Assembly: GCA_024790105.1 (NCBI GenBank) | Contig: GCA_024790105.1_3053.1 | Length of the DNA: 64,000 nt | Reading direction: 5' to 3' (one strand) | From: a phage | In this document: positions 1 through 64,000 of the stretch, in pieces | Position numbering within the stretch: position 1 is the stretch's first letter | Layout of the letters: each line of letters opens with the position of its first letter | The notes under the pieces: model-generated | Told to the model about the DNA's origin: nothing | Database searches by the model: none | The model's input: only the letters and a program-made list of their open reading frames with translations | Position numbers and translations under genes: made by a program

Positions 1-134
1 TAAAATTTTGGGATAGGCTCTTGCTAATTGACCCGCTACACCTGAACCCATAGTATGAAAACAATTGCACCCGTGCGCAATAATATTACCTTGAAGAAAT
101 AGGGCGACAATATCGCCCTTGATATATTTTACAA

Positions 135-482
135 TCATCTAGTACTCAATCCTCGATTATAAGAATCTACCAAACGGTCAACCATTGAATGACAAGCGGC
201 TTTATCTTTCTCCTCCGCAACTGAACATTCTAAGGTATTCCACTTTTTAGCATATCGTTTTAATAATGTATCGTTTTTGTATCTGCTTGATTTATCTCTT
301 TCTCCAACTTTATATGCATATATTAATTTCTGCGCAAATTCAGCTTGGCATGCTTTATTTTTCCCACAATAATCTGCCGCAGTGCGGTTTACATATTCTC
401 TAATTTCAGTATATGATGTATCTGCTGACGCAGAAGCAGAAAATGAAATTAATCCTATACATAAAACCAAAATTTTAGTCAT
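135..482 (-). CDS. hypothetical secreted protein (signal peptide, Cys-containing)
   Basis: 115-aa ORF; hydrophobic N-terminus MTKILVLCIGLISFSASASA resembles a signal peptide; part of a tightly packed minus-strand operon. Confidence 0.45.
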   Translation of the reverse strand: MTKILVLCIGLISFSASASADTSYTEIREYVNRTAADYCGKNKACQAEFAQKLIYAYKVGERDKSSRYKNDTLLKRYAKKWNTLECSVAEEKDKAACHSMVDRLVDSYNRGLSTR

Positions 483-1020
483 TTACTATTTCCAAAAGTT
501 TATTATTTTTAAGGTAATTAGCCTTTTCTAGGACTTCAAAAGCATATTTAGAACCAGCTTTAACATTCCATCCCGAATTATAAGAGGATATTGCTTTTCT
601 TATATCGCCCTTATGTATATTTAACCAATAAGAAAGTTCAATGTACGCCCAGGAAGCTGAATTGGATCGTTTATTCAACATTCTTTTTATTTCAGCATCG
701 GTCATATTATAACCAAGTTCCTTAACTCTTGCTCGCATAGTAGGCAAATAATTTTGGAACATTCCGTAGGCGTGATGCTTTGGTTTAGATTTTAAATTAA
801 CTCCGCCAGAGCTTTCTTGCCATAAAATAGCAGCCATTATATGACCTAATCCGCTCTTGTGGATATTTTTGTGTGTTTTATATTTTCCATCCTTAGAAAA
901 CTGTTCCCCGAATTGATACGCGTAACGCATGTTATCGAGTTGGACATTACTGAAAGTATGCTCGGAGCTATGTGCCATCATAGAAATAGCCAATAGACCA
1001 GCGAGTAGTGCTTTTCTCAT
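475..1020 (-). CDS. secreted lytic transglycosylase-like protein (SLT domain)
   Basis: 181 aa; N-terminal signal-peptide-like segment; ILWQESSGG and AYGMFQ motifs typical of SLT/lysozyme-like transglycosylases. Confidence 0.55.
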   Translation of the reverse strand: MRKALLAGLLAISMMAHSSEHTFSNVQLDNMRYAYQFGEQFSKDGKYKTHKNIHKSGLGHIMAAILWQESSGGVNLKSKPKHHAYGMFQNYLPTMRARVKELGYNMTDAEIKRMLNKRSNSASWAYIELSYWLNIHKGDIRKAISSYNSGWNVKAGSKYAFEVLEKANYLKNNKLLEIVND

Positions 1021-1027
1021 GCTTACC

Positions 1028-1489
1028 TCATTGAGTTTTAATTACTGCTTTAGAAGCCTTTCCTGGTAAACGACGACTGTTAATAATTGCCATCCTGCAT
1101 TGAAGTAACGGGTTTTTGAACTTCTCATTAGGCTTACAAACCGTAAATCCAAGCCAAAGATTTCCATCTGTGATTTCTAAACGTCCAGGACGATATTCAA
1201 CCCCATCAATAAAATCCTCGTCAATGTCAGGACGCGGAGGCATACTCAGGAATTCATTAACTTCTAAAACATGGTCTTTTATTTTATGGAATAATTCAAA
1301 AACATATGTCTCATCAATCTCCCGTTGAATTGCACGATCAAGAAGATGTTGAGAATATTTTAGATGAAACGATGAGACCCCTGCTGCTTTTGATGCCTCA
1401 CGAATCTCATTGTTAATTTGACGAAACTCCGACTCAAAATGACGACGAAGCTTATTTCGACGGATAAAAACTTCTGTATTGATAGTCAT
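1028..1489 (-). CDS. regB: RegB endoribonuclease
   Basis: 153 aa, near-identical to remembered T4 RegB (MTINTEVFIRRNKLRRHFESEF...). Confidence 0.85.
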   Translation of the reverse strand: MTINTEVFIRRNKLRRHFESEFRQINNEIREASKAAGVSSFHLKYSQHLLDRAIQREIDETYVFELFHKIKDHVLEVNEFLSMPPRPDIDEDFIDGVEYRPGRLEITDGNLWLGFTVCKPNEKFKNPLLQCRMAIINSRRLPGKASKAVIKTQ

Positions 1490-1548
1490 GTTATTCTCCT
1501 CTTAACTGATAGAAAAATTATACCACAGTCAAGAGGAAAAGTAAACAG

Positions 1549-1827
1549 TTATTCTTTAAATCTGATCAATTTATTCATAGACTTTGAGACTTCTGCACGA
1601 ACCTCATGTAGATTTTTGAGCTGTTCAAGACGCTGCGCATAGTAAGCAATTTCATCTTCTTCTAGACAGTCCTGTGAATCTTCTTTAAGATAACGCGCAT
1701 AGTCCTGGAAAGCATTACGAATTACTTCTTGGAAGTCATCAAGACTTTGAATTTTCTTAGGAGCAACAGATACACGACGAGGGGCAGTATAATACTCATA
1801 ACCAAACCCTGCGCTTAATTGAGCCAT
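1549..1827 (-). CDS. hypothetical protein
   Basis: ORF downstream of regB on minus strand; start chosen at internal ATG (MAQLSAG...) that overlaps the upstream stop in a TAATG arrangement. Confidence 0.4.
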
Positions 1828-2093
1828 TAGTATTTTTCCTCTGGTTGGAACACAGCACGGCAAGCCCACATACTGGCTTCTTTGAGTTTCGTTTTAGCAA
1901 TAGTTAACTGATCTAGGCTTTCAGCATAATTCTTTGCGAATTCGTAGTCTTCACAATTATCTAGTGCTTCCCAGAATTCATCATATAAAGCGTCAAAGAT
2001 AAGTCCTAAACGAACTTCAGCGTCTTTGATAGCATTCACTTTACCGATTTTCTCTTCAGTATGTGGTTTATAACCCTTAATATCTTCAATCAT
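1827..2093 (-). CDS. hypothetical protein
   Basis: ORF in operon; start chosen at ATG overlapping the upstream stop (ATGATTGA). Confidence 0.4.
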
Positions 2094-2307
2094 ATTTGAC
2101 TTCCTCGCCCGTTCCCAAATCATATTCAACTAAACGAATAGGTTCATGAATGCCATATCCCTGAACAGAAATTTCTGTCGTAGGATAAATTCCATTAATA
2201 TCACCCATGTTCCATGCTTCGTTAAATTGATGTTCGCCTGAATTACTAAACCATTTGGCGAAAGCATTTAGCACATCTTCAGAACCTTCAATAATTATCT
2301 TTGCCAT
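2086..2307 (-). CDS. hypothetical protein
   Basis: 73-aa ORF whose ATG overlaps the stop of the GrcA-like gene. Confidence 0.4.
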   Translation of the reverse strand: MAKIIIEGSEDVLNAFAKWFSNSGEHQFNEAWNMGDINGIYPTTEISVQGYGIHEPIRLVEYDLGTGEEVKYD

Positions 2308-2669
2308 TACAAACTCTCGGTAAAGGTACGAGCGATAACGTCGCGCTGCTGTTCCGGAGTCAGAGAGTTAAAGCGAACTGCATAACCGGATACACGGATA
2401 GTCAGCTGCGGATATTTTTCCGGATGCTTAACTGCATCTTCCAGAGTTTCACGACGCAGAACGTTAACGTTCAGGTGTTGACCACCTTCAATTTTAACTG
2501 TAGGCTGTTGCTCAATTTCAATTTCACGGGCATGCAAACCGTAGAAAATTTCTGGGTCTACAAAAGAGTCCTCTTTAAAGGTTTTAGAGACAATAATTCG
2601 TGCTTGAATACCATCTTCAAAATAAATAGTACCTTTATGTGTGCCTTCAAGAATTTGATATGCTTTCAT
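2307..2669 (-). CDS. grcA: autonomous glycyl-radical cofactor (GrcA/YfiD-like, PFL spare part)
   Basis: 120 aa; C-terminal ~60 residues ...[61 protein letters not shown] carry the glycyl radical motif RVSGYAV and match remembered E. coli GrcA/PFL C-terminus. Confidence 0.85.
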
Positions 2670-2676
2670 ATAAACC

Positions 2677-3591
2677 TCAATTAGAAAATAAATTTATCCA
2701 AGATTGTTCTTTAATTAAAAATGGCTCAGAATCATATGCCATTAAACTCTGTGTGATTAGTCCTTTAAAAGGCCCATCAATAAATTCCATGGTAAAATAT
2801 GGAATTTTATTCATTAGCCGTGCATTAGGAGCAGTACACAAAACTCTGCATCCTTTGAATACGCCTTTTTGTAATTTGTATTGCTTGGGATAAAATTCGC
2901 TTAAAATGTTGTTATTTGCCAAAATTTCAAAATGATTCACCAATTTATTTTTAATAGTTTTTGGCGAAAAATAAAGATATTCGAAAAGCTGAGTGTCTGT
3001 CATCATTGCATTCCGATTACGAAAAAACTGTGGACGAGTAATACCACCAATACAACATTTAATATTACAGCAGCAGTGTACAGTGTCAATATGGACACTA
3101 TAAATCTTATCCATATCAGGAGATTTGACAGGCTCATCAATTATATACAAAATTCGCGAAAGCGATAAACCTCTGAACTTGCTTCCTTTATTACCAATAA
3201 AACTGCGCACAGAATCAGTAAATAAACGAAAACGTATATCATCATTAGAATAACGCGAAAATTCCTTTTTAATGTTATTTGCAGAAATTTTAGCGTAAGC
3301 TGAAGTATTAGAAAGAACAATAACTGTTCCACCGTCATACAACCAATTAGCGGCAAAATTAGTTACTGCAATTGATTTACCGGATTGACGTCCACCATCT
3401 ATACGAAGTGTGCAGTACTGTTTAAGTAATTCTTCAAATGGTGGGATATAATCGTTTTTACAAATTTCTTCTACTCTAGCGTCAGAATGGTGTGTAAAAG
3501 CATTCATCAGGGATAGATAAGGACCAGTTAAAAATGTTCTCATTTTATTCTCTCTAAATTTGGGCCATTCCATGGCGCATGAATTGTCCAT
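2677..3591 (-). CDS. P-loop NTPase, terminase-ATPase-like Walker A/B, function unknown
   Basis: Walker A GGRQSGKS and Walker B LYIIDEP; ORF opens with GTG at 3606, first ATG at 3591; Cys cluster HCCCNIKCC. Confidence 0.5.
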
Positions 3592-3623
3592 TTCTGTATT
3601 TACCACTCCAAGTAATTATGAAT

Positions 3624-3653
3624 ATACTATCACAATTCTAGGAGAAAGTAAAC
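3624..3653 (-). promoter_or_regulatory. early-type promoter module upstream of the P-loop ATPase gene
   Basis: minus strand GTTTAC - 18 nt - TAGTAT; 26-nt core tatcacaattctaggagaaagtaaac repeated at 4023..4048. Confidence 0.45.
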
Positions 3654-3655
3654 TG

Positions 3656-3958
3656 TTATTTATCTTTAATTACTTTAGCTGCTTCGATAGCCGCTTGCTG
3701 AAGGTCATCCATAGACATACCGAATTTAGAAGCAAAGTTATCAATTTTCTTTTCGACAGCATTCAAAGGCTTGGCCTGTTTACCTTCATTAGCGCCAGGA
3801 AGAGCGAGAATACGCTCTTTGTCAATATAAAGGCTTACAAGTTTCTTACGGTCTTTATCGGACAAATCATGAAATGAATGGGCCTTTTTATTTATAGCGG
3901 CTTCTAATTTACCTGCACTCACTCGCGCTTCAGTAATAAATTCTTGATATGTTTTCAT
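3656..3958 (-). CDS. internal head protein with capsid targeting sequence (IPII/IPIII-like)
   Basis: 100 aa; N-terminus MKTYQEFITEA matches the T4 internal-protein capsid targeting sequence with a following L-x-E protease site; located next to e. Confidence 0.65.
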   Translation of the reverse strand: MKTYQEFITEARVSAGKLEAAINKKAHSFHDLSDKDRKKLVSLYIDKERILALPGANEGKQAKPLNAVEKKIDNFASKFGMSMDDLQQAAIEAAKVIKDK

Positions 3959-4020
3959 ATGTTTCCTTTAAATGTAAATATTTTAATTGGTAATTGACTG
4001 TTCAAATAACTGTGAATATA

Positions 4021-4049
4021 TATTATCACAATTCTAGGAGAAAGTAAAC
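4021..4049 (-). promoter_or_regulatory. early-type promoter module upstream of the internal-protein gene
   Basis: minus strand GTTTAC - 17 nt - TG-ATAATA; repeat of the module at 3624..3653. Confidence 0.45.
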
Positions 4050-4053
4050 AACT

Positions 4054-5022
<969 letters not shown>

Positions 5023-5041
<19 letters not shown>

Positions 5042-5511
5042 TCAGTGATAAAGTTATTTAAATTTTGAGTATATTTCTTTTCATCAAAAATCTTTTGCTG
5101 TCTGCGTAACCGCCATGGCATTTCAATGAACATACGCCATATTCCTGATAATACTGCTGCTGTAAAAATATTAACAAGTATAGTTAAAAGAACCCAATCT
5201 CCTATTCTGTCCATTGGATTTTTTATAAAAAAGTAAAATACGAACGATGATATAGGAAGACTAATGATATACCACAGAAGAACCTTCTTATCTGTGAACC
5301 AATCAGCATTCGTTAACTTAGCGCGACCGTTTTGAATACATACGAACTTATCATCTGTTACAGTAAATGGCTTAGCTGCTTGATATCCCATTCTAAACTC
5401 CCTAATCAACAAATTTTTCATATCTTCGGAACAACCATTCCAGTCAACTCTATCAACTGAAATGCCATCATCCCCATCATCTAAATCATACCAGCGAGTT
5501 TTTAAAATCAT
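5023..5511 (-). CDS. hypothetical membrane protein (e.2 position)
   Basis: 162 aa with two hydrophobic helices; start/stop overlaps with neighbours. Confidence 0.5.
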
Positions 5512-5870
5512 TTAATTTTCCTACAATCACTCACAAACTCTTCCATTGATTCTTTTTCAATATAAGACATGTAGCTATTATATTCTTTTAATTGTATTTT
5601 GTAATCTTTTTTTCTTTGCCAATTTATTTTAAAATTATCATAATGAAAATATAACATGGTACCAAAGAATGAAAATAATGAAATAATTTTAGTATAGTGA
5701 AGTTCACTCCAAACTTCTATTATATTTACTGTGCCGTCAATGTTTAAAATAAGACAGTCAATTAACAATCCAAAAAGACTACCCGCAAGAGCTGCAGCCA
5801 ACGCCACAGCAAAAATTAAAAATGACTCAGGAAGCGAATATTTGACTTTATTTAGTTTTGGCTTTTGCAT
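5508..5870 (-). CDS. hypothetical membrane protein (e.3 position)
   Basis: 120 aa, two predicted transmembrane segments. Confidence 0.5.
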   Translation of the reverse strand: MQKPKLNKVKYSLPESFLIFAVALAAALAGSLFGLLIDCLILNIDGTVNIIEVWSELHYTKIISLFSFFGTMLYFHYDNFKINWQRKKDYKIQLKEYNSYMSYIEKESMEEFVSDCRKIK

Positions 5871-6244
5871 CGTGATTCCTTAACAAATTTCATAATTTCA
5901 TCAAATTCATACGCAGCAAGTTTAAGCTGATGTTCCTTTTTAATCTTTTTACACTGAGCTTTCCATTCGCGTACGCGTTTACGATAATGTCTTCCTTGAT
6001 ACCAGTATCCTACCCAATTTACAGGTACTAATAAAAATGGAACTATTAATGGAAGAATTAGCATTAATACAAGTATTTCGCCAGAATCAATATCAGTCAT
6101 AACATCTAAAACACCTCCAATAATCAATAGAATTACAAATGATATGAGTATAACAGGACCTATTAACACATCAGTAGAAATTATCTGACGCTTTAATTCA
6201 TATTTCAGCGGTTTACTTGGAAGGTATAGTGATGGTTTTGACAT
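5852..6244 (-). CDS. hypothetical membrane protein (e.4 position)
   Basis: start chosen at second ATG preceded by AAGGAG; hydrophobic helices. Confidence 0.45.
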   Translation of the reverse strand: MSKPSLYLPSKPLKYELKRQIISTDVLIGPVILISFVILLIIGGVLDVMTDIDSGEILVLMLILPLIVPFLLVPVNWVGYWYQGRHYRKRVREWKAQCKKIKKEHQLKLAAYEFDEIMKFVKESRCKSQN

Positions 6245-6821
6245 ATTCTCTACACTCCTTAACAAATTTTTCTAGTAATAAATCACTTTCAAAATTAGGA
6301 TTTTCCACTAATTTATCAAAAAGATCATCAACAATAGTTAAGATATTCTTTTTACTAAGAATACGTTTATTTTCATGCTTCGTTTCAGAATCAACTATAA
6401 GAGTAAAGAAATATTTCTTGCCCTGAAATTTTACAGTAGTATCAATATAAAATAAATTTGACTTTTGTAAATTACGTCTAAACCCCGCGTCACTTAAACT
6501 ATAAATGCCAAGATAGTCATAATCGTCGTTTAAATAACAAACTGTCCATTCAGGAGAAATGAAATCAGTAAATTCAACATCAAAATCACATGTCAATGAA
6601 TTAATTGATTCAATACTGTTAATAAGTATTCCAGGACGTATTAAAGACTTTTTACCTCTATAAAATCTTCCAGAAAGACTTTCGTCAGTTTCATATGAAG
6701 ACCCCCAATAGTAATTACGTCCTTCTGCCATACGTTTAAGAACATTTAGTAATTGGTCTGGAACATCAACATGTCTTTGGAACTCTTCAAACATTGAATT
6801 GAAATCATTTTGCATTCTCAT
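6213..6821 (-). CDS. hypothetical protein (e.5 position)
   Basis: 202-aa ORF, no recognisable motif. Confidence 0.45.
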   Translation of the reverse strand: MRMQNDFNSMFEEFQRHVDVPDQLLNVLKRMAEGRNYYWGSSYETDESLSGRFYRGKKSLIRPGILINSIESINSLTCDFDVEFTDFISPEWTVCYLNDDYDYLGIYSLSDAGFRRNLQKSNLFYIDTTVKFQGKKYFFTLIVDSETKHENKRILSKKNILTIVDDLFDKLVENPNFESDLLLEKFVKECREYVKTITIPSK

Positions 6822-6839
6822 TCCTATTTACTCCAGTAA

Positions 6840-6855
6840 TAGGGGCCGAAGCCCC
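6840..6855 (-). promoter_or_regulatory. GC-rich UUCG-tetraloop hairpin between e.6- and e.5-position genes
   Basis: ggggcttcggcccc on minus strand immediately after the stop of ORF 6862..7455, no T-run. Confidence 0.4.
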
Positions 6856-6861
6856 TTATCA

Positions 6862-7455
6862 TTATTTCAGAGAATTAATGTATTCCTGAACATCGGCAGA
6901 AGTGGTTTCAACCCCAGAAATATTACCGTTAAAGGTTTCAACTCGAGCAAGAGTATCTTCAATATCAACCTTAGTTAGCGCTGCGATTTCAACTACATCA
7001 TCGGCAGTACTAATTCCAAGGGCATTTGCCGCACGAGTTTCACGGATATATTCCAATTTAACTGCAAGTTCTTGGCGAGCATCATCTAACTCAACTACTT
7101 TCTTGGCGATTTCAATTCGCATTTCAGCATAACCATCAGCCTTAGTAGTCAACTGTTCAGCTGTTCGACGATATAGCAAACCGAGTTTAGCATGCATTGT
7201 TACATCTTGACCCTCGGAAAGAAGCTTGCGAATTTCACGCTCTTTTGATTCGGCTTGTCGATTCTTTTCGATAACAAGTTCACGAATACGTTTTTCTTCA
7301 TTAATAGATTTAACAGAAGCAGTTTTTAGATCTTTAATTTTATCAAGCAGTTTTGCTGCTGCAGCAGTATACTGTTCTTCAACAGATAGATTTTTAGCCA
7401 TAGCAGAACCAAGTTTAGTGCGAATAAACTCAACAATTTTCTTCAGTGTGTTCAT
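6862..7455 (-). CDS. coiled-coil protein, possibly PspA/IM30-like (e.6 position)
   Basis: 197 aa, charged heptad-rich sequence; weak resemblance to PspA only. Confidence 0.45.
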
Positions 7456-7524
7456 AGTATTTCCTTAGGTTAATTGAGATTTAAAATCCGTAGGAGTATA
7501 ATACTCTATCGTCAAATTATAGGC

Positions 7525-7554
7525 TCATAATATCTCAATCATGAGCCTGTGTAA
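7525..7554 (-). promoter_or_regulatory. early-type promoter (GTTTAC -35) upstream of ORF 6862..7455
   Basis: minus-strand GTTTAC followed ~17-18 nt later by an A/T hexamer; overlaps a 7-bp dyad ggctcat/atgagcc. Confidence 0.35.
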
Positions 7555-7556
7555 AC

Positions 7557-7832
7557 TTATTTCATATTATTGAAATATTCTTCTGCAATTTCGTCGTTAT
7601 CATGATAAACTTTAGAAGACAGTTTAACATAACCTTCAGCAGTGAACATGTTAATCACAACCTTTACAGTATACCACTGACCGTCTTCATTACCCATTAC
7701 TGCGTAAGTTTCAAACATCGGATGGTCAGGACCGATAACTTTAATATCATTCACTGTACGACCAAAATCTTCTGAAACACATTTCATAAAGAAGTTGAAC
7801 AGTTCGCCGTAATTATCCATTTCATTCTCCAA
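7557..7832 (-). CDS. hypothetical protein (e.7 position)
   Basis: 91-aa ORF. Confidence 0.45.
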   Translation of the reverse strand: MENEMDNYGELFNFFMKCVSEDFGRTVNDIKVIGPDHPMFETYAVMGNEDGQWYTVKVVINMFTAEGYVKLSSKVYHDNDEIAEEYFNNMK

Positions 7833-7863
7833 GTTGTTTTCTGTATCAGTAGTTGATAGTTGT

Positions 7864-7893
7864 ATAGTACCATGGAAGAACAGGGATGTAAAC
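7864..7893 (-). promoter_or_regulatory. early-type promoter upstream of ORF 7557..7832
   Basis: minus strand GTTTAC - 18 nt - TACTAT with a conserved upstream A/T-rich TTTCACAAAACTG element. Confidence 0.45.
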
Positions 7894-8022
7894 AGTTTTG
7901 TGAAAAATTTTTTAAAAAGTTTTGGGGAATTCTAGGGCAAGGAGGGGAAATCAAAGGATAGGATAATATATTATAAAGGGTAGAAACTAAATGATGCCTA
8001 GAGAGGCCTGGAAAGGCCTAGA

Positions 8023-8057
8023 TACCAAAAAGCCCCAACCTTTTGGTCGGGGCTAAG
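8023..8057 (-). terminator. rho-independent terminator (copy 1 of an identical 35-bp repeat)
   Basis: minus strand gccccgacc-aaaa-ggttggggc hairpin followed by TTTTTGGTAT, directly after the stop of ORF 8062..8535. Confidence 0.7.
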
Positions 8058-8061
8058 AATG

Positions 8062-8535
8062 TTATTTGATTTGTTTAGCAGACCAAATGCGGTCTTTAAT
8101 AATTTTTTGGATGTCTTCAACATACTCTAGGTCATGAGCATGTGGGTTATCTTTAAAGCTATGAGCACGAGCTAGCTTTTGGCCTTCAGTTTTGATTACT
8201 AAAAGCTCTTTAAGGATAGCTTCATATTTGGAGATAATTCCTTTAACGATATTTTTTTCTTGTGTGACTTTAGGATCTGCTTTAGGAGCAGGTTTACCCG
8301 AAGCCTTTGCAAAAGCAGCGCCAGTAGCAACTAAACTTTTCCAGGCCATACTAACTGCATTTCCCGTAAATCCTTCCGCTTTCATGTCGCGTGCGAACTG
8401 AAATCGCGATTCATTAGAAGCATCTTTGTAAGAATATTTACCCGCTGCAATGGCTGCTTTTGCAACAGCTTGAATTTCGGTGCTAGATGCTTCATTTAAC
8501 ACCGCTTCATTTAAAAATTGAGTATATGATTTCAT
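8062..8535 (-). CDS. capsid-targeting-sequence protein (internal-protein-like, e.8 position)
   Basis: 157 aa; N-terminus MKSYTQFLNEA resembles the internal-protein capsid targeting sequence. Confidence 0.55.
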   Translation of the reverse strand: MKSYTQFLNEAVLNEASSTEIQAVAKAAIAAGKYSYKDASNESRFQFARDMKAEGFTGNAVSMAWKSLVATGAAFAKASGKPAPKADPKVTQEKNIVKGIISKYEAILKELLVIKTEGQKLARAHSFKDNPHAHDLEYVEDIQKIIKDRIWSAKQIK

Positions 8536-8575
8536 CTTATTTCCTGTTTTAATTCGTGGTTTTAATATACTACTA

Positions 8576-8583
8576 TATTTATA
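8576..8583 (-). promoter_or_regulatory. late promoter TATAAATA (minus strand) upstream of ORF 8062..8535
   Basis: plus tatttata = TATAAATA on minus strand about 40 nt upstream of the start codon. Confidence 0.5.
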
Positions 8584-8615
8584 CCAAAAAGCCCCAACCT
8601 TTTGGTCGGGGCTAA
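8581..8615 (-). terminator. rho-independent terminator (copy 2 of identical 35-bp repeat), ends the tRNA/stable-RNA transcription unit
   Basis: exact repeat of 8023..8057. Confidence 0.7.
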
Positions 8616-8664
8616 GCCTTGCGGCAACCTTGTCGGGGTTCCACCTGCTAAGGCAAGTGTTTGT

Positions 8665-8756
8665 ACGAAACGCCGGGATTCGAACCCGGTTATTAAGTAG
8701 TTGACGCTACTCAATATTTTTAAAAGGCCATATCTCGACCATATCCGAACGTTCCG
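8665..8756 (-). ncRNA. tRNA-like stable RNA candidate (possibly equivalent to T4 rnaC/rnaD)
   Basis: canonical T-arm CCGGGTTCGAATCCCGG and a 7-bp acceptor-like pairing CGGAACG/CGTTTCG, but no standard anticodon arm and no CCA. Confidence 0.35.
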
Positions 8757-8929
8757 TCAAAAACGCTACTCGGCTTACGGCAAAGATATTTCCTCGAATC
8801 GATAATTCGGTGCGCCGTTTCTGCTGTGATATAAGGGGACATTAACAAAACATAAAGATTTGTTAATGCCAGTCCTTAAACAGGGAACATCAGTCCGACG
8901 ACTTACCGGTAGCGACCCGGCTTCTTGTT

Positions 8930-9006
<77 letters not shown>

Positions 9007-9009
9007 TAG

Positions 9010-9675
9010 TTAAAATTTCATTTTTCGACCTTTAAACCATCCTTCTGGAATTGGGTCAGTTTTCTTAATACGTTTAGAAACTTTTTCATCTAATGAATGA
9101 ATCCACATCATGCCAAATTGGGAATTCTTTTCACCTTGTTGGTGTTTATTTCTGGCGTGAGATTCTTTCATTTTATTAATAGTTTCAGGAGTATGGGTCT
9201 TACCCAAGAAAGATTTAGTATTTAAAAATTTCTCTCTATACTTAGGATTATCCCAAAGCTGTTTAAACCTTTCTGAACCCATTTTACGATATTTTTCTTT
9301 AAGGTCTGGGTCGTTCTCAAATCTGGTTTTAAAAGCAGCAGCCCCTTTTAAGGAAGCTTCTTTCTTTTTATCCAAATATTCTTTAGTGTTTAAATGGTCC
9401 CAACCACCTTCACCACCTAATTTCAAATTATAAACATCAGGGCGCTTTAAAAACTCTTCAGTCACAATATTCTTTTCTGACTCAAACATAGAGGTTTTAT
9501 CGTCAAAGAACTCTAATATTTCTTTAGAGAAATTTTCTATACCATACTTGTCTTGGGCTCTTTTTAATAATTTACCAGAACCCATATATCCATCATCTAA
9601 ATTTTCGGTAGAATGAGCGCCTATATAGATTTTATTATTAATTTTATTTGTTATTTTATAAGTGTAATGGAACAT
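9010..9675 (-). CDS. segB: GIY-YIG homing endonuclease SegB
   Basis: 221 aa; GIY-YIG module HYTYKITNKINNKIYIGAHST; sits inside the tRNA cluster as segB does in T4. Confidence 0.85.
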   Translation of the reverse strand: MFHYTYKITNKINNKIYIGAHSTENLDDGYMGSGKLLKRAQDKYGIENFSKEILEFFDDKTSMFESEKNIVTEEFLKRPDVYNLKLGGEGGWDHLNTKEYLDKKKEASLKGAAAFKTRFENDPDLKEKYRKMGSERFKQLWDNPKYREKFLNTKSFLGKTHTPETINKMKESHARNKHQQGEKNSQFGMMWIHSLDEKVSKRIKKTDPIPEGWFKGRKMKF

Positions 9676-9716
9676 AAATATCTCCTATTTCTAAGAGTAT
9701 TTATGTTCCCAAAATA

Positions 9717-9788
9717 TGGCCCTGGGTGGAATTGAACCACCATCTGGCGATTATGAGTCGCTTGCTTGAACCTTCCAGCTACAGGGCC
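9717..9788 (-). tRNA. tRNA-Ile/Met (anticodon CAU)
   Basis: acceptor GGCCCTG/CAGGGCC pairs, anticodon loop CTCATAA, T-loop TTCAATT. Confidence 0.8.
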
Positions 9789-9794
9789 TTGATA

Positions 9795-9850
9795 TGCTGA
9801 TTGACGGAATCGAACCGCCGACATCCTCATTACAAGTGAGGTGCTCTACC
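9795..9850 (-). pseudogene. tRNA-Thr (UGU) remnant, 5' acceptor strand and D-stem missing
   Basis: anticodon arm CCTCA-CTTGTAA-TGAGG, T-arm and 3' acceptor AATCAGC present, but no complementary GCTGATT upstream; that position is occupied by the 3' end of the HNH ORF. Confidence 0.5.
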
Positions 9851-10307
9851 ACGCTTCCGTTATTTTGTTTTTATATGCTCTATTCCTTGATTTATACGTA
9901 TCAAGTTGAGAGTCACAATTGGAACAAACAAATCTCAGATTTTCTAATCTATGGTCATTGTTTATTCCATTAATATGATCGAGAATTAAAGGCATTGGTT
10001 TGCCATTCCATACTGCTTCTATTCCACAGATAGAGCACTCATATGGTAATATTTTGTCTTCTATAAGTCTTTTTCTAAGATGGCTTCTGCCGTAAGAAGA
10101 ATTTTCAACCATTACATCACTAAGATTATATCTGTTGGTTTTTGGACCAGTCTTAAGTCCTTTATTCCAGATTTTGCAACCTTTTTGAGCTCCGGCTCCC
10201 TTCCCTCTCACATATTCAGCTTTATTTGGATTAAGTTTGCAATATTTTTCATGCACACTTTTTCCGCCAGCTTGTTTAAATTCTTTATTACAAAATTGAC
10301 AATTCAT
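9846..10307 (-). CDS. HNH homing endonuclease
   Basis: motif LDHINGINNDHRLENLRFVCSNCDSQ plus Cys pairs; start set at internal Met so it clears the tRNA-Pro region (ORF is open up to 10367). Confidence 0.75.
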   Translation of the reverse strand: MNCQFCNKEFKQAGGKSVHEKYCKLNPNKAEYVRGKGAGAQKGCKIWNKGLKTGPKTNRYNLSDVMVENSSYGRSHLRKRLIEDKILPYECSICGIEAVWNGKPMPLILDHINGINNDHRLENLRFVCSNCDSQLDTYKSRNRAYKNKITEAW

Positions 10308-10323
10308 TATCTTCTCATTTAAT

Positions 10324-10400
10324 TGGGGTGACCGATGGGATTTGAACCTACGACATTCTGCTCCCAAAGCAGACGCTCTACCAAACTGAGCTACACGGAG
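10324..10400 (-). pseudogene. tRNA-Pro (UGG)-like gene whose 3' acceptor strand cannot pair
   Basis: canonical D-arm TAGCTCAGTTTGGTAGAGC and anticodon arm TCTGC-TTTGGGA-GCAGA, but 5' CTCCGTG has no complement; 3' end reads CATCGGTCACCCCA. Confidence 0.5.
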
Positions 10401-10412
10401 TAAATTAAATTT

Positions 10413-10484
<72 letters not shown>

Positions 10485-10490
10485 AAACTT

Positions 10491-10577
10491 TGGTACGAGA
10501 AGTGGGACTCGAACCCACAAGGAAATCATTCCGCAGCATTTTAAGTGCTGTGCCTTTACCAATTTGACCATTCTCGC
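10491..10577 (-). tRNA. tRNA-Leu (anticodon UAA), long variable arm, CCA encoded
   Basis: acceptor GCGAGAA/TTCTCGT, anticodon loop CTTAAAA, long extra arm, T-arm GGGTTCGAGTCCC. Confidence 0.85.
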
Positions 10578-10583
10578 GTTATA

Positions 10584-11216
10584 TTATTTATTACGTGAAA
10601 AAGACTGTTCTATCAATTCTGGACACTTTCGTTCTATCCATTTTCTAGCTTTTTGTGGGCTTATACCTATTATTTTAGCAGCTTTACTAACCCATCCAAA
10701 TTTAGAATAATCGATTTTAACTAATTCTTCGTAAATTTCATCAGTTAAAATCTTTTCATTAATATTTACCAGTAAATGATATAATTTGTTATCATTAGCA
10801 ATTTTAATGAATCTTTTATAGTTTCCGCCTTTACTTAAACCTAATGAAGTAATTGCAGATGATATAGTAGCCGAATTTAATAATGCGTTTAAAATTTCTT
10901 CATCACTAACATTATAACGCTTTTTATTATTTTTAATATTTTTACCAGCAAAAGTATCAGTTTGCGAGTGACAGTTTGGACATAATAATCTTAAATTTGA
11001 TTTAAGATGATTTTTGTTATTTCCATCAATATGGTCTAATTGCAGAACAATATGCTTATTTTGCCATTTTGAAATTTTACAAATTGCACACTCATATGGA
11101 AAAATATTTTCTTTTATTATTTTGTCTTTCAGCTTTCCTGTGCTAAAATTTGGGTGTTTTCCTTCAAAAATTTCAGCTAATTTAGTATCCATAATATGAT
11201 TCCCAATTATTAACAA
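10584..11216 (-). CDS. HNH homing endonuclease (paralog of 9846..10307)
   Basis: motif LDHIDGNNKNHLKSNLRLLCPNCHSQ; stop codon lies 6 nt upstream of the tRNA-Leu 5' end. Confidence 0.75.
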   Translation of the reverse strand: MLIIGNHIMDTKLAEIFEGKHPNFSTGKLKDKIIKENIFPYECAICKISKWQNKHIVLQLDHIDGNNKNHLKSNLRLLCPNCHSQTDTFAGKNIKNNKKRYNVSDEEILNALLNSATISSAITSLGLSKGGNYKRFIKIANDNKLYHLLVNINEKILTDEIYEELVKIDYSKFGWVSKAAKIIGISPQKARKWIERKCPELIEQSFSRNK

Positions 11217-11302
11217 AGGCTCTCAAGCAAGAACCCTTGATGATAGAGGGTATTAATCAGTGCGATATGAGTTAATAATAACAAATAATTCTTAAAGCAT
11301 AT

Positions 11303-11590
11303 TTACCATTTATGATAATACATATTTACGATGCATTCAAGACCCAAAGGATTCTTGAAAATATCATATTCAAGAGGACCTTTTTCTGTTTCAATAAAGA
11401 AATCAAAATTTACTGTATTAAATTTACGGTCTTCCTTCACTAATTTAACTTGAGAAGATGAACGGTCAATGTAAACCTTTTCAACTTCAAAACATGTTAA
11501 AACGCCATAATCATCAATCAAGGCTTTAGCCGCGTCTTGATCATATTTATATCCATTTTCAATGGATGATACTTTCGCATAAAGAATCAT
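11303..11590 (-). CDS. hypothetical protein
   Basis: 95-aa ORF in minus-strand operon. Confidence 0.4.
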   Translation of the reverse strand: MILYAKVSSIENGYKYDQDAAKALIDDYGVLTCFEVEKVYIDRSSSQVKLVKEDRKFNTVNFDFFIETEKGPLEYDIFKNPLGLECIVNMYYHKW

Positions 11591-11592
11591 TA

Positions 11593-11997
11593 TTAACCTT
11601 TATCAACAATAGTATGTGTATGGGCATTTACGATTTGCCACCAGTCAAAACTATCGCCAAATCGTTTTGATTTATTGTCTTCAATAATTTGGCGTAATTC
11701 ATCTTCTGTTTCAGCATACGCAATCAAATCATCATATCCACCGCAAGGATAGTAATTATCGCCTGCGAACAAAAGAAAATTTACTTTAGATGGGTCTATA
11801 TAATAATGCTCTTTAGGATATTTAGTTCCTTTCCAATCAGTTACTTCAACATAATGGTAAGAAAATCCATTTTTACTTTCAACCCAACTCCACGCTTCAA
11901 AAGGAGTATTAAAAACTCTATCAGGTATTAAATTACCTTCAAAATGAGAAGGATTTGCATAATCCCCAGCATAAACATAATATTCGTTAATATTCAT
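11593..11997 (-). CDS. hypothetical protein
   Basis: 134-aa ORF, stop adjacent to the next start. Confidence 0.4.
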   Translation of the reverse strand: MNINEYYVYAGDYANPSHFEGNLIPDRVFNTPFEAWSWVESKNGFSYHYVEVTDWKGTKYPKEHYYIDPSKVNFLLFAGDNYYPCGGYDDLIAYAETEDELRQIIEDNKSKRFGDSFDWWQIVNAHTHTIVDKG

Positions 11998-12183
11998 TTA
12001 TTCACCTTTAGAAATTTTATCCATAACGATAGCAATTAAACCAATTAAAAATGCTACTACAAGTGAAAACACATTTTCTGCTGTAGTTAATAATCCACAT
12101 ATAAATCCAACAAACATTGAAAAACTAAAAGCGGAAGCAGAAATTGCAATAGCAACATTTCGAATTAATTCACAACGTTTCAT
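11998..12183 (-). CDS. small hydrophobic (membrane) protein
   Basis: 61 aa dominated by two hydrophobic helices. Confidence 0.4.
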   Translation of the reverse strand: MKRCELIRNVAIAISASAFSFSMFVGFICGLLTTAENVFSLVVAFLIGLIAIVMDKISKGE

Positions 12184-12211
12184 TTTATTCTCCTCGGTAG
12201 TTGATAGGGTA

Positions 12212-12241
12212 ATAGTATCACAACTAAAACCCTATGTAAAC
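12212..12241 (-). promoter_or_regulatory. early-type promoter module
   Basis: minus strand GTTTAC - 18 nt - TACTAT with conserved upstream TTTCACAAAGTTG element. Confidence 0.45.
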
Positions 12242-12253
12242 AACTTTGTGAAA

Positions 12254-12511
12254 TTATTTTAAATCTTCTAATCGTTTCTTCATCTTAGAACCATTTTTAG
12301 CAATTTCTCCTGCATCGGAGCATAATGCTAAAAGTGCTTTAACTTTAGTTTGGTCTCCTTTAAAAGATGAAGGATCGACTGCAGCAGCAAGTTCTTTAAT
12401 ACGAGAGAAAAGACGCTCAGCTTCAGCTAAAGCCATTCCAAGCTTTACTTCCATGCCATGAGAAGATTCAGTAATAGTAGTTTTTGTAGCAAACTCTTTG
12501 AAAGTTTTCAT
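12254..12511 (-). CDS. internal head protein with capsid targeting sequence (ipI position)
   Basis: 85 aa; N-terminus MKTFKEFATK resembles the capsid targeting sequence; adjacent to 57B as ipI is in T4. Confidence 0.6.
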   Translation of the reverse strand: MKTFKEFATKTTITESSHGMEVKLGMALAEAERLFSRIKELAAAVDPSSFKGDQTKVKALLALCSDAGEIAKNGSKMKKRLEDLK

Positions 12512-12541
12512 TTTATTTTCCTAATTAATTTTGATGAGGTA

Positions 12542-12571
12542 ATAGTATCACTACCTCATCAGTATGTAAAC
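12542..12571 (-). promoter_or_regulatory. early-type promoter module upstream of the ipI-position gene
   Basis: 31 nt identical to the module at 12212..12241. Confidence 0.45.
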
Positions 12572-12583
12572 AACTTTGTGAAA

Positions 12584-13280
<697 letters not shown>

Positions 13281-13281
<1 letters not shown>

Positions 13282-13994
13282 TATAGTACCTTTAGTGTAT
13301 TTTTAATTTTAGAAAAAAGTTCTTCAAGAGAACCATCGTTTGTAATTACTAAATCGCCATCACGAATTGGCAATCCAGCTTCTGTAATATGTGTATCATT
13401 GGATTTTTGACCAGGACGAACTACATGAATTACTGTAGCACCCATCGCCCTAGCCGCATCCATTTCATGATCTTGACGAGTATCAGGAACGATATAATAA
13501 TCATAACCTGAGTTAAATTTATCAAGATAATCTAAAGCAAATAATTTTACCCAATACATGCGGTCGAAGTTATTAACAATCAAATCCGTACCTAGGGCTT
13601 GCATCAGACGACGGACTGACCATTGATCTTCAATATTATTTATAACGTCAGCAATCTTGTTAAATGCTACGAAATTAACTGCGTCATCAAAAACAAACAC
13701 ACCTTTAATTGGGCTTTTACTATTAAGATAGCAAAATGCTTGTTCCATAATCGTAATTACTTCTAATTTAGTCAGATTTAAATTAGTTTCACGATCATAG
13801 TCAATTCCTTCAAACTCTTTACGAGTTAAACAAGGATAGTCAGTGTTTTCTGCAAATACACCCCATGCATAAGCCAATGCATCTTTAATAGGACCAGCAA
13901 GTTGATATTTAACTGCAGAATAATTATTCATGATAAAATCTGCAGTAGTATCTTTTCCACTGCGCTTTACACCACTTAAAAAGATTAGTTTCAT
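13281..13994 (-). CDS. 1: gp1 deoxynucleoside monophosphate kinase
   Basis: P-loop GVKRSGKDT; start set at MKLIFLSG. Confidence 0.85.
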
Positions 13995-14043
13995 GTGTTT
14001 CTCCTCAAATTTAATTAAGATTATAACACACAAAACTGAAGCA

Positions 14044-14574
14044 TTAAACTTCTGCTATAATTTTTCCATCTTTTTCTACTTGAAAATAGGTGTAAGGAAT
14101 CGTTGCAGTACATACTAAAGCCGGGTCTGAATCTTCCGTGTAGCTAAATTCTACTTCAGACAGATCAGAAACCCAAGGCTTATAAAAATTTATTGACATC
14201 ACGATTTCAGTTTTACTATTATCTAAAATGTAAAGCGTAATGTATTCAGGACCTGTTTTTTGGGCAGTATTTTCGCCTGTAAGATAGTTGCTAGTTCCTA
14301 GCATCCATTCATACATTCCTATCCATGACTTAAGTTCTTCATCAACTATAAATCTCACGATGAGTGGGTCGTACTCAAATGTAACACCTGGACGTTGTGC
14401 TCGGCCTAGTCCAAACGGCCCAGTCACGGTATCAGTAACAGGTATCCTAATTCCCGGAATAGGAACTGACTGAGCATTTAAAGTAAAAGCAGATGTAGTA
14501 TTACTATGTGGTATTGATACTACAAAGTTAGTTGTATTTGCTTGGTTAAAAATTTGTTGCAGAGCTTGCGACAT
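14044..14574 (-). CDS. 3: gp3 tail sheath stabiliser / tail completion
   Basis: start set at MSQALQQ giving 176 aa as in T4 gp3. Confidence 0.8.
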   Translation of the reverse strand: MSQALQQIFNQANTTNFVVSIPHSNTTSAFTLNAQSVPIPGIRIPVTDTVTGPFGLGRAQRPGVTFEYDPLIVRFIVDEELKSWIGMYEWMLGTSNYLTGENTAQKTGPEYITLYILDNSKTEIVMSINFYKPWVSDLSEVEFSYTEDSDPALVCTATIPYTYFQVEKDGKIIAEV

Positions 14575-14680
14575 ATATTCCTCATAATGCTTTATAACTG
14601 TTAGTGGTATAATGGGTCTAAGTCCCTTCCATTCAATTCCATTTAGAACAAACAACAGAAAAGAATGGAAGATAATAGAA

Positions 14681-15505
14681 TTAGATATTTGACCAGACTT
14701 TGTTTGCAGAGAAACGTTTTCCTTTGGAGTAGAAGCTTTGGAGTGGCATCAACACAACGTTCGCCCAGTCTTTCGGGGCGATTTCAACAAGGCTACCCAT
14801 AATATTACCGGGTATATATGCCTTAATCATTTGGTCTGCACCCCTAAATCCTTTCACTTGACTCCAATCAATTTTTAATTTCGTTTTATTAGTAATAGTA
14901 GGTGTATTTGAATATTGCTTTAAAAGCTCTTCTAGAAATTGCTGACGAGCTTTAGGTGGAATATAGTGCAAGTTTAATCCGTACATTAAATTATGCTTAC
15001 CTAAACCAAGGTAAATTATCAAAGGAAATTTATCCCAGTAAGGAAGAGTTTCCTTGTGTTTAGCATCATAAGCAAAAGCATATATTCGTCCCGGCTGCGG
15101 GCGAACAACTTTATGTCCTTTTACTTGCTTAATAGTTTCAGCAAACCATTTTCTGGTTTTATTATTAATTGCTGCGCCTTCATTACGAATTTTATCACGC
15201 AATGTTTGTCTGAATGAATTTATCATAAGCAGTTGTCTTTCTTGCTTATTGAGCTTATTCATTGGTTTTGATTCAAGCTTTTGAATCTTTTCAGCTGTTT
15301 TAATTCCTGAAGCATATTTTGACATTGCTGAAGTAAACGTAGAGTATTTGATTCCTCTTTCTTCAGCAAATTGCTTTCCTGTCATTCCTTTTGCTTTGGC
15401 CTTTTTGTATTCAAGACCTATCTGAATCCATTTCTTTTCGTTTAATGATTGCTTAACCTTTGGAACTTGGGGAGTGCTTTCATTAATTATTTGAAAAATA
15501 GCCAT
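14681..15505 (-). CDS. 2: gp2 DNA end protector
   Basis: 274 aa, order and length as T4 gp2. Confidence 0.85.
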
Positions 15506-15957
15506 TATGCCCCCTTAAAGCCAAGAGCTCGTAATCCATCTTCTGTTAAAATTCTAAATTTTATTCCGCGCTTTTCAGCTAAAGCTTGAGCTGCTTTCCA
15601 TTTATCAGTATTAACGGAATATGTATAAATTTCATTCATAAATCTTTTCTTCGCTGCAGTTGTTAGATGTGCTGGTTTAACTGGTGGTTGTGTTTCTTTT
15701 TTAGGTTTTATTTCAATAAAAAATTCTTGTCCAGAAGAATCTTTCATCCAAATATCCATGAAGTATCTACGTTTTTTCCCTTCTGCATTACAAAAATAAG
15801 GAATTACTGCTGTTTCACTACCCCATGCAATAATTTCTGGATTTTTATCTAACCATTCAAAAAAGAATTTTTCCCAATTTGATCTATACGTAATTTTTTT
15901 AGGGTCACCTCTATATTTTGATATATTTTTAGGAACCCATTTTCCAGAATATGCCAT
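15505..15957 (-). CDS. 4: gp4 head completion protein
   Basis: 150 aa, order and length as T4 gp4. Confidence 0.85.
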
Positions 15958-15968
15958 TGGATTCTCCT

Positions 15969-15991
15969 TATAAATAGATAATATATTTATA
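15969..15991. promoter_or_regulatory. divergent late promoters (TATAAATA on both strands) between gene 4 and gene 53
   Basis: plus TATAAATA at 15969-15976; plus tatttata at 15984-15991 = TATAAATA on minus strand. Confidence 0.6.
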
Positions 15992-16004
15992 AACAGGAGG
16001 GCCC

Positions 16005-16595
16005 ATGCTCTTTACATTTTTTGATCCGATTGAATATGCGGCCAAAACGGTGAATAAAAACGCGCCGACTATTCCTATGACAGATATTTTTAGAAACTAT
16101 AAAGACTATTTCAAACGCGCTCTTGCTGGATACCGCTTACGTACTTATTATATTAAAGGTTCACCACGCCCGGAAGAATTAGCAAATACTATATATGGAA
16201 ATCCACAGTTGTATTGGGTTTTATTGATGTGTAATGATAATTATGACCCGTATTATGGATGGATTACTTCGCAAGAAGCTGCTTATCAGGCATCTATACA
16301 AAAATACAAAAACGTAGGTGGAGACCAAATAGTATATCATGTAAATGAGAACGGTGAAAAATTTTATAATTTAGTATCATACGATGATAATCCATATGTT
16401 TGGTATGACAAAGGTGATAAAGCTAGAAAATATCCTCAATATGAAGGAGCACTTGCTGCTGTTAATACGTATGAAGCTGCTGTTCTTGAAAATGAAAAAC
16501 TTCGTCAAATAAAAATAATAGCAAAATCAGACATTAATTCATTTATGAACGACCTTATACGTATAATGGAGAAATCTTATGGAAATGATAAGTAA
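16005..16595 (+). CDS. 53: gp53 baseplate wedge protein
   Basis: 196 aa, as T4 gp53. Confidence 0.9.
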   Translation: MLFTFFDPIEYAAKTVNKNAPTIPMTDIFRNYKDYFKRALAGYRLRTYYIKGSPRPEELANTIYGNPQLYWVLLMCNDNYDPYYGWITSQEAAYQASIQKYKNVGGDQIVYHVNENGEKFYNLVSYDDNPYVWYDKGDKARKYPQYEGALAAVNTYEAAVLENEKLRQIKIIAKSDINSFMNDLIRIMEKSYGNDK

Positions 16596-18309
16596 TAACC
16601 TTAATTGGTTTGTTGGTGTTGTTGAAGATAGAATGGACCCATTAAAATTAGGTCGTGTTCGTGTTCGTGTGGTTGGTCTGCATCCACCACAAAGAGCACA
16701 AGGTGATGTAATGGGTATTCCAACTGAAAAATTGCCATGGATGTCAGTTATTCAGCCTATAACTTCGGCAGCTATGTCTGGAATTGGAGGTTCCGTTACT
16801 GGACCGGTAGAAGGAACTAGAGTTTATGGTCATTTTTTGGACAAATGGAAAACTAACGGAATTGTCCTTGGCACGTATGGTGGAATAGTTCGCGAAAAAC
16901 CGAATAGACTTGAAGGATTTTCTGACCCAACTGGGCAGTATCCTAGACGTTTAGGAAATGATACTAACGTACTAAACCAAGGCGGAGAAGTAGGATATGA
17001 TTCATCTTCTAACATTATCCAAGATAGTAACTTAGACACTGCAATAAATCCTGATGATAGACCACTATCAGAGATTCCAACTGATGATAATCCAAATATG
17101 TCAATGGCTGAAATGCTTCGCCGTGATGAAGGATTAAGACTAAAAGTTTATTGGGATACCGAAGGATATCCGACAATTGGTATTGGTCATCTTATCATGA
17201 AGCAGCCAGTTCGTGATATGGCTCAAATTAATAAAGTTTTATCGAAACAAGTTGGTCGTGAAATTACTGGAAACCCAGGTTCTATTACAATGGAAGAAGC
17301 GGTAACTTTATTTGAACGCGATTTGGCTGATATGCAACGTGACATTAAATCACATTCTAAAGTAGGACCAGTCTGGCAAGCTGTCAACCGTTCTCGTCAA
17401 ATGGCATTAGAAAATATGGCATTTCAGATGGGTGTTGGCGGTGTAGCTAAATTTAACACAATGTTAACTGCTATGTTAGCAGGAGATTGGGAAAAAGCAT
17501 ATAAAGCTGGTCGTGATTCATTGTGGTATCAACAAACAAAAGGCCGTGCATCCCGTGTTACCATGATTATTCTTACGGGGAATTTGGAATCATATGGTGT
17601 TGAAGTGAAAACTCCAGCTAGGTCTTTGTCGGCAATGGCTGCTACTGTGGCGAAGTCTTCTGATCCAGCTGACCCTCCTATTCCAAATGACTCAAGAATT
17701 TTATTCAAAGAACCAGTTTCTTCATATAAAGGCGAATATCCTTATGTGCATACAATGGAAACTGAAAGTGGACATATTCAGGAATTTGATGATACCCCTG
17801 GGCAAGAACGATATAGATTAGTTCATCCAACTGGAACTTATGAAGAAGTATCACCGTCAGGGAGAAGAACAAGAAAAACTGTTGATAATTTGTATGATAT
17901 AACCAACGCTGATGGTAATTTTTTGGTAGCCGGTGATAAAAAGACTAACGTCGGTGGTTCAGAAATTTATTATAACATGGATAATCGTCTTCACCAAATA
18001 GATGGAAGCAATACAATATTTGTACGTGGCGATGAAACTAAGACGGTTGAAGGTAATGGAACTATCCTAGTTAAAGGTAATGTTACTATTGTAGTTGAAG
18101 GTAATGCTGACATTACAGTTAAAGGAGATGCTACTACTTTAGTTGAAGGAAATCAGACTAATACAGTAAATGGAAATCTTTCTTGGAAAGTTGCTGGGAC
18201 AGTTGATTGGGACGTTGGTGGTGATTGGACAGAAAAAATGGCATCTATGAGTTCTATTTCATCTGGTCAATACACAATTGATGGTAGCCGTATAGACGTA
18301 GGTTTATAA
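16579..18309 (+). CDS. 5: gp5 baseplate hub / cell-puncturing protein with lysozyme domain
   Basis: 576 aa; internal lysozyme domain MAEMLRRDEGLRLKVYWDTEGYPTIGIGHL and C-terminal VEGN beta-helix repeats. Confidence 0.95.
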   Translation: MEMISNNLNWFVGVVEDRMDPLKLGRVRVRVVGLHPPQRAQGDVMGIPTEKLPWMSVIQPITSAAMSGIGGSVTGPVEGTRVYGHFLDKWKTNGIVLGTYGGIVREKPNRLEGFSDPTGQYPRRLGNDTNVLNQGGEVGYDSSSNIIQDSNLDTAINPDDRPLSEIPTDDNPNMSMAEMLRRDEGLRLKVYWDTEGYPTIGIGHLIMKQPVRDMAQINKVLSKQVGREITGNPGSITMEEAVTLFERDLADMQRDIKSHSKVGPVWQAVNRSRQMALENMAFQMGVGGVAKFNTMLTAMLAGDWEKAYKAGRDSLWYQQTKGRASRVTMIILTGNLESYGVEVKTPARSLSAMAATVAKSSDPADPPIPNDSRILFKEPVSSYKGEYPYVHTMETESGHIQEFDDTPGQERYRLVHPTGTYEEVSPSGRRTRKTVDNLYDITNADGNFLVAGDKKTNVGGSEIYYNMDNRLHQIDGSNTIFVRGDETKTVEGNGTILVKGNVTIVVEGNADITVKGDATTLVEGNQTNTVNGNLSWKVAGTVDWDVGGDWTEKMASMSSISSGQYTIDGSRIDVGL

Positions 18310-18328
18310 ATAATTCCAGAGGTGAATT

Positions 18329-19195
18329 ATGAAAAAATCTAACACAGTTCAATTTAGATACATATATAAAACAACCGTTACTAATCCGAAAGGATTAGTA
18401 CGTGTTTATATTGGTAAACATGAATCTAGATATTTTGATTTAGAAAATGATAAGTATAGAGGTTCCGGTGATTATATTAAAAAGATACGTAATAAACCTG
18501 GTTATAAAATAGATTTTGAAATAATTGAATTTGTTTCTACTTATGAAATTCTCAATTCAAGAGAAAGATATTGGATTTCGAAATATAAATCATCTGATAT
18601 TCTATGTACCAATATAAAATCCGGCGGTGATGGTTTTTCATCCGAAGATTTGAAGAGAATGTGGTCTAATCCTGAATATAGGAAAGCTCAATTGAAGGCA
18701 TTAGCTAAATCAACGTCAACTAAAGAATTTTCAGAGAAAATATCTAAAATAAACAAAGAAAGATGCGCATCGCCAGAATATCGAAAGAAAATGAGTAATG
18801 CGATGAAAACTGCTTTTGAAAATGATCCAACATTAAAAATTCGTATTTCTAATACCGTTAAATCTTTATGGAAATCCGATGAATATAGAAACAAATTAAT
18901 TAATCATCCAGGAAAAATAGAAGGAACGAAACAATCATGGAATGATCCTTTGATAAGAAAATCGAGATTAGATGCTAGAAATAAAAAACTAAGATCAGTT
19001 GAACCTTGGATTAGTATAGAAAAAGTCAAAAAACTTTGGGAGGATTTGGGAAAACCACATCCACAGAAATACAAATGGTTTAGAGAAAAAGCAATTGAAC
19101 ACGACCTCCCGGATGTAAGTTATAACGCAATTTTAAAAGCGTTGAAAAAATGTGATTATAAATTTACATCATTAGAGAATTCAACAATTGGCTAA
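18329..19195 (+). CDS. GIY-YIG homing endonuclease (Seg-like, possibly SegC equivalent)
   Basis: 288 aa; N-terminal GIY-YIG module FRYIYKTTV...RVYIGKHES; repeated W-x-NPEYRK motifs similar to SegB/SegE. Confidence 0.8.
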   Translation: MKKSNTVQFRYIYKTTVTNPKGLVRVYIGKHESRYFDLENDKYRGSGDYIKKIRNKPGYKIDFEIIEFVSTYEILNSRERYWISKYKSSDILCTNIKSGGDGFSSEDLKRMWSNPEYRKAQLKALAKSTSTKEFSEKISKINKERCASPEYRKKMSNAMKTAFENDPTLKIRISNTVKSLWKSDEYRNKLINHPGKIEGTKQSWNDPLIRKSRLDARNKKLRSVEPWISIEKVKKLWEDLGKPHPQKYKWFREKAIEHDLPDVSYNAILKALKKCDYKFTSLENSTIG

Positions 19196-19205
19196 CATAC
19201 TTCCA

Positions 19206-19724
19206 ATGAGCGCTGATTTAGGAGAATCCATGGAAGGTTCTTCTATCGACGTCACCTTTACCGCTCAATTAGAAACAGGTGAAACGTTAGTATCTATAAA
19301 TATAACTAGTTACGAAGAAACTCCTGGGGTTTTAGTAGAAGAAAATCGTTTATATGGAACGTATGAATCTGTATTTGGATTTGGAAATGACGCGTTGAAA
19401 TATCGTTTAGGCGATGAATTTAAAACTGCTGCTTCATGGGAAGAACTTCCTACTGATTCTGACACTCAGTTGTATTTGTGGAAAGCTCCTCAAAATCTCC
19501 AGAAGACATTCACTTACGAAGTAACATTAATATATGACTACCAAGAACAAAGTGAATCTGGAGGTTCTGGCAGTAATTCTAGGTCATCTTCTGATACTAC
19601 TGAACCGACAGATCCTCCTACTCCAGTAAGAAAAACTCTCGTTAAAAATTATACTAAAACTATAGTTGGAAATTGGAGTCGTTGGGCTAATAAATTAAGA
19701 AGCTATGTGTATGAGAGGTCATAG
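19206..19724 (+). CDS. hypothetical protein between gene 5 and gene 5.4
   Basis: ORF opens with TTG at 19188; first ATG at 19206; Ser/Thr/Pro-rich C-terminus. Confidence 0.45.
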   Translation: MSADLGESMEGSSIDVTFTAQLETGETLVSINITSYEETPGVLVEENRLYGTYESVFGFGNDALKYRLGDEFKTAASWEELPTDSDTQLYLWKAPQNLQKTFTYEVTLIYDYQEQSESGGSGSNSRSSSDTTEPTDPPTPVRKTLVKNYTKTIVGNWSRWANKLRSYVYERS

Positions 19725-20018
19725 ATGTCAGGATTAAGTTATGATAAGTGTGTTACTGCTGGCCATGAAGCGTGGCCTCCAACAGTTGTGAATGCTACAC
19801 AAAGTAAAGTATTCACTGGAGGAATTGCTGTTCTAATAGCAGGCGATCCAATTACAGAACATACAGAAATCAAAAAGCCATATGAAACACATGGCGGAGT
19901 GACACAACCCAGAACTTCTAAGGTATATGTCACTGGAAAGAAAGCTGTTCAAATGGCTGATCCAATATCATGCGGTGATACTGTGGCTCAGGCATCATCT
20001 AAAGTATTCATTAAATAG
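19725..20018 (+). CDS. 5.4: gp5.4 PAAR-repeat spike tip protein
   Basis: 97 aa, position after gene 5, matches remembered T4 gp5.4. Confidence 0.85.
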
Positions 20019-20026
20019 GATTTAAA

Positions 20027-22009
20027 ATGGCAAATACCCCTGTAAATTATCAATTAACAAGAACAGCAAATGCTATTCCCGAGATATTCGTCGGGGGTAC
20101 GTTTGCTGAAATAAAACAAAACCTCATTGAATGGCTTAATGGCCAAAATGAATTTTTGGATTATGATTTTGAAGGCTCAAGATTAAACGTTCTGTGCGAC
20201 CTTTTAGCTTATAATACATTGTACATTCAGCAGTTTGGTAATGCTGCTGTATATGAAAGCTTCATGCGTACTGCTAACTTACGAAGTTCAGTTGTTCAGG
20301 CTGCACAAGATAACGGATATTTACCTACTTCAAAATCCGCTGCGCAGACCGAAATTATGTTAACATGCACCGACGCATTGAATAGGAATTACATTACTAT
20401 TCCTCGCGGAACTCGCTTTTTAGCATATGCAAAAGATACTTCTGTTAATCCATATAACTTCGTTTCTACCGAAGACGTTATTGCTATTCGTGATAAAAAT
20501 AACCAATATTTTCCACGATTAAAATTAGCTCAAGGACGTATAGTAAGAACTGAAATCATTTATGATAAATTAACACCTATTATCATTTATGACAAAAACA
20601 TAGATAGAAACCAAGTTAAACTATACGTTGATGGAGCAGAATGGATTAACTGGACAAGAAAGTCAATGGTTCATGCTGGTTCTACATCAACAATTTACTA
20701 CATGCGTGAAACTATTGATGGAAACACTGAATTCTATTTTGGCGAAGGTGAAATTTCTGTTAATGCGGCAGAAGGAGCTCTAACTGCTAACTATATTGGA
20801 GGTCTTAAACCTACCCAGAACTCTACGATTGTTATTGAGTACATCAGTACTAACGGTGCAGATGCGAATGGTGCAGTCGGATTTTCATACGCAGATACAT
20901 TAACAAATATAACTGTCATCAATATTAACGAAAATCCAAATGATGACCCAGATTTTGTTGGGGCAGATGGCGGTGGCGATCCAGAAGATATTGAGCGTAT
21001 TCGCGAATTGGGTACTATTAAACGCGAAACCCAGCAACGCTGCGTAACTGCGACCGACTATGATACATTCGTTTCAGAGAGATTTGGTTCTATTATTCAA
21101 GCTGTGCAGACTTTCACCGATTCTACTAAACCTGGGTATGCATTTATTGCTGCTAAACCTAAATCAGGACTATATTTAACTACTGTGCAACGTGAAGATA
21201 TTAAAAATTATCTCAAAGACTATAATTTAGCGCCTATTACACCGTCAATTATTTCTCCTAATTATCTTTTTATTAAGACTAATTTAAAAGTCACATATGC
21301 TTTAAATAAACTACAAGAATCCGAACAGTGGCTTGAAGGTCAAATAATTGATAAAATTGATCGCTATTATACCGAAGATGTAGAAATTTTTAACTCATCT
21401 TTTGCCAAGTCTAAGATGTTAACTTACGTAGATGATGCAGATCATTCTATCATTGGTTCATCAGCGACTATTCAAATTGTTCGTGAAGTACAAAACTTCT
21501 ATAAAACGCCTGAAGCAGGTATTAAATACAATAATCAAATAAAAGATCGTTCTATGGAATCTAATACGTTTTCATTTAATTCTGGACGAAAGGTTGTAAA
21601 TCCTGATACTGGTTTAGAAGAAGATGTATTATATGACGTTCGTATAGTATCAACAGACCGAGATTCTAAAGGAATTGGTAAAGTTATTATTGGTCCATTT
21701 GCTTCTGGCGATGTTACAGAAAATGAAAACATTCAGCCGTATACAGGCAACGATTTTAACAAATTAGCAAATTCTGATGGACGCGACAAATACTATGTTA
21801 TCGGTGAAATAAATTATCCAGCTGACATGATTTATTGGAATATCGCTAAAATTAATTTAACATCTGAAAAATTTGAAGTTCAGACTATTGAATTATATTC
21901 TGACCCAACCGATGATGTTATCTTTACTCGCGATGGTTCACTGATTGTATTTGAAAATGACTTACGTCCACAATACTTAACTATCGATTTGGAGCCTATA
22001 TCACAATGA
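20027..22009 (+). CDS. 6: gp6 baseplate wedge
   Basis: 660 aa, as T4 gp6. Confidence 0.95.
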   Translation: MANTPVNYQLTRTANAIPEIFVGGTFAEIKQNLIEWLNGQNEFLDYDFEGSRLNVLCDLLAYNTLYIQQFGNAAVYESFMRTANLRSSVVQAAQDNGYLPTSKSAAQTEIMLTCTDALNRNYITIPRGTRFLAYAKDTSVNPYNFVSTEDVIAIRDKNNQYFPRLKLAQGRIVRTEIIYDKLTPIIIYDKNIDRNQVKLYVDGAEWINWTRKSMVHAGSTSTIYYMRETIDGNTEFYFGEGEISVNAAEGALTANYIGGLKPTQNSTIVIEYISTNGADANGAVGFSYADTLTNITVININENPNDDPDFVGADGGGDPEDIERIRELGTIKRETQQRCVTATDYDTFVSERFGSIIQAVQTFTDSTKPGYAFIAAKPKSGLYLTTVQREDIKNYLKDYNLAPITPSIISPNYLFIKTNLKVTYALNKLQESEQWLEGQIIDKIDRYYTEDVEIFNSSFAKSKMLTYVDDADHSIIGSSATIQIVREVQNFYKTPEAGIKYNNQIKDRSMESNTFSFNSGRKVVNPDTGLEEDVLYDVRIVSTDRDSKGIGKVIIGPFASGDVTENENIQPYTGNDFNKLANSDGRDKYYVIGEINYPADMIYWNIAKINLTSEKFEVQTIELYSDPTDDVIFTRDGSLIVFENDLRPQYLTIDLEPISQ

Positions 22010-25000
22010 CAGTAAAAGCACCTTCAGTCACTAGTCTCAGAATTTCCAAGTTATCCGCTAATCAGGTGCAAGTACGCTGGGATGACGTTGGTGCTAATTT
22101 CTACTATTTTGTAGAAATCGCTGAGACAAAATCAAACTCGGGAAAAAATCTCCCGAGTAATCAATATCGTTGGATTAATTTAGGATATACAGCAAATAAT
22201 AGTTTCTTTTTTGATGATGCTGATCCATTGACATCATATGTTATTAGAGTAGCTACAGCTGCACAAGATTTTGAGCAGTCTGATTGGATTTATACCGAAG
22301 AGTTTGAAACTTTTGCTACAAATGCTTATACATTTCAAAACATGATTGAAATGCAATTAGCCAATAAATTCATTCAGGAAAAATTTACTCTTAATAATTC
22401 TGATTATGTTAATTTCAATAATGACACAATAATGGCTGCGTTGATGAATGAATCATTTCAGTTCAGCCCATCGTATGCTGATGTCTCATCAATCAGTAAT
22501 TTTATTATTGGTGAAAATGAGTATCATGAAATACAAGGTTCTATTCAGCAAGTATGTAAGGATATTAACCGAGTTTATTTGATGGAATCAGAAGGGATTC
22601 TATATCTTTTTGAGCGTTATCAACCCGTAGTTAAAGTATCAAATGATAAAGGACAAACTTGGAAAGCTGTAAAGCTCTTCAATGACCGTGTAGGATATCC
22701 TTTATCTAAGACTGTATATTACCAATCTGCAAACACAACATACGTTCTAGGATACGACAAGATTTTCTATGGCCGTAAATCGACTGACGTTAGATGGTCA
22801 GCAGATGATGTCAGATTCAGTTCACAGGATATAACATTTGCTAAATTAGGAGACCAACTTCATTTAGGATTCGATGTTGAAATCTTCGCTACTTATGCTA
22901 CTTTACCAGCGAATGTATACCGTATAGCTGAGGCTATTACTTGCACAGATGATTATATTTACGTTGTCGCCAGAGACAAAGTTAGATACATAAAAACGAG
23001 TAATGCACCTATAGATTCTGATCCATTATCTCCAACATATTCGGAAAGACTTTTTGAACCTGATACCATGACTATAACCGGAAATCCTAAAGCAGTATGC
23101 TATAAAATGGATTCTATCGGTGATAAAGTTTTTGCTCTTATTATTGGTGAAGTTGAAACATTAAATGCTAATCCTAGAACATCAAAAATAATTGATTCCG
23201 CTGATAAAGGAATATATGTTTTAAATCATGACAAAAAAACATGGAAAAGAGTTTTTGGCAACACTGAAGAAGAAAGAAGACGTATTCAACCAGGGTACGC
23301 TAATATGTCAACTGATGGTAAATTAGTTTATCTGTCTTCGAGTAATTTTAAATTTTTAAGTGATAATGTTGTTAATGACCCTGAAACTGCAGCAAAATAT
23401 CAGTTAATTGGTGCTGTTAAATATGAATTTCCTCGCGAATGGTTAGCTGATAAACATTATCATATGATGGCGTTTATAGCGGATGAAAAATCTGACTGGG
23501 AGACTTTTACTCCTCAACCGATGAAATACTACGCAGAACCGTTCTTTAACTGGTCTAAAAAATCTAACACACGTTGTTGGATAAACAACTCCGATAGGGT
23601 TGTAGTAGTTTATGCTGATTTAAAATATACTAAAGTTATTGAAAATTTTCCGGAAACATCACCAGATAGATTAGTTCATGAATACTGGGATGACGGCGAT
23701 TGCACTATAGTAATGCCAAATGTTAAATTCACTGGATTTAAAAAATACGCATCTGGGATGCTTTTCTATAAAGCCTCCGGTGAAATAATTTCTTACTATG
23801 ATTTTAGCTATCGTGTGAGAGATACAGTAGAAATTATTTGGAAGCCAACTGAAGTATTTTTAAAAGCATTTTTACAAAACCAAGAGCATGAAACTCCTTG
23901 GTCGCCTGAAGAAGAGCGTGGATTGGCTGACCCTGATTTAAGACCATTGATTGGCACAATGATGCCTGATTCTTATTTGTTACAGGATTCGAATTTTGAG
24001 GCATTTTGCGAAGCATATATTCAATATCTTTCTGATGGATATGGAACTCAGTATAACAATTTACGAAATTTAATTCGTAACAAATATCCACGAGAAGAGC
24101 ATGCGTGGGAATATTTGTGGTCAGAGATATATAAAAGAAACATTTATTTAAATGCTGACAAACGTGATGCTGTTGCGAGATTCTTTGAATCACGTAGCTA
24201 TGATTTTTATTCTACTAAAGGAATTGAAGCATCATACAAGTTTCTTTTTAAAGTTCTTTATAATGAAGAAGTTGAAATTGAAATTGAATCTGGGGCTGGT
24301 ACTGAATATGACATAATCGTTCAATCTGATTCTTTGACTGAAGATTTAGTAGGACAAACGATTTATACAGCCACAGGAAGATGTAATGTTACTTATATAG
24401 AAAGAAGCTATTCTAATGGTAAATTGCAATGGACCGTAACTATTCATAATCTTTTGGGAAGATTAATTGCTGGTCAAGAAGTTAAAGCAGAAAGACTCCC
24501 TAGTTTTGAAGGCGAAATTATTCGTGGAGTTAAAGGAAAGGATTTGCTTCAAAACAATATAGACTATATTAATAGAAGTAGATCATACTATGTAATGAAA
24601 ATTAAATCCAATTTACCTTCTTCCCGCTGGAAATCTGACGTTATTCGTTTTGTTCATCCAGTAGGATTTGGATTTATAGCAATTACCCTTTTAACGATGT
24701 TTATTAATGTTGGTTTAACTCTTAAACATACAGAGACTATAATTAATAAATACAAAAATTATAAATGGGATTCTGGATTGCCTACTGAATATGCCGATAG
24801 AGTAGCTAAATTGACTCCAACTGGTGAAATTGAGCATGATTCAGTAACAGGCGAAGCAATTTATGAGCCTGGCCCAATGGCTGGTGTAAAATATCCTCTT
24901 CCTGATGACTATAATGCTGAAAATAATAATTCAATGTTTCAAGGTCAATTGCCGTCTGAACGACGTAAATTAATGAGTCCTCTATTTGACGCATCTGGAA

Positions 25001-25104
25001 CAACATTTGCGCAATTTAGAGATTTAGTTAATAAACGTCTAAAAGATAATATAGGAAATCCAAGAGACCCTGAAAATCCAACACAGGTTAAAATAGATGA
25101 ATGA
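22006..25104 (+). CDS. 7: gp7 baseplate wedge
   Basis: 1032 aa, as T4 gp7. Confidence 0.95.
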   Translation: MTVKAPSVTSLRISKLSANQVQVRWDDVGANFYYFVEIAETKSNSGKNLPSNQYRWINLGYTANNSFFFDDADPLTSYVIRVATAAQDFEQSDWIYTEEFETFATNAYTFQNMIEMQLANKFIQEKFTLNNSDYVNFNNDTIMAALMNESFQFSPSYADVSSISNFIIGENEYHEIQGSIQQVCKDINRVYLMESEGILYLFERYQPVVKVSNDKGQTWKAVKLFNDRVGYPLSKTVYYQSANTTYVLGYDKIFYGRKSTDVRWSADDVRFSSQDITFAKLGDQLHLGFDVEIFATYATLPANVYRIAEAITCTDDYIYVVARDKVRYIKTSNAPIDSDPLSPTYSERLFEPDTMTITGNPKAVCYKMDSIGDKVFALIIGEVETLNANPRTSKIIDSADKGIYVLNHDKKTWKRVFGNTEEERRRIQPGYANMSTDGKLVYLSSSNFKFLSDNVVNDPETAAKYQLIGAVKYEFPREWLADKHYHMMAFIADEKSDWETFTPQPMKYYAEPFFNWSKKSNTRCWINNSDRVVVVYADLKYTKVIENFPETSPDRLVHEYWDDGDCTIVMPNVKFTGFKKYASGMLFYKASGEIISYYDFSYRVRDTVEIIWKPTEVFLKAFLQNQEHETPWSPEEERGLADPDLRPLIGTMMPDSYLLQDSNFEAFCEAYIQYLSDGYGTQYNNLRNLIRNKYPREEHAWEYLWSEIYKRNIYLNADKRDAVARFFESRSYDFYSTKGIEASYKFLFKVLYNEEVEIEIESGAGTEYDIIVQSDSLTEDLVGQTIYTATGRCNVTYIERSYSNGKLQWTVTIHNLLGRLIAGQEVKAERLPSFEGEIIRGVKGKDLLQNNIDYINRSRSYYVMKIKSNLPSSRWKSDVIRFVHPVGFGFIAITLLTMFINVGLTLKHTETIINKYKNYKWDSGLPTEYADRVAKLTPTGEIEHDSVTGEAIYEPGPMAGVKYPLPDDYNAENNNSMFQGQLPSERRKLMSPLFDASGTTFAQFRDLVNKRLKDNIGNPRDPENPTQVKIDE

Positions 25105-26101
25105 TTCAAGTGTTATCTATCGTGCGATAGTTACTTCAAAATTTAGAACAGAAAAAATGTTGAATTTTTATAATTCAATTGGAAGTGGTCCGGATAAAAA
25201 CACTATCTTTATCACATTTGGAAGATCAGAACCGTGGTCATCAAATGAAAATGAGGTGGGCTTTGCCCCACCTTATCCTACCGATTCTGTATTAGGTGTA
25301 ACTGACATGTGGACTCATATGATGGGAACAGTAAAAGTTCTTCCATCAATGCTTGATGCTGTTATTCCTCGCAGAGATTGGGGAGATACTAGATATCCGG
25401 ATCCATACACATTTAGAATTAACGATATTGTAGTGTGTAACTCAGCTCCTTACAACGCTACTGAATCAGGCGCAGGCTGGTTAGTATATCGTTGTTTAGA
25501 TGTTCCTGATACCGGAATGTGTTCAATCGCATCTTTAACTGATAAGGATGAATGCCTCAAATTAGGTGGAAAATGGACTCCTTCTGCTAAGTCAATGACT
25601 CCGCCTGAAGGCCGAGGAGATGCTGAAGGAACAATTGAACCTGGAGACGGATATGTTTGGGAATATCTATTTGAGATTCCGCCTGATGTATCTATAAATA
25701 GATGCACAAATGAATATATCGTGGTTCCTTGGCCTGAGGAATTAAAAGAAGACCCGACTAGATGGGGGTATGAAGATAATCTCACTTGGCAACAAGATGA
25801 TTTTGGATTAATTTACCGTGTTAAGGCAAATACTATCCGTTTTAAAGCATATTTAGATTCAGTTTACTTTCCTGATGCTGCATTACCAGGAAATAAAGGA
25901 TTTAGACAAATATCAATAATCACCAATCCTCTTGAAGCTAAAGTTCATCCAAATGACCCAAACGTTAAAGCTGAAAAGGATTATTATGATCCGGAAGATT
26001 TAATGAGGCATTCGGGCGAAATGATTTATATGGAAAATAGGCCACCTATTATCATGGCAATGGATCAAACAGAAGAAATCAATATTCTGTTTACATTTTA
26101 A
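25097..26101 (+). CDS. 8: gp8 baseplate wedge
   Basis: 334 aa, as T4 gp8. Confidence 0.95.
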   Translation: MNDSSVIYRAIVTSKFRTEKMLNFYNSIGSGPDKNTIFITFGRSEPWSSNENEVGFAPPYPTDSVLGVTDMWTHMMGTVKVLPSMLDAVIPRRDWGDTRYPDPYTFRINDIVVCNSAPYNATESGAGWLVYRCLDVPDTGMCSIASLTDKDECLKLGGKWTPSAKSMTPPEGRGDAEGTIEPGDGYVWEYLFEIPPDVSINRCTNEYIVVPWPEELKEDPTRWGYEDNLTWQQDDFGLIYRVKANTIRFKAYLDSVYFPDAALPGNKGFRQISIITNPLEAKVHPNDPNVKAEKDYYDPEDLMRHSGEMIYMENRPPIIMAMDQTEEINILFTF

Positions 26102-26106
26102 CTTAA

Positions 26107-26133
26107 GGGAGCCCATGGGCTCCCTTTTTCTTT
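26107..26133 (+). terminator. rho-independent terminator after gene 8
   Basis: gggagcc-catg-ggctccc hairpin followed by TTTTTCTTT. Confidence 0.7.
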
Positions 26134-26140
26134 ATAAATA
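26133..26140 (+). promoter_or_regulatory. late promoter TATAAATA upstream of gene 9
   Basis: exact TATAAATA 25 nt upstream of the gp9 start. Confidence 0.65.
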
Positions 26141-26164
26141 CTATAAACTCATAAGGAAACCGCT

Positions 26165-27031
26165 ATGTTCATTCAAGAACCAAAGAAATTGATTGATACC
26201 GGCGAAATTGGTAACGCTTCTACTGGTGATATCTTATTCGACGGTGGTAATAAAATTAATAGTGATTTTAACGCAATTTATAATGCGTTTGGCGATCAAC
26301 GTAAAATGGCAGTAGCAAATGGCACTGGAGCAGATGGCCAAATTATTCATGCTACTGGATATTATCAAAAACACTCTATTGCGGAGTACGCAACTCCAGT
26401 AAAAGTTGGCACTAGGCATGATATTGATACCTCTACTGTAGGTGTTAAAGTTATCATTGAAAGAGGCGAACTTGGTGACTGCGTTGAATTTATTAACTCA
26501 AATGGATCTATATCAGTTACTAATCCTTTAACGATTCAAGCAATTGATTCAATTAAAGGTGTTTCAGGCAATTTAGTAGTAACTAGCCCATATAGTAAAG
26601 TAACTTTACGCTGTATTTCATCTGATAATTCTACATCTGTTTGGAATTATTCTATTGAAAGTATGTTTGGACAAAAGGAATCACCAGCTGAAGGTACATG
26701 GAATATTTCTACATCCGGATCAGTTGATATTCCATTATTTCATCGTACTGAATACAATATGGCTAAATTGCTAGTTACATGCCAGTCAGTAGATGGAAGA
26801 AAAATTAAAACAGCAGAAATAAATATTCTTGTGGATACTGTTAATTCAGAGGTAATTTCTTCTGAATATGCTGTCATGCGGGTTGGAAATGAAACCGAAG
26901 AAGACGAAATCGCTAATATTGCATTTAGTATTAAAGAAAATTATGTAACGGCGACTATAAGTTCTTCTACTATTGGCATGAGAGCAGCAGTTAAAGTTAT
27001 CGCTACGCAGAAAATCGGGGTGGCTCAATAA
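26165..27031 (+). CDS. 9: gp9 baseplate wedge / long tail fibre socket
   Basis: 288 aa, as T4 gp9. Confidence 0.95.
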   Translation: MFIQEPKKLIDTGEIGNASTGDILFDGGNKINSDFNAIYNAFGDQRKMAVANGTGADGQIIHATGYYQKHSIAEYATPVKVGTRHDIDTSTVGVKVIIERGELGDCVEFINSNGSISVTNPLTIQAIDSIKGVSGNLVVTSPYSKVTLRCISSDNSTSVWNYSIESMFGQKESPAEGTWNISTSGSVDIPLFHRTEYNMAKLLVTCQSVDGRKIKTAEINILVDTVNSEVISSEYAVMRVGNETEEDEIANIAFSIKENYVTATISSSTIGMRAAVKVIATQKIGVAQ

Positions 27032-28836
27032 TGAAACAAAATATTAATATCGGTAATGTTGTAGATGATGGTACCGGTGACTACCTGCGTAAAGGTGGTA
27101 TAAAAATAAATGAAAACTTTGATGAACTTTATTATGAGCTTGGTGATGGGAATGTTCCATATTCAGCCGGTGCCTGGAAAACTTATAATGCTTCATCAGG
27201 ACAAACACTAACAGCAGAATGGGGAAAATCATATGCCATTAACACTTCATCTGGAAGAGTAACTCTACAACTTCCTAAAGGAACCGTTAATGATTATAAT
27301 AAAGTAATTAAAGCTAGGGATGTATTTGCAACATGGAATGTTAATCCAGTTACTCTAGTAGCCGCTTCTGGTGATACTATTAAAGGATCATCGTCATCAG
27401 TTGAAATTAATGTTCAATTTAGTGATTTAGAATTAGTTTATTGTGCTCCAGGACGTTGGGAATATGTCAAAAACAAACAAATTGACAAAATTATTAGTTC
27501 AGATATTAGTAATGTAGCACGTAAAGAATTTTTAGTCGAAGTTCAAGGACAAACAGACTTTTTAGATGTTTTCCGTGGAACTAGCTATAATGTTAATAAC
27601 ATCCGAGTAAAACACCGCGGTAATGAATTATATTATGGCGATGTATTTAGTGAAAACAGTGACTTTGGCTCTCCTGGGGAAAATGAAGGAGAATTGATTC
27701 CTCTTGATGGATTTAATATTAGATTAAGACAGCCTTGTAATGTTGGTGACACTGTTCAAATTGAAACATTTATGGATGGTGTATCGCAGTGGAGAAGTTC
27801 ATATACAAGACGCCAAATAAAAGTATTAGATTCAAAATTAACATCAAAGACTTCTTTAGAAGGAAGCATTTATGTTACTGATTTATCAGCGATGAAATCA
27901 ATTCCATTCTCCGCATTTGGATTAATTCCTGGCGAACCCATTAATCCTAATTCTCTTGAGGTTCGTTTTAATGGAATTTTACAGCAGCAGGCTGGAACAG
28001 CTGGATATCCTCTGTTTTTGTGCGAAGGCGCTAATTCAGATACGCAAGAAGGATGTATATCTCTTGGCGGCGAATGGAAAGAATCAAACACCGATTATTC
28101 TATAGAATATGAAGACGGAAAACCTATCAGTCTTTTATTTGATAGAAAATTTGAATCCGGTGACATTATCGTTATAACATGGTTCAATAATGATTTAGGA
28201 ACTCTTTTAGAAAAAGATGACATCATTGAATTGACTGATGACCGTTATGTTAGTAAAGGATCATCTACTGAAGTTACTGGTGATGTGGCCTTAACAGATT
28301 TTGATAAAATCGGTTGGCCAAATGTTGAAAAAGTTGATTCTTATACTAGAACGTATAATTCAATATCATCTATTTTCGACAGCATTTATCCTGTTGGTTC
28401 AATTTATGAAAACGCTATAAACCCAAATAATCCGGTGACTTATATGGGATTTGGTTCATGGAAATTATTTGGTAAAGGACAAGTTTTAGTAGGATGGAAT
28501 GATGATGTTACGGATCCAAACTTTGCTTTAAACAATAATGATTTAGATTCTAGCGGAAATCCTTCACATACGGCAGGTGGAACGGTTGGAACAACATCAG
28601 TAACGCTTGAAAACGCAAATCTTCCTGCAACTAAAACCGACGAAAGAGTTTTAATTGAAGACGAAAATGGATCGGTTATTATTGGAGGTTGCCAATATGA
28701 CCCAGATGAAACTGGTCCTATATATACAAAATATCGTGAAGATTACGCAACAACAAACTCTTCACATACTCCTCCTGCTAATATTAGTAATATTCAACCG
28801 TCTATTACTGTATACCGTTGGATAAGGATTGCATAA
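27031..28836 (+). CDS. 10: gp10 baseplate wedge
   Basis: 601 aa, as T4 gp10. Confidence 0.95.
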
Positions 28837-29495
28837 TGAGTTTACTTAATAATAAAGCGGGAGTTATTTCCCGCTTAGCAGATTTTCTTGGTTTTAGAAC
28901 TAAGAAAAATGATATTTCGGTTATGAATAATCAACCGGTCGGCGCCGTAACAATATCACAAATAGCAAAAGGTTTTTATGACCCAAATGTCGAATCAGCT
29001 ATTAATGATGTTAGAAATATGGCAGAGCAACAGGTTGGAGCTGTATTAGTTAATATAAGCGGCTTATCTCCTACTGGCGTGCAACAAACAGACTATTGGT
29101 CATTTGAAGGAACTGTTACTGACACTTCAGCCAAACCAGGTGACCCAGTTATTGTTAACATGTTTGGTATTCCAGTTAAAGCTACTAATGGAATGACTTC
29201 AATCGAATTCACGAGTGCCGTTAGAACAGCTCTACAGGAAATGGTTGCAAAATTTATTGCAATTGATTCATTTGAAGACCATCCTACTATAGGAAATAAA
29301 ATACAAGTTAAGTATTTAGATAACCAAGAACATATCTTAGAACAATACTCTGATAAAGGAATTACTTTCAAACAAGAAATAATTTCTCCTTCTAAACCTG
29401 GGTATGGAACTTGGCAATTATTAGGTGCGCAAACTGTTACGCTAGATAGTCACACACAACCTACAGTATTTTATTATTTTGAGAGAATAGCATGA
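28836..29495 (+). CDS. 11: gp11 baseplate wedge / short tail fibre attachment
   Basis: start set at [10 protein letters not shown] (TAATG overlap with gp10 stop), 219 aa. Confidence 0.9.
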
Positions 29496-31042
29496 GTAAC
29501 AATACATATCAGCACGTATCAAATGAATCAAAATATGTTAAATTCGATCCAGTAGGATCGAATTTTCCTGACACTGTCACGACAGTGCAGTCTGCATTAT
29601 CAAAAATAAGTAATATTGGCGTAAATGGTATTCCTGATGCAACTATGGAAGTTAAAGGAATAGCAATGATTGCATCAGAGCAAGAGGTTTTAGATGGAAC
29701 TAATAATTCTAAAATCGTTACACCGGCTACATTAGCAACAAGATTATTGTATCCAAATGCTACTGAAACTAAATATGGTTTAACGCGCTATTCAACAAAT
29801 GAAGAAACTTTAGAAGGCTCAGATAATAATTCGTCGATAACTCCACAAAAATTGAAATACCATACTGACGATGTATTCCAAAACAGGTATTCATCTGAAT
29901 CATCAAATGGAGTTATTAAAATATCATCTACACCTGCGGCTTTGGCTGGTGTAGATGATACTACGGCAATGACTCCATTAAAAACCCAAAAACTTGCAAT
30001 AAAATTAATTTCACAAATAGCTCCTTCAGAAGACACAGCATCAGAATCTGTTAGAGGTGTAGTTCAGTTATCAACTGTCGCTCAAACTCGCCAAGGAACT
30101 CTTCGCGAAGGATATGCAATTTCTCCGTATACCTTTATGAATTCTGTTGCAACACAAGAATATAAGGGTGTTATACGTTTAGGAACACAATCGGAAATTA
30201 ACAGTAATTTAGGAGATGTTGCAGTAACAGGTGAAACACTAAATGGTCGAGGAGCTACTGGTTCTATGCGCGGTGTAGTAAAATTAACGACGCAAGCCGG
30301 TATTGCCCCCGAAGGTGATGGCTCTGGAGCATTAGCATGGAACGCAGATGTAATTAATACTCGCGGTGGACAAACTATTAACGGTTCTTTAAATTTAGAC
30401 CATCTTACAGCAAATGGAATTTGGTCACGTGGCGGTATGTGGAAAAATGGCGATCAACCTGTTGCCACTGAAAGATATGCGTCTGAAAGGGTTCCAGTTG
30501 GAACTATTATGATGTTTGCGGGTGATTCTGCACCTCCAGGTTGGATTATGTGCCATGGTGGAACCGTGTCAGGAGATCAATATCCTGATTATAGAAACAC
30601 AGTTGGAACGAGATTTGGTGGTGATTGGAATAACCCTGGCATTCCTGATATGCGAGGTCTTTTCGTCAGAGGAGCTGGCACAGGAGGTCATATTTTAAAT
30701 CAACGAGGACAAGATGGTTATGGAAAGGATAGACTTGGCGTAGGATGTGACGGAATGCATGTTGGCGGTGTTCAAGCACAACAAATGTCATACCATAAAC
30801 ATGCTGGTGGCTGGGGAGAATACCAAAGACATGAAGCTCCATTTGGCGCGTCCGTTTATCAAGGATATCTTGGAACTAGAAAATATGCCGACTGGGATAA
30901 TGCTTCATACTTCACTAATGATGGATTTGAATTAGGTGGACCGAGAGATGCCCTTGGTACACTTAATCGTGAAGGATTAATTGGTTATGAAACTAGACCA
31001 TGGAATATATCATTAAACTATATTATTAAAATTCATTACTAA
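29492..31042 (+). CDS. 12: gp12 short tail fibre
   Basis: 516 aa, position after gp11. Confidence 0.9.
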
Positions 31043-31051
31043 GGATTACAA

Positions 31052-32509
31052 ATGATTGAATTAAAAGAGTTACCTTTTGTTGATAGCGTTCCTGGCGAAG
31101 GTCAGGAACGTATTTCATGGATTAAAAATGGTGAAGAAATATTAGGAGCTAGTACTAAGTATGGAAACGATGGGTCAATGAATAGACCAACTGTTTCCGT
31201 GTTTAAAAACGTCGAGGTTCTCGACGAAAATGTAGGAATTCTTAAAACTGCCATTGAAACATCTCAGGAAGATATTAAAACTATTCAAGGCATTTTAGAT
31301 GTATCAGGAGATATAGAAGCGCTATCACAGATCAGCGTTAATAAAAATGACATATCAAATTTAAAAACGCTTACGAGCGAACATACTGATATATTAAATG
31401 GTACAAATACTACTGTTGATAATATTCTTTCTGATATTGGTCCATTTAATTCGCAAGCAAATTCAGTTTATAGAACGATTAGAAATGATTTGTTATGGAT
31501 TAAAAGGGAATTAGGACAATATGCTGGACAAGATATTAATGGTCTTCCTGTTGTAGGAAATACCAGCACGGGAATGAAGCATCGTATTATTAATAATACA
31601 GATGCTATAACTTCCCAAGGAATACGTCTAAGTGATTTAGAAGAAAAATTTATTGAATCTGATGTAGGTTCGCTTACAATCGAAGTAGGAAATCTTAGAC
31701 AGGAATTAGGACAAAGACCACCTTCATTTAGTGAAAGTATATATTCACGTGTGCATAATTTAGATCAATCTCAAATTAATCTTAGTTCCGAAATTAAATC
31801 TATCAAAACTTCTATTGGATATCCAGGAAATACTTCAATAATCACAGATGTTAACACTAATACACGAGAAATTTCAGCTTTAACTGATGAGCTAAATAAA
31901 AGCGGAGGTGTTAAACAGCGATTAACTGTCATTGAAACATCGATTGGCTCAGATGATATTCCTTCTAGTATTAAAGGTCAAATTAAAGATAATACTACCT
32001 CTATTGAGTCTTTAAACGGAATTGTAGGTGAAAACACCTCGTCTGGTTTAAGAGCTAATGTTTCGTGGTTAAACCAAATTGTTGGAACTGATTCTAGCGG
32101 TGGACAACCTTCTCCTCCTGGGTCTCTTTTAAATAGAGTTTCAACAGTTGAAACTTCCGTTAATAGACTGAATAATGATGTTCAAAACTTGCAAGTTGAA
32201 ATTGGTAATAACAATTCCGGAATTAAAGGACAGGTTGTAACATTAAATAAATTGGTAAATGGAACAAATCCAAATGGTTCAACTGTCGAAGAACGTGGAT
32301 TAACTAATTCAATAAAAGCTAATGAAACCAACATTTCTTCTATTAATCAAGAAATGCGTAGTATTAAAAGTGATGTATCTTCATTACAGGGGGATGTTCA
32401 GACTTTACAGGAAGCAGGTTATATTCCTGAAGCTCCAAAAGATGGCCAAGCTTACGTTCGTAAAGACGGCGAATGGGTACTACTTTCTACCTTTTTATCA
32501 CCAGCATAA
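31052..32509 (+). CDS. wac: fibritin (whisker, wac) with C-terminal foldon
   Basis: 485 aa; C-terminus [30 protein letters not shown] is the foldon trimerisation domain. Confidence 0.95.
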
Positions 32510-32512
32510 CAT

Positions 32513-32540
32513 GGGGCCGCAAGGCCCCAAAGGATTTTTA
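32513..32540 (+). terminator. GNRA-tetraloop hairpin after wac (weak terminator or RNA stability element)
   Basis: ggggcc-gcaa-ggcccc followed by an A/T-rich tract. Confidence 0.4.
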
Positions 32541-32541
32541 A

Positions 32542-35052
<2,511 letters not shown>

Positions 35053-35093
35053 TAAATATTATAAACTAATTAAAGCCCAGATTAGGAGAAATC

Positions 35094-39251
<4,158 letters not shown>

Positions 39252-39282
39252 ATATATTAAAGCATATTAAAGAGGATTAAAA

Positions 39283-41262
39283 ATGACTTTATTATCTCCG
39301 GGCATTGAGCTCAAAGAAACTACGGTTCAAAGCACCGTGGTTAATAACTCTACTGGTACAGCAGCTTTGGCCGGTAAATTCCAGTGGGGTCCTGCTTTTC
39401 AAATTAAACAGGTTACAAATGAAGTAGATTTAGTTAATACTTTTGGTCAACCTACAGCTGAAACTGCTGACTATTTTATGTCTGCAATGAATTTCTTACA
39501 ATACGGAAATGATTTGCGAGTTGTGCGTGCTGTCGATAGAGATACCGCTAAAAACTCATCTCCGATTGCCGGTAATATTGAATACACTATTTCTACCCCA
39601 GGTAGTAACTACGCGGTTGGAGATAAAATCACGGTTAAGTATGTTTCAGAAGATGTTGAAACAGAATGTAAAGTTACCGAAGTAGATGCTGATGGAAAAA
39701 TTAAGAAAATTAATATTCCTACCGCAAAAATTATCGCTAAAGCTAAAGAAGTCGGTGAATATCCAGAATTAGGTTCTAACTGGACTGTGGAAATTTCTTC
39801 ATCTTCCTCTGGTTTAGCTGCAGTAATAACTCTTGGAAAAATTATTACTGATTCTGGTATTTTATTAGCTGAAATTGAAAATGCTGAAGCTGCCATGACA
39901 GCGGTTGACTTTCAAGCAAATCTCGAAAAATATGGAATTCCAGGAGTAGTAGCTCTTTATCCAGGCGAATTAGGCGATAAAATTGAAATTGAAATCGTAT
40001 CTAAAGCTGACTATGCAAAAGGAGCTTCTGCATTACTCCCAATTTATCCAGGTGGTGGTACTCGTGCATCTACTGCTAAAGCAGTGTTTGGATATGGACC
40101 ACAAACTGATTCACAGTACGCTATTATAGTTCGTCGTAATGATGCTATTGTTCAAAGCGTTGTTCTTTCAACTAAGCGTGGTGAAAAAGATATTTACGAT
40201 AGTAACATCTATATCGATGACTTTTTCGCAAAAGGTGGTTCAGAATATATTTTTGCAACTGCACAAAACTGGCCAGAAGGCTTCTCTGGAATTTTAACTC
40301 TGTCTGGTGGATTATCATCAAATGCTGAAGTAACAGCAGGAGATTTGATGGAAGCTTGGGACTTCTTTGCTGACCGTGAATCTGTTGACGTTCAACTGTT
40401 TATTGCGGGTTCTTGTGCCGGTGAATCTTTAGAAACAGCATCTACTGTCCAAAAACATGTTGTTTCAATCGGGGATGCTCGTCAAGATTGCTTAGTATTG
40501 TGCTCTCCTCCGCGTGAAACTGTAGTTGGAATTCCTGTAACTCGTGCTGTTGATAACTTAGTCAATTGGAGAACTGCAGCAGGTTCATACACTGATAATA
40601 ACTTTAATATCAGTTCAACCTACGCAGCAATCGACGGCAACTACAAATATCAGTATGACAAATACAATGATGTCAATCGCTGGGTTCCATTAGCAGCTGA
40701 TATTGCCGGTTTATGTGCAAGAACCGATAACGTTTCTCAGACTTGGATGTCTCCAGCTGGTTATAATCGCGGCCAGATTCTTAACGTTATTAAACTTGCT
40801 ATTGAAACTCGCCAAGCTCAGCGCGACCGTTTATACCAAGAAGCTATCAACCCAGTGACTGGTACAGGTGGTGATGGTTACGTATTATATGGTGATAAAA
40901 CAGCTACTTCTGTTCCTTCTCCATTTGATCGTATTAACGTTCGTCGTCTGTTTAATATGTTGAAAACGAATATCGGACGTAGTTCAAAATATCGTTTGTT
41001 CGAATTAAACAACGCGTTTACTCGTTCATCATTCCGCACAGAAACTGCCCAATACTTACAGGGAATTAAAGCTCTCGGCGGAATTTATGAATATCGTGTA
41101 GTTTGCGATACAACAAATAACACTCCGTCAGTAATTGATAGAAATGAGTTTGTTGCAACATTCTACATCCAACCGGCGCGCAGTATAAATTATATTACTT
41201 TGAATTTCGTCGCAACTGCTACTGGCGCAGATTTCGATGAGTTAACTGGTCTTGCAGGTTAA
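39283..41262 (+). CDS. 18: gp18 tail sheath protein
   Basis: 659 aa, as T4 gp18. Confidence 0.95.
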   Translation: MTLLSPGIELKETTVQSTVVNNSTGTAALAGKFQWGPAFQIKQVTNEVDLVNTFGQPTAETADYFMSAMNFLQYGNDLRVVRAVDRDTAKNSSPIAGNIEYTISTPGSNYAVGDKITVKYVSEDVETECKVTEVDADGKIKKINIPTAKIIAKAKEVGEYPELGSNWTVEISSSSSGLAAVITLGKIITDSGILLAEIENAEAAMTAVDFQANLEKYGIPGVVALYPGELGDKIEIEIVSKADYAKGASALLPIYPGGGTRASTAKAVFGYGPQTDSQYAIIVRRNDAIVQSVVLSTKRGEKDIYDSNIYIDDFFAKGGSEYIFATAQNWPEGFSGILTLSGGLSSNAEVTAGDLMEAWDFFADRESVDVQLFIAGSCAGESLETASTVQKHVVSIGDARQDCLVLCSPPRETVVGIPVTRAVDNLVNWRTAAGSYTDNNFNISSTYAAIDGNYKYQYDKYNDVNRWVPLAADIAGLCARTDNVSQTWMSPAGYNRGQILNVIKLAIETRQAQRDRLYQEAINPVTGTGGDGYVLYGDKTATSVPSPFDRINVRRLFNMLKTNIGRSSKYRLFELNNAFTRSSFRTETAQYLQGIKALGGIYEYRVVCDTTNNTPSVIDRNEFVATFYIQPARSINYITLNFVATATGADFDELTGLAG

Positions 41263-41269
41263 TTGATAT

Positions 41270-41285
41270 GGGGGCTTCGGCCCCT
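41270..41285 (+). promoter_or_regulatory. UUCG-tetraloop hairpin between gene 18 and the HNH gene
   Basis: gggggcttcggccccta hairpin 8 nt after the gp18 stop and just upstream of the HNH SD. Confidence 0.45.
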
Positions 41286-41301
41286 ATTCTCGAGGAATCA
41301 A

Positions 41302-41919
41302 GTGATTATTTCTAAATTTATTAAAGTGAAAATTGTACCATCAAATTTTAAACATTATCAATCAAAGGGTTATAAATTAACACCTCTTGGAGCGGTTAAA
41401 CATGGATTTAGGTATTATGAAATTGATGTTAAAGTTGAAGACATTAAAGGTAGTACCGCGTATGTAAAATGCCGTTGCGATAAATGTGGAATTGAATATA
41501 ACCAACGCATTGGAAGAAACACTGATATTTGTCGTGATTGCCGTCATAAAGATAAAATGCGCAATAATTCATATGGTTCCGCGAATAAAGGAAAAACAGT
41601 AGAATGTATGCATGGCGTAAATCATCCAAGATGGAACCCAAATAAATCTGAAATGTGTGAATATATTTCATTGGTATATAAAGAAACTCGTAAGCATAAG
41701 AAAATTTGGTCAAAATGGCCAAATGCTGATAAAATAGGAGTGTGTGGTACAAAAGGCGCTTACCAACTTGATCATAAGGTATCTATCAAATACGGTTTTG
41801 ATAATTTAATTCCTGCTAAAATAATTGGCGGTATTAATAATTTAGAAATAATCACTTGGGAATCTAACCGAGAAAAATCAAAAAGAAATAGTGTAGATCT
41901 TTGGGATTTACTAGAATGA
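41302..41919 (+). CDS. HNH homing endonuclease inserted between genes 18 and 19
   Basis: motif QLDHKVSIKYGFDNLIPAKIIGGINNLEIITWESNREKS plus Cys4 zinc motifs; no in-frame ATG near the 5' end, start assigned to GTG at 41302 preceded by GAGGA (alternative TTG at 41263). Confidence 0.7.
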   Translation: MIISKFIKVKIVPSNFKHYQSKGYKLTPLGAVKHGFRYYEIDVKVEDIKGSTAYVKCRCDKCGIEYNQRIGRNTDICRDCRHKDKMRNNSYGSANKGKTVECMHGVNHPRWNPNKSEMCEYISLVYKETRKHKKIWSKWPNADKIGVCGTKGAYQLDHKVSIKYGFDNLIPAKIIGGINNLEIITWESNREKSKRNSVDLWDLLE

Positions 41920-41925
41920 TTCTAA

Positions 41926-41943
41926 GGCCTGTTTCGGCAGGCC
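41926..41943 (+). terminator. hairpin after the HNH gene
   Basis: ggcctg-tttcgg-caggcc dyad immediately before a late promoter. Confidence 0.35.
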
Positions 41944-41944
41944 A

Positions 41945-42011
41945 TATAAATACACTATATCCTTAATTCTTTAATTCTATATGCCCTAGGTTAAACATAG
42001 GGATATAAATA
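41945..42011 (+). promoter_or_regulatory. two late promoters (TATAAATA) upstream of gene 19
   Basis: TATAAATA at 41945-41952 and 42004-42011. Confidence 0.6.
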
Positions 42012-42025
42012 CTACAGAGGCTAAT

Positions 42026-42517
42026 ATGTTTGTAGATGATGTAACACGAGCGTTTGAATCTGGTGATTTTGCTCGACCTAACTTATTCCAAGTAGAAATT
42101 TCTTATCTTGGACAAAATTTTACGTTTCAATGTAAAGCCACTGCTTTACCAGCTGGTATTGTAGAAAAAATTCCAGTCGGATTTATGAACCGTAAAATTA
42201 ATGTAGCAGGCGATCGTACATTCGATGACTGGACTGTTACAGTAATGAACGATGAGGCACATGATGCTCGCCAGAAGTTCGTTGATTGGCAAAGCATTGC
42301 TGCGGGACAAGGAAACGAAATTACTGGTGGAAAACCAGCAGAGTATAAAAAGAGCGCTATCGTTCGTCAATATGCTCGTGACGCTAAAACAGTAACAAAA
42401 GAAATTGAAATTAAAGGTCTGTGGCCTACTAACGTGGGTGAACTTCAATTAGATTGGGATTCAAACAATGAAATCCAAACATTTGAAGTAACTCTTGCTC
42501 TCGATTATTGGGAATAA
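42026..42517 (+). CDS. 19: gp19 tail tube protein
   Basis: 163 aa, as T4 gp19. Confidence 0.95.
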   Translation: MFVDDVTRAFESGDFARPNLFQVEISYLGQNFTFQCKATALPAGIVEKIPVGFMNRKINVAGDRTFDDWTVTVMNDEAHDARQKFVDWQSIAAGQGNEITGGKPAEYKKSAIVRQYARDAKTVTKEIEIKGLWPTNVGELQLDWDSNNEIQTFEVTLALDYWE

Positions 42518-42520
42518 AAT

Positions 42521-42545
42521 GAATGGGGAGAAATCCCCATCCTGC
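42521..42545 (+). terminator. GNRA-tetraloop hairpin after gene 19
   Basis: atgggga-gaaa-tccccat. Confidence 0.4.
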
Positions 42546-42549
42546 TTAA

Positions 42550-44174
<1,625 letters not shown>

Positions 44175-44175
<1 letters not shown>

Positions 44176-44414
44176 TGGAAGGTTTAATTGAAGCTATTAA
44201 ATCAAACGACCTCGTAGCCGCTCGTAAATTATTTGCTGAAGCCATGGCTGCAAGAACGATTGATTTAATTAAAGAAGAAAAAATCGCTATCGCTCGTAAT
44301 TTCTTAATCGAAGGTGAAGAACCTGATGACGAGGATGATGACGAAGACGAAGATGGTGATGATAAAAAAGACAAAGGCTCTGATGAAGATGACGAAGACG
44401 AGGATGATGAATAA
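44175..44414 (+). CDS. 67: gp67 prohead core protein (acidic C-terminus)
   Basis: 79 aa, position between 20 and 68, poly-D/E tail. Confidence 0.85.
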
Positions 44415-44839
44415 TGCTTCTGATCCCTGAAACTCATGAATTAGTTCTCGAGAATGTCGAAGCACTTATTCCTGAAGCACAGGGTCGCTTTGACGAATTG
44501 TCTTCTGCTTTAAATAAAGACGATATAAATACAATTGTCGAGAATATGCTTGATGATGAAACTGATTTAGCGGTTGCATTAGCTTCTATTAATGAAAATA
44601 TGCCGTTAAATGAATTCATCGTTAAACATGTTTCTGCCCGTGGTGAAATTACTCGCACTAAAGACCGCAAAACGCGTGAACGTAATGCATTTCAAACCAC
44701 TGGGTTGTCTAAAGCAAAACGTAGACAAATTGCTCGTAAAGCTACCAAAACGAAGATTGCCAATCCAGCAGGTCAATCTCGTGCTCAGCGTAAGCGTAAA
44801 AAAGCTCTTAAACGCCGTAAAGCATTAGGATTAAGCTAA
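44414..44839 (+). CDS. 68: gp68 prohead core protein
   Basis: 141 aa, as T4 gp68. Confidence 0.85.
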
Positions 44840-45477
44840 TGAATGAACCCCAATTACTAATTGAAACTTGGGGTCAACCTGGCGAAATTATTGATGGCGT
44901 ACCAATGCTTGAATCTCATGATGGAAAAGACTTAGGTTTAAAACCGGGTTTATACATCGAAGGAATATTCATGCAAGCGGAAGTCGTCAATAGAAATAAA
45001 CGTCTTTATCCAAAACGTATATTAGAAAAAGCGGTAAAAGACTATATTAATGAGCAAGTTTTAACTAAACAAGCTCTCGGAGAATTAAATCATCCTCCAC
45101 GCGCTAATGTTGACCCGATGCAAGCCGCTATCATTATAGAAGATATGTGGTGGAAAGGAAATGACGTATACGGACGAGCTCGTGTTATTGAAGGTGACCA
45201 TGGTCCTGGAGATAAATTAGCAGCTAATATTCGTGCCGGATGGATTCCAGGAGTTTCTTCTCGTGGATTAGGTTCATTGACTGACACAAATAAAGGTTAT
45301 CGTATCGTAAACGAAGGATTCAAATTAACTGTAGGTGTTGATGCAGTATGGGGTCCAAGTGCTCCAGATGCATGGGTAACTCCTAAGGAAATTACCGAAT
45401 CACAGACGGCGGAAGCCGATACAAGTGCCGATGACGCCTATATGGCTCTCGCAGAGGCCATGAAAAAAGCGTTATAA
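44839..45477 (+). CDS. 21: gp21 prohead core scaffold / protease
   Basis: 212 aa, as T4 gp21. Confidence 0.9.
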   Translation: MNEPQLLIETWGQPGEIIDGVPMLESHDGKDLGLKPGLYIEGIFMQAEVVNRNKRLYPKRILEKAVKDYINEQVLTKQALGELNHPPRANVDPMQAAIIIEDMWWKGNDVYGRARVIEGDHGPGDKLAANIRAGWIPGVSSRGLGSLTDTNKGYRIVNEGFKLTVGVDAVWGPSAPDAWVTPKEITESQTAEADTSADDAYMALAEAMKKAL

Positions 45478-45480
45478 ATA
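45473..45480 (+). promoter_or_regulatory. late promoter TATAAATA upstream of gene 22
   Basis: TATAAATA overlapping the gp21 stop. Confidence 0.55.
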
Positions 45481-45507
45481 TTATTATCTAAACAACAGGA
45501 CTACAAA

Positions 45508-46317
45508 ATGCTTAAAGAACAACTGATTGCCGAAGCGCAGAAAATTGATGCTTCCGTTGCTCTTGATAGTATTTTCGAATCAGTTAATATTTCTCCGGAA
45601 GCAAAAGAAACTTTCGGCACTGTATTCGAAGCTACCGTCAAGCAGCACGCCGTTAAATTAGCTGAATCTCATATCGCTAAAATTGCTGAAAAAGCAGAAG
45701 AAGAAGTAGAAAAAAATAAAGAAGAAGCCGAAGAAAAAGCTGAGAAGAAAATCGCTGAGCAAGCTTCTAAATTCATTGACCATCTTGCAAAAGAATGGCT
45801 CGCTGAAAATAAATTAGCAGTTGATAAAGGCATCAAAGCCGAACTGTTTGAATCCATGCTTGGTGGATTAAAAGAGCTCTTTGTTGAACACAACGTTGTT
45901 GTTCCAGAAGAATCAGTTGATGTTGTAGCTGAAATGGAAGAAGAACTGCAAGAACATAAAGAAGAATCAGCTCGTCTGTTCGAAGAACTCAATAAGCGTG
46001 ACGCATATATCAATTATGTGCAGCGTGAAGTGGCATTGAGCGAAAGTACTAAAGATCTGACTGAGTCTCAAAAAGAAAAAGTCTCTGCTCTGGTCGAAGG
46101 TATGGATTATTCAGATGCATTCTCAAGTAAATTGAGTGCAATCGTAGAAATGGTGAAGAAATCTAATAAAGATGAAAGCACTATTACTGAGAGTATAAAT
46201 ACTCCTGATACTGAAGCAGCCGGACTGAATTTCGTCACTGAAGCTGTAGAAGATAAATCTGCACAAAGTGCAGAAGATATTGTAAGTGTATATGCGAAAG
46301 TCGCATCTCGTTTCTAA
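45508..46317 (+). CDS. 22: gp22 prohead core scaffold protein
   Basis: 269 aa, coiled-coil, as T4 gp22. Confidence 0.9.
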   Translation: MLKEQLIAEAQKIDASVALDSIFESVNISPEAKETFGTVFEATVKQHAVKLAESHIAKIAEKAEEEVEKNKEEAEEKAEKKIAEQASKFIDHLAKEWLAENKLAVDKGIKAELFESMLGGLKELFVEHNVVVPEESVDVVAEMEEELQEHKEESARLFEELNKRDAYINYVQREVALSESTKDLTESQKEKVSALVEGMDYSDAFSSKLSAIVEMVKKSNKDESTITESINTPDTEAAGLNFVTEAVEDKSAQSAEDIVSVYAKVASRF

Positions 46318-46335
46318 TTTTAAAGGTTAACACAA

Positions 46336-47901
46336 ATGACTATCAAAACTAAAGCTGAACTTTTGAACAAATGGAAGCCATTACTGGAAGGTGAAGGTTT
46401 ACCGGAAATTGCTAATAGCAAACAAGCGATTATCGCTAAAATCTTTGAAAACCAGGAAAAAGATTTCCAGACAGCTCCGGAATATAAAGACGAAAAAATT
46501 GCTCAGGCATTCGGTTCTTTCTTAACAGAAGCTGAAATCGGTGGTGACCACGGTTACAATGCTACTAACATCGCTGCAGGTCAGACTTCTGGCGCAGTAA
46601 CTCAGATTGGCCCAGCTGTTATGGGTATGGTACGTCGTGCTATTCCTAACCTGATTGCTTTCGATATTTGTGGTGTTCAGCCGATGAACAGCCCGACCGG
46701 TCAGGTATTCGCACTGCGTGCAGTATACGGTAAAGACCCAATCGCTGCCGGTGCTAAAGAAGCATTCCACCCAATGTATGGTCCAGATGCAATGTTCTCT
46801 GGTCAGGGTGCTGCTAAGAAATTCACAGCTCTGGCTGCTAGCACACAAACCACAGTAGGTGATATCTATACTCACTTCTTCCAGGACACTGGTACTGTGT
46901 ATCTGCAGGCTTCTGCTCAAGTAACAATTAGTTCTACTGCAGATGATGCAGCTAAATTAGATGCTGAAATTAAGAAACAAATGGAAGCTGGTGCACTGGT
47001 AGAAATCGCTGAAGGTATGGCTACTTCTATCGCTGAACTTCAGGAAAGTTTCAACGGTTCCACCGATAACCCATGGAATGAAATGGGCTTCCGTATCGAT
47101 AAGCAAGTTATTGAAGCTAAATCTCGCCAGCTGAAAGCTGCTTACTCTATCGAATTAGCACAGGACCTCCGCGCTGTTCACGGTATGGATGCTGATGCTG
47201 AACTGTCTGGTATTCTGGCTACCGAAATCATGCTGGAAATCAACCGTGAAGTTGTTGATTGGATTAACTACTCAGCTCAGGTTGGTAAATCTGGTATGAC
47301 CCTGACTCCGGGTTCTAAAGCTGGTGTATTTGACTTCCAGGATCCGATTGATATTCGTGGTGCTCGCTGGGCGGGTGAATCCTTTAAAGCTCTGTTGTTC
47401 CAGATTGACAAAGAAGCAGTTGAAATTGCTCGTCAGACCGGTCGTGGTGAAGGTAACTTCATTATCGCTTCCCGTAACGTAGTTAACGTTCTGGCTTCAG
47501 TTGATACCGGCATTTCTTATGCTGCACAAGGTCTGGCTACCGGCTTTAACACTGATACTACCAAGTCAGTATTTGCTGGTGTTCTGGGTGGTAAATACCG
47601 TGTATATATCGACCAGTATGCTAAACAGGATTATTTCACTGTAGGTTATAAAGGTCCGAACGAAATGGATGCTGGTATTTACTACGCTCCATATGTAGCT
47701 CTGACTCCGCTGCGTGGTTCCGATCCGAAGAACTTCCAACCAGTAATGGGATTCAAAACTCGTTACGGTATCGGTATCAACCCATTTGCAGAATCTGCTG
47801 CTCAGGCTCCGGCTTCTCGCATCCAGAGCGGTATGCCTTCTATTCTGAATAGCCTTGGTAAAAACGCTTACTTCCGCCGTGTATATGTTAAAGGTATCTA
47901 A
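46336..47901 (+). CDS. 23: gp23 major capsid protein
   Basis: 521 aa, as T4 gp23. Confidence 0.97.
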   Translation: MTIKTKAELLNKWKPLLEGEGLPEIANSKQAIIAKIFENQEKDFQTAPEYKDEKIAQAFGSFLTEAEIGGDHGYNATNIAAGQTSGAVTQIGPAVMGMVRRAIPNLIAFDICGVQPMNSPTGQVFALRAVYGKDPIAAGAKEAFHPMYGPDAMFSGQGAAKKFTALAASTQTTVGDIYTHFFQDTGTVYLQASAQVTISSTADDAAKLDAEIKKQMEAGALVEIAEGMATSIAELQESFNGSTDNPWNEMGFRIDKQVIEAKSRQLKAAYSIELAQDLRAVHGMDADAELSGILATEIMLEINREVVDWINYSAQVGKSGMTLTPGSKAGVFDFQDPIDIRGARWAGESFKALLFQIDKEAVEIARQTGRGEGNFIIASRNVVNVLASVDTGISYAAQGLATGFNTDTTKSVFAGVLGGKYRVYIDQYAKQDYFTVGYKGPNEMDAGIYYAPYVALTPLRGSDPKNFQPVMGFKTRYGIGINPFAESAAQAPASRIQSGMPSILNSLGKNAYFRRVYVKGI

Positions 47902-47916
47902 TCTTTGACGATTTAA

Positions 47917-47945
47917 GGGACCTTCGGGTCCCTTTAGTTGTTTTT
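47917..47945 (+). terminator. rho-independent terminator after gene 23
   Basis: gggacc-ttcg-ggtccc hairpin followed by TTTAGTTGTTTTT. Confidence 0.7.
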
Positions 47946-47949
47946 ATGG

Positions 47950-47957
47950 TATAAATA
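47950..47957 (+). promoter_or_regulatory. late promoter TATAAATA upstream of gene 24
   Basis: exact TATAAATA 28 nt upstream of the gp24 start. Confidence 0.6.
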
Positions 47958-47984
47958 AATCATATAAACCAAAAGGAAAGCGCA

Positions 47985-49265
47985 ATGGCTAAAATCAACG
48001 AACTTCTGCGCGAATCAACCACAACGAACAGCAACTCAATCGGTCGCCCAAATCTCGTTGCTTTGACTCGCGCTACCACTAAATTAATATATTCTGACAT
48101 TGTAGCAACGCAAAGAACTAATCAACCTGTTGCTGCTTTTTATGGTATCAAATACCTTAACCCAGACAATGAATTTACATTTAAAACTGGTGCTACTTAT
48201 GCTGGCGAAGCTGGATATGTAGACCGAGAACAAATCACAGAATTAACAGAAGAGTCTAAATTAACTCTCAATAAAGGCGATTTATTCAAATATAATAATA
48301 TCGTTTATAAAGTATTAGAAGATACACCATTTGCTACCATTGAAGAAAGCGATTTAGAATTAGCTCTTCAGATTGCAATTGTTCTTTTAAAGGTTCGTCT
48401 ATTTTCTGACGCAGCGTCAACGAGCAAATTTGAAAGCTCTGATAGCGAAATTGCGGATGCTAGATTCCAGATTAATAAATGGCAAACCGCAGTTAAATCT
48501 CGTAAACTTAAAACTGGCATCACAGTTGAATTGGCTCAAGATTTAGAAGCAAACGGATTCGACGCTCCTAATTTCCTGGAAGATTTGCTTGCAACCGAAA
48601 TGGCGGATGAAATCAATAAAGATATTTTACAATCTTTGATTACCGTATCAAAACGCTACAAAGTTACAGGAATCACTGATACTGGATTTATTGATTTGAG
48701 TTATGCATCTGCTCCTGAAGCAGGTCGTTCATTATACCGAATGGTATGTGAAATGGTTTCACATATCCAAAAAGAATCAACTTATACAGCAACATTTTGT
48801 GTAGCTTCAGCTCGCGCTGCTGCGATTCTTGCTGCATCAGGTTGGTTAAAACATAAACCGGAAGACGATAAATATCTTTCACAAAATGCTTACGGGTTCT
48901 TAGCTAATGGTTTACCGCTTTATTGCGATACTAACAGTCCATTAGATTATGTGATCGTTGGCGTAGTAGAAAATATCGGTGAAAAAGAAATTGTTGGATC
49001 AATTTTCTATGCTCCGTATACAGAAGGTCTCGACTTAGATGACCCGGAACATGTTGGTGCATTTAAAGTTGTAGTTGATCCAGAAAGCTTGCAACCGTCT
49101 ATTGGTTTATTGGTTAGATATGCTTTATCTGCGAATCCTTACACAGTAGCAAAAGACGAAAAAGAAGCTAGAATAATTGATGGCGGGGACATGGATAAAA
49201 TGGCAGGACGTTCAGACTTGTCTGTTTTACTTGGTGTTAAATTGCCTAAAATTATTATAGATTAA
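47985..49265 (+). CDS. 24: gp24 capsid vertex protein
   Basis: 426 aa, capsid-fold paralog; no segD between 23 and 24 here. Confidence 0.9.
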   Translation: MAKINELLRESTTTNSNSIGRPNLVALTRATTKLIYSDIVATQRTNQPVAAFYGIKYLNPDNEFTFKTGATYAGEAGYVDREQITELTEESKLTLNKGDLFKYNNIVYKVLEDTPFATIEESDLELALQIAIVLLKVRLFSDAASTSKFESSDSEIADARFQINKWQTAVKSRKLKTGITVELAQDLEANGFDAPNFLEDLLATEMADEINKDILQSLITVSKRYKVTGITDTGFIDLSYASAPEAGRSLYRMVCEMVSHIQKESTYTATFCVASARAAAILAASGWLKHKPEDDKYLSQNAYGFLANGLPLYCDTNSPLDYVIVGVVENIGEKEIVGSIFYAPYTEGLDLDDPEHVGAFKVVVDPESLQPSIGLLVRYALSANPYTVAKDEKEARIIDGGDMDKMAGRSDLSVLLGVKLPKIIID

Positions 49266-49266
49266 T

Positions 49267-49293
49267 AAAAGGGACCGTAAGGTCCCTTTTTTT
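49267..49293. terminator. bidirectional rho-independent terminator between gene 24 (+) and rnlB (-)
   Basis: AAAA-gggacc-gtaa-ggtccc-TTTTTTT, A-run and T-run flank the stem. Confidence 0.7.
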
Positions 49294-49295
49294 CG

Positions 49296-50300
49296 TTATG
49301 ATACTAATTCAATCCATGCAGGACGAAGTACATCTTGTACCATTTTAACTAATTCCTTTTTAACCAAAGAAGGATTATCCGCTTGAGTTAGAGTAATACC
49401 TTCACGAGAAGTTTCTTCCAAAATATCTTGAACAGTTAGTCCCATCACCTTTCCAAAATCTTTTGGACCAATTTCACCAATTTTAGAAATAACGTTATTT
49501 ACTCGGTTCAGTGTAACGTAACAAGCTAAAATTCCCACCAATTTGTTATCAGCTTCTGACAGTTCAACTTTAGCTTTAATAGGCTTATCAGACTTTTTCT
49601 TTTCACTAAATTTAGAGTTCTTGCATTTAATTGCTACACGATTGCCATTAGGCATCCAAGAAGGATAACAAGGTTTCAATACATATCCTTCAGCGGTAAA
49701 TACTTCGCCTTTTGCTTCGGCATTCCAAACGCATTTATTTGCATCAACTAATCCAGCATGGTCTACTGTAAAATTATAATCTTGGACGACAGAATCTAAA
49801 TCATTTGGCAATTTAATAAGCTCTTCAAATTTACCGCGACCTAAAAGTGGAGCAATTTTAAATTTAAATGTATTGCAGAATGATTCCATCATATAATCAT
49901 CGACATAAGTCACGTCACCACTTTCCGTAGTAACAATAATGTCAAATACATAGAAATCTTTATCACCATAATCAACATTCTTCTGAATGCCAGGCCCAGC
50001 GAATTCACCAAAGACTTGATAAGATACAACTGCTGAAGTTTCCATAATATCTTGTACTGCTTTAATGGAATCAGCGTAATTCTTTAGAATAATTTCATAC
50101 CCAAAGAAATCTTCAGCAGGAAGAATAGGACCAGTACGTTTAGCGCAAGTTACTTTATCACGCTCAATAATTAATGAGAAATTTGTGCCGTGAATCTTTT
50201 CACGAGCTACCCACTCCCCACCAGTCAATCCCAAGCTATAAAGTTTTTCAATGAATTTAGAATTGTAATGATTTTCAAGACTGCTATACTTTTTAAACAT
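49296..50300 (-). CDS. rnlB: RNA ligase 2
   Basis: 334 aa; ligase motif KIHGTN; position after gene 24. Confidence 0.9.
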
Positions 50301-50309
50301 AATTAATCC

Positions 50310-50588
50310 TCAAAATGTAATTTCTAACCAATCACCATCACGCTGATCACTATTGACTTTAAAGCTAAATCCTTCTTTTCTCAGCCAATCACCAATTTCT
50401 TCAGTAATCAATTTATCGCGAGCAGTACAATAATAACTAAAATATGTTTTACCTTGTTCAGCTGCTTTATTAGCAAGTTCTGAAAAATCTTTAATAAAAC
50501 ACTCTAGCTTAAACTGTTTACTTTTTAATGCTTTTTCACGTAATTGATTAGCAAAAGATTCATTTTCATAAAGATCATACTGTTCCAT
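50310..50588 (-). CDS. hypothetical protein (24.2 position)
   Basis: 92-aa ORF. Confidence 0.5.
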   Translation of the reverse strand: MEQYDLYENESFANQLREKALKSKQFKLECFIKDFSELANKAAEQGKTYFSYYCTARDKLITEEIGDWLRKEGFSFKVNSDQRDGDWLEITF

Positions 50589-50790
50589 TTTTCACCTTTT
50601 TATTGATATGTCTTTTTCTATAGACAACTTTTTCTCGAGTTTCAAATTTATTCTTAGCAGTCATAGCTCGAGCCCATAATACAGCCACTTCTTTCGCCTG
50701 TAAGTTTAATTCACGAGCAATTTCAATGAATGACTTTCCAGACTCATGAAGAGTAAACACCACAACCTCAGTTCTCATAATCAATCTCAT
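50575..50790 (-). CDS. hypothetical protein (24.3 position)
   Basis: 71-aa ORF. Confidence 0.5.
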   Translation of the reverse strand: MRLIMRTEVVVFTLHESGKSFIEIARELNLQAKEVAVLWARAMTAKNKFETREKVVYRKRHINKKVKNGTV

Positions 50791-50845
50791 GTTATCGAGT
50801 TGGTGCCATTATATACAACATTTTCTGATTGTGTTTTGTGTGCTT

Positions 50846-50874
50846 TCAAAATGAAGAAAGGGGCCGAAGCCCCT
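50846..50874 (-). terminator. rho-independent terminator after hoc
   Basis: minus strand aggggc-ttcg-gcccct followed by a T-rich tract. Confidence 0.6.
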
Positions 50875-50878
50875 ACGA

Positions 50879-52009
50879 TTATGGATAGGTATAGATGATA
50901 CCAGTTTCTAAAGCAGTTTTGTGAATGATGTATCCATTACGCGATTCTTGGACATCAACTTCTGGATAATCTTTCATCATCTTCTGAAGAGTGTAACGAT
51001 GTAAGTAGTACTTACTATCTGGATCTTCAGTTTTCCAATCTTTACCTTCTTCAGTCATTTTTTGAATTTCATCCATAACCCACCAACCGCACCAGATGTA
51101 AGCTGAAGTACGATGTGGAAGAGGATGAACATAAGGCAATTCACCTTCTGGTTCCGGAGCAACTTTATCAGTCACCTGAACTTGGCCTGTTGCTTTAACT
51201 GTTTTACTATCATAGTCAGTTGCTGTAACGACAGCAGTAACTTCAATAGTTTGACTTCCAATAGATGAGGTATCAACAGTATATACGTTAGTTGACCCTT
51301 CCACAGGAGAAGAATCTTTCTTCCATGAATACGTAATTTGTGCTTCTTCCGGAGCATCCGTAACGTTAGCAGTAAATGTAGCTGAAGCATCTTGCTGAAC
51401 ATTAATAGAAGGAGGAGTCAATGTAACCTGTGGATTCATTGTCTTCTTATTAACTGTCAATGATACTTCATTGGAAGTAACTTCCTTTGCATCATAATCT
51501 GTCGCGGTTACTTGAGCTACACACTTAATTGTTTTAACTCCGCTTGTGGAAGGAGTGTAATTGAATGTAGCAGAAGTTGCTTCGCCCACAGGAGAACCGT
51601 CAACGTACCATTGATACGTAGCAGATGCGCCCGATGGCTGTGAAGCTAAGGCAGCAGTAAATTCAACGGCTGTTCCGATTACTCCTTCTGGAGGACTATT
51701 AGGAGTTACAGCTAAGGTAGTTGTCTGTGTCTTATTTTGAACTGTGATAGTTGTAGTAGCTTCTGCTGTTTCAGCATCAGTATCTGGAATTGTATTTGTT
51801 GCAACCACCTTAATAGTCTTTTGACCGGCAGGTCCTTTTAGTACATAACTAAAAGTTGCTTCAGCCCCATCTTGTGGAACATTATCTACAGTCCAAGCAT
51901 ATGTAATAGGTCCATCTCCAGTTTGACCACTGGGTGTAGCAGTAAACTGCTGAGTCTGATCTATAACTCCAGTAGGTGTTTTAGGAGTTATATCAACTGT
52001 AAAAGCCAT
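50879..52009 (-). CDS. hoc: Hoc highly immunogenic outer capsid protein (Ig-like domains)
   Basis: 376 aa, repeated Ig-like segments, as T4 Hoc. Confidence 0.9.
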   Translation of the reverse strand: MAFTVDITPKTPTGVIDQTQQFTATPSGQTGDGPITYAWTVDNVPQDGAEATFSYVLKGPAGQKTIKVVATNTIPDTDAETAEATTTITVQNKTQTTTLAVTPNSPPEGVIGTAVEFTAALASQPSGASATYQWYVDGSPVGEATSATFNYTPSTSGVKTIKCVAQVTATDYDAKEVTSNEVSLTVNKKTMNPQVTLTPPSINVQQDASATFTANVTDAPEEAQITYSWKKDSSPVEGSTNVYTVDTSSIGSQTIEVTAVVTATDYDSKTVKATGQVQVTDKVAPEPEGELPYVHPLPHRTSAYIWCGWWVMDEIQKMTEEGKDWKTEDPDSKYYLHRYTLQKMMKDYPEVDVQESRNGYIIHKTALETGIIYTYP

Positions 52010-52018
52010 AAGTTATCC

Positions 52019-52699
52019 TTATTTTAATGTTACGAAAGAAGAATTACGTGTTTCACGAATTAGAACTGATCCGTCGCGATTAATGTAATAAATTAAGCTA
52101 AATAAAGTTTGGTGCGCCGACGCGTGTTCAAAACTAGTTGGGTGAGATTTCCAATCCGGAGTTTCAGCAATCCACTGGTAAATCCACCAAGGAACGGTGC
52201 AGAATCCTGGATTTTTTCCAATCAGCTGAAGATTCGGACTAAAGTTTTCCGGAAGAGTAAATACAGACGGCTTTTCAGATTCAATAATCTCAGCTACAGC
52301 CTGCTCGAATTTTTCTTCAACAAAAGGAGTATCTTCAATCAAAACATCGGTATTTTCAGGAATTTTATCCGTTTCTACTACTTCAATTTTAATATCAGAT
52401 TTAACTGGAGAATCAATCAGAAGTGCTGCTTCTGGATTAACTTCTTCATCGTCATATTTTAATCCCTCTGCAGCATCAGCAGCATCAATTAAGTCTTTAA
52501 TAGATAACCCATCAGTCTCTGGCATAGGTTCACTAGCGAGCTTCTGGAGGGCTTCTTCAATATCAGCAACGATATTATCAAAAGATTTATTCTTTTTGAC
52601 CTTTATACCAAACTGTTCAGCATATTCAGCTAATTTAGCTTTAGCTTCTTTATTATCATCAAGAGCCTTCAGCTCTGCAATATAATCTTTATCTATCAT
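52019..52699 (-). CDS. inh: Inh, inhibitor of prohead protease
   Basis: 226 aa, position between hoc and segE. Confidence 0.8.
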   Translation of the reverse strand: MIDKDYIAELKALDDNKEAKAKLAEYAEQFGIKVKKNKSFDNIVADIEEALQKLASEPMPETDGLSIKDLIDAADAAEGLKYDDEEVNPEAALLIDSPVKSDIKIEVVETDKIPENTDVLIEDTPFVEEKFEQAVAEIIESEKPSVFTLPENFSPNLQLIGKNPGFCTVPWWIYQWIAETPDWKSHPTSFEHASAHQTLFSLIYYINRDGSVLIRETRNSSFVTLK

Positions 52700-52712
52700 A
52701 ATATTTCCTCAG

Positions 52713-52720
52713 TATAAATA
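52713..52720 (+). promoter_or_regulatory. late promoter TATAAATA upstream of segE
   Basis: exact TATAAATA 28 nt upstream of segE. Confidence 0.5.
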
Positions 52721-52748
52721 TAGATATATTTATTACTCGGAAAATAGT

Positions 52749-53366
52749 ATGTACCACTTTGTATATGAAACAACAAATCTAATAAATGGTAAAAAGTATA
52801 TAGGAAAACACTCTACTGATGACTTGAATGATGGTTACCTTGGTTCCGGTAAGGCAATTCAGCAGGCTATAAAGAAATATGGTGAAAACAATTTCTCTAG
52901 AACAATACTAAAAGAGTTTAAAACTTCCGAAGAAGCGTACATGTATGAAGAAGAAATTATAACTCCTGAAATAATAAAAAGCAAAAATTATTATAATATG
53001 AAACCCGGTGGAATTGGTGGAATTGTTATGACTACAGAGGTTATAGCAAAGATGAAAGAATCTTCCGCTAAGAGATTTGAAAACTCACCGGGCACGGTAT
53101 TAGGTACAACTTGTTACACTAATGGAACTAAAAATATTTTTATTAAACCTGGAGAACTTGTTCCAGAAGGATTTGTAAAAGGGATGGTTCATCCTAATAG
53201 AAAGTCCAGAAAAGGATGTAAAGTCAAACCGACTACCACAGGAACTTTTTGGGTCAATAATGGTGCAATAAATAAATTAATACAGCCAGACGGTATTATT
53301 CCCGACGGATTTATTAAAGGTCGTCTCATGAAAAGAGATTCTAAAGGCAAATTTAGTAAGGCATAA
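52749..53366 (+). CDS. segE: GIY-YIG homing endonuclease SegE
   Basis: 205 aa; YHFVYETTNLINGKKYIGKHST GIY-YIG module; position between inh and uvsW. Confidence 0.85.
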   Translation: MYHFVYETTNLINGKKYIGKHSTDDLNDGYLGSGKAIQQAIKKYGENNFSRTILKEFKTSEEAYMYEEEIITPEIIKSKNYYNMKPGGIGGIVMTTEVIAKMKESSAKRFENSPGTVLGTTCYTNGTKNIFIKPGELVPEGFVKGMVHPNRKSRKGCKVKPTTTGTFWVNNGAINKLIQPDGIIPDGFIKGRLMKRDSKGKFSKA

Positions 53367-53368
53367 TT

Positions 53369-54877
53369 ATGGATATTAAAGTACATTTTCACGACTTCAG
53401 TCATGTACGCATCGATTGTGAAGAGAGCACGTTCCACGAATTAAGAGATTTCTTTTCGTTTGAGGCCGATGGATATAGATTTAACCCTCGCTTCAGATAT
53501 GGCAACTGGGATGGACGAATCCGTCTTTTAGATTATAATCGTCTTCTTCCATTCGGCTTAGTCGGGCAAATTAAAAAGTTCTGTGATAACTTTGGCTATA
53601 AAGCCTGGATTGACCCACAAATTAACGAAAAAGAAGAATTATCAAGAAAAGATTTTGATGAATGGCTTTCTAAATTAGAAATCTATTCAGGAAATAAAAG
53701 AATTGAACCACATTGGTATCAAAAAGATGCAGTGTTCGAAGGATTAGTTAATCGTCGTAGAATTCTTAATCTTCCAACATCCGCTGGTAAATCGTTAATT
53801 CAAGCTTTGCTTGCGCGATATTATTTGGAAAATTACGAAGGTAAAATTCTTATCATTGTTCCAACAACTGCTCTAACAACTCAGATGGCTGATGACTTTG
53901 TTGACTATCGTTTATTCAGTCATGCAATGATAAAGAAAATTGGTGGCGGAGCATCAAAAGATGATAAATGTAAAAATGATGCACCAGTCATTGTTGGTAC
54001 ATGGCAAACTGTAGTTAAACAGCCCAAAGAGTGGTTTTCTCAGTTTGGAATGATGATGAATGATGAATGCCATCTTGCTACAGGAAAAAGTATTTCATCT
54101 ATCATATCAGGTTTAAATAACTGCATGTTCAAATTCGGTTTGTCTGGTTCATTACGTGATGGCAAAGCCAATATCATGCAGTATGTTGGAATGTTTGGTG
54201 AAATATTTAAGCCAGTAACGACTTCTAAGTTAATGGAAGATGGACAAGTAACTGAGCTAAAAATTAATAGTATTTTTCTTCGCTATCCCGATGAGTTCAC
54301 TACTAAATTAAAGGGAAAAACTTACCAAGAAGAAATAAAAATTATTACTGGGCTCAGTAAAAGAAATAAATGGATCGCTAAATTAGCTATTAAGCTTGCG
54401 CAAAAAGATGAAAACGCTTTTGTCATGTTTAAACATGTATCACATGGTAAAGCTATTTTCGATTTAATTAAAAATGAATACGATAAAGTTTATTACGTAT
54501 CAGGGGAAGTTGATACCGAAACCCGCAACGTAATGAAAACTTTAGCTGAAAACGGTAAAGGAATAATTATAGTAGCTAGTTATGGCGTATTTTCTACTGG
54601 TATTTCAGTTAAAAATCTGCATCATGTTGTTTTAGCGCACGGCGTTAAATCAAAAATTATTGTATTACAAACAATCGGTCGTGTATTACGTAAGCATGGT
54701 TCTAAGACAATAGCAACAGTCTGGGACCTCATAGATGACGCGGGTGTAGTTTCTAAATCAAAAACATCTTCTAAAAAATACTCGCATTTAAACTATCTTT
54801 TAAAACATGGACTTGATCGTATTCAGCGTTATGCTGATGAAAAGTTTAATTATGTGATGAAAGAGGTTAAACTTTGA
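53369..54877 (+). CDS. uvsW: UvsW helicase (SF2)
   Basis: 502 aa; Walker A TSAGKS, DEAD-like MNDECH. Confidence 0.9.
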   Translation: MDIKVHFHDFSHVRIDCEESTFHELRDFFSFEADGYRFNPRFRYGNWDGRIRLLDYNRLLPFGLVGQIKKFCDNFGYKAWIDPQINEKEELSRKDFDEWLSKLEIYSGNKRIEPHWYQKDAVFEGLVNRRRILNLPTSAGKSLIQALLARYYLENYEGKILIIVPTTALTTQMADDFVDYRLFSHAMIKKIGGGASKDDKCKNDAPVIVGTWQTVVKQPKEWFSQFGMMMNDECHLATGKSISSIISGLNNCMFKFGLSGSLRDGKANIMQYVGMFGEIFKPVTTSKLMEDGQVTELKINSIFLRYPDEFTTKLKGKTYQEEIKIITGLSKRNKWIAKLAIKLAQKDENAFVMFKHVSHGKAIFDLIKNEYDKVYYVSGEVDTETRNVMKTLAENGKGIIIVASYGVFSTGISVKNLHHVVLAHGVKSKIIVLQTIGRVLRKHGSKTIATVWDLIDDAGVVSKSKTSSKKYSHLNYLLKHGLDRIQRYADEKFNYVMKEVKL

Positions 54878-55566
54878 ATTATAAATTAATATATGATAAT
54901 TTAATTAATAGAGCCCAGAATCGGGCTCGCATTAGTGGATACACTGAAACTCATCATATAATTCCTAGATGTATGGGTGGTACAGATGATAAGTGTAATT
55001 TAGTAGAACTAACGGCTGAAGAACATTTTATAGCCCATAAACTTTTAGCTAAAATTCATCCAAACCATTACGGTATAATTAAAGCTGTTATATGTATGGG
55101 GATGAATTCAAATACTCATGAAAGACACGTTAATAAATCTTACGCATGGGAACGTCGTAAAATGGCAGAACTTCAATCCGGCGAAGGTAATCCATTTTAC
55201 GGAAAACACCATACGGAAGAACATAAACAATATATGTCAAAACTCATGAAAAGTCGTCCAATTACATGGGGAAATAAAATTAGTAAAACTAAAAGAATGA
55301 ACCCAACGAAATGGACTGAAGAAGCTAAAAGATTACATTCAATCAATCAATCGGGTAAAAATAACGGCATGTATGGAAGGAAACATTCCGCTAAATCTAT
55401 TCAGAAAATTAAAGATAACATGCCGGATAATTCAGGAGCTAATAACCCAGCTGCTAAACCTATAGAAGTAAATGGTGTTAAATATAAATGTATGAAAGAT
55501 GCTTCTAAAGCTACTGGATTATCAATGTACAAACTAAGAATACTTAGAAAAACAGTTAATTTATAA
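54874..55566 (+). CDS. HNH homing endonuclease (Mob-like, NUMOD repeats) inserted between uvsW and uvsW.1
   Basis: 230 aa; ETHHIIPRCMGG...EEHFIAHKLL HNH core, repeated G-x-N-P/G-x-Y/F-G-K-H modules; TTG start overlapping the uvsW TGA. Confidence 0.8.
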   Translation: MNYKLIYDNLINRAQNRARISGYTETHHIIPRCMGGTDDKCNLVELTAEEHFIAHKLLAKIHPNHYGIIKAVICMGMNSNTHERHVNKSYAWERRKMAELQSGEGNPFYGKHHTEEHKQYMSKLMKSRPITWGNKISKTKRMNPTKWTEEAKRLHSINQSGKNNGMYGRKHSAKSIQKIKDNMPDNSGANNPAAKPIEVNGVKYKCMKDASKATGLSMYKLRILRKTVNL

Positions 55567-55579
55567 GGGCTTCGGCCCT
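55566..55579 (+). promoter_or_regulatory. UUCG-tetraloop hairpin between the HNH gene and uvsW.1
   Basis: agggc-ttcg-gccct directly after the HNH stop and before the uvsW.1 SD. Confidence 0.4.
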
Positions 55580-55591
55580 TTGGAGAAAAAG

Positions 55592-55822
55592 ATGTTACTA
55601 GGATTTAAACAATTTCTTTATGAAGCTTCTATTGATGAATTTATGGGTAAAATTGCCTCTTGCCAAACATTAGAAGGTTTAGAAGAACTTGAAGCTTATT
55701 ATAAGAAAAGAGTTAAAGAAACTGAATTAAAAGATACTGATGACATCTCTGTAAGAGATGCTTTGGCAGGAAAAAGAGCTGAATTAGAAGATTCAGACGA
55801 TGAAGTAGAAGAAAGCTTTTAA
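55592..55822 (+). CDS. uvsW.1: UvsW.1 (C-terminal helicase-associated small protein)
   Basis: start set at MLLGFKQFLYEA preceded by GGAG; 76 aa. Confidence 0.7.
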   Translation: MLLGFKQFLYEASIDEFMGKIASCQTLEGLEELEAYYKKRVKETELKDTDDISVRDALAGKRAELEDSDDEVEESF

Positions 55823-55878
55823 ATTAAAAAAAGGCCCAACCAAAAAGGAAGGGCCAAAACTATAGACTAAAGGTCACA

Positions 55879-56109
55879 CTATAGCAAAAGTTGTGTTTCA
55901 TTTAATTGTTCTTCCGAACTTTCTGAAACTGGTAGTTCTTTAATGTAATTATAGCAAGGCCCAGGATGTACAGGACCTTTGTCTGTTTCAACAACCAATG
56001 CAGAATCGATTGGAGTTTTACAGACAACACAAATCTTATCTGACATGATTGTCTCCTTTTGAATATAGTAATATTTATAAACCCATTTTAATCCGCATTT
56101 CTTGTACAC
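55879..56109 (-). CDS. hypothetical protein (uvsY.-2 position)
   Basis: 76-aa ORF with CxxC...C motif. Confidence 0.55.
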   Translation of the reverse strand: MYKKCGLKWVYKYYYIQKETIMSDKICVVCKTPIDSALVVETDKGPVHPGPCYNYIKELPVSESSEEQLNETQLLL

Positions 56110-56169
56110 GGATTAAGCAGGCTTCCATCTCTGCTAATAGTCGAAATACTTCTTTATAATCTGTCATAT

Positions 56170-56397
56170 TTACCCCATATCTCTCATATGCATATCAATG
56201 CCCATATCTTTAGAATAAAAATATTCATCAAGATATCCGGCAAATTTTCCTTTAATATAAAGGACATCTTCACCACACGGGTGGTCGGCCAGGATACGAA
56301 TATCCTGACGCTTAAGATTATGCTTTTTCATTAAGAATTGAATTTCCGTTTCAAATTCTTCTTCATAATTAAAAGCATCATCAATGTTATATCTCAT
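56170..56397 (-). CDS. hypothetical protein (uvsY.-1 position)
   Basis: 75-aa ORF. Confidence 0.55.
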   Translation of the reverse strand: MRYNIDDAFNYEEEFETEIQFLMKKHNLKRQDIRILADHPCGEDVLYIKGKFAGYLDEYFYSKDMGIDMHMRDMG

Positions 56398-56810
56398 TAT
56401 TTTCCAGCCTCAAATGCCCGCATGTCTTGAATATGCTTAATAGCAAATCCACGTGATTTGATAGCATCAAGAGCTCCACTGCAGAAATCTAATAAAATCC
56501 CCCAATACTGTAACGAGGTATCAACCTTTAAAACATCCTTATCAGCTGATAGAACTGTCTTCATTTCTGATTTCTCGTAACGATCCATACTAAATTCATC
56601 ACCATCTCCTCGTCCCGAGTAGTAGTCTAATCTAGCTTTAAGAGCAACTTTTTTCTGTGCGTCAATTCTAAGCATTTCCTTTTTAATACTTGAATGCTTA
56701 TTAAGCCATTTACTATATAACATTACATTGTTAGCTGCTTCATACTGTAATTTAGTCGAATCTATAAACACATCTTTCTTCAATTCTTCTTGAAGATCTT
56801 CTAATCTCAT
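56397..56810 (-). CDS. uvsY: UvsY recombination mediator
   Basis: 137 aa, as T4 UvsY. Confidence 0.9.
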   Translation of the reverse strand: MRLEDLQEELKKDVFIDSTKLQYEAANNVMLYSKWLNKHSSIKKEMLRIDAQKKVALKARLDYYSGRGDGDEFSMDRYEKSEMKTVLSADKDVLKVDTSLQYWGILLDFCSGALDAIKSRGFAIKHIQDMRAFEAGK

Positions 56811-56876
56811 ATTGTTCTCTATTCAATTGTTATTGGATGGACTTAGATTCATTATACCACGTTTATACGTGAAGCA

Positions 56877-57275
56877 TTATACTCTATTACTGGAAGCCAG
56901 TTGCAGTTTTATCTGCTCAATATCATCGGGGTTATCGATGACCGAAAAGCGTATTTCTACTATTAGAGTATAATCATCATAAACGGGTATCACATTAACT
57001 GATAATTTATCAATACGTGGTTCATAGTTTCTTACTGCGCTTTCAATATTGCGCTCAACTGTGTCAGCAGTAAGAGGAGTCATATTTTCAAAAAGCTGGT
57101 CTGATAAATCACATCCAAATTCAGGGTCAAACGGTCTTGAACCTTTTCTTGTTGTAATAATTCCCAAAAGACTGTTTTTAATTGACCTTAATCCAAGTGA
57201 TCTGGAAACATCTTTGTTCCAATCCATTTTCATTTCCGGGTCAATATCAGAATAAAGCTTATTAATATTTGCCAT
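56877..57275 (-). CDS. 25: gp25 baseplate wedge (lysozyme-like)
   Basis: 132 aa, as T4 gp25. Confidence 0.9.
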   Translation of the reverse strand: MANINKLYSDIDPEMKMDWNKDVSRSLGLRSIKNSLLGIITTRKGSRPFDPEFGCDLSDQLFENMTPLTADTVERNIESAVRNYEPRIDKLSVNVIPVYDDYTLIVEIRFSVIDNPDDIEQIKLQLASSNRV

Positions 57276-57901
57276 TATAATAGCTCAAAGAATTCTTTGA
57301 GTCCTCTTATTACATGAGCGTGAGTTTTTCCACACTCTGGACATTTAATTGGAACAGCCAAATAAACGGTAGGCTTTAAAAGCATATCTTTTATAGCTAC
57401 AATATCTGACTCTGTGATGATAGAATATAAATCTTCCAGTTCTTTTTCATTTAAGTCTTCAACTGGAATGCTTTCCCCGTTAGCGTGAATCGTTTCTATG
57501 CATGATACTATCATGTGGGCTATATTTTTATCATCAAAAATTTTAGGGTATCGGAATTTAATTTTAATGTCACCTAGTGTATACCAGAGGTCTTCTGGTG
57601 CATCTATTTGTGCATGTAATAGATTTATATGGGTTGGTATTTCAGTTCCACAGGTGCACTTCCAGGAGTTTTCGTGATTAACTTCGCCGAGAGAATGTGC
57701 CCATAAATGAATCAACAATAGTTCTGATTCTTGGCGGTTTAAATCTTTTGCATTTGTGCAGTCTTTGATTAGCTTTTTAACAATTACTTCTACAGAACCA
57801 TTATTTTTGGCAGTAATAAGTTCTAGATATTCTTTAAGCGTGAATGCGCGACAATTGATTATTTTAGAACCAACTCTCACATCAAATTTGTATTCATACA
57901 T
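57275..57901 (-). CDS. 26: gp26 baseplate hub
   Basis: 208 aa, position as in T4. Confidence 0.85.
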
Positions 57902-57922
57902 ATTTAGCTCCTTTATTTATCA

Positions 57923-57934
57923 TATTTATAAATA
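57923..57934. promoter_or_regulatory. divergent overlapping late promoters between gene 26 (-) and gene 51 (+)
   Basis: tatttataaata: TATAAATA readable on both strands. Confidence 0.6.
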
Positions 57935-57951
57935 GAATAAAAGGAGCATCT

Positions 57952-58701
57952 ATGGCAAACATTATTCGTTGTAAATTACCAGATGGTGTTCATCGTTTTA
58001 AACCATTTACGGTAGAAGATTATCGAGATTTTTTGTTAGTTCGAAACGATATAGAACATCGGTCACCACAAGAACAAAAAGAAATAATTACTGATTTAAT
58101 TGATGATTATTTTGGAGACTATCCGAAGACTTGGCAACCATTTATATTTTTGCAGGTATTTGTAGGGTCAATAGGTAAAACAAAAGTACCAGTCACATTT
58201 GTATGTCCAAAATGTAAAAAAGAAAAGACAGTTCCATTTGAAATATACCAAAAAGAATTAAAGGAGCCTGTTTTTGATGTAGCTAATGTTAAAATTAAAT
58301 TAAAGTTTCCTTCTGAGTTTTATGAAAATAAAGCAAAGATGATTACTGAAAATATTCATTCTGTTCAAGTAGATGAAACTTGGTATGATTGGAAGGAAAT
58401 TAGCGAGTCCAGTCAAATAGAACTCGTTGACGCCATCGAGATAGAAACATTAGAAAAAATTCTCGATGCAATGAATCCTATTAATTTAACTCTACATATG
58501 TCATGCTGTAATAAGTACATTAAAAAATACACTGATATAGTAGACGTGTTTAAGCTATTAGTTAACCCAGATGAGATATTTACTTTTTATCAAATTAATC
58601 ACACACTCGTAAAAAGTAATTATAGCTTAAATTCAATAATGAAAATGATTCCTGCTGAGCGCGGATTCGTATTAAAACTGATTGAGAAGGATAAACAATA
58701 A
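57952..58701 (+). CDS. 51: gp51 baseplate hub assembly catalyst
   Basis: 249 aa, as T4 gp51. Confidence 0.85.
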
Positions 58702-59876
58702 TGAGTATGTTGCAACGCCCCGGATATCCAAATCTCAGCGTTAAATTATTTGATAGCTACGACGCTTGGAGTAATAATAGATTTGTTGAATTAGCTGCTA
58801 CTATTACTACATTAACTATGCGGGATTCTCTTTATGGCCGAAATGAAGGAATGCTGCAGTTTTATGATTCTAAAAACATCCATACAAAAATGGATGGAAA
58901 TGAAATAATTCAGATTTCTGTAGCTAATGCAAATGATATTAATAATGTTAAAACACGAATTTATGGATGTAAGCATTTTTCCGTGTCAGTAGATTCAAAA
59001 GGTGATAACATCATTGCTATTGAATTGGGAACTATTCATTCTATAGAAAATCTTAAATTTGGTAGACCATTTTTCCCTGATGCAGGTGAATCTATAAAAG
59101 AAATGCTTGGCGTCATTTATCAAGACCGTACATTATTAACTCCAGCGATAAATGCTATAAATGCTTATGTTCCTGATATTCCATGGACTAGCACATTTGA
59201 AAACTATTTGTCATATGTAAGAGAAGTTGCTCTAGCTGTAGGAAGCGACAAATTTGTATTTGTATGGCAAGACATCATGGGAGTTAACATGATGGACTAT
59301 GATATGATGATAAATCAAGAACCATATCCAATGATTGTCGGTGAGCCATCTTTAATAGGTCAATTCATCCAAGAATTAAAATATCCATTAGCATATGATT
59401 TTGTTTGGTTGACTAAATCGAATCCTCACAAACGTGACCCAATGAAAAATGCTACTATCTATGCTCATTCATTTTTAGATTCTTCATTGCCAATGATTAC
59501 TACAGGAAAGGGCGAAAACTCTATTGTAGTGTCAAGGTCAGGTGCTTATTCTGAAATGACTTATAGGAATGGATATGAAGAAGCTATTCGTCTTCAAACT
59601 ATGGCGCAATATGACGGCTATGCTAAATGTTCTACTGTCGGTAATTTTAACTTGACTCCTGGTGTTAAAATTATTTTTAATGATAGTAAAAACCAATTTA
59701 AAACAGAATTTTACGTTGATGAAGTTATCCATGAATTATCCAATAATAATTCAGTAACTCATCTATATATGTTCACTAATGCAACGAAACTGGAAACAAT
59801 AGACCCAGTTAAGGTTAAAAATGAATTTAAATCTGATACTACCACTGAAGAAAGTAGTTCTTCCAATAAGCAATAA
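58701..59876 (+). CDS. 27: gp27 baseplate hub
   Basis: 391 aa, as T4 gp27. Confidence 0.9.
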
Positions 59877-60354
59877 AGAAGTTTCTATTCCTAAAATGGG
59901 TCTTAAACATTATAACATTTTAAAGGATGTTAAAGGTCCTGATGAAAATTTAAAACTTCTTATTGATTCTATTTGTCCGAATTTATCACCGGCAGAAGTT
60001 GATTTCGTTTCTATTCATTTATTGGAATTTAATGGAAAGATTAAATCTCGTAAAGAAATAGATGGCTATACTTATGACATTAATGATGTCTATGTATGCC
60101 AAAGATTAGAATTTCAATACCAAGGAAATACATTTTATTTTAGACCTCCTGGAAAATTTGAACAATTTTTAACGGTGAGCGATATGTTATCTAAATGCTT
60201 GCTTAAGGTCAATGATGAAGTTAAAGAAATTAATTTTCTTGAGATGCCAGCATTCGTTTTAAAATGGGCAAATGATATTTTTACAACTTTAGCAATTCCT
60301 GGCCCTAATGGTCCAATAACTGGAATTGGCAATATTATTGGATTATTTGAATGA
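59821..60354 (+). CDS. 28: gp28 baseplate hub distal subunit
   Basis: 177 aa, overlaps gp27 3' end as in T4. Confidence 0.85.
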
Positions 60355-62123
60355 AAAAGCCACAAGAAATGCAAACGATGCGTAGAAAAGTTATTTCAGA
60401 TAATAAACCAACACAGGAAGCGGCTAAATCCGCTTCTAACATTTTATCTGGACTTAACGATATATCTACGAAATTGGATGATGCTCAAGCTGCCTCTGAA
60501 TTAATAGCTCAAACTGTCGAAGAAAAATCGAATGAAATAATTGGAGCAATTGATAGCGTAGAAAGCGCAGTGAGTGATACTACTGCCGGTTCTGAGTTAA
60601 TTGCTGAAACTGTCGAAATTGGCAACAATATTAATAAAGAAATCGGTGAATCACTCGGAAGCAAATTAGATAAATTAACGAGTTTATTAGAACAAAAAAT
60701 TCAGACAGCTGGAATTCAACAGACAGGAACAAGTTTAGCCACAGTTGAAAGCGCTATTCCTGTTAAAGTCGTTGAGGATGATACTGCTGAATCTGTGGGT
60801 CCTTTATTACCAGCTCCCGAAGCAGTTAATAATGATCCTGACGCTGATTTTTTTCCTACCCCTCAACCAGTTGAACCCAAACAAGAATCACCAGAAGAAA
60901 AACAGAAAAAAGAAGCATTTAACTTAAAATTATCTCAAGCTTTAGATAAATTAACAAAGACAGTTGATTTTGGATTTAAGAAATCTATTTCAATTACTGA
61001 TAAAATATCAAGCATGCTATTTAAGTACACCGTCAGTGCTGCTATTGAAGCTGCTAAAATGACTGCAATGATATTGGCTGTTGTTGTTGGAATAGACTTG
61101 TTGATGGTTCACTTTAAATACTGGTCAGATAAATTTTCGCAAGCCTGGGACTTGTTTAGTACTGACTTTACTAAATTCTCTAGCGAAACCGGAACATGGG
61201 GACCTTTATTACAGAGCATCTTTAGCTCTATTGACGAAATTAAAAAATTCTGGGAAGCTGGAGATTGGGGCGGTTTGACGGTAGCTATTGTAGAAGGGCT
61301 TGGAAAGGTTCTTTTTAATTTAGGAGAGCTTATTCAATTAGGTATGGCTAAATTATCTGCGGCAATTCTTCGAGTCATTCCTGGCATGAAGGATACTGCT
61401 GATGAAGTAGAAGGAAGAGCACTAGAAAATTTCCAAAATTCTACTGGAGCATCTCTCAATAAAGAAGACCAAGAAAAAGTAGCGAATTATCAAGATAAAC
61501 GAATGAATGGAGACCTTGGTCCGATAGCAGAAGGACTAGACAAAATTGCGAACTGGAAAACTCGTGCATCTAACTGGATTCGTGGTGTTGATAATAAAGA
61601 AGCACTAACTACCGACGAAGAACGTGCAGCAGAAGAAGAAAAATTAAAGCAACTTTCACCAGAAGAAAGAAAAAATGCTTTAATGAAAGCTAATGAAGCT
61701 CGTGCTGCGATGATTCGTTTTGAAAAATATGCTGATTCGGCTGATATGAGTAAAGACTCAACGGTTAAATCAGTTGAAGCTGCTTATGAAGACCTTAAAA
61801 AACGGATGGATGACCCGGATTTAAATAATTCACCGGCAGTTAAAAAAGAACTTGCTTCTAGATTTGCTAAAATTGATGCTACTTATCAAGAGCTCAAGAA
61901 AAATCAGCCTAATGCCAAACCTGAAACTTCTGCTAAATCACCAGAAGCGAAACAGGTCCAGGTTATTGAAAAGAACAAAGCACAACAAGCTCCTGTTCAA
62001 CAAGCATCTCCTTCAATCAATAATACTAATAATGTTATTAAGAAAAATACTGTCGTTCATAATATGACACCTGTTACGAGCACAACTGCTCCTGGTGTAT
62101 TTGGCGCGACTGGAGTTAATTAA
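60351..62123 (+). CDS. 29: gp29 tail length tape-measure / baseplate hub
   Basis: 590 aa, as T4 gp29. Confidence 0.9.
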   Translation: MKKPQEMQTMRRKVISDNKPTQEAAKSASNILSGLNDISTKLDDAQAASELIAQTVEEKSNEIIGAIDSVESAVSDTTAGSELIAETVEIGNNINKEIGESLGSKLDKLTSLLEQKIQTAGIQQTGTSLATVESAIPVKVVEDDTAESVGPLLPAPEAVNNDPDADFFPTPQPVEPKQESPEEKQKKEAFNLKLSQALDKLTKTVDFGFKKSISITDKISSMLFKYTVSAAIEAAKMTAMILAVVVGIDLLMVHFKYWSDKFSQAWDLFSTDFTKFSSETGTWGPLLQSIFSSIDEIKKFWEAGDWGGLTVAIVEGLGKVLFNLGELIQLGMAKLSAAILRVIPGMKDTADEVEGRALENFQNSTGASLNKEDQEKVANYQDKRMNGDLGPIAEGLDKIANWKTRASNWIRGVDNKEALTTDEERAAEEEKLKQLSPEERKNALMKANEARAAMIRFEKYADSADMSKDSTVKSVEAAYEDLKKRMDDPDLNNSPAVKKELASRFAKIDATYQELKKNQPNAKPETSAKSPEAKQVQVIEKNKAQQAPVQQASPSINNTNNVIKKNTVVHNMTPVTSTTAPGVFGATGVN

Positions 62124-62131
62124 GGAATAAT

Positions 62132-63232
62132 ATGGCAATTGTTAAAGAAATAACTGCTGATTTAATTAAAAAGTCCGGTGAGACAATTTCAGCTGGACAA
62201 AGTACTAAATTAGAAGTAGGAATTAAAACATACACAGCCCAGTTTCCAACTGGGCGTGCTAGTGGTAATGACACTACAGGGGACTTCCAGGTAACAGATC
62301 TATATAAGAATGGATTATTATTTACTGCATACAATATGTCATCTAGGGATTCTGGAAGTCTTAGATCGATGAGATCTAACTACGCTTCTTCATCCTCATC
62401 CTCTAATATTTTGAGCACAGCTAGAAACACTATTAGTAGTACAGTATCAAAACTATCAAATGGATTAATATCAAATAATAATTCAGGAACAATAAGTAAA
62501 GCTCCTGTCGCAAACATTCTTTTACCGAGATCTAAATCTGATGTTGACACATCATCACATAGATTTAATGATGTTCAAGAAAGCCTTATCAGTAGAGGCG
62601 GAGGTACTGCTACTGGTGTGCTAAGTAATATTGCTTCAACCGCAGTATTTGGGGCACTGGAAAGTATAACACAAGGTATAATGGCTGATAATAATGAACA
62701 GATTTATACGACAGCCAGAAGTATGTATGGTGGTGCTGAAAATAGAACTAAAGTGTTTACATGGGATTTAACTCCACGTTCAACAGAAGATTTAATGGCT
62801 ATTATTAATATCTATCAATATTTTAACTATTTTTCTTACGGTGAAACGGGTAAATCTCAATATGCTGCTGAAATAAAGGGGTATTTAGATGATTGGTATC
62901 GTTCTACGTTAATTGAACCTTTATCTCCGGAAGACGCAGCTAAAAATAAAACACTATTTGAGAAAATGACATCGAGTTTAACGAACGTTCTAGTAGTTTC
63001 AAACCCGACAGTTTGGATGGTGAAAAACTTTGGCGCAACATCTAAGTTTGATGGAAAAACGGAAATATTTGGTCCATGCCAAATACAGAGCATTAGATTT
63101 GATAAAACACCTAATGGTAACTTTAACGGATTAGCTATTGCTCCAAACCTCCCTAGTACATTTACTCTCGAGATTACTATGAGAGAAATTATCACGTTAA
63201 ACCGTGCTTCTTTATATGCGGGGACTTTTTAA
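62132..63232 (+). CDS. 48: gp48 baseplate tail-tube junction protein
   Basis: 366 aa, position after gp29. Confidence 0.9.
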   Translation: MAIVKEITADLIKKSGETISAGQSTKLEVGIKTYTAQFPTGRASGNDTTGDFQVTDLYKNGLLFTAYNMSSRDSGSLRSMRSNYASSSSSSNILSTARNTISSTVSKLSNGLISNNNSGTISKAPVANILLPRSKSDVDTSSHRFNDVQESLISRGGGTATGVLSNIASTAVFGALESITQGIMADNNEQIYTTARSMYGGAENRTKVFTWDLTPRSTEDLMAIINIYQYFNYFSYGETGKSQYAAEIKGYLDDWYRSTLIEPLSPEDAAKNKTLFEKMTSSLTNVLVVSNPTVWMVKNFGATSKFDGKTEIFGPCQIQSIRFDKTPNGNFNGLAIAPNLPSTFTLEITMREIITLNRASLYAGTF

Positions 63233-64000
63233 TGTATTCTTTAGAGGAATTTAATAATCAAGCAATAAACGCAGATTTCCAACGTAATAATATGTTTAGC
63301 TGCGTTTTTGCAACAACTCCATCAACTAAAAGCTCTTCGTTGATAAGTTCAATTAGCAACTTTTCTTATAATAACTTGGGCCTAAATTCAAATTGGTTAG
63401 GATTAACTCAAGGTGATATTAATCAGGGAATTACCACGCTAATTACAGCTGGCACACAAAAACTGATAAGAAAATCAAGGGTTAGTAAATATCTTATTGG
63501 TGCCATGAGTCAACGTACAGTTCAAAGTTTATTAGGCTCATTTACAGTTGGTACATATTTAATTGACTTCTTTAACATGGCATATAACTCATCTGGATTG
63601 ATGATATATTCCGTAAAAATGCCAGAGAATAGATTATCCTATGAAACTGACTGGAATTATAATTCTCCTAATATTCGTATAACTGGGAGAGAATTAGACC
63701 CTTTGGTTATTTCATTTAGGATGGATTCAGAAGCTTGTAACTATCGTGCAATGCAAGACTGGGTTAACGCTGTTCAAGACCCAGTAACTGGACTGCGTGC
63801 TTTGCCACAAGATGTCGAGGCAGATATTCAGGTTAATCTTCATGCTCGTAATGGATTACCTCATACTGCGGTGATGTTCACCGGATGCATTCCAATATCA
63901 GTGAGCGCTCCTGAGTTATCATATGATGGAGATAACCAAATAACTACATTTGACGTTACTTTTGCGTACAGAGTGATGCAGGCTGGAGCAGTTGATAGGC
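63232..64000 (+). CDS. 54: gp54 baseplate tail-tube initiator (partial, runs off the window end)
   Basis: ATG overlapping gp48 stop (TAATG); ORF open to the end of the window. Confidence 0.85.
   Translation, partial: MYSLEEFNNQAINADFQRNNMFSCVFATTPSTKSSSLISSISNFSYNNLGLNSNWLGLTQGDINQGITTLITAGTQKLIRKSRVSKYLIGAMSQRTVQSLLGSFTVGTYLIDFFNMAYNSSGLMIYSVKMPENRLSYETDWNYNSPNIRITGRELDPLVISFRMDSEACNYRAMQDWVNAVQDPVTGLRALPQDVEADIQVNLHARNGLPHTAVMFTGCIPISVSAPELSYDGDNQITTFDVTFAYRVMQAGAVDR

Follow-up and report, generated by a model that had tools for sequence, protein, structure and literature searches.

The vs.6 gene of a T4-like phage: a glycyl-radical cofactor gene with an apparently host-derived 3' tract

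How does a phage come to carry a gene of which one half reads like a bacterial chromosome and the other does not? The question is raised by a gene on the minus strand at 2307..2669 of the window (the whole 64,000-nt stretch of phage DNA that was analysed). Its product of 120 aa was originally predicted to be a GrcA-like autonomous glycyl-radical cofactor with ~60 host-like C-terminal residues, including RVSGYAV, and a different N-terminal half. The explanation that we favor is that this gene is vs.6, that its product would repair the pyruvate formate-lyase (PFL) of the host, and that the gene is a mosaic whose parts differ in age, with a host-derived 3' tract. We give this explanation as a whole a probability of roughly 85%.

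Identity and location of vs.6

The vs.6 reading frame is intact (363 nt). It runs from an ATG at 2669-2667 to a TAA at 2309-2307 on the minus strand, and a Shine-Dalgarno sequence (GAGG, 2675..2678, minus strand) can be read 5 nt upstream of the ATG. The protein was assigned from Pfam, PHROG, and PDB matches and from its T4 orthologue. The PHROG 1209 profile matched its full length (residues 1-120 against profile positions 1-121, E = 5.7e-63), and Pfam Gly_radical matched residues 60-101 (E = 2.5e-18). The best PDB match was 6OWR, the E. coli GrcA/YfiD protein (E = 9e-42). The second-best PDB relative was PFL, whose residues 697-759 were aligned by phmmer with residues 58-120 (E = 5e-26, 94 bits). 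These matches bear out the prediction of a GrcA-like cofactor.

The glycyl-radical fingerprint RVxG[FWY] is present as RVSGYAV (residues 92-98), and G95 aligns with G102 of GrcA and G734 of PFL. From the sequence and the alignments to 6OWR and PFL 697-759, the GGT codon of Gly95 (2385..2387, minus strand) is the predicted site of the radical. Residues 61-120, RVSGYAV included, are identical to residues 68-127 of E. coli GrcA at 60 of 60 positions, and the N-terminal half shares 26% identity, as expected from the predicted host-like C-terminus and dissimilar N-terminus.

The product is identical to T4 Vs.6/Y06I (NP_049730; UniProt Y06I_BPT4) at 118 of 120 residues (98%), and the earlier view that a T4 homologue exists and that the protein is not new was correct. 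Judged by its sequence, the gene is the Tequatrovirus orthologue of T4 vs.6 (Y06I) and encodes a phage autonomous glycyl-radical cofactor. The two genes share their length, vs.7 upstream and vs.5 downstream, the TAATG overlap described below, the E. coli-derived 3' tract, and its junctions. They differ by Q54 (P in T4), by R73 (H in T4; R is the E. coli residue), and by a few synonymous changes. At the level of the locus, denV and ipIII are missing here and vs.8 and vs.7 are fused.

A small stand-alone protein with a C-terminal glycyl-radical domain is what defines GrcA/YfiD (TIGR04365, IPR011140), and the vs.6 product is such a protein. With the NCBIfam GrcA equivalog model TIGR04365 it scored 154.9 bits, below the cut-off of 170, which E. 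coli GrcA passes with 233.9 bits, and the alignment begins at residue 20; the low score is due to the divergent N-terminal half. The model for full-length PflB/TdcE (TIGR01255), which describes a barrel of ~760 aa with its cysteines, was matched only at profile positions 680-744 of 744, with 89 bits against a cut-off of 994. Many database records label the 120-aa vs.6 protein "pyruvate formate-lyase"; since only the C-terminal end of TIGR01255 is matched, these labels are misnomers.

The comparison with E. coli GrcA (YfiD, 6OWR) shows the same two-part architecture, an identical glycyl-radical loop and C-terminal helix, and detectably homologous N-terminal halves. However, the phage N-terminal half is only ~26% identical and 7 residues shorter, and the phage gene is AT-rich and lies in a phage early operon, without the grcA flanks ung and eamB. 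With the C-terminal domain of PflB (2PFL/1H16, residues 697-759) it shares the fold segment, RVSGYAV, and the piece that is lost after oxygen cleavage at G734. Unlike PflB, it is a stand-alone protein of 120 aa without the catalytic barrel and without the Cys418/Cys419 pair.

The surrounding DNA belongs to a Tequatrovirus (T4-like) phage, and its bases 1000-4600 are 94-97% identical to those of hundreds of T-even phages. The order of genes on the minus strand is e, ipII, the vs.8/vs.7 ORF, vs.6, vs.5, vs.4, vs.3, regB, and vs.1, with e (T4 lysozyme, 4054-4548, minus strand) and regB (1028-1489, minus strand) flanking the cluster. This is the T4 order minus denV and ipIII, both of which are also missing in phage JEP6. 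In the early region from regB to e, T4, JEP6, Mosigvirus, and Jiaodavirus likewise have vs.6 between vs.7 and vs.5. The gene does lie between regB and e, as had been noted, but this location had been taken as a point of interest and is the standard one for vs.6 in T-even phages.

Downstream, vs.5 (2086..2307, minus strand; 73 aa, PHROG 1986 at 8.6e-42) begins with an ATG that overlaps the vs.6 stop codon as TAATG, which suggests translational coupling. This overlap, read directly from the sequence, confirms the predicted embedding in a phage operon with overlapping start and stop codons. It is conserved in the T-even, Slopekvirus, Pseudotevenvirus, Karamvirus, and T5-like homologues, and a second TAATG joins vs.4 to vs.3.

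Upstream in the same transcription unit lies a fused vs.8+vs.7 ORF (2677..3543, minus strand; 288 aa) with the P-loop GGRQSGKS. It matches PHROG 1488 over aa 3-174 and PHROG 2049 over aa 180-288, and the apparent fusion arises by a one-base homopolymer difference from T4 at 3022-3027. Its TGA stop (2677-2679) overlaps the Shine-Dalgarno GAGG of vs.6. A cassette like a T4 early promoter (GTTTAC, 17 nt, TAGTAT; 3622..3653, minus strand) forms a 32-nt direct repeat with 4018-4049. From its resemblance to the T4 early-promoter consensus, it is likely the start of a transcript through vs.8/7, vs.6, vs.5, vs.4, and vs.3. A generic sigma-70 promoter scan found 20 sites where 20 were expected, which is not above chance; our statements on promoters are therefore built solely on the likeness to T4 early promoters.

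The 5' half and the 3' tract

The last 185 nt of vs.6 (2307..2491, minus strand) code for the structured, PFL-inserting glycyl-radical domain (residues 61-120) and are 97.3% identical to nt 199-384 of E. coli grcA. A blastn search of vs.6 against 5,426 complete E. coli genomes matched grcA in 5426/5426, at 97.3% and over ORF nt 179-363, and gave no nucleotide match in these genomes for the first 178 nt. In the alignment to grcA, identity begins at ..TT|GAAGGTGG and runs through the stop codon, where homology ends; the last two vs.6 codons are phage-specific. The core of the tract (2320-2491, 171 nt) has a single mismatch to E. coli grcA, at 2400. The remaining four differences sit in the last 13 nt, beside the TAATG overlap, and all five are synonymous.

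The tract points to one bacterial genus. Core identity was 98.8% to grcA of E. coli, 87.7% to that of K. pneumoniae, and 81.9% to that of Salmonella, the tract was 92% identical to grcA of Citrobacter, and the nearest bacterial grcA was that of Escherichia in 999/1000 bootstraps. For seven of nine Tequatrovirus/Mosigvirus genes, T4 among them, it was Escherichia in 1000/1000. Codons identical to those of E. coli number 55/60 in the tract studied here and 57/59 in T4. Other phage lineages encode nearly the same protein, and in these 17-35 of ~50-59 same-residue codons match E. coli.

The base composition changes within the gene. GC is 0.49 in the tract (0.43 at third positions) and 0.34 in the 5' half (0.22 at third positions). 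The same tract of E. coli grcA has 0.50 (third positions 0.43), and the neighboring phage genes have 0.33-0.38 (third positions 0.24-0.30). A Yersinia jumbo phage encodes the same glycyl-radical domain at a GC of 0.33, so the composition of the tract is not forced by its amino acids. The original prediction had proposed to compare the 3' half with host grcA in nucleotide identity and codon usage. Both agree with a host origin: 97.3% over 185 nt, specific to Escherichia, with matching third-position GC. On this evidence, the tract was apparently copied recently from the chromosomal grcA of Escherichia.

The 5' half (2492..2669, minus strand), delimited by the lack of an E. coli nucleotide match, by alignment of phage N-terminal halves, and by hhalign, has a different history. 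Its 60 residues are strongly unlike those of E. coli GrcA. The sequence is conserved in Tequatrovirus, Mosigvirus, Jiaodavirus, Karamvirus, Slopekvirus, and Pseudotevenvirus, and it is still recognizable in T5-like and jumbo phages. An hhalign comparison of phage and bacterial GrcA N-terminal halves gave a probability of 95.9% (E = 6.5e-9, 26% identity over 62 columns). Because these halves are homologous, the whole of vs.6 is a GrcA homologue with halves of very different age. The 5' half is, as far as sequence comparison goes, an old and phage-specific branch of the GrcA family. Thus, what took place appears to be no wholesale recent capture of a gene; host sequence seemingly took the place of only the structured 3' half in an old grcA homologue of the phage lineage.

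Two other origins were rejected. As donors of the tract, pflB and tdcE were ruled out by a nucleotide identity of ~77-82% (pflB ~81%) against 97% for grcA. Transfer from phage to host was ruled out since E. coli grcA is uniform (third-position GC of 0.42 and 0.43 in its halves) and the phage gene heterogeneous, and since both halves of grcA diverge from other Enterobacteriaceae as vertical descent predicts.

Proposed action of the protein

The function of the family is known from biochemical work. E. coli YfiD and T4 Y06I are spare-part proteins of ~14 kDa (Wagner 2001, cited in PMC8683613). According to the account of that work in PMC8683613, PFL-AE sets the radical on YfiD/Y06I, which form a complex with PFL cleaved by O2 at G734 and restore its activity. 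The same source states that residues 61-127 of YfiD share the fold of PFL 693-759, and that residues 1-60 are disordered and yet aid both binding to cleaved PFL and installation of the radical (PMC8683613).

The vs.6 protein of this phage very probably has the same PFL-restoring activity, since it is 98% identical to Y06I and shares every residue of its structured domain with E. coli GrcA. The originally proposed function, repair of oxygen-damaged PFL, is thus one that has been shown for the T4 protein, as Wagner (2001) is cited in PMC8683613.

In the mechanism that we propose, the protein would be made from the early transcription unit after infection, and the host activase PFL-AE would put the radical on Gly95 in RVSGYAV. 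The C-terminal domain (residues ~58-120, equivalent to PFL 697-759) would then dock into host PFL that oxygen has cleaved at Gly734 and substitute the lost C-terminal piece, so that production of acetyl-CoA and formate would return. Host fermentation could in this way keep up the energy supply in a microaerobic infection while T4 blocks the synthesis of host PFL and GrcA. Because T4 shuts off host gene expression, a spare part made by the phage would keep the existing pool of PFL working. The benefit of vs.6 to the phage is something that we only infer; no report of a fitness benefit to T4 was found in the searchable literature.

Host-type tracts among phages and competing explanations

If the tract was copied from a host, phages of other hosts might carry other tracts. 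The vs.6 gene occurs in roughly 1,600 phage genomes. About 500 phage records reached an identity of at least 95% with E. coli grcA; these were E. coli T-even phages (Tequatrovirus/Mosigvirus). With K. pneumoniae grcA as the query there were 77 records at the same threshold, the best at 97%, and the four that were examined were all Jiaodavirus. The Salmonella and Enterobacter grcA queries each returned 0 phage records at ≥95%. Homologues from Slopekvirus, Pseudotevenvirus, Karamvirus, Krischvirus, T5-like, Aeromonas, and jumbo phages were 64-85% identical to any bacterial grcA. The match between tract and host is therefore documented only for Tevenvirinae of E. coli and Klebsiella.

Within the E. 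coli phages, Tequatrovirus and Mosigvirus are 65-80% identical in the flanking genes, ~89% in the 5' half of vs.6, and 97-100% in the tract. The gene studied here differs from that of Mosigvirus RPN187 at 19/180 positions in the 5' half and at 2/171 in the tract (Fisher p = 1.6e-4). Members of both genera (ZCEC15, RPN187) have zero mismatches to E. coli over the 171-nt core. The tract is thus younger than the split of the two genera, as it is far more alike than its flanks and in some members has no mismatch to E. coli.

In the Jiaodavirus phages KP17 and KPV15 the tract shares 97.1% identity with the grcA of K. pneumoniae, compared with 86-88% for that of E. coli. At the site of the E. coli residues LEDAVKH it encodes LLDAVEH, which is of the Klebsiella type, and third positions have a GC of 0.55-0.63 in the tract and of 0.20-0.27 in the 5' half. 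The 5' junction is the same as in the E. coli T-even phages, and the tract is of the K. pneumoniae type. Within Jiaodavirus the reverse of the Tequatrovirus/Mosigvirus pattern occurs: a comparison of KP179 with phiA85 gave 2/180 differences for the 5' half and 14/171 for the tract (p = 1.5e-3). The private differences of tracts from the host are mostly GC-to-AT, as expected from decay toward phage composition. An NJ tree of the 171-nt core resolved the Klebsiella placement poorly (support 12-40%), and nearest-neighbor bootstraps were used in its place for donor assignment. For the older Jiaodavirus tracts, with one K. pneumoniae reference sequence, the bootstrap for Klebsiella as nearest neighbor was 39-69%.

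That the two gene halves differ significantly in divergence indicates that host grcA has replaced the structured half repeatedly. We consider it probable, from these comparisons, that the half inserted into PFL has been overwritten again and again by the grcA allele of the current host, and that the N-terminal half was inherited vertically. For the phage studied here, the 3' 185 nt would have been taken from Escherichia grcA by homeologous recombination or gene conversion inside the conserved block. The half that contacts the host would appear to be reset each time to the current host's sequence, because Klebsiella T-even phages carry the matching K. pneumoniae-type tract. Exchange between phage DNA and host grcA limited to the conserved block is the simplest account, and most likely the right one.

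Several other explanations have to be weighed against repeated replacement. The sharp GC jump within a single ORF is what an assembly chimera, or contamination of one sequence with host DNA, would produce. But ~500 independently sequenced phage records from many laboratories, including the T4 Sanger record X04567 from the 1980s, show this in-frame mosaic with identical junctions, and homology halts at the stop codon, with the last two codons phage-specific. The probability of an artefact is practically negligible, and the statement of the original prediction that this is no host contamination holds. It could also be argued that grcA was captured once, long ago, and that strong purifying selection has kept the C-terminus host-like without recent or repeated exchange; the C-terminal 60 residues are indeed highly conserved in all phage and bacterial homologues, the T5-like and jumbo phages included. 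Selection on the protein does not preserve synonymous sites, yet the tract has kept E. coli codons at 55/60 positions (57/59 in T4). Moreover, the tract goes with the host (of the E. coli type in E. coli phages, of the K. pneumoniae type in Jiaodavirus), the gene halves diverge between phages at significantly different rates, and a jumbo phage manages with the same domain at a GC of 0.33. We regard a single ancient capture as extremely unlikely.

T-even phages recombine readily, and a single conversion per host species, followed by spread from phage to phage among co-infecting T-evens without renewed sampling of the host, has more in its favor. Tequatrovirus and Mosigvirus have in common their 5' junction (..AAAATT|GAAGG) and a GAG codon close to the 3' junction; these shared junctions fit one event with subsequent spread as well as they fit two conversions. 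However, identity with Mosigvirus drops to ~89%, and then to 65-80%, directly outside the tract that is homologous to the host, and exchange between phages is not expected to stop exactly at the end of host homology. The zero core mismatches to E. coli in both genera (ZCEC15, RPN187) and the two Jiaodavirus phages whose tracts are 8% apart while their 5' halves are near-identical also speak against it, and we judge this course of events to be rather unlikely. The last alternative concerns the partner of the protein, which might be the phage anaerobic ribonucleotide reductase NrdD, or nucleotide metabolism more generally, and not host PFL. Such a role was suggested from the Gly_radical Pfam hit (Nolan et al. 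2006, PMC1524935), and the homologue in the Yersinia jumbo phage fHe-Yen9-04 is flanked by the genes for the large subunit of the anaerobic RNR and for its small subunit/activase. Against this, the structured domain matches E. coli GrcA at every residue, the best alignment to an enzyme is that with PFL 697-759 (94 bits), none of 33 PDB matches is an NrdD chain, and the T4 protein has been shown to reconstitute PFL (Wagner 2001, as cited in PMC8683613). We find a role with NrdD very unlikely; host PFL and PFL-AE would be the partners, because the copying of host grcA sequence makes sense only then.

The gene itself is already known, as the orthologue of a biochemically characterized T4 gene in an ordinary location; it is not new because its function, the restoration of oxygen-cleaved PFL by YfiD/Y06I, is in the literature. 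To our knowledge, besides that of T4 vs.6 only one other spare-part protein for a glycyl-radical enzyme has been validated by experiment. What our analysis adds is evolutionary: the structured half appears to track host grcA, with host-tagged tracts that separate the T-evens of E. coli from those of Klebsiella. No description of this mosaic or of host tracking was found in the searchable literature, a search that did not extend to the older T4 literature.

The mosaic suggests that strictly lytic T-even phages still swap short gene segments with the host chromosome. The exchanged piece is the part of the protein that would have to dock into host PFL and be recognized by host PFL-AE. Since its type tells E. 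coli from Klebsiella, the tract could serve as a natural marker of the recent host association of a phage lineage. If host tracking is true, it would be a clean and tractable case of gene conversion in a phage that is virulent and breaks down the DNA of its host, with a conversion tract bounded by a functional domain that must fit the enzyme and activase of the host. It raises the question of whether matching the host's glycyl-radical domain is selected, and of how the phage N-terminal half differs in its role from that of the host.

A comparable case may be that of cyanophage psbA and psbD, host-derived metabolic genes in which intragenic recombination between host and phage has reportedly been described (by Zeidner in 2005 and Sullivan in 2006). 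In both systems the phage has a copy of a damage-prone component of host metabolism that would sustain the energy metabolism of the host, and segments are exchanged with host alleles. The pathway and the hosts differ, and replacement in vs.6 is limited to the enzyme-inserting half, with an abrupt end close to the edge of the domain; moreover, the vs.6 product would repair an existing host enzyme, with no replacement of a whole subunit.

The 5' junction of the tract lies at the extreme edge of the conserved block, a position that is not obviously predicted by a simple homology-driven crossover.

Genes on either side of vs.6

On the upstream side of vs.6, the window carries a single minus-strand ORF of 288 aa (2677-3543) that contains a P-loop, GGRQSGKS, and corresponds to vs.8 and vs.7 joined together. 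Profile matches assigned residues 3-174 to PHROG 1488 and residues 180-288 to PHROG 2049. The two genes are distinct ORFs in T4, VIPECOOM02, LF82-7, and JEP6, and in the first three of these phages the stop codon of vs.8 and the start codon of vs.7 overlap. About 20 nt ahead of the vs.7 ATG, the coding strand of the window has a T6 homopolymer (3022-3027), whereas T4, VIPECOOM02, and LF82-7 have T5. The fusion is either a genuine frameshift fusion or a sequencing error in the homopolymer.

The second gene downstream of vs.6, within one cluster of overlapping genes, is vs.4 (1827-2093, minus strand). Its product matches the Pfam Acb2/Tad1 hairpin domain (E = 9e-20); Acb2/Tad1 proteins are a family of nucleotide sponges with anti-CBASS and anti-Thoeris functions.

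The ipII region and its flanking repeats

The window differs from T4 at 3544-4053, where denV (endonuclease V) and ipIII are absent and ipII (3656-3958) is the sole gene between the vs.8/vs.7 ORF and e. JEP6 has the same arrangement, also without denV and ipIII. A 32-nt direct repeat flanks ipII (3622-3653 and 4018-4049, 97% identical), and a related copy is present upstream of regB, at 1517-1545. On the minus strand the repeat reads GTTTACTTTCTCCTAGAATTGTGATA(G/A)TATAT. Judged by sequence, the repeats flanking ipII resemble T4 early promoters and would have a promoter role; the copy upstream of regB is a similar site, TTTACT-17-TATAAT. Whether a phage carries the denV and ipIII cassettes could be mediated by predicted promoter cassettes repeated in this way.

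Homologues of vs.6 and grcA in other records

Mislabelled PLSDB records served as a source of Klebsiella grcA. Several 'plasmid' records in this collection are in fact chromosomes or chromosome fragments, among them the comparison records L101 (CP125156.1) and L102 (LR134122.1); one K. pneumoniae 'plasmid' is 5.37 Mb long. The K. aerogenes grcA copy, also from a PLSDB record, is frameshifted.

In Klebsiella phage KPV15 (NC_055715; positions 225-586 of locus L104), one nucleotide is deleted from the 5' half of the vs.6 homologue. As a result, the RefSeq annotation is limited to a 51-aa C-terminal 'GrcA' and a 49-aa upstream ORF. Either the gene is a pseudogene or the deletion is an error of sequencing.

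In the homologues from Krischvirus, the N-terminal half is extended to approximately 78 residues. In one of them, from Escherichia phage MIZ4 (1492-1905 of locus L096), the glycyl-radical half is unusually divergent, with only 69% nucleotide identity to E. coli grcA, and differs strongly from that of its congener JEP8. This difference suggests a further replacement, from another donor.

The GrcA-like gene of the Yersinia jumbo phage fHe-Yen9-04 (1495-1857 of locus L007) is located between the genes for the large subunit (g130) and the small subunit/activase (g135) of the anaerobic ribonucleotide reductase. This context suggests an 'anaerobic module', or possibly a link to NrdD in that lineage.

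Follow-up and report, generated by a model that had tools for sequence, protein, structure and literature searches.

The question raised by this locus is what kind of gene is represented by a 309-codon ORF that carries the motifs of a P-loop ATPase and lies among the early genes of a T4-like phage. The window, that is, the whole 64-kb stretch of DNA that was analyzed, is a segment of a Tequatrovirus (T4-like) genome. The ORF (2677..3606, minus strand, GTG start) belongs to a minus-strand gene series with the order vs, vs.1, regB, vs.3, vs.4, vs.5, vs.6, 309-aa ORF, ipII, e and nudE. The initial annotation had described it as an orphan gene coding for a single ATPase with terminase-like Walker motifs and a Cys cluster, and the three motifs on which this description was based (GGRQSGKS, LYIIDEP and HCCCNIKCC) were all found in the minus-strand translation. 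The results presented below indicate that the ORF is a rare allele of known genes and no new gene, most probably a frameshift fusion allele of vs.8 and vs.7, two conserved adjacent genes of the T4 early region. In this allele a leader is followed by vs.8, a frameshift-derived linker and vs.7.

Identification of vs.8 and vs.7 in the 309-aa ORF

Comparison with the PHROGs profiles divided the ORF into two parts. Residues 24-195 matched phrog_1488 (E = 2e-74, profile positions 2-172 of 177) and residues 201-309 matched phrog_2049 over its whole length (E = 3.6e-53, profile positions 1-105 of 105). When the T4 proteins were compared with the window by tblastn, the first part was 95% identical to T4 Vs.8 (95-97% across comparisons) and the second was 99% identical to T4 Vs.7 over all 109 residues, both matches being in frame -2 of the window. 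The Vs.8 part, a stand-alone terminase-like ATPase domain that ends in ...RPQFF, is encoded at 3022..3543 (minus strand) and comprises ORF residues 22-195, which are residues 1-174 of Vs.8 when numbering starts at the conserved ATG (3543). The vs.7 gene, with 109 codons and the stop codon, occupies 2677..3006 on the same strand; PF26834 (Phage_T4_Y06J) was recorded for the fused product.

The T4 annotation has vs.8 (216 aa) and vs.7 (109 aa) at the same position, with an ATGA overlap between them. The initial annotation had placed denV and ipIII in this interval of T4 instead, but that map was incomplete, since vs.7 and vs.8 occupy exactly the position of the ORF, followed towards ipII by denV, and ipIII is flanked by ipII and e. 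Neither denV nor ipIII was found anywhere in the 64-kb window by tblastn of the T4 proteins. The gene is also no orphan: Vs.8 homologues were found in 1,009 phage records, which extend from Tequatrovirus to phages of Klebsiella, Serratia and Enterobacter, with identities of about 31-36% at the far end. Homology to T4 proteins is thus confident, but the T4 proteins in question were uncharacterized until 2026.

The first 21 codons of the mechanical ORF (3544..3606, minus strand) are probably a non-coding leader. The PHROG profile begins at M22, the annotation of phage JEP6 puts the start of Vs.8 at MRTFL, and the upstream stretch shows indels and frame changes among T4, JEP6 and the window. The spacer between ipII and vs.8 (3607..3660, minus strand) contains GTTTAC-N18-TAGTAT, which we take to be close to the T4 early-promoter consensus, and is possibly an early promoter; a generic sigma-70 scan flagged no promoter upstream of vs.8. 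The 13 leading bases of the spacer, AATAACAGTTTAC, are the same as those ahead of denV in T4. On the other side of the ORF, vs.6 codes for a glycyl-radical (GrcA-like) protein and the product of vs.4 contains the anti-CBASS domain Acb2_Tad1_hairpin (E = 9e-20). These neighbours are consistent with an accessory, host-interaction neighbourhood.

The vs.8-vs.7 junction and its ancestral state

In a four-way DNA alignment the coding strand reads CAGTTTTTTCG in the window versus CAGTTTTTCG in T4, JEP6 and W143, and likewise CAGTTTTTTCGTAATCGG in the window versus CAGTTTTTCGTAATCGG in the other three. The difference is one extra T, which lengthens a T5 run located five codons ahead of the stop of vs.8. 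The window thus has a homopolymer of six bases at 3022..3027 (A6 on the plus strand, T6 on the coding strand), one more than its relatives, and this is the frameshift that fuses the two genes. The frameshift keeps the two Phe residues and replaces the native C-terminus of Vs.8, VIGMQ and the stop codon, by the linker RNRNA (3007..3021, minus strand) and the 109 residues of Vs.7. In-silico deletion of one T restored ...RPQFFVIGMQ followed by two stop codons, and then a separate Vs.7 beginning with MMTDTQ. What had been annotated as a single ATPase gene is therefore vs.8 and vs.7 joined by one base.

In the native gene pair the ATG of vs.7 overlaps the stop codon of vs.8 (ATGA), a layout typical of genes coupled by termination-reinitiation. 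In five divergent phages (Klebsiella phages EI, RCIP0102 and K6, Serratia phage LC53 and Dhakavirus PSD9) Vs.8 ends in ...PLFF(V/I)(I/L)G(M/I/L)Q and a stop codon; an overlapping vs.7 homologue follows in all five, and likewise in Gaprivervirus TH54. The C-terminal tail is kept across 36 members of the Vs.8 family, and the codons for the two Phe residues vary by genus (TTTTTC, TTCTTC or TTCTTT). The window departs from the family in both respects: it does not have the C-terminal strand PLFF(V/I)(I/L)G(M/I/L)Q followed by a stop, and instead of a protein of about 165-196 aa with a separate overlapping vs.7 (family product of about 100 aa) it has a single frame of 288 or 309 aa. That no slippery run is conserved and the zero-frame tail is speaks for two translationally coupled genes as the ancestral state. 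The vs.8-vs.7 pair was conserved and translationally coupled in every Straboviridae lineage examined, and the native genes code for separate, translationally coupled proteins that very likely act together.

In the window allele, ribosomes initiating at the vs.8 ATG (3543) would synthesize a 288-aa polypeptide, Vs.8(1-174)-RNRNA-Vs.7. The ribosome-binding site and the ATG of vs.7 are untouched, so that free Vs.7 may still be formed. These two elements overlap the codons for I-G-M-Q of Vs.8, whose conservation could partly reflect them.

Two other readings of the single frame were considered. According to one, programmed -1 ribosomal frameshifting on the T-run normally makes some Vs.8-Vs.7 fusion, and the window hard-wires it. 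It is true that vs.7 lies in the -1 frame relative to vs.8, that the two genes are always adjacent and that a U-rich CAG UUU UUC stands five codons before the stop. However, the T-run differs between genera as described above, G_UUU_UUC is not a canonical X_XXY_YYZ heptamer, the ATGA overlap is that of termination-reinitiation, and VIGMQ is conserved as amino acids with synonymous changes, indicating that the zero frame is read; programmed frameshifting is for these reasons very improbable. The chance is smaller still, and practically negligible, that the ORF is one new orphan gene for an ATPase, with a C-terminal domain of its own and a Cys metal site, and stands where denV and ipIII would be. 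Such a gene would agree with a continuous 309-aa frame containing Walker motifs and with the database searches, in which no Pfam or NCBIfam family reached threshold for the fused ORF and PADLOC returned nothing, but not with halves that are 95-99% identical to T4 Vs.8 and Vs.7 at the same T4 position, with more than 1,000 phage records carrying vs.8, or with a Cys cluster that is not conserved.

Rarity and origin of the extra T

The 76-nt junction of the window was found identical in 0 of 391 phage records, and in all 40 matches listed the span was 75 nt. The same picture emerged from protein collections. All 16 homologues in a collection of 5.8 billion clusters are 173-196 aa long, and when 1.84 billion representatives were searched exhaustively with the family profile, only 41 members came up, without a fusion among them, the full-length ones (165-185 aa) matching the profile to its end. 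The T6 pattern gave no match in IMG/VR or in the JGI metagenomes, in each of which the T5 pattern gave three; in GTDB genome contigs neither T6 nor the T5 positive control gave a match. The exact Vs.7 of the window (109 aa) appears in 398 collection blocks as a gene called on its own, and it overlaps a vs.8 of 179-196 aa in 10 of 10 places among the matches listed; the fused protein is indexed in a single contig.

One other record of the exact fused protein was found, a Logan contig of 5.4 kb (run SRR21296878), which matches window positions 2462-6591 (4,130 nt) at 100% identity and carries T6. The Logan contig may share reads with the window assembly, so that its independence as a sample is not assured. 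Other genes of the window served as an internal control: about 60 T4 genes (vs to 24.3) were compared with the window by tblastn and gave full-length matches in one frame each, ruling out general indel errors across the window, which contains 62 A/T runs of six or more. An apparent break in gp17 of the window proved to be an insertion, with no frameshift.

These data bear on whether the extra T is a mutation or an isolated sequencing or assembly error in a homopolymer, in which case the true phage would have the normal two-gene vs.8/vs.7 arrangement. An error would account for a T6 allele that is unique among the 391 junction-matching records and absent from IMG/VR and the JGI metagenomes. The site is a T5/T6 run, a typical place for sequencing errors, the extra T destroys a motif conserved family-wide, and several deposited vs.7 sequences elsewhere look frameshifted, suggesting that errors are common at this locus. 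On the other hand, a second assembly, the Logan contig, shares T6 and is identical over 4.1 kb, and none of the other conserved genes compared, about 60, is frameshifted in spite of the 62 A/T runs, whereas a platform prone to homopolymer errors would be expected to break more than one gene. We therefore consider that this isolate probably does carry the extra T as a true mutation, and that an isolated error is unlikely, though its chance is appreciable. A real fused allele would be tolerated because the vs.8/vs.7 module is accessory.

Probable effect of the insertion on the Vs.8 protein

The AlphaFold model of native Vs.8 (P0003), obtained with the 36-sequence alignment, had a pLDDT of 86 and a pTM of 0.84. 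It contains five predicted strands, the last of which is formed by FFVIGM at residues 172-177. According to the established topology of ASCE P-loop ATPases, the strand next in sequence after that of Walker B is placed between the Walker B and P-loop strands, and by analogy the tail strand of Vs.8 would lie beside the P-loop strand. Since the window allele has lost the hydrophobic half of this strand, VIGMQ, the ATPase fold of Vs.8 is probably compromised in the fusion, the domain being destabilized or inactive. The Vs.8 part of the window modelled without the tail, using a 17-sequence alignment, had a pLDDT of 64, a decrease that is confounded by the shallower alignment. A Foldseek search of this tail-less model against the PDB gave nothing significant, the best hits (E = 0.016) being isocitrate dehydrogenases and helicases. 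The FFVIGMQ segment, which occurs family-wide and is predicted to form a beta-strand of the ATPase fold, defines the true end of the domain.

Conservation of the Vs.8 motifs

The alignment of 36 sequences revealed five hallmarks of the Vs.8 family, GRQ(S/T)GK(S/T), SxRSF, FRG, hhhh(D/E)EP and the C-terminal PLFFVIGMQ. The window has both Walker motifs in the form expected for the family: Walker A (P-loop) is GGRQSGKS at 3373..3396 and Walker B with the catalytic Glu is LYIIDEP at 3130..3150, both on the minus strand. A KFRG motif stands just ahead of Walker B (3169..3180, minus strand), where hhalign aligned it to AVRG of gp17. Neither Walker motif varies among 17 close homologues, and both keep their form in the five divergent phages, with Walker B as hhhh(D/E)EP. 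Over the 36 sequences the G, R, Q and K residues of Walker A are at least 90% conserved, and several of the remotest members have lost Walker B; one of the Vs.8 copies, in phage K6, is without Walker A. The two motifs are thus no chance occurrences.

The Cys-rich loop HCCCNIKCC (3052..3078, minus strand), which the initial annotation had pointed out as a feature of the protein, fared differently. Its cysteines are missing in family members P0013-P0016 and in EI, LC53 and RCIP0102, and the cluster is absent in members below about 57% identity. The corresponding loop is also the only low-confidence one in the native model (pLDDT < 50). Judged from this variability, HCCCNIKCC does not represent a conserved metal site and is no family feature.

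Relationship of Vs.8 to the large terminase

The native vs.8 product is a stand-alone ATPase domain of about 179 aa that is derived from, or related to, the ATPase domain of the large terminase. In agreement with the terminase-like character originally ascribed to the Walker motifs, the Vs.8 part matched phrog_2 (terminase large subunit) with E = 2e-5. Weak matches to Terminase_6N of Pfam were obtained for 23 of the 36 family members (best member E = 6.8e-5); the ORF of the window itself scored 12.3 bits, short of the gathering cut-off of 22, versus 95 and 84 bits for the two halves of the window gp17. Alignment of Vs.8 to gp17 residues 1-360 by hhalign gave 86.8% (95 collinear columns that span Walker A, the RG motif and Walker B), versus 0.4% and 0.9% for two control P-loop proteins of the window, a 502-aa ORF (53369..54877), presumably the SF2 helicase UvsW from its length and position, and gp1. 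Both proteins have Arg-Gln in the P-loop before GK(S/T) (GGRQSGKS in Vs.8, SRQLGKTT in gp17), and in both Walker B is followed by the catalytic Glu (LYIIDE versus MIYIDE), as in the ATPase centre of TerL.

T4 gp17 was the first match of the Vs.8 family profile among PDB sequences, but with E = 0.022; direct BLASTP of Vs.8 against gp17 gave E = 0.82, which is not significant alone, and phmmer of the fused protein against the PDB gave noise only. The initial annotation had noted no recognisable nuclease domain and none was detected, with no Pfam match to the RNase-H-like nuclease domain (Terminase_6C) in the fused ORF. Vs.7 was also considered as a terminase fragment or nuclease and was rejected, with 0.2% by hhalign to full gp17 and no PDB match.

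A TerL gene would be expected in a late packaging cluster with the small terminase and portal genes. This locus is instead flanked by ipII and vs.6, within the regB-e accessory region, away from gp16/gp17 of the window (35921-39251). The fold of Vs.8 is common to terminases and SF2 helicases, but Vs.8 does not have the two tandem RecA-like domains and motifs I-VI of the latter. In BFVD we found many similar small stand-alone ATPase-like proteins from other large phages.

Putative function of Vs.8

In an AlphaFold 3 screen, Evans et al. (Nat Commun 2026, PMC13601566) came upon T4 vs.8, which they describe as an uncharacterized ATPase-like protein, homologous to the terminase ATPase domain and with Walker A and B conserved. 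They modelled it with ATP in the terminase pocket of Avs2 and found it toxic when co-expressed with the terminase sensor EcAvs2, a result of co-expression and not of infection (PMC13601566). The authors suggested that vs.8-like proteins might be anti-defence factors that Avs2 learned to recognise; vs.7 goes unmentioned in their paper (PMC13601566). Of the two roles proposed in the initial annotation, anti-defence or DNA-transaction factor, a link to defence is therefore plausible and partly shown.

By analogy with the terminase ATPase centre, native Vs.8 is predicted to bind ATP and probably hydrolyses it in the manner of terminases. Because neither a nuclease domain nor a second ATPase subdomain is present, Vs.8 is not, as far as its sequence can tell, a packaging enzyme. 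Its location in an early accessory cluster beside vs.4 (Acb2), together with the reported triggering of Avs2, suggests that its role is most likely in host interaction or anti-defence. We also considered that native Vs.8 may serve DNA transactions or packaging as an accessory, modulating or competing with gp17, gp16 or the portal, or acting as a small translocase or loader subunit. Vs.8 has kept all catalytic signatures of the terminase ATPase centre, its fold is shared with terminases and SF2 helicases, and the similar mini-ATPases in BFVD come from many large phages. This role is nevertheless unlikely for a 179-aa protein made up of one RecA-like domain, lacking a second subdomain as well as nuclease and DNA-binding modules, whose gene lies beside regB and Acb2 rather than in the late packaging cluster and of which a copy in K6 has dispensed with Walker A.

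The extra T might be a selected change, either an allele that escapes an Avs2-type sensor through a disabled or reshaped Vs.8, or a working single-chain Vs.8-Vs.7. We give selection only a slight chance. Were either version true, it would open a direct way to learn what the Vs.8/Vs.7 module does, and a working single chain would in addition be a natural "Rosetta-stone" demonstration of physical partnership. The window allele, a natural one without the last strand, could be used to probe whether an intact Vs.8 fold is needed for triggering Avs2, and to ask whether the vs.8/vs.7 module matters for phage fitness. The apparent orphan ATPase comes down to a pair of known T4 genes that a difference of one base has joined, one of them with a likeness to terminase that is already published.

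Comparison with known systems

The closest counterparts of the two halves of the ORF are the T4 proteins. T4 Vs.8, listed as [quoted passage not shown], is encoded at the same position, between ipII/denV and vs.7, and shares the Walker A, FRG and Walker B motifs with the window copy; the N-terminal extension of its 216-aa annotation is not conserved. The window copy differs in having no native VIGMQ and stop codon and in reading on into Vs.7. T4 Vs.7 (12.8 kDa) has the same position upstream of vs.6 as the window Vs.7, but in the relatives vs.7 is a separate gene, whereas in the window the upstream stop codon is missing and Vs.7 also forms the C-terminal domain of the fusion.

Compared with the ATPase domain of gp17 (Terminase_6N; PDB 2o0h), which has 360 aa, Vs.8 has about 179 aa, and it has neither the subdomain II nor the RNase-H-like nuclease of gp17; gp17 is encoded in the late packaging operon and Vs.8 in the early accessory region. 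SF2 helicases resemble Vs.8 in their RecA1 domains (Mfd, DDX1, RIG-I and others), but Vs.8 consists of one RecA-like domain with the Walker A and B motifs only. Native Vs.8 belongs with Ksap1 and Ksap2 among the non-terminase activators of Avs2 (Evans et al. 2026), from which the window allele is set apart by the loss of the last strand and the appended Vs.7.

Gene order around vs.8 and the vs cluster

No match to T4 denV, ipIII, ipI or e.7 was found by tblastn across the 64-kb window. In the region at 3607-4053 ipII directly adjoins e and vs.8 directly adjoins ipII, an order also found in the T4-like phage JEP6, while a 3' remnant of denV is kept in phage W143. Further along, e.2 (5023-5511, minus strand) is a single unbroken ORF of 162 aa, whereas in the T4T record it is annotated as split into e.2a and e.2b. 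This is the opposite of the vs.8/vs.7 case, in which genes that are separate in T4 are fused in the window.

Three genes downstream of the vs.8-vs.7 ORF, vs.4 (1830-2093, minus strand) encodes an Acb2/Tad1 hairpin domain (PF24729, E = 9e-20), and its product is the homologue of the anti-CBASS sponge. At least one known anti-defence gene is thus present in the vs cluster.

Relatives of Vs.8 and Vs.7 in other genomes

A chimeric Vs.8 homologue was found in the 261-kb Klebsiella phage vB_Kpn_AM_K6 (locus L010, 1773-2345). Its N-terminus is an internal-protein-like leader (MKTYQEFLNESR...), attached to the last two-thirds of Vs.8; Walker A is missing, and an overlapping vs.7 still comes after it. 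Loss of the P-loop is evidently possible in the Vs.8 family.

Another locus, L022, on a 489-kb contig (JAODFN010000001.1, assembly GCA_025336695.1), carries a DUF7412-vs.8-vs.7-vs.6 block with LysE and LysR genes of bacterial type immediately alongside. Either a bacterial genome contains a T4-like fragment here or the assembly is chimeric. The deposited or assembled vs.7 products P0017, P0019, P0022 and P0023, all from other genomes, are shortened and have out-of-frame tails 3' of short homopolymers. Frameshift variants, whether real or erroneous, are thus recurrent at this locus in other genomes.

A Foldseek search of BFVD revealed small uncharacterised proteins (about 140-185 aa) with a Vs.8-like fold in many unrelated large phages, including Proteus phiP4-3, Vibrio JSF10, Pseudomonas 201phi2-1 and Phabio, Erwinia jumbo phages and Klebsiella Menlow (E = 1e-7 to 1e-4). 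These proteins may constitute a wider class of stand-alone mini-ATPases.

Divergence and insertions in the structural gene region

Between 27031 and 32509 (plus strand) the amino-acid identity to T4 determined by tblastn was 85% for gene 10, 68% for gene 11, 64% for gene 12 and 82% for wac. The flanking structural genes are 98-100% identical to T4 and so far less diverged. The divergence of these baseplate and short-tail-fibre genes is consistent with an exchanged host-recognition module.

Three free-standing plus-strand ORFs resemble homing endonucleases, their putative class being assigned from motifs read by eye, and each lies in a gap that is nearly empty in T4: a GIY-YIG-like ORF between genes 5 and 5.1 (18329-19195) and HNH-like ORFs between genes 13 and 14 (33468-34280) and between genes 18 and 19 (41263-41919). 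The T4 genes segC and segD are missing in the window from their T4 positions.

Gene 17 (36399-39251, plus strand), coding for the large terminase, is interrupted immediately 3' of Walker B. The first ORF (36399..37292, plus strand) encodes gp17 residues 1-257, including the Walker B MIYIDE, with extra residues appended. The second (37866..39251, plus strand) begins with extra residues up to ...VESHN, which is joined to CAFIPNF, and continues with the remaining gp17. The Pfam domain Terminase_6N is split accordingly, with positions 2-106 on the first half and 105-214 on the second, and a 199-aa ORF resembling TnsA or endonuclease I (37279..37878) lies between them. The same insertion is found in 17 phage records, HY03, SG1 and JEP6 among them, where gene 17 is annotated as two terminase CDSs. 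The interruption has the appearance of a split intein whose N-piece is short, accompanied by a free-standing homing endonuclease, an arrangement similar to the AceL-TerL split intein.

What the first reader, a model, noticed from the sequence alone, without database searches (positions are those of the whole stretch)
8023..8615. CTS-protein gene at 8062..8535 is bracketed by two identical 35-bp terminator repeats and carries its own late promoter
The sequence ataccaaaaagccccaaccttttggtcggggctaag occurs at 8023..8057 and 8581..8615. On the coding (minus) strand each forms a 9-bp hairpin followed by TTTTTGGTAT. Between them lie the gene and a TATAAATA late promoter at 8576..8583. This looks like a self-contained expression cassette, consistent with cassette exchange of internal-protein genes by recombination between flanking repeats.
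Basis: seen in the sequence. Interest (0 to 1): 0.45.

Follow-up and report, generated by a model that had tools for sequence, protein, structure and literature searches.

The report
Terminator-flanked internal-protein gene cassette, T4-like phage
In this T4-like phage a small gene for a probable capsid-packaged, injected protein sits behind its own late promoter between two identical copies of a transcription terminator; T4 and T2 have one terminator copy and no gene at this spot, so it is a removable gene cassette of a kind already known in these phages.

Summary
On the minus strand each copy is a 10-bp hairpin followed by UUUUUGG. The repeats bracket a 157-aa ORF (8062-8535, minus) that starts MKSYTQFLNE|A. 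A TATAAATA box at 8576-8583 overlaps the end of the upstream copy.

The window is a Tequatrovirus. The locus lies between the tRNA/rnaD/rnaC unit and gene e.8. T4 and T2 have one copy of the hairpin here and no gene: T4 equals the window minus 559 bp.

Junction probes against 50,697 phage records find all four combinations of this gene and a second CTS gene of 187 aa:
- empty: 78 records
- 157-aa gene only: 277
- 187-aa gene only: at most 37
- both genes: 116

Every junction falls at a hairpin. In Dhakavirus-like relatives an equivalent repeated hairpin plus TATAAATA bounds shuffled modules, and different cargo follows an identical hairpin-promoter-CTS segment.

The cassette reading is therefore supported. 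The hairpin occurs only at this locus, and within Tequatrovirus the cargo between the repeats is always the same gene family. The mechanism matches known PeSL and IP-locus modular shuffling. The protein's function is unknown. Interest is moderate.

The parts
8581..8616 (-). Upstream copy of the 36-bp repeat. It is the intrinsic terminator hairpin (stem-loop 8590-8613) that follows the tRNA-Arg/rnaD/rnaC unit. Its last three bases (8581-8583) are the first three of the late promoter box.
   Evidence: The same hairpin is present as the only copy in T4, 48 nt downstream of annotated rnaC.
8576..8583 (-). TATAAATA, the T4-type late promoter box, 40 nt upstream of the ATG.
   Evidence: The hairpin-TATAAATA fusion is conserved upstream of this gene in Tequatrovirus, Dhakavirus-like and one Mosigvirus relative.
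8540..8545 (-). Shine-Dalgarno AGGAAA, ending 4 nt before the ATG.
   Evidence: Read directly from the sequence.
8062..8535 (-). Gene for a 157-aa protein with an N-terminal capsid-targeting-like sequence, MKSYTQFLNE|AVLNE|A. It belongs to PHROG 2280 (unknown function).
   Evidence: The AF2 model is all-helical with a disordered N-terminus.
8491..8535 (-). Codons 1-15: the CTS-like leader with two L-x-E|A motifs that fit the gp21 prohead-protease site.
   Evidence: N-terminal comparison with T4 IPI, IPII and IPIII and with the window's two other CTS genes. The cleavage rule comes from established T4 knowledge, not from a test here.
8022..8057 (-). Downstream copy of the 36-bp repeat (stem-loop 8031-8054). 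It is the terminator of the cassette transcript and starts 4 nt after the stop codon.
7864..7892 (-). Context: early-type promoter (TTTACA-17-TACTAT with TG) for e.8, about 130 nt downstream of the cassette.
   Evidence: It belongs to a repeated early-promoter family, D1.
7557..7820 (-). Context: e.8 homologue, the downstream neighbour.
   Evidence: 257/264 nt identical to T4 e.8; annotation in relatives.
8664..8925 (-). Context: rnaC (8664-8802) and rnaD (8809-8925), the stable RNAs at the end of the tRNA cluster. tRNA-Arg follows at 8930-9006.
   Evidence: 138/139 and 101/115 nt identical to T4 rnaC and rnaD.

Best explanation
The locus is a late-expressed gene module for a probable internal (capsid-packaged, injected) protein. 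It sits immediately after the terminator of the tRNA/rnaD/rnaC transcription unit and ends in a second copy of that terminator.

Proposed working:
1. The upstream hairpin stops early and middle transcripts coming from the tRNA cluster.
2. The TATAAATA box fused to its U-tail starts a late transcript. The protein is therefore made when proheads assemble.
3. The MKSYTQFLNE leader targets the protein to the scaffolding core and is removed by the prohead protease at L-x-E|A.
4. The downstream hairpin ends the roughly 0.55-kb transcript before the early promoter of e.8.

Because the two terminators are 36-bp direct repeats 559 bp apart, homologous or slipped recombination between them deletes the module and leaves one, possibly chimeric, hairpin. 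That is the T4/T2 state. The reverse reaction, or ordinary recombination in mixed infection, installs the module. The hairpins, together with the promoter-leader-CTS segment, act as the joints at which neighbouring modules (the 187-aa CTS gene; in other genera a 205-aa CTS gene and a 184-aa membrane protein gene) are added, lost, swapped or reordered.

Shown here: the anatomy, its conservation, the exact presence/absence breakpoints, and the population frequencies of all four states. Inferred: termination, late transcription, packaging and injection, and that recombination at the repeats (not merely next to them) created the states.
For: Anatomy.

Empty site: T4 has a single hairpin whose outer flanks equal the window's outer flanks, so T4 equals the window minus 559 bp.

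Junction probes in 50,697 phage records:
- empty: 78 records, including T4, T2, T2L, RB55 and RB59
- 157-aa gene only: 277
- 187-aa gene only: at most 37 (RB14 and others)
- both genes: 116
Gene counts agree with these figures: 403 records carry the 157-aa gene and 165 the 187-aa gene, always as one copy.

Chimeric hairpin: RB14's single hairpin has the 5' flank of the upstream copy and the 3' tail (TTTTTAGTTTGAATCAC) of the middle copy seen in two-gene phages. This is the product expected from a crossover between hairpins.

Variants shared between copies: the stem variant AGCC occurs in the upstream copy in some genomes, the downstream copy in others and both in L027. Copies within a genome also resemble each other more than they resemble the copies of another genus. 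Both points suggest exchange between copies.

Dhakavirus-like loci: a repeated hairpin GGCCCTTCCGAAAGGTTGGGCC plus TATAAATA bounds modules whose order differs between L011 and L012. About 100 nt of hairpin-promoter-leader-CTS are identical, and then the 205-aa and 157-aa cargos diverge abruptly.

Other junction: in L029 the hairpin is joined to Gaprivervirus-like DNA.

Ancestry: orthologues of 76-94% identity sit at the same locus in several genera, so the gene is old here and the T4/T2 state is most simply a loss.

Literature:
- An ORF flanked by two PeSLs in RB49 against a single PeSL in phi1, plus detected mini-circles, is the same topology (PMC2839356).
- T4 readily deletes and amplifies DNA through 6-10-bp microhomologies (PMC9391042).
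- T4 Ip1, Ip2 and Ip3 carry a CTS and each blocks a distinct GmrSD enzyme (PMC12373910).

The window's other two CTS genes are also bracketed by direct repeats of regulatory DNA.
Against: - No transcript, proteome or recombination data exist for this locus.
- The hairpin occurs only at this locus in whole genomes, so there is no sign that the module moves elsewhere.
- Within Tequatrovirus no foreign cargo was found between the two copies.
- The spread of presence and absence among phages needs only homologous recombination in the well-conserved flanks (e.8, rnaC), not the repeats.
- T4's single copy (loop GAAA, tail GGTAT) fits either a crossover product or an unduplicated ancestor.
- The perfect identity of the two copies in this window differs from an L028-type relative by a single base, so it may be one point mutation and not gene conversion.
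- Terminator-TATAAATA fusions with other hairpins occur elsewhere in the window, so that part of the design is ordinary.
- The protein has no detectable similarity to the mature parts of IPI, IPII or IPIII, and no fold match.
Confidence: 0.72

Rival explanations
1. The two hairpins are only functional terminators that happen to be similar. One ends the tRNA/rnaC unit and the other ends the inserted late gene. They are kept alike by selection for terminator strength or by an old duplication, and they play no part in recombination. Presence or absence of the gene spreads purely through homologous recombination in the conserved flanking genes during mixed infections, possibly helped by co-conversion from the nearby segB homing endonuclease.
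For: - The flanks are 93-98% identical between T4 and the window.
- segB lies about 400 bp upstream (9010-9675, GIY-YIG) and is known to drive preferential inheritance of the tRNA region (PMC2330249, title and abstract).
- The hairpin is locus-specific.
- In Dhakavirus-like phages the 157/154-aa gene ends in a shorter hairpin of its own, AGCCCCGTCTGGGGCT, so a private terminator may be ancestral.
Against: - The indel boundaries coincide with the repeat to the base in T4 and T2.
- RB14 carries a hairpin with mixed flanks.
- Stem variants are shared between upstream and downstream copies across genomes.
- 36 bp of perfect homology 559 bp apart is far more than the 6-10 bp that T4 is shown to use for deletions.
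- segB presence does not track the cassette: T4 is segB+ and empty, the window is segB+ and filled, and RB14 is segB- with the 187-aa gene only.
Confidence: 0.2
2. The 559-bp unit is an autonomous mobile element, and the 36-bp repeat is its target-site duplication or terminal repeat.
For: Direct repeats flank a unit that is present or absent, and the empty site keeps exactly one copy.
Against: - The only ORF inside is the 157-aa CTS protein, with no Pfam, PADLOC or fold match to any recombinase or nuclease.
- 36 bp is far longer than usual target duplications.
- The repeat is a functional terminator that exists at the empty site.
- There is one copy per genome and a single locus in 512 records.
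Confidence: 0.03
3. The ORF is not an internal protein. The MKSY..F..E start is coincidental, and the gene is an ordinary late accessory gene.
For: There is no similarity to the mature parts of IPI, IPII or IPIII. All database names are 'hypothetical protein'. No virion proteomics were found.
Against: - The motif M-K-(S/T)-(Y/F)-x-(E/Q)-F followed by L/I-x-E|A is shared with T4 IPI, IPII and IPIII and with every alternative cargo at this locus (187, 205, 153 and 154 aa), although the mature parts are unrelated.
- The N-terminus is predicted to be disordered.
- The gene has a late promoter.
- Known IPs are defined by just this leader and by otherwise unrelated sequences (PMC3012670; PMC12373910).
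Confidence: 0.12

Closest known systems
PeSL (promoter-early stem-loop) cassettes of T4-type phages (Arbiol et al. 2010, PMC2839356; Comeau et al. 2014, PMC4122927)
   Same: - Short regulatory repeats containing a terminator stem-loop flank small non-essential ORFs.
- One phage has the ORF between two repeats while a close relative has a single repeat.
- The proposed and partly demonstrated mechanism is recombination between the repeats, giving deletion, insertion, module reordering and small circles of 0.4-1.5 kb.
   Different: - The repeat here holds only the terminator, with no sigma-70-like early promoter.
- The upstream copy is fused to a late TATAAATA box instead.
- There are only two copies per genome, at one locus, where PeSLs are scattered through hyperplastic regions in many copies.
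- No mini-circles have been looked for.
Polymorphic internal-protein loci of T-even phages (Repoila et al. 1994, as described in PMC2839356, PMC4122927, PMC3012670 and PMC12373910; the original paper is not held)
   Same: Unrelated small genes share only the N-terminal capsid-targeting sequence. They vary in number, order and identity between close relatives and are associated with repeated regulatory sequences. The window's own ipII-like and ipI-like genes show this pattern: 32-nt and 69-nt early-promoter repeats bracket them.
   Different: - The papers I could read speak of two IP loci (57B-ipI and denV-ipII-ipIII-e). One states that IP genes are absent elsewhere in T-even genomes.
- This locus, rnaC-e.8, is a different site that is empty in T4 and T2.
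- Its repeats are a G+C-rich intrinsic terminator and not AT-rich early-promoter elements.
T4 internal proteins IPI*, IPII, IPIII
   Same: An N-terminal MK(T/S)(Y/F)x(E/Q)F leader ending in L/I-x-E|A, small size, late expression signal, dispensability and patchy distribution.
   Different: The mature part shows no sequence or fold similarity. The function is unknown, whereas Ip1, Ip2 and Ip3 each inhibit a specific GmrSD type IV restriction enzyme (PMC12373910).
Microhomology-mediated deletion and amplification in T4 (Srikant et al. 2022, PMC9391042)
   Same: Direct repeats flanking accessory genes, including ipIII, are the endpoints of spontaneous deletions.
   Different: Those events used 6-10-bp chance homologies. 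Here the homology is a conserved 36-bp functional element.

Membership tests
Rho-independent (intrinsic) terminator | G+C-rich stem-loop immediately followed by a U-run on the transcribed strand | tested here: met
   The stem has 10 bp (7 G-C pairs), the loop is AAAA and the tail is UUUUUGG. MFE is -21.7 and -24.1 kcal/mol, z = -3.1 and -2.6.
Rho-independent (intrinsic) terminator | Transcripts actually end there | not testable with these tools
   This needs Term-seq or 3' RACE.
T4 late promoter | TATAAATA box at about -10, a short distance upstream of a late gene | tested here: met
   An exact TATAAATA lies at 8576-8583 (minus), 40 nt before the ATG. The box is conserved in relatives, and the window is enriched for it (24 observed against 10.8 expected).
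T4 late promoter | gp55/gp33/gp45-dependent late initiation | not testable with these tools
   This needs 5' end mapping over an infection time course.
T-even internal protein (IP) | N-terminal capsid-targeting sequence resembling MKTYQEFIAE | tested here: met
   The protein starts MKSYTQFLNE. The motif is shared with T4 IPI, IPII and IPIII and with all alternative cargos at this locus.
T-even internal protein (IP) | Prohead-protease (gp21) site L/I-x-E followed by a small residue at the end of the leader | tested here: met
   LNE|A occurs at residues 8-11 and again at 13-16. The site rule is taken from established T4 knowledge.
T-even internal protein (IP) | Physically packaged in the head and injected with the DNA | not testable with these tools
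   No proteomic report was found.
T-even internal protein (IP) | Located in one of the two described IP loci | tested here: not met
   The gene lies between rnaC and e.8. The ipI-like gene is at 12254-12511 and the ipII-like gene at 3656-3958 in the same window.
PeSL | Composite of a strong sigma-70-like early promoter plus a stem-loop within the repeated unit | tested here: not met
   The 36-bp repeat holds only the stem-loop and U-tail. The nearest early-type promoter is about 130 nt downstream of one copy only.
PeSL | Many copies dispersed through hyperplastic regions of the genome | tested here: not met
   There are two copies in the 64-kb window at up to 3 mismatches, and two matches at one locus per whole IMG/VR genome.
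PeSL | ORF flanked by two copies in one phage and replaced by a single copy in a close relative | tested here: met
   This holds for the window against T4 and T2.
PeSL | Excised mini-circles with one chimeric repeat | not testable with these tools
   This needs inverse PCR on infected cells or virion DNA.
Transposon or homing-endonuclease cassette | Encodes its own recombinase or nuclease | tested here: not met
   The single ORF has no Pfam, PADLOC, PDB or BFVD match to such enzymes.

The most novel reading that the evidence does not exclude
rnaC-e.8 is a third internal-protein locus of T-even phages that has gone unrecognised. It was missed because the reference phages T4 and T2 both carry the empty site. 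It holds at least three unrelated CTS proteins (157, 187 and 205 aa) of unknown function, plausibly new injected anti-defence factors such as inhibitors of further type IV restriction variants. Its modules are joined by a 'stem-loop plus late promoter' element that acts as a late-gene counterpart of PeSLs and can excise as a 559-bp circle.
Probability: 0.35. Interest if true: 0.6.

Novelty: new variant of a known kind. Interest (0 to 1): 0.42.

Why it matters
Injected internal proteins are the first phage products to meet host defences. All three T4 internal proteins are now known to block distinct GmrSD restriction enzymes.

A further cassette site carries uncharacterised CTS proteins in most sequenced Tequatrovirus genomes with this locus (roughly 430 of about 510 classified by junction probes) but is empty in T4 and T2. 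It offers ready candidates for new anti-defence functions and a natural, well-bounded insertion point for engineering.

The exact one-repeat versus two-repeat polymorphism also gives a clean, testable case of how regulatory repeats shape accessory-gene turnover in large lytic phages. It would extend the PeSL idea from early promoters to a terminator/late-promoter joint.

Tried and rejected
- **Protein function.** Pfam gave only sub-threshold noise and PADLOC gave nothing. The PHROG hit is 2280, 'unknown function'. The large protein search returned only 'hypothetical protein' names. An AlphaFold2 model (pLDDT 73, all-helical, two parts joined by a PAPKADPK linker) matched nothing informative in PDB or BFVD beyond its own family.
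- **Hairpin at other loci or with other cargo.** An IMG/VR scan found it only at this locus, two matches per genome. A metagenome scan for hairpin plus TATAAATA found eight contigs, all at the same locus and with the same gene family. I therefore dropped the idea of a roaming cassette.
- **Rfam.** The search found only tRNAs in 7800-11000 and no family for the hairpin, rnaC or rnaD.
- **Perfect identity of the two copies as evidence of recent gene conversion.** Among 11 distinct gene-only loci the window is the only one with 0 differences. However, it is a single base away from an L028-type relative, so I do not claim conversion.
- **First empty-site count.** A 195-bp probe was confounded because the tool joined split hits. 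I repeated it with 99-100-bp junction probes.
- **Literature.** Repoila et al. 1994 and Miller et al. 2003 are not held. What I say about them is second-hand from papers that cite them. Searches for the ORF names RB32ORF133c, RB69ORF148c and RB69ORF149c found nothing.

Full report
**1. What is in the sequence**

The 36-nt string ATACCAAAAAGCCCCAACCTTTTGGTCGGGGCTAAG occurs exactly twice in the 64-kb window, at 8022-8057 and 8581-8616. No third copy appears with up to three mismatches, and none appeared in shuffled controls.

On the minus strand each copy reads CTTAGCCCCGACCAAAAGGTTGGGGCTTTTTGGTAT. This is a 10-bp stem (7 G-C pairs, one G-U) with an AAAA loop, followed by UUUUUGG. The MFE is -21.7 and -24.1 kcal/mol in a 61-nt context. 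On the plus strand the stem has an A-C mismatch and no T-run follows, so the element is directional. These are the two strongest terminator-like sites in the first 16 kb.

Between the copies lies one ORF, 8062-8535 on the minus strand, encoding 157 aa that begin MKSYTQFLNEAVLNEA. It is preceded by an AGGAAA ribosome-binding site and, 40 nt upstream of the ATG, by TATAAATA at 8576-8583. The first three bases of that box are the last three of the upstream repeat. The downstream copy continues GGTAT|CTAGG and carries no such box.

**2. Where this is**

The window is a Tequatrovirus; the best match is Shigella phage SfPhi01 at 97.9%. The gene order on the minus strand is segB, tRNA-Arg, rnaD, rnaC, [hairpin, gene, hairpin], e.8, e.6. 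rnaC maps to 8664-8802 and rnaD to 8809-8925. The upstream hairpin is therefore the terminator that follows the tRNA and stable-RNA unit. About 130 nt beyond the downstream hairpin lies an early-type promoter for e.8, at 7892-7864.

**3. The empty site**

T4 has no gene between rnaC and e.8 and carries a single copy of the hairpin. T4's left flank maps to window 7824-8021 and its right flank to 8619-8815. T4 therefore equals the window minus 559 bp, which is the gene plus one repeat.

**4. Population survey**

The rnaC/rnaD flank is present in 764 of 50,697 phage records. The 157-aa gene is present in 403 records, and a second CTS gene of 187 aa (MKTYAEFLTEA...) in 165. Each occurs once per genome.

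Junction probes of 99-100 bp, scored at 80% coverage or more, separate four states:

| State | Junction probed | Records |
|---|---|---|
| Empty (T4, T2, T2L, RB55, RB59 and others) | trailer-hairpin-e.8 flank | 78 |
| 157-aa gene only | gene end-hairpin-e.8 flank | 277 |
| 187-aa gene only (RB14, CT01 and others) | trailer-hairpin-187 leader | at most 37 |
| Both genes | gene end-hairpin-187 leader | 116 |

Both modules are thus present or absent independently, and every junction falls at a hairpin. RB14's single hairpin combines the 5' flank of the upstream copy with the 3' tail of the middle copy of two-gene phages. That is the product expected from a crossover between hairpins. The 187-aa module ends in a different hairpin, but one that shares GGGCTTTTTGGTAT with the repeat.

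**5. Variation within the repeat**

I compared 11 distinct loci that carry only the 157-aa gene.
- The upstream copy usually has loop GAAA and tail AGTAT or GGTAT.
- The downstream copy has loop AAAA or GAAA and tail GGTAT.
- A stem variant, AGCC, is found in the upstream copy in some genomes, the downstream copy in others and both in one.

This pattern suggests exchange between copies. The window is the only one of the 11 with identical copies. It differs from an L028-type relative by one base, so I do not insist on gene conversion.

**6. More distant relatives**

Orthologues of the 157-aa protein (153-157 aa, 76-94% identity) sit at the same locus in Mosigvirus-, Dhakavirus- and Gaprivervirus-like genomes. 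tblastn finds the family in 512 records, one copy each. The gene is therefore old at this site, and the T4/T2 state is most simply a loss.

In Dhakavirus-like loci a different but related hairpin, GGCCCTTCCGAAAGGTTGGGCC, is itself repeated. It is fused to TATAAATA and bounds modules whose order differs:
- L011 and L013: hairpin-PL-184-aa membrane protein gene, then hairpin-PL-205-aa CTS gene.
- L012: hairpin-PL-157-aa CTS gene, then the 184-aa gene, then hairpin.

Between L011 and L012 about 100 nt of hairpin, promoter, leader and the first roughly 15 codons are virtually identical. After that the 205-aa and 157-aa cargos diverge to random-level identity. The homology used at the 5' side therefore includes the promoter and the CTS, as was proposed long ago for IP genes.

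A metagenomic contig, L029, joins the second hairpin to Gaprivervirus-like DNA.

**7. Limits on the cassette idea**

- The hairpin occurs only at this locus in whole genomes and metagenome hits.
- Within Tequatrovirus the cargo between the two copies is always this gene family.
- The gene is never duplicated.
- Terminator-TATAAATA fusions with other hairpins occur elsewhere in the window. The unusual feature is therefore the duplication, not the fusion.

**8. The protein**

The protein belongs to PHROG 2280, of unknown function. It has no Pfam or PADLOC match. Apart from the leader it has no similarity to IPI, IPII or IPIII. All database names are 'hypothetical protein'.

The AlphaFold2 model (pLDDT 73) has a disordered leader, a small helical domain at residues 18-75, a PAPKADPK linker and a long helical hairpin. 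It has no informative fold match.

The leader fits the capsid-targeting sequence and the L/I-x-E cleavage rule of T4 internal proteins (PMC3012670). In the closest relative, SfPhi01, the gene is truncated to 111 aa, which is consistent with dispensability.

**9. Comparison with what is known**

The topology is the one described for PeSLs. An ORF sits between two PeSLs in RB49 and is replaced by a single PeSL in phi1, with mini-circles detected (PMC2839356). [quoted passage not shown] A 2025 study likewise speaks of two loci, and it shows that Ip1, Ip2 and Ip3 each inhibit a distinct GmrSD enzyme (PMC12373910). T4 deletes accessory genes, including ipIII, through 6-10-bp microhomologies (PMC9391042).

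In this window the ipII-like and ipI-like genes are each bracketed by early-promoter repeats of 32 nt and 69 nt, which is the classic pattern.

The present locus differs in three ways. The repeat is a G+C-rich intrinsic terminator without an early promoter. The upstream copy is fused to a late promoter. The site, rnaC-e.8, is not one of the two described IP loci and is empty in T4 and T2.

**10. Verdict**

This is a locus-bound, terminator-delimited late gene module for a probable internal protein. It is gained and lost at its flanking repeats, and it is a new variant of a known kind of modular shuffling. Transcription, packaging, function and the recombination events themselves remain to be shown.

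Noticed in passing
window 3622-3653 and 4018-4049, flanking 3656-3958 (-): The ipII homologue (100 aa, MKTYQEFITEA) is bracketed by a 32-nt direct repeat (97% identity). On the minus strand the repeat is an early-type promoter (GTTTAC...TAGTAT). The window has no ipIII; ipII lies directly next to lysozyme gene e (4054-4548).
   Followed up: partly
window 12201-12269 and 12531-12599, flanking 12254-12511 (-); third copy at 7853-7921: An 85-aa ipI-like CTS gene (MKTFKEFATKTT) is bracketed by a 69-nt direct repeat (86% identity). The repeat holds an early-type promoter plus the last codons (..DLK*) of both the ip gene and the upstream 57B-like gene. A 61% copy is the e.8 promoter just downstream of the cassette studied here.
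   Followed up: partly
window 2677-3606 (-): A 309-aa ORF with no Pfam match sits downstream of ipII, where T4 has denV.
   Followed up: no
window 9010-11216 (-): The tRNA cluster is interrupted by three endonuclease-like ORFs: a GIY-YIG segB-like ORF at 9010-9675, an HNH ORF at 9846-10367, and a 210-aa ORF with an HNH-like CxxC/H-N motif at 10584-11216. Two partial tRNA-like Rfam matches (9803-9855 and 10333-10395) overlap the ends of the HNH ORF. ARAGORN calls only four tRNAs here, against eight in T4.
   Followed up: no
L001 (Shigella phage SfPhi01, LC465543) 1300-1635: In the closest relative the 157-aa gene is truncated to 111 aa, which looks like a pseudogenised cassette.
   Followed up: no
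L029 (metagenome contig UMIC01010870) 380-440: The second hairpin is followed by Gaprivervirus-like (VR25/VR26) DNA with its own early promoter, not by the e.8 region. This is an inter-genus mosaic junction exactly at the end of the hairpin's T-run. The cargo ORF is also broken there (107 aa).
   Followed up: partly
L010 (IMG/VR 2974735671) about 2000-2100 of the slice used: There is a remnant of the 184-aa membrane-protein gene: the start ATGAAACTTTTAAAATA is fused to the gene's 3' end. This is an internal deletion inside a neighbouring module of the same locus.
   Followed up: no
window 26133, 41945, 47950 (+): Other late promoters (TATAAATA) are also fused directly to the U-tail of a strong hairpin. 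Each hairpin has a different sequence and none is repeated.
   Followed up: partly
window 44319-44410: A short imperfect tandem of GAT/GAA-rich 29-mers, which is an acidic low-complexity coding stretch.
   Followed up: no

What the first reader, a model, noticed from the sequence alone, without database searches (positions are those of the whole stretch)
9795..10400. HNH endonuclease gene sits between a tRNA-Pro copy lacking a pairable 3' acceptor strand and a tRNA-Thr copy lacking its 5' part; no tRNA-Ser between them
Hand folding gives clean cloverleaves for tRNA-Leu, -Gly, -Ile(CAU) and -Arg. The Pro-like gene has canonical D and anticodon arms and 5' acceptor CTCCGTG, but no complementary CACGGAG near its 3' end (it reads CATCGGTCACCCCA). 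The Thr-like gene has anticodon arm, T-arm and 3' acceptor AATCAGC, but no GCTGATT or D-stem 5' strand; the HNH ORF C-terminus (KITEAW-stop) occupies that position. In T4 a tRNA-Ser lies between Pro and Thr. The pattern fits an HNH insertion that replaced tRNA-Ser and clipped both neighbours, although from this window alone ancestral absence cannot be excluded.
Basis: partly seen in the sequence, partly recalled or inferred. Interest (0 to 1): 0.6.

Follow-up and report, generated by a model that had tools for sequence, protein, structure and literature searches.

The report
Homing-endonuclease scar in phage tRNA cluster
A selfish nuclease gene copied from a different genus of T4-like phage has landed in this phage's tRNA cluster, deleting tRNA-Ser and leaving two dead hybrid tRNA genes; this is a clear natural example of a process already shown in the laboratory.

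Summary
On the minus strand the cluster reads Leu, Gly, Pro-like, HNH ORF, Thr-like, Ile(CAU), segB, Arg. ARAGORN calls neither Pro nor Thr, and Rfam gives only acceptor-less local tRNA hits.

The interpretation (an HNH insertion replaced tRNA-Ser and clipped both neighbours) is supported and can be made exact. Window 10337-9851 (487 nt) replaces 124 nt of the usual Tequatrovirus Pro-Ser-Thr stretch. It is about 98% identical to Enterobacter (Karamvirus) phages EnA02 and KKP_3262, where the same ORF sits between intact tRNA-His and tRNA-Ser(UGA).

The "unpairable" Pro 3' end is the 3' end of tRNA-His. The sequence ahead of the Thr remnant is the first 16 nt of the donor tRNA-Ser. Both junctions lie in conserved tRNA motifs: GGTTCAA(A/C)TCC in the T-loop and GGTAGAGC in the D-arm.

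Six independent SRA assemblies carry the same left junction. Five of them keep a longer right junction. The flanking backgrounds differ, so this is not an assembly artefact.

Relatives of the nuclease at 55-99% identity all lie in phage tRNA clusters, and most sit directly 5' of tRNA-Ser(UGA).

The best reading is double-strand-break repair at microhomologies. The break was probably made by this HNH enzyme; SegB is the rival. This is a new instance of a known process and of moderate interest.

The parts
10491..10577 (-). tRNA-Leu(UAA), intact
   Evidence: ARAGORN; Rfam tRNA 57 bits, full length
10413..10484 (-). tRNA-Gly(UCC), intact
   Evidence: ARAGORN; Rfam tRNA 65.8 bits
10338..10400 (-). 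5' 63 nt of the Tequatrovirus tRNA-Pro(UGG): acceptor 5' strand, D arm, anticodon arm and T-stem 5' strand plus loop
   Evidence: Identical to the T4_ev151 tRNA-Pro up to GGTTCAAATCC; local Rfam hit of 45 bits covering model positions 6-65
10338..10348 (-). Left crossover block GGTTCAAATCC (T-loop motif). The exchange lies within TCC, 10340-10338.
   Evidence: Alignment A1: T4-specific A at 10341, donor-specific C at 10337. The motif equals the SegB core recognition element GGTTCRANTCC (PMC2330249).
10324..10337 (-). 3' 14 nt of a Karamvirus-type tRNA-His (CATCGGTCACCCCA): T-stem 3' strand, acceptor 3' strand, C73 and CCA
   Evidence: Identical to the tRNA-His 3' end of Entb_43, and to that of EnA02 as far as CATCGGTCACC
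10308..10323 (-). Donor spacer and leader (ATT from the His|Ser spacer, then AAATGAGAAGATA) upstream of the ORF
   Evidence: The empty site in Entb_43 reads CCAATTC-GGAAGCG; the window reads CCAATT-AAATGAG
9846..10307 (-). Free-standing HNH endonuclease ORF, 153 aa plus stop: N-terminal CX2CX12HX3C zinc finger and C-terminal HNH core LDHINGINNDHRLENLRFVCSNCDSQ
   Evidence: ORF list. 99.3% amino-acid identity to the EnA02/KKP_3262 ORF, with only 2 synonymous differences before codon 147. PHROG 10822 'HNH endonuclease' at 8.7e-32. Pfam HNH 20.2 bits, below the 21.4 cut-off. All family-invariant residues present. AlphaFold pLDDT 86, with top fold matches that are almost all HNH nucleases but weak in E-value.
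9868..9872 (-). A5 run (A4 in EnA02). The +1 shift extends the ORF by 5 codons (…NKITEAW) into the tRNA-Ser fragment.
   Evidence: present in all six independent contigs
9843..9858 (-). 5' 16 nt of a Karamvirus-type tRNA-Ser(UGA), GGAAGCGTGGTAGAGC, overlapped by the ORF end and its stop codon
   Evidence: Identical to the EnA02 tRNA-Ser start
9843..9850 (-). Right crossover block GGTAGAGC (D-arm motif shared by the donor tRNA-Ser and the recipient tRNA-Thr)
   Evidence: Alignment A1. Five sister contigs instead keep 11 more donor nucleotides and cross over at GCACC.
9795..9842 (-). 3' 48 nt of the Tequatrovirus tRNA-Thr(UGU): anticodon arm, variable loop, T arm, acceptor 3' strand and discriminator
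   Evidence: Identical to the T4_ev151 tRNA-Thr from ACCTCAC onward; local Rfam hit of 29 bits
9717..9788 (-). tRNA-Ile(CAU), called Met by ARAGORN; intact
9010..9675 (-). segB, a GIY-YIG homing endonuclease (221 aa)
   Evidence: Pfam GIY-YIG 25.7 bits; annotated SegB in related records
8930..9006 (-). tRNA-Arg(UCU), intact
10584..11192 (-). Second HNH endonuclease ORF (202 aa) occupying the position of tRNA-Gln. The Gln 5' acceptor strand TGGGAAT survives at 11199-11205.
   Evidence: PHROG 14736 at 6e-124; L003 and L006 have an intact tRNA-Gln here

Best explanation
The locus is the scar of a recent lateral transfer of a free-standing HNH homing-endonuclease gene. The gene came from a Karamvirus-type tRNA cluster, where it sits in the 4-nt spacer between tRNA-His and tRNA-Ser(UGA). 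It entered the tRNA cluster of a Tequatrovirus (T4-like) phage.

Shown:
- 487 nt of foreign DNA replace 124 nt of the T4-type Pro-Ser-Thr stretch. The foreign DNA is the His 3' end, the spacer and leader, the ORF, and the Ser 5' end.
- Both junctions fall in short tRNA motifs shared by otherwise unrelated tRNAs: GGTTCAA(A/C)TCC for Pro/His and GGTAGAGC for Ser/Thr.
- The products are two chimeric pseudo-tRNAs, Pro5'::His3' and Ser5'::Thr3'. Neither has an acceptor stem. tRNA-Ser is lost.
- The phage keeps 4 of the 8 T4 tRNAs: Leu, Gly, Ile and Arg.

Inferred:
- A double-strand break in or next to the recipient's tRNA-Ser(UGA) gene was resected into Pro and Thr. It was then repaired by copying from a co-infecting donor, with strand annealing at the only available microhomologies. 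This is 'illegitimate DSB repair', demonstrated experimentally for T4 intron homing.
- The break was most likely made by this HNH enzyme. Its relatives are consistently parked at the 5' edge of tRNA-Ser(UGA), and the T4 cluster has such a gene exactly where the deletion is centred.
- Once in a Tequatrovirus, the cassette has long perfect homology on both sides. It can therefore spread by ordinary homing into T4-like phages that still have Pro-Ser-Thr.
- The window's right junction is a derived or alternative form of the longer junction seen in five sister contigs.
For: 1. Source of the insert:
- Window 10348-9843 is 98.4% identical to EnA02 and KKP_3262. The ORF is 99.3% identical in protein, with 2 synonymous changes.
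- The only other BLAST match between the 3.1-kb window region and 6.5 kb of the EnA02 tRNA cluster is 147 nt at 86%.

2. Direction of transfer:
- In EnA02 the ORF lies between intact tRNA-His and tRNA-Ser.
- Many Karamviruses have the empty site, CCA-ATTC-GGAAGCG.
- The window carries only the 14-nt and 16-nt ends of those tRNAs, fused to Pro and Thr.

3. Junctions in microhomology.

4. A real sequence, not an artefact:
- The exact 153-aa protein lies on six independent SRA-derived contigs in T4-like context. All have the same left junction.
- It is also NCBI EJP8998683.1, and the longest contig carrying the 153-aa protein is 171,081 nt.

5. Spread among different backgrounds:
- The cassette differs by 1 SNP among the contigs. 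The left flank of L006 differs at 9 of 229 positions, up to 2 nt from the junction motif. That flank is 99.8% identical to phage G2540, which has an intact Pro.
- L003 and L006 have tRNA-Gln where the window has another HNH gene.

6. Target preference:
- Nine sampled contexts of homologs at 55-99% identity are all in phage tRNA clusters. Six are 0-30 nt upstream of tRNA-Ser(UGA).
- The T4 tRNA-Ser 5' half closely resembles the Karamvirus allele.

7. The protein is intact, with all family-invariant residues.

8. Experimental precedent: illegitimate DSB repair at microhomologies with extensive resection during T4 intron homing (Parker et al. 1999, as summarised in PMC2988022).
Against: - No cleavage site of this enzyme is known, so the initiating nuclease is inferred only from where relatives sit.
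- The left junction coincides with the core recognition motif of SegB, which is encoded 170 nt away and cuts the 3' ends of the T4 tRNA-Pro and tRNA-Ser genes in vitro. SegB could therefore have made the break.
- The T-loop is also the most conserved stretch of any tRNA. A junction there does not discriminate between mechanisms.
- The actual donor has not been sampled. EnA02 differs in the His trailer (CTAAACT against CCCAATT) and lacks the +1 A.
- Pfam HNH is just below its gathering score, and fold matches to HNH nucleases have weak E-values.
- The two right-junction types could mean two independent acquisitions rather than one origin.
Confidence: 0.8

Rival explanations
1. Same transfer and same scar, but the initiating breaks were made by SegB rather than by the HNH enzyme. 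SegB would cut at the 3' ends of tRNA-Pro and tRNA-Ser, dropping out the Ser segment. The ends would then be repaired from a co-infecting Karamvirus-type genome at T-loop and D-arm microhomologies, and the HNH gene would be a passenger in this step.
For: - SegB recognises GGTTCRANTCC and cleaves at the 3' ends of the T4 tRNA Gln, Leu, Gly, Pro and Ser genes (PMC2330249). The left junction lies exactly in that motif of tRNA-Pro.
- segB is intact in the window.
- SegB-dependent, UvsX/UvsY-dependent rearrangements with microhomology junctions occur in the T6 tRNA region (PMC13096335).
Against: - It does not explain why relatives of this HNH gene sit at the 5' edge of tRNA-Ser(UGA) in unrelated phages.
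- The T-loop motif is the expected microhomology between any two tRNAs, whatever nuclease made the break.
- SegB expression in T4 is reported to be kept very low, and its own genome is normally spared.
Confidence: 0.2
2. Nuclease-independent illegitimate recombination or replication template switching between co-infecting phages at short tRNA motifs. The HNH ORF would be an inactive or irrelevant passenger that later spread only by general recombination.
For: - T4-type phages recombine at very high frequency.
- The junction microhomologies are 3-11 nt.
- There is no biochemical evidence that the enzyme is active.
- The Pfam score is below threshold.
Against: - The ORF is intact in all seven copies and keeps every family-invariant residue.
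- The cassette is almost invariant across diverged flanks.
- The family associates tightly with one tRNA gene, which is typical of site-specific homing.
Confidence: 0.12
3. Assembly or sequencing artefact: a chimeric contig from a sample holding both a Tequatrovirus and a Karamvirus.
For: None of the 50,697 GenBank phage records has this arrangement. IMG/VR, JGI metagenome and GTDB scans were also negative.
Against: - Six independently assembled runs carry the same left junction. They show two right-junction variants and differing flanks.
- Microhomologies of 3-11 nt are far shorter than assembler k-mers.
- A 487-nt double crossover is not a typical misjoin.
Confidence: 0.02
4. The Pro-like and Thr-like genes are still functional, unusual tRNAs, or tRNA-Ser was never present in this lineage.
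For: The D and anticodon arms of the Pro-like gene, and the anticodon and T arms of the Thr-like gene, are intact.
Against: - The acceptor stems have 3 of 7 and 2 of 7 pairs, and ARAGORN makes no call.
- The mismatching ends are verbatim pieces of other tRNAs.
- Flanking sequence 98-100% identical to phages with an intact Pro-Ser-Thr stretch rules out ancestral absence.
Confidence: 0.03

Closest known systems
Phage T4 SegB, a free-standing GIY-YIG homing endonuclease in the T4 tRNA cluster (Brok-Volchanskaya et al. 2008, PMC2330249)
   Same: - A free-standing homing endonuclease gene embedded between phage tRNA genes.
- Its targets are tRNA genes.
- Homing replaces the recipient's tRNA region, and tRNA genes are lost or exchanged in the process.
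- It is co-transcribed with the tRNAs.
   Different: - A different nuclease family (GIY-YIG, not HNH).
- SegB transfer between T4 and T2 uses extended flanking homology and leaves whole tRNA genes. Here the entry step crossed genera and produced chimeric pseudo-tRNAs at microhomologies.
[quoted passage not shown] 2010, PMC2988022)
   Same: A homing element acquired with limited or no homology; junctions at microhomologies; extensive nucleolytic resection with loss of recipient sequence.
   Different: That was an engineered plasmid-phage system using the td intron and I-TevI. This is a natural event between two phage genera involving a free-standing HNH gene, with conserved tRNA motifs supplying the microhomology.
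[quoted passage not shown]
   Same: HNH-family endonuclease ORFs interspersed among phage tRNA genes.
   Different: - No direct sequence comparison with the T5 enzymes was made here.
- This subfamily has an N-terminal C2HC zinc finger and a specific association with tRNA-Ser(UGA).
SegB-driven segmental amplification in phage T6 (Chihara et al. 2026, PMC13096335)
   Same: Nuclease-induced breaks in a T-even tRNA cluster, resolved by phage recombination at microhomologies, change the phage tRNA gene content.
   Different: There the outcome is tandem amplification of a tRNA under selection by a defence system. Here it is replacement and loss of three tRNAs with gain of a foreign homing endonuclease gene.
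T4 mobE and other free-standing HNH homing endonucleases of T-even phages (PMC2790892, PMC2988022)
   Same: A small free-standing HNH ORF in an intergenic position next to its presumed target gene, with a patchy distribution among related phages.
   Different: The HNH core is only distantly related, and the target is an RNA gene rather than a protein-coding gene. No activity data exist.

Membership tests
HNH (ββα-Me) nuclease superfamily | HNH sequence motif (catalytic His, structural Asn, metal ligand) flanked by CxxC pairs, recognised by family profiles | tested here: inconclusive
   - The motif C91-x2-C94 … D110-H111 … N123 … C128-x2-C131-D132 is present and invariant in 38 relatives.
- PHROG 10822 'HNH endonuclease' scores 8.7e-32.
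- Pfam PF01844 scores 20.2 bits, just under its 21.4 gathering score, and NCBIfam gives no hit.
- The last motif position is Asp rather than His in this subfamily.
HNH (ββα-Me) nuclease superfamily | ββα-metal fold | tested here: inconclusive
   The AlphaFold model has mean pLDDT 86.3, with β-strands at 108-111 and 124-127 followed by helix 129-133. Foldseek top hits are almost all HNH nucleases (ZRANB3 HNH, McrA, Cap5, Gme HNH, PacI, EndoVII, I-HmuI), but none has E ≤ 0.001; the best is 0.046.
Free-standing homing endonuclease genes of T4-like phages | Presence/absence polymorphism at one conserved intergenic site among closely related genomes | tested here: met
   - In Karamviruses the His|Ser spacer is filled with this HNH in EnA02 and KKP_3262, empty in the other Karamvirus records listed (for example Entb_43), and filled by a different homing endonuclease (one annotated GIY-YIG) in EnC15, fGh-Ecl04 and others.
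- In Tequatroviruses it is present in seven sequences and absent from all of the roughly 530 GenBank records that matched.
Free-standing homing endonuclease genes of T4-like phages | Site-specific cleavage of the allele lacking the gene | not testable with these tools
   This needs purified protein and substrate DNA. The only indirect evidence is the position of relatives next to tRNA-Ser(UGA).
Free-standing homing endonuclease genes of T4-like phages | Nuclease-dependent super-Mendelian inheritance with co-conversion of flanks in mixed infection | not testable with these tools
   The indirect signature is a near-invariant cassette in flanks that differ by up to 3.9%, right up to the junction.
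Functional tRNA genes (Pro, Thr) | 7-bp acceptor stem plus D, anticodon and T arms (cloverleaf) | tested here: not met
   ARAGORN makes no call. Rfam hits are local and lack acceptor positions. Acceptor pairs are 3 of 7 and 2 of 7, and the Thr-like gene lacks the D-stem 5' strand.
Group I intron-encoded endonuclease (intron within a tRNA gene) | The ORF is embedded in a self-splicing intron that interrupts one gene, whose two exons join into a functional product | tested here: not met
   No Rfam intron family hit in 8400-11400 at E ≤ 10. The two flanking fragments belong to different tRNAs (Pro and Thr), and joining them would not make a tRNA.

The most novel reading that the evidence does not exclude
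This small C2HC-zinc-finger HNH family would be a previously uncharacterised lineage of homing endonucleases specialised on phage tRNA-Ser(UGA) genes. Universally conserved tRNA motifs (T-loop, D-arm) would serve as portable homology arms that let such genes jump between phage genera with no other sequence similarity. The cost would be eroded tRNA repertoires: this phage has lost 4 of the 8 T4 tRNAs to two HNH genes. Selfish nucleases would then be a major and directional force shaping which tRNAs a phage keeps, and so how well it resists tRNA-targeting host defences.
Probability: 0.3. Interest if true: 0.55.

Novelty: new member of a known kind. Interest (0 to 1): 0.38.

Why it matters
This is an unusually legible natural record of how a homing endonuclease gene crosses between phage genera. 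Donor-type, recipient-type and empty-site sequences are all available. Both junctions can be read to within a few nucleotides. Sister contigs preserve an alternative junction.

It shows that conserved tRNA motifs can act as landing pads. It also shows that the entry step is destructive: three tRNAs were lost and two pseudo-tRNAs created.

Phage tRNAs are now known to counter tRNA-cleaving defences; tRNA-Tyr against Septu is one example (PMC13096335). Nuclease-driven loss of tRNAs may therefore carry real fitness costs in some hosts.

In practice, annotation pipelines will silently miss or mislabel such chimeric remnants. The phage genome carrying this locus is filed in NCBI under Escherichia coli.

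Tried and rejected
- Exact-pattern scans for both junctions, the cassette leader and an internal 32-mer found nothing in IMG/VR, JGI metagenomes or GTDB genomes. The cassette is rare outside two GenBank Karamviruses and the Logan contigs, and no closer donor was found.
- The search for homologous proteins did not list the query's own cluster at high identity; the top hit was 86%. The exact look-up recovered the cluster instead.
- A first tblastn attempt used the wrong frame boundaries and was corrected to 9849-10307.
- The sequence search of PDB gave only a C2H2 zinc-finger match to the N-terminus.
- A group I intron or split-tRNA reading was considered and rejected, because there is no intron RNA hit and the two flanks are different tRNAs.
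- An assembly chimera was considered and rejected on the basis of six independent contigs.
- I could not decide whether the window's short right junction arose by an 11-nt deletion of TGGCTTATTGC from the long form or by a separate annealing at GGTAGAGC. The window lineage keeps the donor-like T at 10026 while the long-junction contigs have C (no difference from EnA02 at that codon). The two forms are therefore sisters, and neither is ancestral to the other.
Full report
**1. What is in the sequence**

All features lie on the minus strand. ARAGORN finds four tRNA genes in the region, and in the whole 64-kb window:
- Arg(UCU) 8930-9006
- Ile/Met(CAU) 9717-9788
- Gly(UCC) 10413-10484
- Leu(UAA) 10491-10577

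A permissive Rfam scan gives full-length tRNA hits of 57-71 bits for these four. It also gives two local hits that stop short of the acceptor stem:
- 10333-10395: 45 bits, model positions 6-65, anticodon UGG.
- 9803-9855: 29 bits, model positions 9-63, anticodon UGU.

Between the two local hits lies an ORF whose real start is the ATG at 10307 and whose stop is the TAG at 9848-9846. It encodes 153 aa ending KITEAW.

Direct pair counts:
- Pro-like gene: 3 of 7 acceptor pairs, against 7 of 7 in the T4-type gene, plus a mismatch in the T stem.
- Thr-like gene: 2 of 7 acceptor pairs, and no D-stem 5' strand.

**2. What the usual arrangement is**

The flanks are 97-98% identical to many Tequatrovirus (T4-like) genomes. 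In those genomes the order is Leu-Gly-Pro-Ser-Thr-Ile-segB-Arg. In T4_ev151 (L002), Pro is at 2521-2595, Ser at 2596-2684 and Thr at 2691-2763. Of 530 phage records matching the query 9790-10420, all the T4-like ones match only the two flanks, and the listed records that carry tRNA annotation show tRNA-Ser, Pro, Thr and Gly there. No GenBank phage record has the window's arrangement.

**3. Where the insert comes from**

Only two records cover the middle of the query: Enterobacter phages EnA02 and KKP_3262 (EnA02 is classified in Karamvirus). They are 98.4% identical over window 10348-9843. The protein is 99.3% identical over 148 residues. At the DNA level the ORF differs by two synonymous changes before codon 147.

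In EnA02 the ORF (148 aa) lies between an intact tRNA-His(GUG) and an intact tRNA-Ser(UGA), ending 1 nt before the latter.

The only other BLAST match between the 3.1-kb window region and 6.5 kb of the EnA02 tRNA cluster is 147 nt at 86%. The near-identity of the cassette is therefore anomalous and indicates recent transfer.

**4. The breakpoints**

The three-way alignment and BLAST coordinates give the following.
- T4-type sequence runs down to 10338 and resumes at 9850.
- The parent's 124 nt (L002 2584-2707) are replaced by 487 nt (10337-9851). The lost stretch is the Pro 3' strand, all of Ser, the spacer and the 5' part of Thr.

Left junction:

| Source | Sequence |
|---|---|
| T4 type | GGTTCAAATCC-TGCCACGGAG |
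| Donor type | GGTTCAACTCC-CATCGGTCACC |
| Window | GGTTCAAATCC-CATCGGTCACCCCA |

The exchange lies within TCC (10340-10338), in a block matching at 10 of 11 positions that is the universal T-loop motif.

Right junction:

| Source | Sequence |
|---|---|
| Donor tRNA-Ser | GGAAGCGTGGTAGAGC-TGGC |
| T4 tRNA-Thr | …AGTAGGTAGAGC-ACCTCAC |
| Window | GGAAGCGTGGTAGAGC-ACCTCAC |

The exchange lies within the 8-nt D-arm motif GGTAGAGC (9850-9843). The Thr-like gene is therefore a Ser5'::Thr3' chimera, not just a truncation.

The C-terminal KITEAW comes from one extra A in an A-run (9872-9868; A5 against A4 in EnA02). The shift makes the ORF read through the first 13 nt of the tRNA-Ser fragment (GGAAGCGTGGTAG), ending at a TAG that lies within GGTAGAGC.

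**5. Direction of transfer and the empty site**

Many Karamviruses (Entb_43, KMB20, Pet-CM3-4, PG7 and others) have His and Ser separated by only ATTC. The window's left flank, …CACCCCAATT|AAATGAG, matches this empty-site sequence better than it matches EnA02 (…CACCTAAACT|AAATGAG). The true donor is therefore an unsampled relative in which the cassette sits exactly in the 4-nt spacer.

Other Karamviruses carry a different homing endonuclease gene at the same spacer; EnC15's is annotated 'homing endonuclease' and fGh-Ecl04's 'GIY-YIG nuclease family protein'.

His and Ser are whole genes there and only 14-nt and 16-nt stubs here. Transfer therefore ran from a Karamvirus-type genome into the Tequatrovirus. 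'Ancestral absence' of tRNA-Ser is excluded.

**6. It is real, and it has spread**

The exact 153-aa protein is encoded on six Logan (SRA-derived) contigs, all in T4-like context. It is also NCBI EJP8998683.1, 'hypothetical protein [Escherichia coli]', and the longest contig carrying the protein is 171,081 nt, a whole phage genome in size.

L004 is 100% identical to the window over 3 kb. All six share the left junction.

Five of them (L003, L005-L008) have a longer right junction: GGAAGCGTGGTAGAGCTGGCTTATTGCACC|TCACTTG. It keeps the whole donor Ser D-arm and crosses over at GCACC, inside a block matching Thr at 15 of 17 positions. The window and L004 lack those 11 nt.

The window lineage keeps the donor-like T at 10026, whereas the long-junction contigs have C (the window does not differ from EnA02 at that codon). 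The two forms are therefore sisters. Either an 11-nt deletion occurred, or annealing took place at GGTAGAGC during a later repair event. I could not decide between these.

The cassette differs by a single SNP among all copies. Over the same contigs:
- The left flank of L006 differs at 9 of 229 positions, the last only 2 nt from the junction motif.
- That flank is 99.8% identical to phage vB_EcoM_G2540, which has an intact tRNA-Pro.
- L003 and L006 carry tRNA-Gln where the window carries another HNH gene.

An invariant cassette in diverged backgrounds, with short co-conversion tracts, is what homing among Tequatroviruses would produce. General recombination is not excluded.

**7. The protein and its family**

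The protein has an N-terminal CX2CX12HX3C zinc finger. That segment matches C2H2 zinc fingers in PDB at E = 6e-4. The C-terminal HNH core reads C91xxC94 … LDH111INGINNDHRLEN123LRFVC128SNC131D132SQ.

Every residue invariant in 38 relatives is present. Evidence for family membership:
- PHROG 10822 'HNH endonuclease': 8.7e-32.
- Pfam HNH: 20.2 bits, just under the 21.4 cut-off.
- NCBIfam: no hit.
- AlphaFold model: confident, with mean pLDDT 86.
- Foldseek hits in PDB: almost all HNH nucleases, but with weak E-values, the best being 0.046.

Membership in the HNH superfamily is therefore very likely but not formally met by curated thresholds.

More than 1,300 relatives exist in metagenomes. I sampled nine genomic contexts at 55-99% identity, and all lie in phage tRNA clusters. 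Six are 0-30 nt upstream of a tRNA-Ser(UGA):

| Locus | Arrangement |
|---|---|
| EnA02 | His-HNH-Ser |
| L011 | Gln-HNH-Ser (His missing; ORF overlaps Ser by 24 nt) |
| L012, L013 | His-HNH-Ser-Thr |
| L014, L015 | HNH directly upstream of tRNA-Ser(UGA); different upstream neighbours |

The 5' half of tRNA-Ser(UGA) is conserved across these phages and in T4.

**8. Mechanism**

Shown: replacement, chimeras, microhomology junctions, donor type, and multiple backgrounds.

Inferred: a double-strand break in or beside the recipient's tRNA-Ser(UGA) was resected into Pro and Thr. It was then repaired by copying from a co-infecting donor genome, annealing at the only similar stretches available.

This is the 'illegitimate DSB repair' described experimentally for T4 intron acquisition, with microhomology junctions and extensive degradation (Parker et al. 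1999, summarised in PMC2988022).

I favour the HNH enzyme as the initiator, because its family sits at tRNA-Ser(UGA) and the deletion is centred on that gene.

The serious rival is SegB. It is encoded 170 nt downstream, recognises GGTTCRANTCC and cuts the 3' ends of the T4 tRNA Pro and Ser genes in vitro (PMC2330249). It also drives microhomology rearrangements in the T6 tRNA region (PMC13096335). The left junction lies in that very motif. However, the same motif is the expected microhomology between any two tRNAs, so its location does not discriminate.

**9. Consequences**

The phage retains 4 of the 8 T4 tRNAs. A second HNH gene (10584-11192) has replaced tRNA-Gln, leaving only TGGGAAT. The tRNA region is reported as non-essential for T4 development (PMC2330249), which fits the persistence of this genotype in several samples. 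Loss could matter on hosts with tRNA-targeting defences (PMC13096335).

**10. Verdict**

This is a new, well-resolved natural instance of known processes: free-standing homing endonuclease genes in phage tRNA clusters, and illegitimate DSB repair. It involves an uncharacterised HNH subfamily associated with tRNA-Ser(UGA). It is of moderate interest and is not a new kind of system.

Noticed in passing
window 10584-11205 (-): A second HNH endonuclease ORF (202 aa from the ATG at 11192; PHROG 14736) occupies the exact position of tRNA-Gln. Only the Gln 5' acceptor strand TGGGAAT (11205-11199) remains. Sister contigs L003 and L006 have an intact tRNA-Gln there. Its HNH core is 44% identical to the Pro/Thr-site enzyme. 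With segB, the cluster holds three homing endonuclease genes and only four tRNAs.
   Followed up: partly
L001 3490-3510, L010 1098-1118, L009 431-452: Karamvirus tRNA-Ser alleles that sit next to a homing endonuclease gene (EnA02 with the HNH, EnC15 with a different homing endonuclease) read GTAGAGC-TGGC in the D-loop. The empty-site allele (Entb_43) and most other relatives read GTAGAGTCTGG. This may be a polymorphism that protects the carrier from its own nuclease.
   Followed up: no
L011 183-903: In the contig carrying the 86%-identical homolog P0001, the order is Met-Gln-HNH-Ser. tRNA-His is missing, and the ORF overlaps tRNA-Ser by 24 nt. This is another apparent case of tRNA loss next to this nuclease family.
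   Followed up: no
L010 479-1093 and records H130, H140, H144, H147, H148: In several Karamviruses, roughly 650 nt of extra DNA fills the same His|Ser spacer. It is annotated as a homing endonuclease in four of the records (GIY-YIG in fGh-Ecl04); the fifth has no annotation. This 4-nt spacer is therefore a hotspot used by two nuclease families.
   Followed up: partly
window ~8660-8803 (-); L001 3666-3810: A 147-nt stretch downstream of tRNA-Arg is 86% identical between the window and Karamvirus EnA02. ARAGORN calls an odd 96-nt 'tRNA-Phe' at L001 3712-3807, and no Rfam family matches. It is probably the region of the T4 stable 'species I/II' RNAs, conserved across genera but absent from Rfam.
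   Followed up: no
window 9846-10307 (-): The 153-aa protein is deposited in NCBI as EJP8998683.1, 'hypothetical protein [Escherichia coli]', and the longest contig carrying the protein is 171,081 nt. A complete T4-like phage genome appears to be filed under a bacterial assembly.
   Followed up: no
window 9716-9788 and 8932-9006 (+): Rfam 'Plastid-ycf2 5'UTR' and 'Plastid-psbI-rps4' models give sub-threshold hits on the antisense strand of tRNA-Ile and tRNA-Arg. These models evidently contain reverse-complemented tRNA sequence, so the hits are database artefacts rather than features.
   Followed up: no

What the first reader, a model, noticed from the sequence alone, without database searches (positions are those of the whole stretch)
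10584..11216. Second HNH endonuclease gene abuts the 5' end of tRNA-Leu where T4 carries tRNA-Gln
The HNH ORF stop is 6 nt upstream of the first nucleotide of tRNA-Leu, and no tRNA-Gln (anticodon UUG) was found anywhere in the cluster. The protein is a paralog of the HNH at 9846..10307 (shared IxPYEC-x-IC...LDHI-x-G-x-N-x-N-H...NL...C-x-NC module). Two related HNH genes each occupy a former tRNA slot, suggesting repeated targeting of tRNA genes by one endonuclease lineage.
Basis: partly seen in the sequence, partly recalled or inferred. Interest (0 to 1): 0.45.

Follow-up and report, generated by a model that had tools for sequence, protein, structure and literature searches.

The report
HNH homing endonuclease replacing phage tRNA-Gln
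In this T4-like phage a small selfish nuclease gene has replaced the tRNA-Gln gene, and a second, independently acquired one has destroyed three more tRNA genes; this kind of event is already known, but here the junctions can be read base by base.

Summary
A 202-aa HNH ORF (10584..11192, minus strand; ATG at 11192, not the TTG at 11216) ends 6 nt before tRNA-Leu(UAA). No tRNA-Gln exists anywhere in the window.

Compared with T4, a 620-nt AT-rich cassette (11198..10579) replaces nt 8-73 of tRNA-Gln. The first 7 nt (TGGGAAT) remain. Of about 520-530 GenBank phage records with this locus, 448 carry tRNA-Gln and 64 carry this gene in the same slot at 98-100% identity.

The second HNH gene (9846..10307) shares only the 71-aa catalytic core (44% identity), so it is not a local duplicate. 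It is 99.4% identical to a gene lying between tRNA-His and tRNA-Ser in Enterobacter Karamvirus phages. It arrived with donor tRNA fragments, leaving Pro/His and Ser/Thr chimeras and no tRNA-Ser.

SRA contigs show that the two cassettes assort independently.

Both belong to an HNH clade that includes T5 F-TflIV/HegA and lives in phage tRNA arrays: 68 of 75 environmental relatives lie within 2 kb of a tRNA. Members preferentially abut the 5' end of tRNA-Leu or another class II tRNA.

Verdict: free-standing homing endonucleases, a known kind. Cleavage specificity is untested.

The parts
10584..11192 (-). HNH2 coding sequence, 202 aa. It has an N-terminal HNH (beta-beta-alpha-metal) nuclease core with two CxxC pairs and a helical, HTH-like C-terminal domain.
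   Evidence: ORF list. PHROG 14736 E 5e-124 over the full length. Pfam HNH 17.3 bits, below the cut-off of 21.4, and weak HTH hits at 164-192. C35, C38, H54, N66, C71, C74 and H75 are invariant in 17 relatives. AlphaFold2 mean pLDDT 85.
10579..11198 (-). HNH2 cassette: 620 nt absent from T4, consisting of a 6-nt leader, the ORF and 5 nt. It replaces nt 8-73 of tRNA-Gln.
   Evidence: blastn and direct sequence comparison with T4 and JEP6. GC is 26.1% against 35.6% for the window. The same break points, 11199 and 10578, appear in SRA contigs L087 and L090, which keep tRNA-Gln.
11199..11205 (-). Remnant of tRNA-Gln: TGGGAAT, the first 7 nt (5' acceptor strand).
   Evidence: Identical to T4 tRNA-Gln nt 1-7 and continuous with the conserved upstream intergenic region.
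10491..10577 (-). tRNA-Leu (anticodon UAA), intact. Its 5' end lies 6 nt after the HNH2 stop codon. It carries G1-U72 (T at 10495) where T4 and JEP6 have G1-C72.
   Evidence: ARAGORN. Rfam 57 bits. Sequence comparison.
10413..10484 (-). tRNA-Gly (UCC), intact.
   Evidence: ARAGORN. Rfam 65.8 bits.
10324..10400 (-). Chimeric tRNA remnant. The 5' part is the resident tRNA-Pro (UGG) up to the T-loop GGTTCAAATCC. The 3' part (CATCGGTCACCCCA) comes from a Karamvirus-type tRNA-His. The acceptor stem no longer pairs.
   Evidence: Rfam partial hit, model positions 6-65, 45 bits. ARAGORN does not call it. Three-way sequence comparison with JEP6 and EnA02.
9846..10307 (-). HNH1 coding sequence, 153 aa. 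It has a Cys/His-rich N-terminus (possible zinc finger, not tested) and a C-terminal HNH core.
   Evidence: ORF list. PHROG 10822 E 9e-32. Pfam HNH 20.2 bits, just below the cut-off. 99.4% nt identity to Enterobacter phages EnA02 and KKP_3262.
9851..10337 (-). HNH1 cassette: 487 nt of non-Tequatrovirus DNA. It replaces the last 11 nt of tRNA-Pro, all of tRNA-Ser and the first 17 nt of tRNA-Thr. Donor-type identity runs from 10354 to 9843.
   Evidence: blastn against JEP6 and EnA02. Junction sequences.
9795..9858 (-). Chimeric tRNA remnant. The 5' end (GGAAGCGTGGTAGAGC) comes from a Karamvirus-type tRNA-Ser and is joined at GGTAGAGC to the resident tRNA-Thr (UGU). The D-stem and acceptor stem are broken.
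   Evidence: Rfam partial hit, model positions 9-63, 29 bits. Sequence comparison.
9717..9788 (-). tRNA with anticodon CAU, intact. ARAGORN calls it Met. The T4 record annotates the gene in the same position (next to segB) as tRNA-Ile.
9010..9675 (-). segB, a GIY-YIG homing endonuclease gene. Its stop codon lies 3 nt before tRNA-Arg.
   Evidence: Pfam GIY-YIG 25.7 bits, above the cut-off. Synteny with T4 segB. Function from PMC2330249.
8930..9006 (-). tRNA-Arg (UCU), intact.

Best explanation
What it is. The ORF at 10584..11192 (HNH2) is a free-standing HNH homing-endonuclease gene carried on a minimal 620-nt cassette. The cassette lies one base upstream of tRNA-Leu(UAA). It has replaced nt 8-73 of the tRNA-Gln gene of the T4-type tRNA operon.

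Shown:
- the exact junctions;
- the 7-nt tRNA-Gln remnant;
- an intact catalytic and zinc-binding motif;
- a presence/absence polymorphism at identical break points in many Tequatrovirus genomes;
- foreign base composition;
- higher conservation than the flanking DNA;
- independent assortment from the second cassette.

Inferred mechanism:
1. The gene has no terminator between it and the tRNAs, so it is co-transcribed with the tRNA operon.
2. RNase P cleavage at the 5' end of tRNA-Leu would leave the mRNA ending 6 nt after the stop codon. This should keep expression low, as was proposed for segB and for the T5 enzymes.
3. In a mixed infection the protein binds through its C-terminal helix-turn-helix-like domain and nicks or cuts the allele that still carries tRNA-Gln. 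Its own genome lacks that sequence and is therefore immune.
4. Recombinational repair then copies the cassette and deletes tRNA-Gln.

The second HNH gene (HNH1). It is a separate member of the same tRNA-array-associated HNH clade. It was imported recently from a Karamvirus-like phage. The import was an illegitimate exchange whose crossovers fall in the conserved T-loop and D-arm sequences of non-orthologous tRNA genes. It cost the phage tRNA-Pro, tRNA-Ser and tRNA-Thr.
For: Junctions and remnant.

T4 reference map with tRNA-Gln next to tRNA-Leu.

Population counts:
- 448 records carry the T4 arrangement.
- 64 carry HNH2 across both junctions.
- All 64 are 98.4-100% identical over the gene, while the surrounding 4.1 kb is 89.7-96.4% identical in the same phages (Killian, PD112, vB_ECOLIGBLB0003).

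Composition: GC 26% against 36% for the window.

Family assignment:
- PHROG 14736 over the full length.
- Catalytic H/N/H and four Cys invariant in relatives.
- 35% identity over 84% of the protein to T5 ORF070, and a match to BF23 hegA, annotated F-TflIV.
- The T5 gene lies among tRNA genes.
- The T5 enzymes are described as site-specific endonucleases encoded in the tRNA gene region.

Independent assortment: SRA contigs L087 and L090 carry tRNA-Gln plus HNH1. L088, L089 and L091 carry HNH2 plus HNH1. Homology breaks exactly at 11199 and 10578. JEP6 carries HNH2 without HNH1.

Mosaic boundary: in L087 identity is 85.6% upstream of the slot and 98.7% downstream.

Transcription: no terminator-like site lies between HNH2 and the tRNAs; the only strong one follows the small-RNA genes at 8613..8590.

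HNH1 import:
- 99.4% identity to two Karamvirus phages only.
- There it sits cleanly between intact tRNA-His and tRNA-Ser.
- The empty site is seen in many related genomes.
- Donor-type tRNA fragments are present in the window.

Clade-wide association with tRNA arrays. Cultured examples.
Against: - No cleavage, nicking or homing experiment exists for this protein. Its target site is inferred only from what its own genome lacks.
- Pfam HNH scores are below the curated cut-off for both proteins.
- The fold search gave only weak, non-significant matches to HNH nucleases and HTH domains.
- The ATG has only a weak Shine-Dalgarno-like sequence, so the level of expression is unknown.
- High conservation of the cassette could also reflect a recent common origin spread by ordinary recombination rather than nuclease-driven homing.
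- The donor of HNH2, and therefore how its left junction arose, is unknown.
- Transcription and RNase P effects are inferred from T4 literature, not measured.
Confidence: 0.7

Rival explanations
1. HNH2 is no longer, or never was, an active homing element. It is a passenger or a domesticated nuclease, for example one that excludes co-infecting phages or degrades DNA. It would spread among Tequatrovirus genomes by ordinary homologous recombination through the highly conserved tRNA flanks.
For: The flanks (tRNA-Leu and the upstream intergenic region) are 97.7-100% identical between carriers and non-carriers, so ordinary recombination could move the cassette. Only about 12% of records carry it. 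Nothing here shows activity.
Against: The catalytic and zinc ligands are invariant, and the protein is at least 99% identical in 59 records. The cassette is more conserved than its surroundings. Its homologues in T5 are reported as site-specific endonucleases. The neighbouring segB shows that nuclease-driven homing operates in this very region.
Confidence: 0.2
2. The HNH2 arrangement is ancestral, and tRNA-Gln was inserted later in the T4 lineage.
For: None beyond the formal symmetry of a presence/absence polymorphism.
Against: The window keeps the first 7 nt of tRNA-Gln in register with T4 (chance about 6e-5, by my arithmetic). tRNA-Gln is the majority state, 448 against 64 records. The cassette has foreign base composition. 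Relatives of the gene occur in tRNA arrays of unrelated phages.
Confidence: 0.03
3. The two HNH genes are paralogs made by duplication within this phage lineage. One endonuclease would then have re-targeted a second tRNA gene.
For: They share an HNH core at 44% identity and each matches the other's PHROG family.
Against: Similarity ends with the 71-aa core and the domain order differs. The HNH2 core is closer to environmental proteins (up to 63%) than to HNH1. HNH1 is 99.4% identical to Karamvirus genes and brought Karamvirus tRNA fragments with it. The two cassettes occur separately in other genomes.
Confidence: 0.03
4. The HNH1 insertion with chimeric tRNAs is an assembly artefact that joins reads of two phages at conserved tRNA motifs.
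For: Both junctions lie in sequences conserved among tRNAs.
Against: The exact protein in the same Tequatrovirus context is found on six independently assembled contigs from seven-digit SRA runs of two accession series. One contig is 100% identical to 3,676 nt of the window. The exact overlaps are only 3-11 and 8 nt, too short for an assembler to join.
Confidence: 0.01

Closest known systems
Phage T5 / BF23 H-N-H endonuclease F-TflIV (HegA; T5 ORF070)
   Same: It is a homologous protein: 35% identity over 84% of HNH2 for T5, and 48% over the core for BF23 hegA. It has the same order of HNH core followed by a helical DNA-binding tail. Its gene lies inside the phage tRNA gene cluster. It is described as a site-specific endonuclease.
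   Different: It belongs to a different phage family (Demerecviridae). In T5 it follows tRNA-Ser and tRNA-Met, and no tRNA abuts its stop codon. Identity is low, so target specificity cannot be transferred. Its biochemistry was not readable here because Akulenko et al. 2004 is not held.
Phage T4 SegB (GIY-YIG homing endonuclease in the tRNA cluster)
   Same: It is a free-standing homing endonuclease in the same tRNA operon, also present in this window at 9010..9675. It ends a few nt before a tRNA 5' end. It recognises a tRNA gene motif (the T-psi-C stem-loop). It drives replacement of the tRNA region of a co-infecting phage. Control of its expression by tRNA processing has been proposed (PMC2330249).
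   Different: It has an unrelated catalytic fold (GIY-YIG, not HNH). Its activity and homing are shown experimentally, whereas those of HNH2 are only inferred.
T4 Mob-type free-standing HNH endonucleases (MobA-E) and Hef
   Same: They are free-standing HNH genes in T-even phages with presence/absence polymorphism between relatives. They are placed in the same His-Me finger group as F-TflIV in a published classification (PMC5714182).
   Different: They lie at other loci, such as nrdA-nrdB for mobE, not in tRNA clusters. No sequence comparison with them was run here.
HNH endonucleases of tRNA arrays in mycobacteriophages and mycobacterial plasmids
   Same: HNH genes are the most widespread coding sequences inside tRNA arrays. 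They have been implicated in generating tRNA repertoire diversity (PMC5966550, PMC6409571).
   Different: Those reports are at the level of gene content. They do not describe exact junctions, tRNA chimeras or a preference for the 5' side of tRNA-Leu. Homology with the clade studied here was not tested.
Intron-encoded HNH homing endonucleases such as I-HmuI
   Same: They share the HNH catalytic motif and a modular DNA-binding tail. There was a weak structural match to 1u3e.
   Different: No intron is present: Rfam finds only tRNAs in the window. The gene is free-standing and replaces a gene rather than interrupting one.

Membership tests
HNH (His-Me finger) endonuclease superfamily | Significant match to a curated HNH profile. 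| tested here: inconclusive
   Pfam PF01844 scores 17.3 bits (HNH2) and 20.2 bits (HNH1), both below the 21.4 cut-off. PHROG families annotated as HNH endonuclease match strongly: 14736 at E 5e-124 and 10822 at E 9e-32.
HNH (His-Me finger) endonuclease superfamily | Catalytic His...Asn...His/Asn triad and flanking CxxC zinc ligands are conserved. | tested here: met
   In HNH2, C35, C38, H54, N66, C71, C74 and H75 are invariant across 17 relatives. The same residues align in HNH1.
HNH (His-Me finger) endonuclease superfamily | Beta-beta-alpha-metal fold. | tested here: inconclusive
   The AlphaFold2 model has pLDDT above 90 over residues 11-70 (10-residue block means), with two strands and a helix at 51-75. 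Foldseek against PDB lists McrA, Gme HNH, PacI and I-HmuI, but the best E-value is 0.26.
Free-standing homing endonuclease | The gene is present or absent at one and the same site among closely related genomes, with conserved flanks. | tested here: met
   64 records carry the gene and 448 carry tRNA-Gln at identical break points. SRA contigs confirm the break points.
Free-standing homing endonuclease | The gene is not inside an intron or intein. | tested here: met
   Rfam finds only tRNAs in the window. The ORF is bounded by intergenic or tRNA sequence.
Free-standing homing endonuclease | Site-specific cleavage or nicking of the allele that lacks the gene. | not testable with these tools
   This needs purified protein and T4-type tRNA-Gln/tRNA-Leu DNA.
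Free-standing homing endonuclease | Nuclease-dependent preferential inheritance with co-conversion of flanks in mixed infection. | not testable with these tools
   Only indirect signs are available. The cassette is more conserved than its flanks, and there is a mosaic boundary at the slot in L087.
T5 F-TflIV / HegA-like endonucleases | Sequence homology over most of the protein. | tested here: met
   tblastn gives 34.7% identity over residues 16-184, E 5e-15, to T5. BF23 hegA, annotated F-TflIV, gives 48% over the core.
T5 F-TflIV / HegA-like endonucleases | The gene is located in the phage tRNA gene cluster. | tested here: met
   Window. T5. 68 of 75 environmental relatives.
Group I intron-encoded HNH endonuclease | The ORF is embedded in a group I intron that interrupts a gene. 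| tested here: not met
   No intron family was found by Rfam. The tRNA-Gln body is deleted, not split.

The most novel reading that the evidence does not exclude
This HNH clade may be specialised for phage tRNA arrays and for one position in them: immediately 5' of tRNA-Leu, or more broadly of the long-arm class II tRNAs Leu, Tyr and Ser.

Among dereplicated environmental relatives, 30 of 75 end within 20 nt of, or overlap, the start of a same-strand tRNA. That tRNA is Leu in 18 and class II in 23. For other ORFs in the same loci the figures are 4 of 48 and 10 of 48.

The window fits this pattern: HNH2 abuts tRNA-Leu(UAA), and HNH1 in its donor abuts tRNA-Ser.

If real, three things would follow:
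1. These enzymes read a feature of class II tRNA genes.
2. The universally conserved T-loop and D-arm sequences of tRNA genes serve as portable recombination anchors that let such cassettes cross between phage genera, as the Pro/His and Ser/Thr chimeras here show once.
3. Placing the stop codon at or inside the tRNA 5' end couples nuclease expression to RNase P processing.
Probability: 0.3. Interest if true: 0.6.

Novelty: new member of a known kind. Interest (0 to 1): 0.4.

Why it matters
Phage tRNA genes are now viewed as counter-defence and translation-tuning cargo, so what adds and removes them matters. This locus shows selfish nuclease cassettes deleting four of the eight T4-type tRNA genes, with base-level junctions.

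One cassette crossed between phage genera using only a few bases of tRNA sequence shared by non-orthologous genes. That gives a concrete mechanism for the known mosaicism of tRNA arrays.

The clade-wide preference for the 5' edge of tRNA-Leu, if confirmed, would point to a target-recognition rule and to an expression control through tRNA processing. Both could be tested directly with T4 genetics.

The gene itself is already annotated as an HNH or homing endonuclease in dozens of GenBank phages, so the basic finding is not surprising to a specialist.

Tried and rejected
- Sigma-70 promoter scan of 8400..12700: 22 sites against 18.4 expected, uninformative. A MotA-box-like TTGCTTGA upstream of the tRNA-Gln remnant was seen by eye only and was not tested.
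- Foldseek of the HNH2 model against PDB: no match below E 0.26. It was used only as weak support for an HNH plus HTH architecture.
- Neighbour-joining tree of the 85-aa core: poorly resolved. It shows only that Leu-adjacent members are scattered, and is not relied on.
- Search for a third family member in the window with a profile of the family: only the two known genes were found.
- A 13-nt match of the tRNA-Gln 3' end inside HNH1 (10156..10168) lies on the wrong strand at E 0.05, and is treated as chance.
- Akulenko et al. 2004 on the T5 enzymes could not be read, so their cleavage sites are not used.
- No unrelated HNH family was run as an external control for the tRNA-array association. 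Internal controls were used instead: upstream neighbours and other ORFs in the same loci.
- The two searches of the literature held here returned no paper on this Tequatrovirus gene; this is not an exhaustive check.

Full report
**Context.** The window is a T4-like (Tequatrovirus) phage. The region 8500..14000 is collinear with T4 from the small stable RNA genes rnaC and rnaD to gene 1, on the minus strand. T4 has eight tRNA genes here in the order Gln, Leu, Gly, Pro, Ser, Thr, Ile, then segB, then Arg.

ARAGORN finds only four tRNAs in the whole window:
- Leu(UAA) at 10491..10577
- Gly at 10413..10484
- a CAU-anticodon tRNA at 9717..9788, in the position where T4 has its tRNA-Ile gene
- Arg at 8930..9006

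**Checking the observation.** The ORF exists, and its stop codon (10586..10584) is followed by TATAAC and then the first base of tRNA-Leu, a 6-nt gap. The likely start is the ATG at 11192, not the TTG at 11216:
- The TTG lies in DNA shared with T4, upstream of the inserted segment.
- The annotated homologue in phage JEP6 is 609 nt.
- PHROG 14736 aligns residues 1-202 of 202.

No tRNA-Gln is detectable. This holds with Rfam at E<=10 around the cluster, with Rfam at gathering score on all 64 kb, and with blastn of T4 tRNA-Gln.

The two HNH proteins share 44% identity over 71 residues, E 1e-19, confined to the catalytic core.

**What replaced tRNA-Gln.** Alignment with T4 shows 95.6% identity through the intergenic region downstream of trna.2 and into the first 7 nt of tRNA-Gln (TGGGAAT, 11205..11199). 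A 620-nt segment absent from T4 follows (11198..10579). Then come the single spacer C and tRNA-Leu, which T4 also has. The T4 segment that is missing is nt 8-73 of tRNA-Gln.

The cassette is minimal: a 6-nt leader, the ORF, and 5 nt. Its GC content is 26%, against 36% for the window.

**Population data.**
- A 161-nt T4 probe across tRNA-Gln is covered at 80% or more in 448 phage records.
- A 791-nt probe across both junctions of the cassette is covered in 64 records.
- In all 64 records the gene is 98.4-100% identical.
- The surrounding 4.1 kb is only 89.7-96.4% identical in the same phages.

This is therefore a mutually exclusive two-allele polymorphism with fixed break points, and the cassette is younger or more mobile than its surroundings.

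**The protein.** HNH2 has two CxxC pairs and the His/Asn/His residues of the HNH motif, all invariant in 17 full-length relatives. It also has a conserved C-terminal block (consensus IDFSKxGWVxKASKIxGIxPQK) with weak helix-turn-helix matches. The AlphaFold2 model is confident per residue (pLDDT 85) but not in its domain arrangement (pTM 0.42). Structural matches to HNH nucleases and HTH domains are weak.

tblastn finds T5 ORF070, and BF23 hegA annotated as F-TflIV, at 35% identity over 84% of the protein. The T5 gene lies among tRNA genes. The T5 enzymes F-TflI, II and IV are cited as site-specific endonucleases of the T5 tRNA gene region.

**The second HNH gene.** HNH1 (9846..10307) has megablast matches in only two phage records, both Enterobacter Karamvirus phages, at 99.4% identity. 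In EnA02 it lies between intact tRNA-His and tRNA-Ser, with its stop codon 1 nt before tRNA-Ser. Many related Karamvirus genomes show the empty site, tRNA-His-CCAATTC-tRNA-Ser.

In the window the donor-type sequence includes the 3' end of that tRNA-His and the first 16 nt of that tRNA-Ser.
- **Left junction.** The resident tRNA-Pro runs up to the T-loop GGTTCAAATCC and continues as CATCGGTCACCCCA of tRNA-His.
- **Right junction.** GGAAGCGTGGTAGAGC of tRNA-Ser continues as the resident tRNA-Thr from the anticodon stem onwards.
- **Shared bases.** The exact shared sequence is 8 nt (GGTAGAGC) on the right. On the left it is 3 nt, or 11 nt allowing one mismatch to EnA02.

Rfam sees both chimeras only as partial tRNAs without acceptor stems, and ARAGORN rejects them. 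The phage has therefore lost tRNA-Pro, tRNA-Ser and tRNA-Thr as well as tRNA-Gln.

The direction of transfer is from Karamvirus to Tequatrovirus. The insertion is clean in the former and carries foreign tRNA fragments in the latter.

[quoted passage not shown] A SegB-induced break repaired on a foreign template is a possible origin, but this is speculation.

**Independent confirmation.** The exact HNH1 protein occurs on six SRA-derived contigs, all in a Tequatrovirus context.
- One contig is 100% identical to window 12262..8587.
- Two others also carry both cassettes.
- Two carry intact tRNA-Gln plus HNH1, and their homology to the window breaks exactly at 11199 and 10578.

With JEP6 (HNH2 only) and T4 (neither), all four combinations exist, so the two cassettes move independently. 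In L087 identity to the window is 85.6% upstream of the slot and 98.7% downstream. The slot is a boundary of genetic exchange, which agrees with published observations on nuclease genes (cited).

**Family-wide pattern.** A profile of full-length relatives recovered 591 confirmed stretches in IMG/VR, and the best 80 were analysed. After dereplication at 90% identity, the 75 loci gave these results:
- 68 of 75 have a tRNA within 2 kb, and 54 have three or more.
- 445 of 489 tRNAs are on the same strand as the HNH gene.
- In 30 loci a same-strand tRNA starts within 20 nt after the stop codon or overlaps the ORF end.
- That tRNA is Leu in 18, Tyr in 4 and Ser in 1.

Comparisons for the Leu and class II preference:

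| Comparison set | Leu | Class II (Leu, Tyr, Ser) | Test |
|---|---|---|---|
| Downstream neighbour of the HNH ORF | 18 of 30 | 23 of 30 | - |
| Non-adjacent tRNAs in the same loci | 11.5% | 21% | binomial p about 1e-10 |
| Upstream neighbour of the HNH ORF | 6 of 28 | 11 of 28 | Fisher p 0.004 for Leu |
| Other ORFs in the same loci that abut a tRNA | 4 of 48 | 10 of 48 | Fisher p about 1e-6 |

Cultured examples are T5, Edwardsiella phage PEi20 and Bacillus phage Thrax1. Two further GenBank hits overlap an annotated tRNA-Leu.

The core of HNH2 is up to 63% identical to such proteins, more than to HNH1. The loci are not shown to be phylogenetically independent, and a crude tree shows only that Leu-adjacent members are scattered.

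**Mechanism.** Steps that are shown:
- cassette structure
- tRNA loss
- polymorphism
- independent assortment
- family membership at the motif level
- association with tRNA arrays

Steps that are inferred:
- co-transcription with the tRNA operon, since no terminator lies before 8613..8590
- trimming of the mRNA by RNase P at tRNA-Leu +1, which was proposed for segB and the T5 enzymes as a brake on expression
- cleavage of the tRNA-Gln allele, which the carrier genome lacks
- repair that copies the cassette

In the window all three nuclease ORFs end 1-6 nt before a tRNA 5' end. For HNH1 this refers to its position in the donor. In Karamvirus the same His|Ser slot is alternatively filled by a GIY-YIG gene that ends 3 nt before tRNA-Ser. 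Flush placement may therefore simply be the only way to fit into a tight array, whereas the preference for Leu is specific to this HNH clade.

**Comparison with what is known.** Homing endonucleases in phage tRNA clusters are documented for T4 SegB, for T5 F-TflI/II/IV and, at the gene-content level, for tRNA arrays of mycobacteriophages. HNH2 is already annotated as an HNH or homing endonuclease in many GenBank records.

New relative to the collections searched:
- the exact replacement of tRNA-Gln with a 7-nt remnant
- the presence of the Karamvirus gene in a Tequatrovirus
- the chimeric tRNAs that record how it entered
- the preference of the clade for the 5' side of tRNA-Leu

The verdict is a new member of a known kind, of moderate interest.

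Noticed in passing
window 10324..10400 and 9795..9858 (minus strand): Two chimeric tRNA remnants flank the other HNH gene: a Pro/His fusion and a Ser/Thr fusion. With tRNA-Ser deleted, the phage keeps only 4 of the 8 T4-type tRNAs.
   Followed up: yes
L093, L094 and hits H213, H216, H218, H227 (Karamvirus tRNA-His|tRNA-Ser spacer): The same 7-nt spacer between tRNA-His and tRNA-Ser is empty in most Karamvirus genomes. It is filled by the HNH gene in two genomes and by an unrelated GIY-YIG Seg-like gene in at least four others. It is therefore a hot spot used by two nuclease families.
   Followed up: partly
window 9007..9012, 10578..10586; L002 3445..3449: All three nuclease ORFs end 1-6 nt before a tRNA 5' end: segB 3 nt before tRNA-Arg, HNH2 6 nt before tRNA-Leu, and HNH1 in its donor 1 nt before tRNA-Ser. 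Among environmental relatives, 14 of 30 abutting ORFs have their stop codon inside the tRNA.
   Followed up: partly
window 10495: tRNA-Leu has T at position 72, giving a G1-U72 wobble pair at the top of the acceptor stem. T4 and JEP6 have C there.
   Followed up: no
window 9868..9872: A run of five A, where EnA02 has four, shifts the frame at the very end of HNH1. The last residues change and the stop codon moves into the tRNA-Ser/Thr chimera.
   Followed up: partly
L087 1645..2663 versus 2730..3751: In an SRA contig that has tRNA-Gln plus HNH1, identity to the window drops from 98.7% downstream of the tRNA-Gln/HNH2 slot to 85.6% upstream of it. The slot is a mosaic boundary.
   Followed up: partly
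L085 1501..1749 (Edwardsiella phage PEi20): An unannotated ORF with the same HNH core (55% identity) lies between tRNA-Leu and tRNA-Met, just downstream of trna.2 in another Tevenvirinae genus.
   Followed up: no
window 11225..11245: The sequence TTCTTGCTTGAGAG, followed by TAATAAT just upstream of the tRNA-Gln remnant, resembles a T4 middle (MotA-type) promoter. T4 has TTGTTAGA and JEP6 has TTGTTTGA at the same place. This was judged by eye from memory of the consensus and was not tested.
   Followed up: no
window 8590..8925: The region after tRNA-Arg corresponds to the T4 small stable RNA genes rnaD and rnaC and ends in a strong terminator-like hairpin at 8613..8590. Rfam has no family for them, and mechanical ORFs there are spurious.
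   Followed up: no
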